From: Candidatus Krumholzibacteriia bacterium
GTDB lineage: Bacteria > Krumholzibacteriota > Krumholzibacteriia > WVZY01
Length of the DNA stretch: 22,087 nt
NCBI GenBank assembly: GCA_036478295.1
Contig: JAZGDW010000293.1
Coordinates: 1 to 22,087, forward strand
Direction of reading: 5' to 3'
Position numbers and translations under genes: made by a program. The notes beneath the pieces are model-generated. The model was not told the origin of the DNA, ran no database searches, and was given only the letters and a program-made list of their open reading frames with translations. Each line of letters begins with the position of its first letter. Within the stretch, counting starts at the first letter, position 1. Below are positions 1-22,087 of this stretch, one piece after another.

Positions 1-423
1 CTTGCCGTCACCCGTGTCGTAGAACTTGTCGCTGTCCGCCGCGCGATAGCGGCTGTCATCCTCGCCGAACGCGCCGACCTGGTACGGCAGAAGCTCGTGG
101 TTGCGGATCACAATGGTGAGACCATCGGGACCCGGGAAGGCTCCCATCCCGTCCGGCCGTGCGGGAACGAGCAGACCGTCGTCCATTTCATCGCCCGTGC
201 GAGAGATAATCTTGTAGGTGAAACCCTTTGGCAGGTCCACAATCCCCGCCGCATCGGGCAGCAGCGGCCCGAATCTGTTCGAACGCGGCCGCGTTTCGGC
301 GCGCGCGGGAACAGGCCCGTTGAAAACTCCATTCAACCCAACCGGCCCGAGCATGAACGCAACGCAGAAACCGAACACCAGCGCACCGCACACAAACAAA
401 GAAGGCCTTGTGGACGTCGTCAC
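1..423 (-). CDS. PhoX/DUF839-family secreted phosphatase, N-terminal part (runs off the left edge; absent from the ORF track)
   Basis: Manual translation from GTG at 423 (GGGGAG RBS about 10 nt upstream): MTTSTRPSLFVCGALVFGFCVAFMLGPVG...FGPLLPDAAGIVDLPKGFTYKIISRTGDEMDDGLLVPARPDGMGAFPGPDGLTIVIRNHEL...DKFYDTGDGK, with no stop down to position 1. DLPxGFxY, DGMxAF and RNHE are characteristic PhoX/DUF839 N-terminal motifs. Confidence 0.8.
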   Translation of the reverse strand, partial: MTTSTRPSLFVCGALVFGFCVAFMLGPVGLNGVFNGPVPARAETRPRSNRFGPLLPDAAGIVDLPKGFTYKIISRTGDEMDDGLLVPARPDGMGAFPGPDGLTIVIRNHELLPYQVGAFGEDDSRYRAADSDKFYDTGDGK

Positions 424-481
424 GAGTAAGTCACTCCCCCCGAGGCGAGAACGAAAGCACGCCACGCGTTTCAATCAAACG

Positions 482-979
482 TTAGCGCAGAAACAAGAGC
501 TTGAACAGGCCGGGTTCTTTCAACAATCGCCGGATGTAACTGAGCTGCCCCAGGTGGTATACCTCGTGCTGGGTCAGAAACGCCAGCGCGGCCAGCGTGG
601 TTTTTTCGCTGGTTGGAAACTCTCTCGCGGGCTCCGCGTTCAATTCAACGTCACCGAGCTCCGGCAGCCGGCCAAGTATCGATTCGGACACGCCGCCCCA
701 GCAATTCTTGATCTCCAGCAGCGCCGGTATCTTGTCGTGTTCGATCTGGTCGATCCCGTAGGCAAACATACCATCCCAGGGGATTTCTTTCTGGATGCCG
801 ATGAGAGCGCCCATTTGAAAACGCGACGTGGCGAGATGCGCGAGCAGCCATGTGACCGAACTCGTATTCGGCGCGAACTGGGTTCTTGCCATTTCGTCAT
901 CGAGCTTTTCGAAGGATTTGTCGTAGAAGCCGTTATTGAGCGTAAGAATTTCAGCGATAGGCCTTACGGAAGCGTGCAT
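482..979 (-). CDS. DinB/YfiT-like four-helix-bundle protein (putative metal-dependent thiol transferase or hydrolase)
   Basis: ATG at 979 behind GGGAGGGG; 165 aa; N..S..WLLAHL and HEVYHLGQ supply the DinB His triad. The extension to 1072 in the ORF track is probably non-coding. Confidence 0.85.
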   Translation of the reverse strand: MHASVRPIAEILTLNNGFYDKSFEKLDDEMARTQFAPNTSSVTWLLAHLATSRFQMGALIGIQKEIPWDGMFAYGIDQIEHDKIPALLEIKNCWGGVSESILGRLPELGDVELNAEPAREFPTSEKTTLAALAFLTQHEVYHLGQLSYIRRLLKEPGLFKLLFLR

Positions 980-1204
980 ATTCCCCTCCCCTGCAGTAAA
1001 TCGCGTCGCCGGCCTGGTACGCGGCTTAACGATGGACCGTCGATCCGGGCCGCAGCGCTGCCGGCGTTGCAATCACGACCGTGCCGCGCTCTCAGCGTTG
1101 CCCCGCCGCGAAGCCGCAGCACGAATTGTATCCGAATTTCTTGCGGTTTGCAAATACCGGTGTTTCCGTGGCCGAAGCGCTGCCGACGACGTATCTTATT
1201 GGTA

Positions 1205-1897
1205 ATGGACACCACCCTGTGGATAGCGCCCTCATGTTCCGCGGTGCGGAGAGGCCCGGCGGCGGCCGCTCTCGCCGTCGTAGCCCTCGCGATTTCCATG
1301 CAGCCGGTTTTCGCCGGTGCTGAAGACCGGAGAAAACCCAACTACCTCAGCCCGCTCGAGGCGGAAGTGGTTCGCGAGATCAACCGTGCCCGAACCAACC
1401 CTTACGCCTATGCCCGGCATTTGGAGGCGTGGCTCGAGCACTACGACGGCAAAGTGCGCCGACTCCCGGACAGCAAGCCGATTGCCACCAAGGAGGGGGT
1501 CAAAGCCGTCAGAGAGGCGATCCGCTACATGCGTTCGGCGAAAGCGCTCCACGCACTCGAGCCGTCGCGGGGCATGTCCCTCGGAGCGAGAGACCACGTG
1601 CGTGACATGGGACCGTGGGGAGCGCTGGGACACACAGGTTACGACGACAGCGATACCGGCGAGCGCGTGAACCGCCATGGAAAATGGGGCAAGCGCGTCG
1701 GAGAGAACATCGCGTACGGCAGCGACCGGGCCCGCGATATCGTCATGCGCCTCATTATCGACGACGGGGTGTCCGGCCGTGGCCATCGTCACAATCTGTT
1801 CGATCCGGAGTTCTATGTCATTGGCGTCTCGTTCGGCCCCCACGAGGTCTACGACACGATATGCGTCGTCACCCTGGCAGGCGATTACACCGAGTGA
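1205..1897 (+). CDS. Secreted CAP (SCP/Tpx-1/Ag5/PR-1) domain protein
   Basis: Hydrophobic signal (AAAALAVVALAISMQPVFA) followed by EINRARTNP, ARDH..DMG....GH.G.D, GENIAYG, LIIDDGV..RGHR.N. The start at ATG 1205 is approximate; the upstream part of ORF 218..1897 is antisense to the DinB gene. Confidence 0.85.
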   Translation: MDTTLWIAPSCSAVRRGPAAAALAVVALAISMQPVFAGAEDRRKPNYLSPLEAEVVREINRARTNPYAYARHLEAWLEHYDGKVRRLPDSKPIATKEGVKAVREAIRYMRSAKALHALEPSRGMSLGARDHVRDMGPWGALGHTGYDDSDTGERVNRHGKWGKRVGENIAYGSDRARDIVMRLIIDDGVSGRGHRHNLFDPEFYVIGVSFGPHEVYDTICVVTLAGDYTE

Positions 1898-1985
1898 TCT
1901 TCGCCCTGATGGGCACGTCGGAAGGGCTTCCGAGCGACCACAACTCGAGAGCGAAAGGACCGACCACCCACCCTCACATCGTGAA

Positions 1986-2014
1986 TTGCCACCACTGCGT
2001 TCCCATGCTACTAT
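1986..2014 (+). promoter_or_regulatory. Putative sigma70-type promoter for the VOC gene
   Basis: TTGCCA (1986-1991), 17-nt spacer, TGc-TACTAT (2009-2014), about 45 nt upstream of the ATG at 2058. Confidence 0.5.
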
Positions 2015-2057
2015 TCCGTTTACACCCACTCTCGTTCCTCAACGCAAGGAGTCAGGA

Positions 2058-2549
2058 ATGCCGGTCAATCCCATCCCCGAAGGTTTTCATACAGTTTCCC
2101 CGCATATCATCGTCAACGACGGCAACGCGGCCATCGAGTTCTACAAAAAGGCGTTTGGTGCCGAAGAAAAAGCACGGATGACCGGCCCGGACGGCAAATC
2201 GATCCTGCACGCCGAGCTCCAGATCGGCTCGTCGAGAATCATGCTGAACGAGGAGTTCCCCGGCATGGGCCCGAAATCAGCGAAATCACTGGGTGGCTCA
2301 CCGGTGGTATTGCACCTCTATGTCGAGGACGTGGACGCGTTGTACGACCGCGCCGTCAAGGCAGGCGCCACGGCGAGCTATCCCGTGAACGACGCCTTCT
2401 GGGGCGACCGTTACGGTCAGGTAACCGACCCGTTCGGTCACACCTGGTCACTGGCCACCCACAAGGAAGATCTGACCGAAGAAGAAATCATGAAGCGCGC
2501 GGCGGACTGGTTCGCCAAAATGGGAAAAGGCGGCGAGCGCAAAGACTAG
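2058..2549 (+). CDS. VOC/glyoxalase superfamily protein (PhnB-like)
   Basis: AAGGAG RBS, then MPVNPIPEGFHTVSPH...AAIEFYKKAFGA...HAELQIG...LHLYVEDVD...FWGDRYG...DPFGH.W; 163 aa. Confidence 0.92.
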   Translation: MPVNPIPEGFHTVSPHIIVNDGNAAIEFYKKAFGAEEKARMTGPDGKSILHAELQIGSSRIMLNEEFPGMGPKSAKSLGGSPVVLHLYVEDVDALYDRAVKAGATASYPVNDAFWGDRYGQVTDPFGHTWSLATHKEDLTEEEIMKRAADWFAKMGKGGERKD

Positions 2550-2563
2550 AGCAAGCGCGCCGT

Positions 2564-5254
<2,691 letters not shown>

Positions 5255-5278
5255 CGAAAACAGCCCCCCTTCGCCCCA

Positions 5279-5307
5279 AGTATAGCCGATTCCCGGGGCT
5301 ATGGGAA
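5279..5307 (-). promoter_or_regulatory. Putative sigma70-type promoter for acnA
   Basis: Minus strand TTCCCA (5307-5302), 17 nt, TATACT (5284-5279), just upstream of the GAAGGGGG RBS and the ATG at 5254. Confidence 0.45.
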
Positions 5308-5434
5308 TTGTCCAGAGCCGCCGCGCAGCCGGCCGCCGCCAAGGGACCCATCCGGGCGATATCGAATGTAACTGATTAAGTACCAGCTTGTTATGAGATT
5401 TACGATCAACGCAATCCCTTCTGGCTCAATGAAA

Positions 5435-5463
5435 TTGACTTATGTCAAGTTTTCTGGTAGAAT
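5435..5463 (+). promoter_or_regulatory. Sigma70-type promoter for the CHRD gene, with an overlapping TTGAC-N4-GTCAA palindrome
   Basis: TTGACT (5435-5440), 17 nt, TGg-TAGAAT (5458-5463); perfect dyad TTGAC ttat GTCAA at 5435-5448. Confidence 0.6.
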
Positions 5464-5582
5464 GCTGCGCATTGGATCGCTCCGCCCGTGCCTCGCGGTG
5501 CCTCAGCAGCGCCGTCCGGCCCTGCCACCTACGTACCACTCGCAACGCCACGAGTCATTCGGAACCCAAGGAGGTTCGGACG

Positions 5583-7052
5583 ATGAGCAATCTGCCCCTG
5601 CGATTCGCTTCTCTTTCCCTTTTTGTCTTTGCACTTGTTGTGTCACCGACGTGGGCGGCTGCGGAGATTTGTTTCACCGCGACCATCGACGGTATCCAGT
5701 CGGGCACCGGCTCCCCGGCGACGGGTACCGCGACGTTGATCCTCAACGATGCCGAGACGGAACTGACGTACAACATCGAGTTCTCCGGCCTGCTCGCATC
5801 TGAATCCGCGGCGCATATTCACAGCGATGGCGAGGGTGGCGGCGTGGTTCACCCGCTGGTCCTGGGCACTCCCAAGATCGGTGTGTGGAAGAGCACCGAT
5901 GCCTCTCCACTCACGCCGCAGCGCGTGCAGGATCTGAAAGACGGTTTGCTCTACGTTAACATCCACTCGACCCTGCACCCAGCGGGTGAGATTCGAGGCC
6001 AGATTCTTTTCGGACCGTGTACGGAAACCTGTTTTTCGGCCACGGTCGACGGTATCCAGTCCGGCACCGGTTCACCGGCCACCGGGACCGGACTCTTCAG
6101 CTTGAATCACACGCAGACCGAGCTCACCTACAACATATCGTTCACGGGTCTCCTCGCCGCGGAGTCCGCGGCCCACCTTCACAGCGATGCCGAGGGCGGC
6201 GGCGTGGTTCACCCGCTGGTCCTGGGCACGCCCAAGGTCGGTGTGTGGAGAAATACAGACGCCTCTCCGCTCACACCACAGCGCGTGCAGGACCTCCTGA
6301 ACGGACAACTCTACGTCAACGTCCACTCGACCCTGCACCCCGCGGGCGAGATCCGCGGGCAGGTCCTTAGCGGGGCGTGCAACGCCACCTGCTTTACGGC
6401 TTCGGTCGACGGCATCCAGTCGGGGACGGGCTCGCCGGCGCTGGGCGATGCGTCGGCCATTCTCAATCATACGGAGACGCGCCTGACCGTCCACGTCACC
6501 TACTCCGGCCTGCTCGCGGCCGAATCCGCGGCACACATTCACAGCGACGCCGAGGGTGGCGGCGTGGTTCAGCCGCTGCCCGTCGGCACCACCAAAATCG
6601 CCAGCTGGAAATTCACCGATCCGTCCCCGCTCACGCCGCAGCGCGTGGCGGACCTGAAGAGCAACCAGCACTATGTCAACATCCACTCGACCCTGCATCC
6701 GGCGGGAGAGATCCGCGGGCAGTTCATTCAGGGTCCGTGCAACCCGACGGCAATCGGCCCGATCCCCCAGGCCACGGCGAGCCTGACACAGAACTACCCG
6801 AATCCGTTCAATCCGAATACGACGATCCGCTACGCGCTGACGGAACCGGGCCGCGTACGGCTCAGGATTTACGACGTCCAGGGACGCCTGGTACGGACGC
6901 TTGTCGATGAGATCGGCAGCCCCGGCCCCGGACAGACCGTCGTGTGGGACGGCACTAACGATTCCGGCCAGGCGGTCTCCAGCGGAATCTACTTCTACCG
7001 CCTGACCACCACGGGTTTCACGGCAACGAAGAAGATGGTGCTGTTGAAGTAG
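5583..7052 (+). CDS. Secreted protein with three tandem CHRD domains and a C-terminal FlgD-Ig/T9SS type-A-like sorting domain
   Basis: AAGGAGG RBS, ATG at 5583, signal peptide ending TWA-AA; three copies of AAH[IL]H...YVN[IV]HSTLHPAGEIRGQ (CHRD signature); tail LTQNYPNPFNPNTTIRY...WDG.N..G..VSSGIYFYRL...KKMVLLK; 489 aa. Confidence 0.9.
   Translation: MSNLPLRFASLSLFVFALVVSPTWAAAEICFTATIDGIQSGTGSPATGTATLILNDAETELTYNIEFSGLLASESAAHIHSDGEGGGVVHPLVLGTPKIGVWKSTDASPLTPQRVQDLKDGLLYVNIHSTLHPAGEIRGQILFGPCTETCFSATVDGIQSGTGSPATGTGLFSLNHTQTELTYNISFTGLLAAESAAHLHSDAEGGGVVHPLVLGTPKVGVWRNTDASPLTPQRVQDLLNGQLYVNVHSTLHPAGEIRGQVLSGACNATCFTASVDGIQSGTGSPALGDASAILNHTETRLTVHVTYSGLLAAESAAHIHSDAEGGGVVQPLPVGTTKIASWKFTDPSPLTPQRVADLKSNQHYVNIHSTLHPAGEIRGQFIQGPCNPTAIGPIPQATASLTQNYPNPFNPNTTIRYALTEPGRVRLRIYDVQGRLVRTLVDEIGSPGPGQTVVWDGTNDSGQAVSSGIYFYRLTTTGFTATKKMVLLK
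5670..6749 (+). repeat. Three intragenic tandem repeats with an exact 360-nt (120-aa) period
   Basis: Equivalent Cys codons at 5670/6030/6390 and 6018/6378/6738; long nucleotide-identical stretches such as ggcggcgtggttcacccgctggtcctgggcac (copies 1 and 2) and tccactcgaccctgca (all three). Confidence 0.95.
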
Positions 7053-7257
7053 CCGTTGTTTTGGAAATCGGTCATATCGCCATAGTCGCCACTGTGTGGA
7101 GCGAGCGTCTCGCGGCCTGCGTCGAGACTTGGTAGCATTACCACCATGCAGTGGCGACGTGTATCCTCTCGTGACGGGGCACGTGATTCGTTCGTTTCTC
7201 GTAGGTATTTGTATTACAATGAATTACATCAATCATGTGGAAGCCGCTGCAGCGATC

Positions 7258-7266
7258 TGCTATACT
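7258..7266 (+). promoter_or_regulatory. Putative extended -10 promoter element
   Basis: TG-c-TATACT downstream of an AT-rich tract (7200-7240); no clear -35 element. Confidence 0.45.
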
Positions 7267-7350
7267 ATGGCCGGTCCTCCCGCCAGGGTCAGGATCGGTA
7301 CAACTACGAAAACGGTTCTAGCCGGGGGCGGTACTCACCGTCACTCACAG

Positions 7351-7392
7351 AAACCGGGGCCGCGAGTGCAAAACTTGTGACCCCGGTTTTTT
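7351..7392 (+). terminator. Intrinsic terminator-like hairpin upstream of the DNRLRE gene
   Basis: aaaccgggg-c-cgcgagt / gcaaa loop / acttgtg-a-ccccggttt ending in a T6 run (7387-7392); the G-U pairs only work on the + strand. Confidence 0.6.
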
Positions 7393-7429
7393 GGTAGCTT
7401 TGCCCCTTTTACTCGTGAAGTCCACGACA

Positions 7430-8218
7430 TTGAATTCAAAATCGCGTACACGCCGATCGTCGCCGCAACCGAAGGCCAATGACTCCCGGCGGGCTCGCCT
7501 AGCGATCCTCATAGCCGGCACCGCCTGGCTGCTCGGCTGTTCGCACGCCGATCCGCTGCAGCCGCCGCCACCACCGCGGCCCTCCCCACCGCCGCAAGGC
7601 GACAGCACGGCGGTCCTGACGGCGGCCAAGGACAACACACTTTATGAAACCGCTCTCGGCGAGCTGAGCAACGGCGCCGGCGAGTATTTCTTCGTCGGCC
7701 GCACCGGTTCCGGACGGCTCCGCCGGGGCCTGATCGGCTTCGACATCGCCGCCGGGCTTCCATCGGGTGCCACGGTCACGTCTGTGAGCCTTACCTTCCA
7801 TATGTCCCGGACCATCGTCGGGCCGGAGAGTATCGCCGTGCACAATGTGCTTGCGGAATGGGGAGAGAGTACGTCAAATTCTAATGTGTTGGGTGGAGGG
7901 GGTGGCGCCCCATCCGCTCCGGGGGATGCGACGTGGATCCACACGTTTTTCGACACGAGCTTGTGGGTGAGTCCCGGTGGGGATTTCTCGACGGCGAGCA
8001 GCGCGGCCGAGCCGGTCGACACCGTCGGGTTCTACAACTGGAGCACCCCGCAAATGGCCGCGGATGTCCAGGCGTGGCTGGACGATCCCTCGAAGAACTT
8101 TGGGTGGATCCTTATCGGTCCCGAGAATATGACCAGCACGAAACGATTCGACACCCGCGAGAATACGACGGGTATGTTTCGTCCCCGGCTAACGGTTCGG
8201 TACAAGCCCGCGCCCTGA
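7430..8218 (+). CDS. DNRLRE-domain (CBM96-like) putative lipoprotein
   Basis: Basic N-region, hydrophobic core and lipobox LLG-C, Pro-rich linker, then AAKDNTLYE...NGAG..FFVGRT...RRGLIGFDI...LPSGATVTSVSL...W.E...ATW...VQAWLDDP..NFGW...RPRLTV.Y. Start uncertain (TTG 7391, GTG 7415 or TTG 7430). Confidence 0.72.
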   Translation: MNSKSRTRRSSPQPKANDSRRARLAILIAGTAWLLGCSHADPLQPPPPPRPSPPPQGDSTAVLTAAKDNTLYETALGELSNGAGEYFFVGRTGSGRLRRGLIGFDIAAGLPSGATVTSVSLTFHMSRTIVGPESIAVHNVLAEWGESTSNSNVLGGGGGAPSAPGDATWIHTFFDTSLWVSPGGDFSTASSAAEPVDTVGFYNWSTPQMAADVQAWLDDPSKNFGWILIGPENMTSTKRFDTRENTTGMFRPRLTVRYKPAP

Positions 8219-8271
8219 TCATCGGGCTCACCCAGCAGGTTTTTTTTGACATACCCCGGTTTGGAGGATTT

Positions 8272-9234
8272 ATGAAGAAGCGAATTGCCCTGTCGCAAAC
8301 GATCCGGTTGTTCGCGGCATGTGCGCTGGTCCTGGCGATGACGGCGGGATGCACGACGTATATCGAGTCCGACGACGAGGAATATTACGAACCGGCCCAA
8401 CCCGAGCCGCCGGAGTATTACTCGTCGGGTGAATTCGGTGAGCTTACCGAATACGGCACCTGGATCCACACGGCGCCTTTCGGCTGGGTGTGGCAACCAG
8501 ATGTGTACGAGCGCTGGCAGCCCTTCTATGACGGCCATTGGGTGTGGAGCCAATGGGGCTGGACCTGGGTTAGTTACGAGCCCTACGGGTGGGCGGTGTA
8601 CCACTACGGCAACTGGGTATTCGATCCCATTTTCGCGTGGATATGGATACCGGCGTATGACTGGTACCCGTCGCGGGTACAGTGGATCGTGTACGACGAC
8701 TACATCTGCTGGGCGCCGTTGGGACCACCCGGTTATCTGATCGGCGATCCCTGGGCGTCCCCTATCGATGACCTGTGGATCATTGTGGAGCCCGGCTATT
8801 TCACGCACACCCACGTCGGGCGGTACACCAAACGGCGCTACCGGTGGAAGACGACTTCATCGACCATCACCCAGGTCTTCCGCAACGCCCCCGATGTGCG
8901 ATACATCGGAAGACACACGCGCAGGCCAATCCCCAAGGTCGACATCGAGCTCAAGAAATTCAAGGCCGGGTCGAAAGAGCTCAAAAAGATGAAGCTCCCG
9001 TCGGAACACCGCAAGACGGTCGATCGTTACAAGGCGAAAACACGCAAGAGAATCGAACAACGGGATGACCGGCGCAAACCCAGCAAGAAAGAAAAAATCA
9101 AAAAGCCAAAGCGCCGCGAGCCCACGAAGACAAAGGTGAAGAAGAAGTCGAAATCGCCCGGCGAAGAGAAGCCGGCGGGAACCAGCAAAATGGCACCGCC
9201 CAAGTCCGACAAGAAGAAGAAAAAGCGGCCGTAG
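8272..9234 (+). CDS. Trp/Tyr-rich DUF6600-like putative lipoprotein with a Lys-rich C-terminal tail
   Basis: GGAGG RBS, ATG at 8272, lipobox-like TAG-C; L..YG.W....FGWVW.P....W.PFYDGHWVW...GWTWVSYEPYGWA.YHYG.W...W.W.P...W.P..V.W...WAPL.P pattern; 320 aa. Confidence 0.78.
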   Translation: MKKRIALSQTIRLFAACALVLAMTAGCTTYIESDDEEYYEPAQPEPPEYYSSGEFGELTEYGTWIHTAPFGWVWQPDVYERWQPFYDGHWVWSQWGWTWVSYEPYGWAVYHYGNWVFDPIFAWIWIPAYDWYPSRVQWIVYDDYICWAPLGPPGYLIGDPWASPIDDLWIIVEPGYFTHTHVGRYTKRRYRWKTTSSTITQVFRNAPDVRYIGRHTRRPIPKVDIELKKFKAGSKELKKMKLPSEHRKTVDRYKAKTRKRIEQRDDRRKPSKKEKIKKPKRREPTKTKVKKKSKSPGEEKPAGTSKMAPPKSDKKKKKRP

Positions 9235-9276
9235 GCGCTTCCACGGTTCCGCGGATCGGCTCAGACCTCAAACCCG

Positions 9277-10113
9277 TTATGGGGCTGCGTCCTCCGGTCG
9301 GAGACCTTCCGCCCAAAACGTCGCATACCACAAGGCGGCGTCGGAGCGCTGTCCCCATTTCCTGAGACCGTCGATGGCCCGGTCGAATTCGTCCGGCTCG
9401 ACCGCCGACACATCGAGGATCGAACGGCGGGCGCCGCCGATAACACCCACGAAGTTCTCCACGAATACCTCGAACGCCGGGTGTCCTGAACAGCTGCCGA
9501 AGAACAACCAGTCGTTTCTCACCGGCTCCGCACCCGCCTCCCGAATCATGGCCACCAGGTGCCGCCCGACAAACGGATCGTTTCCCAGTTTGCGATAGAC
9601 GTCCATGTACGCCCGCCATAGTTTGTAGATTCCCTCGGGCTCGGGCCACAAACGCAGCACGTCGTGGTCGTCATCTTCGAGAATGATGCGGCCGCCGGGC
9701 CGTAGCGCCTTGACCAGGGCGCTCACCTCGCCCTGCGGATCGGGCACATGTTCGAGGAGAAACCTCGAATGGGCGAGGTCGAAGCTGCCCCACTCTTCAC
9801 CGGCAAGAGGCAGGGCTGTGGCGTCTCCCTGCCGGAACTCAACGCGATCTTTGCCGCCACTCTTGTCGGCCAGTTGCCTGGCCTCGGCGAGCTGTTTCGG
9901 ATCACGCTCGATGCCGACAACCTTTCCAGCGGGTGAAGCGGCTCTCGCCATCGCATGCGCGAGCTGCCCCAGGCCGCTTCCGACGTCGAGTATCTTCTCC
10001 CCACCCTCCAGCCGCATGGCTTTCAAAGAGGCGTCGTTCAAGAGGTCGTTCAGGAGCGACAGGCGTCGCTGTTCATCGCTGTCCGTGCCGTGGATATACT
10101 GTTCGTCATTCAT
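9277..10113 (-). CDS. Class I SAM-dependent methyltransferase
   Basis: YIHG...EQRRL N-terminus, motif I ILDVGSGLG, VVGIERD, QGDA..LP, FDLAHSRFLLEH, LRPGGRI. Start at ATG 10113, with an alternative GTG at 10170. Confidence 0.88.
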   Translation of the reverse strand: MNDEQYIHGTDSDEQRRLSLLNDLLNDASLKAMRLEGGEKILDVGSGLGQLAHAMARAASPAGKVVGIERDPKQLAEARQLADKSGGKDRVEFRQGDATALPLAGEEWGSFDLAHSRFLLEHVPDPQGEVSALVKALRPGGRIILEDDDHDVLRLWPEPEGIYKLWRAYMDVYRKLGNDPFVGRHLVAMIREAGAEPVRNDWLFFGSCSGHPAFEVFVENFVGVIGGARRSILDVSAVEPDEFDRAIDGLRKWGQRSDAALWYATFWAEGLRPEDAAP

Positions 10114-10153
10114 ATCGAGTGTCCCACGCGCCGCCGCCAGGTCGACACAGAAG

Positions 10154-11707
10154 CTAGTCTCTCGCCCCACCGAACTGCTTTACCGCCTCGGGGTCGCGCA
10201 CATAAGGCCGCACGTTTTCGGGGAACTCACGGGGACGGTAGAACTTCCTGAAATCCGAGTTGCGCCAGATCTCCCGGTCGCTGAGGAAATACGCCGTCTT
10301 GGCGCGCCCCAGCCCGCCGAAGAGGATCACGTCGGGGCGCTGCCGAACCACCCAGTGCCCGTCACCGGCCTGGTGCCCGTAGGCCAGCGACCGGTCCCGT
10401 CTCCCACGGGTGGCGATGTGCTTGTTGTTCAACCCCAGCATATCGATGGTCGACATGCCGGAGTAGTACGGAATGATCCCCGCCGCATTGAGGGCGACTA
10501 CGGTGTCCGACGGATAGTTTTCCTTCAGATAGAGACCGGTTGCCTTTCTCCTTGTGAAGCCCGTTCGCCACAACGCGATCTGTTCTCTGACGGGCATCTG
10601 GAAACTGCCCCCGATAATTGTTCCGTAATTATAATTTGCGACATGAAACGTGCTGATAACCACCAGCGCCACGATTACGACCGCCACGTGGAGACGGCGA
10701 AATCCTAGAACCACCGTCAAATAGATGACGGGAAGCACCGGCAGAAGCGCCCGGTGCCCGACGAGGTTGTCTCCACCCTTGATCGTGAGGTTGACGACGT
10801 AGAGGAGAATCACCACGAAGAGCGGAGTGGCCGCCGGTCCCATCACCTTGCGACGATGGGCGGCAAGATACACCAGGGCCAGAACGACCACAACCTTGGC
10901 CTTGATAAAATGGATCAAGTAGAGAAGACCCTGGCCGGTATTCGCCAGGCCGGCGCCAGCTTTTGCATGGTACGTATTGGGCACGAACGATCCGTAGTAG
11001 ACGCGGGCGGCGAGCACCACGGGAACTATCATAATCGCAAGCCACAGCAGGCACCTGCCGACCGCGAATGTCCTCGACCTCCAGGCGAGAAAGGCGATGA
11101 CCATTCCCGCGACCAGCACTCCCTCCGGGCGCGCAAAGATGGTCAGCGCGAGCACCAGCGGCAGGGTGAAGGAGCGCAGTGTTTTCCGCGCATCGGCCGC
11201 ATATGCGAACTGAAGCGCCAGGAGAACCATGCCGGCAAAGAAAATCGTCTCGAGTCCGTTACCCATGTAGAAGGCGAAGTCGCCGGTCCCCGCCAGGAGC
11301 GCGGGCGCTATCAACGACCGCGCCCTGGACAGTCCGACCCGGCGGCCGAGGAGGTACACCATCACTATGACAAAGAGGCTTGATGCCATGCTCATGCGCT
11401 CCGGCACGGCGGGCAGCGCCTCCGTAATGAGCCGGCCCACCGCGATGAACGCGACCCACAGCACGCTGGTGAATCCCTGGACTTTCATCCCATTGAATGT
11501 GAGTCCGTTACCTTCGAAGAGATTTTTTATGTAGACCAGGTAAATATACGTGTCGTCGCACGCCGCGTAAATCTCGCGAGCGTAGAATACCGAAGCGGCG
11601 AAAACCGCCCCCAATGCCACCGCGACGCCCAGTGTCGCGGGGATGGAGGCACCGTGACCGGTAGCCGGGCTCTCATTCAGTTGGTTGGCGGTTTCGACTT
11701 CGTGCAT
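10154..11707 (-). CDS. Polytopic membrane glycosyltransferase of the GT-C superfamily (ArnT/AftB-like)
   Basis: DD motif after the first TM helix (CDDTYI...KNL..GNGLTFNG..VQGFTS.LW), GLET, RPEG, PNTY.AK, many hydrophobic segments and a soluble C-terminal domain (AAG.IPYYS...IDMLGL). Confidence 0.78.
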   Translation of the reverse strand: MHEVETANQLNESPATGHGASIPATLGVAVALGAVFAASVFYAREIYAACDDTYIYLVYIKNLFEGNGLTFNGMKVQGFTSVLWVAFIAVGRLITEALPAVPERMSMASSLFVIVMVYLLGRRVGLSRARSLIAPALLAGTGDFAFYMGNGLETIFFAGMVLLALQFAYAADARKTLRSFTLPLVLALTIFARPEGVLVAGMVIAFLAWRSRTFAVGRCLLWLAIMIVPVVLAARVYYGSFVPNTYHAKAGAGLANTGQGLLYLIHFIKAKVVVVLALVYLAAHRRKVMGPAATPLFVVILLYVVNLTIKGGDNLVGHRALLPVLPVIYLTVVLGFRRLHVAVVIVALVVISTFHVANYNYGTIIGGSFQMPVREQIALWRTGFTRRKATGLYLKENYPSDTVVALNAAGIIPYYSGMSTIDMLGLNNKHIATRGRRDRSLAYGHQAGDGHWVVRQRPDVILFGGLGRAKTAYFLSDREIWRNSDFRKFYRPREFPENVRPYVRDPEAVKQFGGARD

Positions 11708-11713
11708 GGACCG

Positions 11714-11884
11714 TTAGCCGCGGCGCCGGCACTTCTTCAGCGCTGCCTGAAACTCGGGATGGTTGCGAACCGGATCAAAATCCAGCCGTTGTAGTGTGGT
11801 GTCTTCGGCCTTGTAGACCAGTCCCATGCCGCGCTGGCCGAGTTTTTCGAAAATCTTGTAGTGCGATATGGTTTTTCCAATCAC
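11714..11884 (-). pseudogene. 56-codon remnant of a Ser/Thr kinase-TPR gene with an in-frame internal deletion
   Basis: Manual translation from GTG 11884 to TAA 11714: [56 protein letters not shown]. The first 33 aa match the kinase N-terminus at 16322 (21/33 identical) and the next 18 match its C-terminal PDLDPIRNDPRFKDILEK (9/18). GGGAG RBS at 11899-11895. Confidence 0.85.
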
Positions 11885-11916
11885 CGTGGTCAGACTCCCT
11901 TTTTACGGGCGTTCCG

Positions 11917-11945
11917 ATTCTATCAGAGATGGATTGGAACGTCAA
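11917..11945 (-). promoter_or_regulatory. Near-consensus sigma70 promoter for the mini-kinase / GT-C / methyltransferase unit
   Basis: Minus strand TTGACG (11945-11940), 17 nt, TGa-TAGAAT (11922-11917). Confidence 0.65.
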
Positions 11946-12058
11946 AAAGGCCTTGGGGTAAGCGAACGGGGTGTTCGCCCTCACGCATGGACACGAGGAA
12001 ACAAGCGAGGCGACACCAGCCGCATTCTCGCACCACGGGTACGTTCATCACCCACCGC

Positions 12059-12087
12059 TGGCCATAATTCCCGTTTCGGTCTATAAT
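12059..12087 (+). promoter_or_regulatory. Putative sigma70 promoter for the aldolase/SDR gene
   Basis: TGGCCA (12059-12064), 17 nt, perfect TATAAT (12082-12087), 50 nt upstream of the ATG at 12138. Confidence 0.5.
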
Positions 12088-12137
12088 AGCCGGGGTGCAC
12101 GCTGGGCAGTTGTCTCTACAGATCAGGTGAAACCATT

Positions 12138-14135
12138 ATGAAAAGTTTGTGGTTGGACGCGGATGCCGGGCGATACGAGGATGACCCACTCGGGCTCCGT
12201 GTCTACACGTCCCGGTTACTCGGGCGGGAGCCCTCGCTTGTGCTGGACGGCGGCGGCAACACATCGGTCAAAACAGAAGTCACCGGCCTGTTTGGGGATC
12301 GGGAGAGGGTTCTCTATATAAAGGGCAGTGGCCACGATCTCGCGAGCATAGCGGATGCGGGTTTCGCGGCCGTACGCCTGGACGTGCTGCTGCGCATGGC
12401 GCAGCTCGACGAGTTGAGCGACCGCGACATGGTACAAGCCCAACGCGCCGCGATGATCGATGCCGACGCACCCAGCCCGTCGCTCGAGGCCATCCTGCAC
12501 GCTTTTATCCCGTTCAAGTTCGTCGACCACACGCACGCCGATGCCGTGGTCACCATTACGAACACGGACGCGGGCGCCGAGCGTATTCGTGAGATCTACG
12601 GGGACCGCGTGCTCATCGTCCCGTATGTCATGCCGGGTTTCCGGCTTGCCGGCAAAATCTACGAGATGACCCGCGATATCGACTGGTCATCGCTCGAGGC
12701 CATCGTTCTTCTGAACCACGGGGTGTTTACCTTTGCCGATGACGCCCGGAAGAGCTACGAGCGGATGATCGAAATCGTCTCGCAGGCGGAGGAATACCTC
12801 GCCGCACGAGGAGCGGAGCTTCGGGTGCTGGGTGGTGCGTCTCGCGCCGCTGCCGCGGGGACGATAACCAAGGAAGACCTCCTAGAGCTGGCGCGCCTGC
12901 GGAAGGCGGTCTCGAAGACGCGGGGCGCCGCGATGCTGGCCCGGCTGGATGCGAGCAAGGAATCCGCCGCATTCTCGGCCATGAAGAACGTCGCATCGAT
13001 TGCGACCCGCGGGCCGTTGACTCCCAACCACGTGATTCGCACCAAACGGGTGCCTGTCGTCCTGGGCGAAAATCCGGTGGATGACGTGACGCGCTACGCG
13101 AAGGACTACAAGAGATATTTCGACAAGCACACCGACGGACGGCTGCCCATGCTCGATGCCGCACCGCGGTGGGCCGTGTGGCCGGAGCACGGCACGGTGG
13201 CGTTCGGACGTACCGCGGGTGACGCGGCGGCCGTTATTGATATCGCGGCCCATACCGTGGGCGCTATGGGGGCGGCCGAGGCTCTCGGAGGCTGGAAGGG
13301 CCTGCCCGAAAGAGACATCTTCGACGTCGAATACTGGGAGCTCGAACAGGCCAAAATCGCCCGGCGTGAAAAGCCACGGGCCTTCAGCGGCAAGGTCGCG
13401 CTGGTAACCGGCGCGGCGAGCGGCATCGGGCGCGCGTGCGTCGAGATGTTTCGTGGGCGCGGCACCGCCGTGGCCGCGTTGGACATTAACGCAGACGTCA
13501 TCGATATGTTCGACGGTGACGATGTGGTCGGGATCACGTGTGATGTCACGGACGACGTGGCTGTCGTACGCGCCGTCGACTCCGCAGTACGCGCCTTCGG
13601 CGGTTTGGATATCTTAGTGAGTAACGCCGGCATTTTTCCGGCCAGCGAAAGCATCGCGGAGATGAGCGCCGAAACGTGGGACCGCAGCCTTGCAATCAAT
13701 TTGTCCAGTCACCGGAAGCTGCTGCAGACCGCCTTGCCTTACCTCGAACTGGGGATCGACCCCGCCGTCGTCATCATCGCCTCGAAGAACGTGGCCGCAC
13801 CCGGGCCGGGCGCGGCCGCCTATTCGGTCGCCAAGGCCGGTCTGACCCAGCTCGGCCGTGTCGCCGCGCTCGAACTGGCGCCCGCCGGGATCCGGGTAAA
13901 CATGATTCACCCGAACAATGTCTTCGATACGGCCATCTGGACGGACGAGGTGCTCGCCGAGCGCGCGAAGCGGTACCACATGACTGTCGAGGAATACAAA
14001 ACGAACAATCTGCTGCGCGTGGACGTTACGTCCGCGGACGTTGCCGCGCTGACCTGCGAGATGGTCGGGCCGGCGTTCGCCAAGACGACGGGCGCGCAGG
14101 TGCCGATCGATGGGGGAAATGACCGCGTAATATAA
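12138..14135 (+). CDS. Bifunctional class II aldolase / short-chain dehydrogenase (RhaD-SDR/YuxG-like)
   Basis: N-terminal aldolase II motifs GGGNTSVK, KGSG.DL, PS.EA.LH, DHTHAD, NHG; linker EYWELEQAK; C-terminal SDR motifs TGAASGIG, NAG, YSVAK, GIRVN, IDGG. Confidence 0.9.
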   Translation: MKSLWLDADAGRYEDDPLGLRVYTSRLLGREPSLVLDGGGNTSVKTEVTGLFGDRERVLYIKGSGHDLASIADAGFAAVRLDVLLRMAQLDELSDRDMVQAQRAAMIDADAPSPSLEAILHAFIPFKFVDHTHADAVVTITNTDAGAERIREIYGDRVLIVPYVMPGFRLAGKIYEMTRDIDWSSLEAIVLLNHGVFTFADDARKSYERMIEIVSQAEEYLAARGAELRVLGGASRAAAAGTITKEDLLELARLRKAVSKTRGAAMLARLDASKESAAFSAMKNVASIATRGPLTPNHVIRTKRVPVVLGENPVDDVTRYAKDYKRYFDKHTDGRLPMLDAAPRWAVWPEHGTVAFGRTAGDAAAVIDIAAHTVGAMGAAEALGGWKGLPERDIFDVEYWELEQAKIARREKPRAFSGKVALVTGAASGIGRACVEMFRGRGTAVAALDINADVIDMFDGDDVVGITCDVTDDVAVVRAVDSAVRAFGGLDILVSNAGIFPASESIAEMSAETWDRSLAINLSSHRKLLQTALPYLELGIDPAVVIIASKNVAAPGPGAAAYSVAKAGLTQLGRVAALELAPAGIRVNMIHPNNVFDTAIWTDEVLAERAKRYHMTVEEYKTNNLLRVDVTSADVAALTCEMVGPAFAKTTGAQVPIDGGNDRVI

Positions 14136-14171
14136 ACGCAGACGCGGCGCCGCTTGCCAAAACTGCGGGAT

Positions 14172-16322
14172 CTACTGCTGCTTCTCCAGTATGTCCTTAA
14201 AGCGGGGGTCGTTACGGATGGGGTCGAGGTCGGGGTCGGTCTGCGCCCACCCCTTAATGGTCGCATCGTCACGCATGCCGTCCAGGGACTTGCGAAAATA
14301 GCCGATTGCATCCTCGAGTTCACCGGCGAGGGAAAAGAAACAACTAATATTATAGAGAAGCATGGGATTGTGCGGATCCAACGATACCGCCCGCCGGGCC
14401 CACTCCAGACCTTTGTCACGTTCTCCCACTTCGACCATAACGGCCGCGCCCAGCCCGTACGCGCGGGAATCATCCGGGTGTTGCTCCACGTGTTTCTCGA
14501 CGTTTTCCGCGGCACGCTGATAAGCCGCCTCCGCTCCCGCTACCAGTTTCAGCCCCTTGTACGTTTGGGCGAGGAAGGACCGCGCCTGGTAATCCTCCGG
14601 CCTCATCAGGCACGCCTGCTCGAACAACTGGGCGGCCTTCTCCAACTTTCCCTGGCTCAAACAGCAGCGTGCATAGAAGTAATAGGCCTGGTAAAGCTTG
14701 GGGTTCTGCTTCAGGGCGGTTTCGAACTCTTGTTCCGCCTTCTCGTATTCCTCGTTCAGGCATGTGATGGCGTATCCGTGGGCCGCATGGGCTTCGGCAA
14801 GGCTGGAGTCCAGCTCGAGGGCCTTCCGACTCGCTTCGAGCGCCTTTTCGACGTGCTCTTTCTTTCGACCGCAGTCGGTGAAGAGAACGCAATAGCAGTC
14901 CGCCAGACCGGCATGGGCGAGCGAATAGTCAGGATCTCTCTCGATTGCGCTCGAAAACATTTCGATAGCTTTCTCGATGCTGGTGCGGTGCCATTGATAA
15001 AAGAGCTCACGACCCTTGAGGTACACGTCGTATGCGTGTACGTTCGTTGTAGCCGTTTTTTCCATGGCCTGCTTTTCTTTCGGGGTTAGCCTGATCTTCA
15101 GCGCGTGTGCAATGTTCTGCGAGATTTCGTCCTGGACGGCAAACACGTCCTCCAACTCACGGTCGTACCGCTGCGACCAGATATGGTACCCGTCTTCAAC
15201 ATTGATCAACTGGGCCGTGATGCGCAGACGATTGCCCACCTTCCGCACACTTCCCTCGAGCAGGGTTTTTACCCTGAGCTTCTTGCCGATTTCGCAAATA
15301 TCCTCGTGTCTCTCCTTGAACACGAACGACGATGTCCTGGAAACGACACGAAGACCTTCCACGTTTGTCAGGTCATTGATGATATCCTCGGCCATACCGT
15401 CGCAGAAATACTCCTGGTCCTTATCCGCACTCATGTTGGCAAACGGCAGCACCGCGACGGAGACCTGAGGGGCCGCTGCGGGCATTTCACCCCTGGATCC
15501 TGTCACAAAAAGCTTCTTGCGCAATGTTTTCAGCTCCTCTGCCAACTCGGATGCGCTCTGGTAGCGGTCATCCAACCGCTTTGCCAACGCCCTGGCTATG
15601 ATGTGCTCCATGTCTTCTGGGAGGTCGGCGACCAGACCGGTAATCGGCATTTGATCCTCATTCAGAATCGAATACACGACCGCCTGGTCAAAATCGCCCC
15701 GGAAGGGCAGCTGGCCGCTCACCATTTCGTAGAGAACCACGCCTAGTGACCAGATATCCGTTCGGTGGTCGACGTTCTCCCCCCGAGCCTGCTCTGGAGA
15801 CATGTAGTCGACCGTCCCCAGGGACGTGCCGCTCTTGGTCACCTTCGTACGCCCGGCGAGTTTCGCGAGCCCGAAGTCTGTTATCTTCACCTGGCCCGCC
15901 AGCGTTACCATAATGTTTGCGCTCTTGATGTCGCGGTGCACGACGTTCTTATCATGCGCAGCCTGAAGACCTTCAGCAGTCTGAATGCCGATGTCCAGCA
16001 CCTCTCTCAACTCCACCGGGCGCGATTGGATTCTCTCCTTGAGGCTTTCCCCATCGATGTGGGCCATGGAAATGAAAGTCTGATTGTTTGCCTCGTCGAT
16101 CTCATAAATCGTGCAAATGTTCGGATGGTCGAGCGACGCTGCTGCCTGAGCTTCGTGGATAAACCGGGTTCTACCGGCCGGAGTGCCGAATAGGTGTGGT
16201 TGCAGGAATTTCAGGGCGACAGTGCGTTTCAGCTTGCTGTCCTCGGCTTTGTAGACGACGCCCATGCCGCCTTCGCCGAGTTTCTTCTGGACTTTGTAAT
16301 GCAGTACCGTTTGACCGATCAT
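14172..16322 (-). CDS. Hanks-type Ser/Thr protein kinase with TolB-like domain and TPR repeats (cytoplasmic)
   Basis: GEGGMG, VALK, HRDIKSAN, DFG, YMSPEQ, DIWSLG; then SVAVLPFANMS...EYFCDGMAEDII...EGSVRK.GNRLRITAQL, helical TPRs and terminal DPDLDPIRNDPRF. No TM segment seen. Start at ATG 16322 (MIGQTVLHYK); 716 aa. Confidence 0.93.
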   Translation of the reverse strand: MIGQTVLHYKVQKKLGEGGMGVVYKAEDSKLKRTVALKFLQPHLFGTPAGRTRFIHEAQAAASLDHPNICTIYEIDEANNQTFISMAHIDGESLKERIQSRPVELREVLDIGIQTAEGLQAAHDKNVVHRDIKSANIMVTLAGQVKITDFGLAKLAGRTKVTKSGTSLGTVDYMSPEQARGENVDHRTDIWSLGVVLYEMVSGQLPFRGDFDQAVVYSILNEDQMPITGLVADLPEDMEHIIARALAKRLDDRYQSASELAEELKTLRKKLFVTGSRGEMPAAAPQVSVAVLPFANMSADKDQEYFCDGMAEDIINDLTNVEGLRVVSRTSSFVFKERHEDICEIGKKLRVKTLLEGSVRKVGNRLRITAQLINVEDGYHIWSQRYDRELEDVFAVQDEISQNIAHALKIRLTPKEKQAMEKTATTNVHAYDVYLKGRELFYQWHRTSIEKAIEMFSSAIERDPDYSLAHAGLADCYCVLFTDCGRKKEHVEKALEASRKALELDSSLAEAHAAHGYAITCLNEEYEKAEQEFETALKQNPKLYQAYYFYARCCLSQGKLEKAAQLFEQACLMRPEDYQARSFLAQTYKGLKLVAGAEAAYQRAAENVEKHVEQHPDDSRAYGLGAAVMVEVGERDKGLEWARRAVSLDPHNPMLLYNISCFFSLAGELEDAIGYFRKSLDGMRDDATIKGWAQTDPDLDPIRNDPRFKDILEKQQ

Positions 16323-16632
16323 GTCATTCCCAGCGGACGATGATGGAGTGAGACTGAGAGTCCGTACGGCGCAACGATCTGCTCGAACAGGCAAACAGAC
16401 CTCACTCGCCAGCGGCGAGCGGCTTGGGCTAACCTGGTTCGAAGAGATGCAGCGGAGCCACCCTTATACATCGTATGCCTAATTGAACAATATTTCAATG
16501 CCGATCTGTCAACTGTCAATATCACACAACTGCTTTTGTGAATGGATGTTACACAGACGACGTGCGGGAGGGCCGCCCTGGCCGCACTCCTCAGAGCCTG
16601 GTCGGGGCGTTCCACTCGTGGAGCTTACTCGT

Positions 16633-19600
16633 TCAAATCATCTGCTCGGCCCGCAAGAACTCCCGGGCGTTGCTAACGACCCTGTCGATGATCCGCAGCT
16701 TGATTTCGCGCCGTTTCTTTGTTTCGCGCACGTCGATGTGCTCCCACGGCCCAAAGGCCTGTATGAGCCGGCCGGCGACGAGGTGCTCGACGAAACGACG
16801 AGTGAAGTCCTCGCCTTCCAGCAGCTCGAGGTCCCGCAGCAGGGCTTTGAGCTCCGGCTCCGGATCAGCGAGCAGCGTCCGCACGTCCTCGCCTTCGACG
16901 CCGCTGTCCAGAAGAAGACCCAGGCGAAAGATATCCTTGACCAGGCTGAGCGGGGTATTCCTCCCACCCCGACCATACTCGAGGTTCAGCACCGGTTTGC
17001 CAGCGGCCGCCTGCACCTCGCCGGCCAGCGGTGTGAGTTCCGCGCCGTGGGAATTGGCGCGGTCCATGACGATAATCGTCTTGATACTCTCGAGAGTGTT
17101 TCGTATCTCCTCGAACGGAAATGGACGGTAGGTCTTCAGCGCGAGGAGTCCGACGCTCAGTCCCTGCTCGCGCAGCTCATCCACGGCATCCATGGCCGTT
17201 CCCTCCGTAGAACCCATGGCAACGACAACAACCCGGGCGTCGTCCGTGCGGTAGTCGCGGATCCTCCGGTAGTCTCTGCCCGTCAGTTCGGCAAACTCAG
17301 CGAACACCTGGTCGATGATCGCCGGCAGGGTTTTTTGCGCTTCGGCCAGCGTCCTTACGTGCTCCGAATAGTAATCCTGCAACGCTACGGGGTTGTACGT
17401 ACCGCCCGTCTTGAGAAGACTATGCTCGGGGTCGTACTCTCCGACAAATGCCTGCACCGCTCCGTCGGACAACGTGTCGAGCATGTCCTTGTTGTGTGTA
17501 ACGATGAACCCATCCTGGTTCAAAAACGCCGGGAGACAAGCCGTTTCCGCCGCCTTCTGCGCGATGAGGGCGAAATCGTACGCCTCCTGCGCGTTTCTCA
17601 CTATGAAGTGAATCCAGCCGTCGTCCCGGAACTGGTAGAAGTCAGTGTGGCCCGCGTGGATATTCAGGGGCGCGTTGGTCTCGCGCGCCCCGACGTTAAC
17701 CACAACGGGCAGCCGCAACGACGCCGCAAGGAGGCCACCTTCCTTGCCGAGGAGCATTCCTTGTGAGGCGGTGGAAGTAACCGCCCGCACACCACATGCG
17801 GCCGCTGCGATGATGGCCATGAACGACGAGTGCTCGGACTCGGTATGGATGAATTCCGTATCGACCTTGCCGTCCGCCCAGAACTGCGAGTAGGTCTGCC
17901 CGACTTCCGTACTGGGAGTAATCGGAAACATCGCAAACACGCCGGGGTTGATCTGCCGCCACGCCTCCGCGATGGCCTCAGAGCCGGTCAGCAGCTTCTC
18001 GGGCGGAGCTTGTTCGAAACCAGAAGTCTCGGCCGCCGCCCGGCTGGGCGTTGCGGCACCTTCACAATCCGACAGCGCGGCGTCGCGGTAGGTATTCCAG
18101 AACGCATCCATGTTGCTCTGGACGATCTTCGCCGTATTGGCCTTGCCGGCAAATTCTTTGGCGAGAAGTTTCTTCCACCGCTCCTCGAGATAGTCTGCCG
18201 GAAAAGCGATCCCACGGTTCACCAGTGCCTTCAGGACACACGCCAGCAGCGTCACGGTCTCGGGTACACGATAGGATTCCCTGGCGGCGGTAGCATCCGC
18301 GACGACCAGTACCTGGGTCGCCGGAATTTCGTATCTGCGCCGCGCTTGGTCCGCGGCCAGCGGCGTGTTCAGGATAACGACACCGTCACCCACCACACCG
18401 TCCCTCCATTGCGATATCGGCCAGCCGGCGTCGTCCGGATTGACCACGATGCTGATGAAATACTTCTCGAAACTCGCCTGCGTTCTCAGCTCCCTGCCGC
18501 TGACCGTAAAGTTGGTGCCGACCGGCGCCCCGCGGCGCTCCGGTCCGTAGTCGGGCGCGGCCTTGCCAAACAAACCGACTTCTTTGAGAAGGCTGACGAA
18601 AAGCTTAGCCGCCGTCACTCCGCCGTCCCCCGCACGGGCGAATATGCGACCGGCAAGCGGGTGGGGGCCGACGACGGCCCGGTTTTTTTGTTTTTCTTTC
18701 TCATCCATTGCCGACCCGGTGGCGGCTTCGATGATTTCCTTCGCTTCGCGGGCCACGGCCGCTTTGGCGGCCCTTGCTCTGGCCAACGCGCGCTGATCCT
18801 CGATGAGCGTCGAGTATTCCTGGATAAAAACTGCGTAGAGCTTTTCCCCGAGTTCGGGATCCTTCAGCTTGTAGCCCTCCGAATCCAGGCAGCGCCGGAC
18901 GTTTTCGAGCACTCTTCGCAGAAACGGTTTTGGCTTTCCGCCTTCATCGACCCAGGAAAGTTCGTCGATATACGATTGCGTGTACCCGGCGAGGCCGAAC
19001 AGGTGTGGTTTCGTCGTGAGGTCCTTGAGCCGCTTTGCGTTTTTCTCCCGCAGGTACTCGGTCAATTCCTCCATTAACTGGTCTTTCCTCTGGGTCAGCC
19101 TGTCTTCGGCCTGTAGTTTTCGCCAGTTCATGAGCAGTTGTCGCTCGAGTTCCCGGAACTGCATCTCGTGCTCGCGCGAGACAAAGTTGCCCTTCTTATC
19201 GAAGTGCTGGGCAAACCGTCCCTCGGTCTTGAGCCACTGGAGCAGTGTTACTTTGTTCTCCGGTCTCACCCGCGGATTGAACGCGCTTGGTTCCGGCAGG
19301 GTCAACCGCGTCTCGCCGTTCTCGATCTCGAACAGCGGCCAGAACCCGCACTCGACGGCGAGTTGCGATTGTTCGGTGGTAAGTTCGGCCGGCGTCCTGT
19401 GGCCGATCGTACAATTGCTATAGCAGACGACGAACGCGGGCCCGTCGTGCTGGACGGCCTTCTTCAACTTGTTGATAAAATCAATCTGGTGGGACGGGGA
19501 CACCTTGGCGACATAGACACTATTGTGCGCGCCGGCGATGTGCTCGATGTCTTTTCGAAATTGCGGCTTGCCGGGGATCACTTCACCAATGGGCGACGTG

Positions 19601-21375
19601 CTGGTCGCCGCGCCCATGGGAGTGGCGCTCGAGCGTTGAATGCCGGTATTCATGTAGGCGCCGTTGTCGTAGCAGAAATAGACCGAGTCCTTCGCGAGTC
19701 CCCGCTCGAGAAGACCGCTCAACGCCTGCAAACCGATATCGTACGTGCCGCCGTCGCCCGCCCATCCGAAGAACTTCAGTTTCTTCTTCATCTTGCCCCG
19801 CTTGCGCAGGTAGCGGTACGCCGCGTCCATTCCTTCCAGATTCGCGCCCAGACCGCCGAAGGTCGTGTGCAGCCAGTTTGGCCACGCGGTATCCGGATAG
19901 ATGGTCGTGGCCACTTCCGCGCAACCGGTCGCCCCGCTGTAGATGCACTCGATCTCCGGGTCCAGATCGGCGACGGACCGCACCACCAGATTGAACGCAG
20001 TGGCCACCGGACACCCCGCACAAAGCCTGTGCCCCGAGCTGATCTCCCCGTCGTGTTCCTGCAGCTGCGCCAGCGGCCGGTCGTCTTCGATCTTTTCGGG
20101 CTCGGGCATCGTCGTTTCTACCTGCGAGATAATTTTTTCGAAATCGTCATCACGGGTCCGGTTCGGCATAAACGGCGCGCGCAAAACACCGACCTTCTCC
20201 GTTATCATCTTGCCCTGCGCCACAGAGATCACTTCGTAATGCGCGGTCACCACCGCGTCGAACGAACCTTCGGACCTGTTGATGACCGCCTCGAGCGATG
20301 CATTTTCAATAACGTCCGCCTTTTCGAAAGCCTCGCGCTGTCGATTGGTGCCATTGCTCCCAGCGGTAGGAATCGCCGTGATGCGGAACCCGTCGAGCTG
20401 CAGACGGGCCGCCAGCGCCTTGTCGTATTCACTCATTCCGTAGACAAGTACGTCGGCCAGGGGACGGACTATTTTCCGCCACTGCTTGCCGTTTTCGCTG
20501 GAATAGGTATAGAGGAGCGGCCGCTGTGCGGTGCTGAGGTCGCCCGGCGTGTGCAGGATTTGCACGATCCGCCGACCGGAAAGGGATTTCTTGCCCGAGG
20601 TAGCATCGTAGACCATCTGGTATTCCGCGCATTCGTCCAGCCGACGGGCGTCCAGTGCTTCCCGCTTGAGGAGATCGCCTTCGACCTCGATGCGTTTGCC
20701 GTACACGCCGTCGAACACCTTGGGCTGGGCAGCCTTGACCAGCTTCCCGTCCACCATCTCGATGGCGGCGGCGTCGAGCGGGCAGACGTGGTGGCACATC
20801 GCGCACCCCTTGCAGTAGTCGTAGTCGACCAGGTTCAGCTTGCCGGTCACCGGGTCAAGTCGAATGGCGTCTTCCGGACACCAGATCCCGCACTGCTCGC
20901 AGACGTTGCACTTTTCCGGATCGATGACGGCGACTGTCTTCGCCCACGATCCCGTGTACGTGTCTCTGGCGGTGAATTTTTCCCGGATCACCGCACCGGG
21001 TGTCACTTCTTCCCAACCCCAGCGGCCTCTCGAGAAAGGGGTCCAGGATTCCGCTTGCAGGTACCGCGACACCAACGCATTACCCTCGTCAGTGTTCGAT
21101 TCCTTGCCGTTGCCCTGGGCGAGTACGGCACAGGTGCCGTCGTCGTACTCGGCGACCAGCGCCAGCGGATCCCGGCTTCCCTTGCAGGTAACGACCGAAA
21201 AACGGGCGTCCTTCCAGCCCTCCTTGAGCGGCCATTGTCCGTCACTGATAATCTGGTGCGCCATCTGCCTGCCCTGCTCGCCGAGATAGGATTTCGTGAA
21301 ATCCCCCACGGCTATTGACTCGATGGTCAGGGCGTCCGTTCCTCGGAGTTTTACGACGCCGAACGGTGTATTCAT
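16633..21375 (-). CDS. Single-chain 2-oxoacid (probably pyruvate/2-ketoisovalerate):ferredoxin oxidoreductase, domain order delta-beta-gamma-alpha
   Basis: AGAGGAG RBS; TGSW plus CNVCEQCGIWCP and DYDYCKGCAMCHHVCP (delta); GHRLCAGC, ATGC, GDGG.YDIG, DNGAYMNTG.QRS, SNC (beta); RAGDGGVTAA, YGPERRGAP (gamma); TGSEA.A, FPITPST, ESEHS, TASQG (alpha). Uninterrupted 1580-aa ORF. Confidence 0.92.
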   Translation of the reverse strand: MNTPFGVVKLRGTDALTIESIAVGDFTKSYLGEQGRQMAHQIISDGQWPLKEGWKDARFSVVTCKGSRDPLALVAEYDDGTCAVLAQGNGKESNTDEGNALVSRYLQAESWTPFSRGRWGWEEVTPGAVIREKFTARDTYTGSWAKTVAVIDPEKCNVCEQCGIWCPEDAIRLDPVTGKLNLVDYDYCKGCAMCHHVCPLDAAAIEMVDGKLVKAAQPKVFDGVYGKRIEVEGDLLKREALDARRLDECAEYQMVYDATSGKKSLSGRRIVQILHTPGDLSTAQRPLLYTYSSENGKQWRKIVRPLADVLVYGMSEYDKALAARLQLDGFRITAIPTAGSNGTNRQREAFEKADVIENASLEAVINRSEGSFDAVVTAHYEVISVAQGKMITEKVGVLRAPFMPNRTRDDDFEKIISQVETTMPEPEKIEDDRPLAQLQEHDGEISSGHRLCAGCPVATAFNLVVRSVADLDPEIECIYSGATGCAEVATTIYPDTAWPNWLHTTFGGLGANLEGMDAAYRYLRKRGKMKKKLKFFGWAGDGGTYDIGLQALSGLLERGLAKDSVYFCYDNGAYMNTGIQRSSATPMGAATSTSPIGEVIPGKPQFRKDIEHIAGAHNSVYVAKVSPSHQIDFINKLKKAVQHDGPAFVVCYSNCTIGHRTPAELTTEQSQLAVECGFWPLFEIENGETRLTLPEPSAFNPRVRPENKVTLLQWLKTEGRFAQHFDKKGNFVSREHEMQFRELERQLLMNWRKLQAEDRLTQRKDQLMEELTEYLREKNAKRLKDLTTKPHLFGLAGYTQSYIDELSWVDEGGKPKPFLRRVLENVRRCLDSEGYKLKDPELGEKLYAVFIQEYSTLIEDQRALARARAAKAAVAREAKEIIEAATGSAMDEKEKQKNRAVVGPHPLAGRIFARAGDGGVTAAKLFVSLLKEVGLFGKAAPDYGPERRGAPVGTNFTVSGRELRTQASFEKYFISIVVNPDDAGWPISQWRDGVVGDGVVILNTPLAADQARRRYEIPATQVLVVADATAARESYRVPETVTLLACVLKALVNRGIAFPADYLEERWKKLLAKEFAGKANTAKIVQSNMDAFWNTYRDAALSDCEGAATPSRAAAETSGFEQAPPEKLLTGSEAIAEAWRQINPGVFAMFPITPSTEVGQTYSQFWADGKVDTEFIHTESEHSSFMAIIAAAACGVRAVTSTASQGMLLGKEGGLLAASLRLPVVVNVGARETNAPLNIHAGHTDFYQFRDDGWIHFIVRNAQEAYDFALIAQKAAETACLPAFLNQDGFIVTHNKDMLDTLSDGAVQAFVGEYDPEHSLLKTGGTYNPVALQDYYSEHVRTLAEAQKTLPAIIDQVFAEFAELTGRDYRRIRDYRTDDARVVVVAMGSTEGTAMDAVDELREQGLSVGLLALKTYRPFPFEEIRNTLESIKTIIVMDRANSHGAELTPLAGEVQAAAGKPVLNLEYGRGGRNTPLSLVKDIFRLGLLLDSGVEGEDVRTLLADPEPELKALLRDLELLEGEDFTRRFVEHLVAGRLIQAFGPWEHIDVRETKKRREIKLRIIDRVVSNAREFLRAEQMI

Positions 21376-21584
21376 TTTCTGCTCCTCTTTGTCAGGCGTG
21401 CGCGGACGCCCCGTGTATCATCTCTCTATTATAGGCAGGTGCGATACGTCACCTGAGGTTGCGGTTGTGCTCTTGTGCTCTTTGGCTCAAGCCTCAGATT
21501 TCTCTCGTCAGGAAATCGTGTATGAGAGTGGGCCTCTTCAAGATAACGCAATTCCTGTGACAACAAAAGTTCGCCCGTCTCTGT

Positions 21585-21598
21585 TTGACAAAAATCAA
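21585..21598. promoter_or_regulatory. FNR/CRP-family-like box upstream of the oxidoreductase
   Basis: TTGAC-AAAA-ATCAA, a 9/10 match to the FNR consensus TTGAT-N4-ATCAA. A minus-strand TATAAT also lies at 21433-21428. Confidence 0.45.
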
Positions 21599-21650
21599 TT
21601 TTTCGCGTTTTTACACTTCACGGATCAGCGAAATCGCGGGCACTGGGGGG

Positions 21651-21687
21651 AAAAAAACGAACCCAGGTCCCTGTGGACCCGGGTTCG
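21651..21687 (-). terminator. Intrinsic terminator after the CTD-bearing gene
   Basis: Minus strand cgaacccgggtcc-acag-ggacctgggttcg (13 bp with one G-U) followed by T7, starting 33 nt after the stop at 21720. Confidence 0.8.
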
Positions 21688-21719
21688 GGATAGTGAAGCA
21701 CAGACCAGCCGTTTCCATA

Positions 21720-22087
21720 CTATTTCAAGAGTACCATCTTGCGCGTGAGCACGGCATCCCGTGTAACGAGCCGGTAGAAATACACTCCCGTGGCCATGAC
21801 CCGGCCGCTCACGTTGCGGCCGTCCCACACGACACGGTTGGGTCCCGCCTCGAGATCCCGGTCGAGCAGCTTCGTAACCAGCCTGCCCTGCGCGTCGAAT
21901 ACCACCAGCGAGGCATGCCCCGCCCGCACCATATCGAACACGATCTCCGTGGATGGGTTGAACGGGTTGGGGAAATTGCGCATCGACAGCGCACCAAACG
22001 GTGGCGAGTCGAACCCCGTGGGCAACGCTTCCACGGTAAACGACTGGCCCGCGTTGTTTATGAAAACCGCATCGCCGGCCGTCAACG
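21720..22087 (-). CDS. 3' end of a secreted protein with a FlgD-Ig/T9SS type-A-like C-terminal domain (truncated by the window edge)
   Basis: RNFPNPFNPSTEI.F...VFDAQGRLV..L...WDGRN..G..MATGVYFYRL...RKMVLLK; the frame is open to the right edge, so the listed TTG start is probably internal. Confidence 0.85.
   Translation of the reverse strand, partial: LTAGDAVFINNAGQSFTVEALPTGFDSPPFGALSMRNFPNPFNPSTEIVFDMVRAGHASLVVFDAQGRLVTKLLDRDLEAGPNRVVWDGRNVSGRVMATGVYFYRLVTRDAVLTRKMVLLK

Follow-up and report, generated by a model that had tools for sequence, protein, structure and literature searches.

The 22,087 bp contig analysed here (the window) encodes a 2-oxoacid:ferredoxin oxidoreductase (OFOR) of 1580 aa with the domain order delta-beta-gamma-alpha, placing all of the predicted catalytic OFOR domains on one chain (V-VI-III-I-II). 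The layout is a real, conserved and apparently undescribed architecture within a known enzyme class, and no description of it was found in the accessible text of the open literature, including PMC13768988, PMC12337175, PMC8091585, and the Omnitrophota preprints discussed below. Few chain layouts are known among OFORs, enzymes with a central place in anaerobic carbon metabolism and in the fixation of CO2. An OFOR with three clusters, one gene, and a different ancestry and order probes how much rewiring the domains tolerate, and for heterologous work it offers one gene in place of a four-gene Por operon.

The OFOR gene (16633..21375) is transcribed leftwards, and its translation, from 21375 to 16633 on the minus strand, has no internal stops. 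A ribosome-binding-site-like GAGGAG (21382..21387, minus strand) is positioned 6 nt upstream of the ATG, and a terminator-like hairpin (13 bp with a T-tract; 21658..21687, minus strand), recognized by consensus match only, lies at the end of the upstream gene; if it terminates that gene, the OFOR gene likely begins its own transcript. Contigs from other runs, ~95% identical to the window, cover 16400–19081 and 19961–21600 (run X1) and 18562–19229 (run X3) with no indels inside the ORF, such that every inter-domain junction is bridged, although by separate contigs, none of which carries the whole gene. Stops or frameshifts between the domains, which the first-pass annotation named as a sign of an assembly artefact, are absent, and such an artefact is ruled out by these independent contigs over the junctions together with 27 collinear homologues, here called clade A. 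The neighbouring genes in the window are unrelated to the OFOR gene, and no conserved operon is present for clade A, the neighbours varying across the seven loci inspected. Directly downstream is a Ser/Thr kinase gene with TPR repeats (14172–16394, minus strand), which is not kept beside the homologues. Elsewhere in the window are genes coding for a protein that combines three CHRD repeats with a FlgD/secretion-tail C-terminus (5442–7052, plus strand), and a 517-aa hydrophobic, membrane-type protein with no Pfam matches at E 0.001 (10154–11707, minus strand).

The domain order and approximate coordinates proposed in the first-pass annotation agree with the placement of both Pfam models (Fer4_21, aa 149–207; TPP_enzyme_C, 483–651; POR, the gamma domain, 915–1095; POR_N, 1139–1358; PFOR_II, 1380–1474) and NCBIfam models (PorD_KorD, aa 133–209; PorB, 443–741; PorC_KorC, 911–1076; PorA, 1127–1484), and the motifs that it quoted are all found in the translation, as are the 12 cluster cysteines, the TPP motif and the substrate residues. 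Its description of the ORF as four OFOR domains holds, but it overlooked four further segments (aa 1–117, 213–440, 746–905 and 1485–1580), which amount to ~600 residues beyond the standard domains. The first of these is an N-terminal extension (aa 1–117; 21025..21375, minus strand, as are all of the features that follow), predicted to be a beta-rich alpha/beta domain, with no Pfam matches and no signal-like hydrophobic stretch. The delta domain (domain V; 20740..21024) carries the cysteines for two [4Fe-4S] clusters (C156, C159, C162, C166, C188, C191, C194 and C198), and is separated by an insert domain of predicted fold (aa 213–440; 20056..20739) from the beta domain (domain VI; 19141..20055), which contains the TPP-Mg motif (G540-D541-G542 ... 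D570-N571), the proximal-cluster cysteines C452, C455, C485 and C655, and N576. A highly charged beta-gamma linker, predicted to form long helices (aa 746–905; 18661..19140), leads to the CoA-binding gamma domain (domain III; 18076..18660), which has a family-specific P-loop variant, and to the alpha domain (domains I-II; 16924..18003) with T1153, E1181 and R1231. The C-terminal extension (aa 1485–1580; 16636..16923) is conserved in the family and has no cysteine. A model of aa 1–910 has a pTM of 0.59, with low confidence near the TPP loop.

Sequence features of the OFOR superfamily are present: domains I, II, III and VI, by which it is defined in PMC13768988 (section 3), the proximal-cluster cysteines of domain VI, the two-cluster domain V, the TPP/Mg motif, and E1181, which we take to be the catalytic Glu of domain I. 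The cofactor ligands, including the 12 cluster cysteines, are invariant across 97 alignment rows spanning ~20% identity. Given this constancy and the presence of 23 near-full-length homologues, it is very improbable that the protein has lost its catalytic activity or is a relic in decay, as might be suggested by the long tree branches and by one metagenome copy that lies in pieces, a clade-A gene split into six frames within a single contig (L088:1273-6094) through either sequencing error or decay.

Single-subunit PFORs are ordered alpha-gamma-delta-beta with an EKR linker, and multi-subunit gene orders include C-D-A-B, D-A-B-C and D-E-A-B-C (PMC13768988, accessible sections). The delta-beta-gamma-alpha order, taken in the first-pass annotation as probably undescribed, is missing from the known layouts in the accessible text of this 2026 review of PFOR diversity, and it is not a circular permutation of either alpha-gamma-delta-beta or gamma-delta-alpha-beta.

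The best match by both sequence and fold is the four-subunit PorABCD (Methanosarcina acetivorans, PDB 9bt4), which has the same domains (I, II, III, V and VI) and the same cluster and TPP motifs; most references are 38–43% identical in alpha and 42–46% in beta. PorABCD, however, consists of four chains with the gene order gamma-delta-alpha-beta, whereas the window protein is one chain ordered delta-beta-gamma-alpha, has the ~600 extra residues, and scores under the PorA and PorB equivalog cut-offs. The NifJ-type PFORs (D. africanus 1b0p, M. thermoacetica 6cin) are likewise single chains with three [4Fe-4S] clusters, TPP, and delta before beta, but are arranged as alpha-gamma-delta-beta and have an EKR domain (domain IV), to which the window protein has no match (E up to 0.01); it scores 217 bits against TIGR02176 (cut-off 911), and its domains are 24–28% identical to typical NifJ rows. 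With no cysteine in its C-terminal extension it also has no domain-VII-type disulfide lid, unlike NifJ-type PFOR. The two-subunit OFOR/OGORs (S. tokodaii 5b46-48, M. marinus 6n2n), as the accessible parts of the sources describe them, similarly have gamma directly N-terminal of alpha (III before I), but lack domain V, have a separate beta, and show much lower similarity (E 7e-7 to 3e-4). The oxalate oxidoreductase of M. thermoacetica (5c4i) has related beta, alpha and delta domains but is composed of three chains, and with the models for this enzyme the window protein scores 163 and 193 bits against cut-offs of 500 and 590. In oxalate oxidoreductase an Arg replaces the Thr of the PITP motif; the window protein keeps this residue as T1153.

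All ligands are kept, and the most economical interpretation is a rewired chain that performs the same, probably conventional, chemistry. The protein would be an ordinary soluble homodimeric enzyme that converts pyruvate and CoA to acetyl-CoA, CO2 and reduced ferredoxin; the accessible text of PMC13768988 describes the TPP/CoA/three-cluster mechanism (section 2) and a single dimeric core in the solved OFORs whatever their chain number (section 3). The extra segments would likely serve as structural spacers through which the reordered domains attain their usual positions, and the folded delta-beta insert might, more speculatively, also influence which electron carrier docks. Judging from sequence, we lean towards a standard homodimeric OFOR in a rewired chain, likely pyruvate-oxidizing, and pyruvate is somewhat favored as the preferred substrate. 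Pyruvate-type NCBIfam models rank top for both alpha and beta, all below their equivalog cut-offs (PorA 316/550, PorB 254/405, score/cut-off), and only the PorD_KorD subfamily model passes (67/60). VOR (2-ketoisovalerate oxidoreductase) models score lower than Por (alpha, 209 vs 316; beta, 214 vs 254), although the protein may still act on such substrates.

A different preferred 2-oxoacid (2-oxobutyrate, branched-chain or aromatic), or a broad range, acted on by the same OFOR mechanism, is a less probable but realistic alternative. Several family-specific changes adjoin the substrate site, and substrate or CoA handling may therefore differ: a Glu follows R1231, HAGH is present in place of the HGDH or HCDH of most Por references, and the gamma P-loop is altered. 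The scores under all equivalog cut-offs agree with this alternative, as do the five other ORFs with POR_N matches in the genome, which could cover pyruvate. The T/E/R/N residue set is not known to separate pyruvate from branched-chain substrates. The highest scores of the pyruvate-type models for alpha and beta argue the other way, as does T1153, in place of the Arg of oxalate oxidoreductase, and the alpha domain is only 18% identical to the genome's Kor-type copy. PFOR specificity is in any event described as variable, with loose boundaries, in the accessible text of PMC13768988 section 5.1, which is consistent with the alternative.

No E1 dehydrogenase match above cut-off is present in the genome, which is 91% complete, and three close relatives with the OFOR gene do carry E1; together with the other POR_N ORFs this indicates that the gene is an addition, and not the only route from pyruvate. 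Several further OFOR-related genes were seen. A frame at G000:C24:11543-16288 (minus strand) groups with P0031 in the alpha tree and has similar frames of 1550–1590 aa in two relatives; its product may be inactive or altered. A four-gene OFOR set at G000:C77:20126-24441 (plus strand) has its delta in the C-terminal portion of a 572-aa frame lying between gamma and alpha, and P0029 and P0030 are ~1050-aa fusions of a 2Fe-2S domain, a flavin oxidoreductase, ferredoxin domains and an OFOR beta domain.

The collinear homologues account for 27 of the 36 protein matches (44–97% identity), 23 of them with a query coverage of at least 94%; the domain order was checked in the clade-A homologues and is the same. 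Their source labels include Candidatus Latescibacterota, Krumholzibacteriia, Gammaproteobacteria and Bacteroidota. The insert is present in four of 208 genomes of the window's phylum, all four within the window's family. The gene is a patchily distributed extra OFOR, likely moved horizontally, that resides beside other OFORs of the same genome. Among the matches listed, none of 80 reference loci, retrieved by generic beta motifs, has the delta-beta-gamma-alpha fusion.

Three weak matches of ~2,100 aa have the same delta-beta-gamma-alpha order and define a second group, clade B; a search with one of these proteins yielded 70 full or partial relatives among 109 matches. Clade-B labels include Deltaproteobacteria, Syntrophobacteraceae, Desulfacinum infernum, D. 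hydrothermale DSM 13146 and Desulfosoma caldarium, and the clade is present in six of 401 genomes sampled from the phylum of its carriers. In cultured sulfate reducers these proteins are mostly annotated as hypothetical, and their presence there makes the larger form open to study. The two clades are only ~20% identical but have the insert in common (hhalign probability 97.65, E 2.6e-12), and their N-terminal extensions are probably homologous (hhalign probability 85, E 6e-6); the beta-gamma linkers do not align. These common extra domains point to a single origin of both clades. The first-pass annotation had proposed an independent fusion event; the order is real, but it is not a one-off: the family, in which the extra domains are conserved, extends over several phyla with ~100 sequence clusters, and has copies within giant Omnitrophota proteins.

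A gene coding for a large Fe-S protein lies 3' of the clade-B gene at all three loci inspected, and is accompanied by a NuoE/F-like flavoprotein gene, also 3', at both loci whose contigs are long enough. It is possible that the clade-B OFOR, the Fe-S protein and the flavoprotein form a three-gene electron-transfer module. In these loci (L148:498-9303, L150:137-8858, L146:69-3745) the OFOR is followed by a 1600-aa protein, in which only a small FeS domain is recognized, and a 1230-aa NuoE/F-like flavoprotein that has long segments without a known domain. No partner genes of the clade-B type are located beside the clade-A genes in the seven loci inspected.

The insert is common to clades A and B and to some of the giant-embedded copies described below, and is a candidate new accessory domain. 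Its 228 residues are predicted to form one compact unit (pLDDT 91, pTM 0.89) comprising a beta-meander and a Rossmann-like subdomain. No match was found below E 0.02 in Pfam (13 members) or below E 0.04 among PDB sequences, there was no usable match in the Atlas, and no second copy was found in the genome. Foldseek with the insert model gave no whole-domain match (TM-scores at most 0.33, rmsd 6–22 Å), and the weak matches are mostly Rossmann-type (XdhC-like, TrkA, dehydrogenases). Four residues, R304, G329, D373 and P401, do not vary in any of the 97 rows, but neither a GxGxxG motif nor conserved metal ligands are present. A pre-ATP-grasp identity was considered, but a single-sequence comparison lent it no support, with no profile match to the genome's biotin-carboxylase N-domain; an internal repeat between the N-terminal extension and the insert was not found, and the extra segments, considered as generic giant-protein spacers, were not found outside OFOR modules in the giant stretches inspected.

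Such a confidently predicted compact domain, homologous between clades that are only ~20% identical and with four invariant residues, could be a regulatory or partner-binding module, either a ligand-sensing Rossmann-like unit or a dock for an electron partner, making the protein a regulated OFOR with an added function. The Rossmann-type character of the weak Foldseek matches and the Fe-S protein and flavoprotein genes that follow clade-B genes are in keeping with this idea, which we nonetheless consider unlikely: the structural matches are poor, a GxGxxG motif and conserved metal ligands are missing, two giant-embedded copies keep the domain order without any insert, and the clade-A loci inspected are without the clade-B partner genes. 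A spacer role for the insert, within an otherwise standard OFOR, is the reading that we prefer.

Four ORFs of Omnitrophota, long or giant, also contain the delta-beta-gamma-alpha order as an embedded module. In one, a 2,865-aa protein, the complete module (47% identity) follows a leader of 700 aa that begins with a hydrophobic stretch. Another frame, of at least 23,636 aa, has two tandem insert-bearing modules, and frames of at least 5,236 and at least 14,775 aa each have a tight delta-beta-gamma-alpha module with no insert; a further frame, at a contig end, contains delta, a weak insert match, and beta. A beta-type match is present in 159 of 401 sampled Omnitrophota genomes, nearly all in ordinary 300-aa ORFs, and the beta match falls in long frames in at least five genomes among the matches listed from this sample, one of which is the carrier of the 2,865-aa-type protein. 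Giant Omnitrophota proteins (archaeovorins) are described in the accessible text of two preprints (bioRxiv 10.1101/2023.11.21.568195, 10.64898/2026.06.07.730766) as strings of divergent metabolic domains; the main texts have no mentions of ferredoxin, oxoacid or PFOR, and the supplements may list OFOR domains. Four long Omnitrophota ORFs carry the domain order of the window's gene, which differs in being stand-alone and without a hydrophobic leader.

The ancestry of the fusion was examined by profile comparison and quick trees. The first-pass annotation had noted a likeness to the four-subunit type, and each domain is indeed closer to four-subunit Por than to NifJ (profile scores, four-subunit/NifJ: alpha 380/145, gamma 70/0, delta 85/23, beta 339/85), although the four-subunit reference set was retrieved with clade-A motifs and so favors four-subunit similarity; the NCBIfam ranking agrees. 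The trees give a more mixed picture. In unconstrained trees the family is outside the sampled four-subunit references and on the NifJ side of the split (SH 98; 96.8/93 in another tree), where long-branch attraction may have placed it. A grouping with NifJ, raised in the first-pass annotation as evidence against its interpretation, was checked in the trees: the family is not nested inside NifJ, whose rows group together to its exclusion (SH 96–100). The AU tests used 21 rows of a 38-row set, without clade B, the second outgroup row or a further 12 rows, and rejected none of three groupings: clade A with NifJ (p 0.566), all delta-beta-gamma-alpha forms as one group (p 0.547), and the insert-bearing forms as one group (p 0.733), the last with the highest likelihood gain of the three (8.09).

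Clade A has the 2,865-aa Omnitrophota protein as its sister (support 99–100 in four trees), and one giant-embedded copy is next to these two (SH 92–93 in two trees; no support in a third). Clade B has a very long branch and its position is unstable between trees. Both of the tight giant copies fall, on short branches, within ordinary four-subunit Por, which shows that the delta-beta-gamma-alpha order can arise from the four-subunit type. From these trees, the order arose either once in the giants, with later inserts, or twice.

The family could instead derive from rearrangement of a NifJ-like single chain with the delta-beta junction kept, and not from fusion of four-subunit genes, a question of origin and not of chemistry. 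NifJ and the window protein have the delta-beta adjacency in common, the clade-B beta motif is similar to that of NifJ, the unconstrained trees place NifJ, clade A and the giant copies with inserts apart from the four-subunit references, and the AU test leaves the clade A and NifJ grouping unrejected. We regard this origin as improbable, given that profile scores favor the four-subunit type in all four domains (with the biased reference set), that the EKR domain is absent, and that the tight giant copies nest in four-subunit Por.

A tentative scenario, possible but well short of an even chance, builds on the Omnitrophota link: the enzyme may have been assembled and gained its extra domains inside Omnitrophota giants, and later moved out, as a free-standing gene, to other phyla, with Krumholzibacteriota/Latescibacterota, Gammaproteobacteria, Bacteroidota and Desulfobacterota as the putative recipients. 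Were this so, giant proteins would supply other bacteria with new enzyme architectures, and the first tractable example would be this family, with its cultured carriers; the link offers a concrete test of whether such proteins export enzymes as well as collecting them. In two of the giant frames (L136, G989:C9:3000-21172; L138, G985:C81:11000-30999) the tight, near-canonical module has linkers of only 4–50 aa, and these are natural templates for a minimal single-chain Por.
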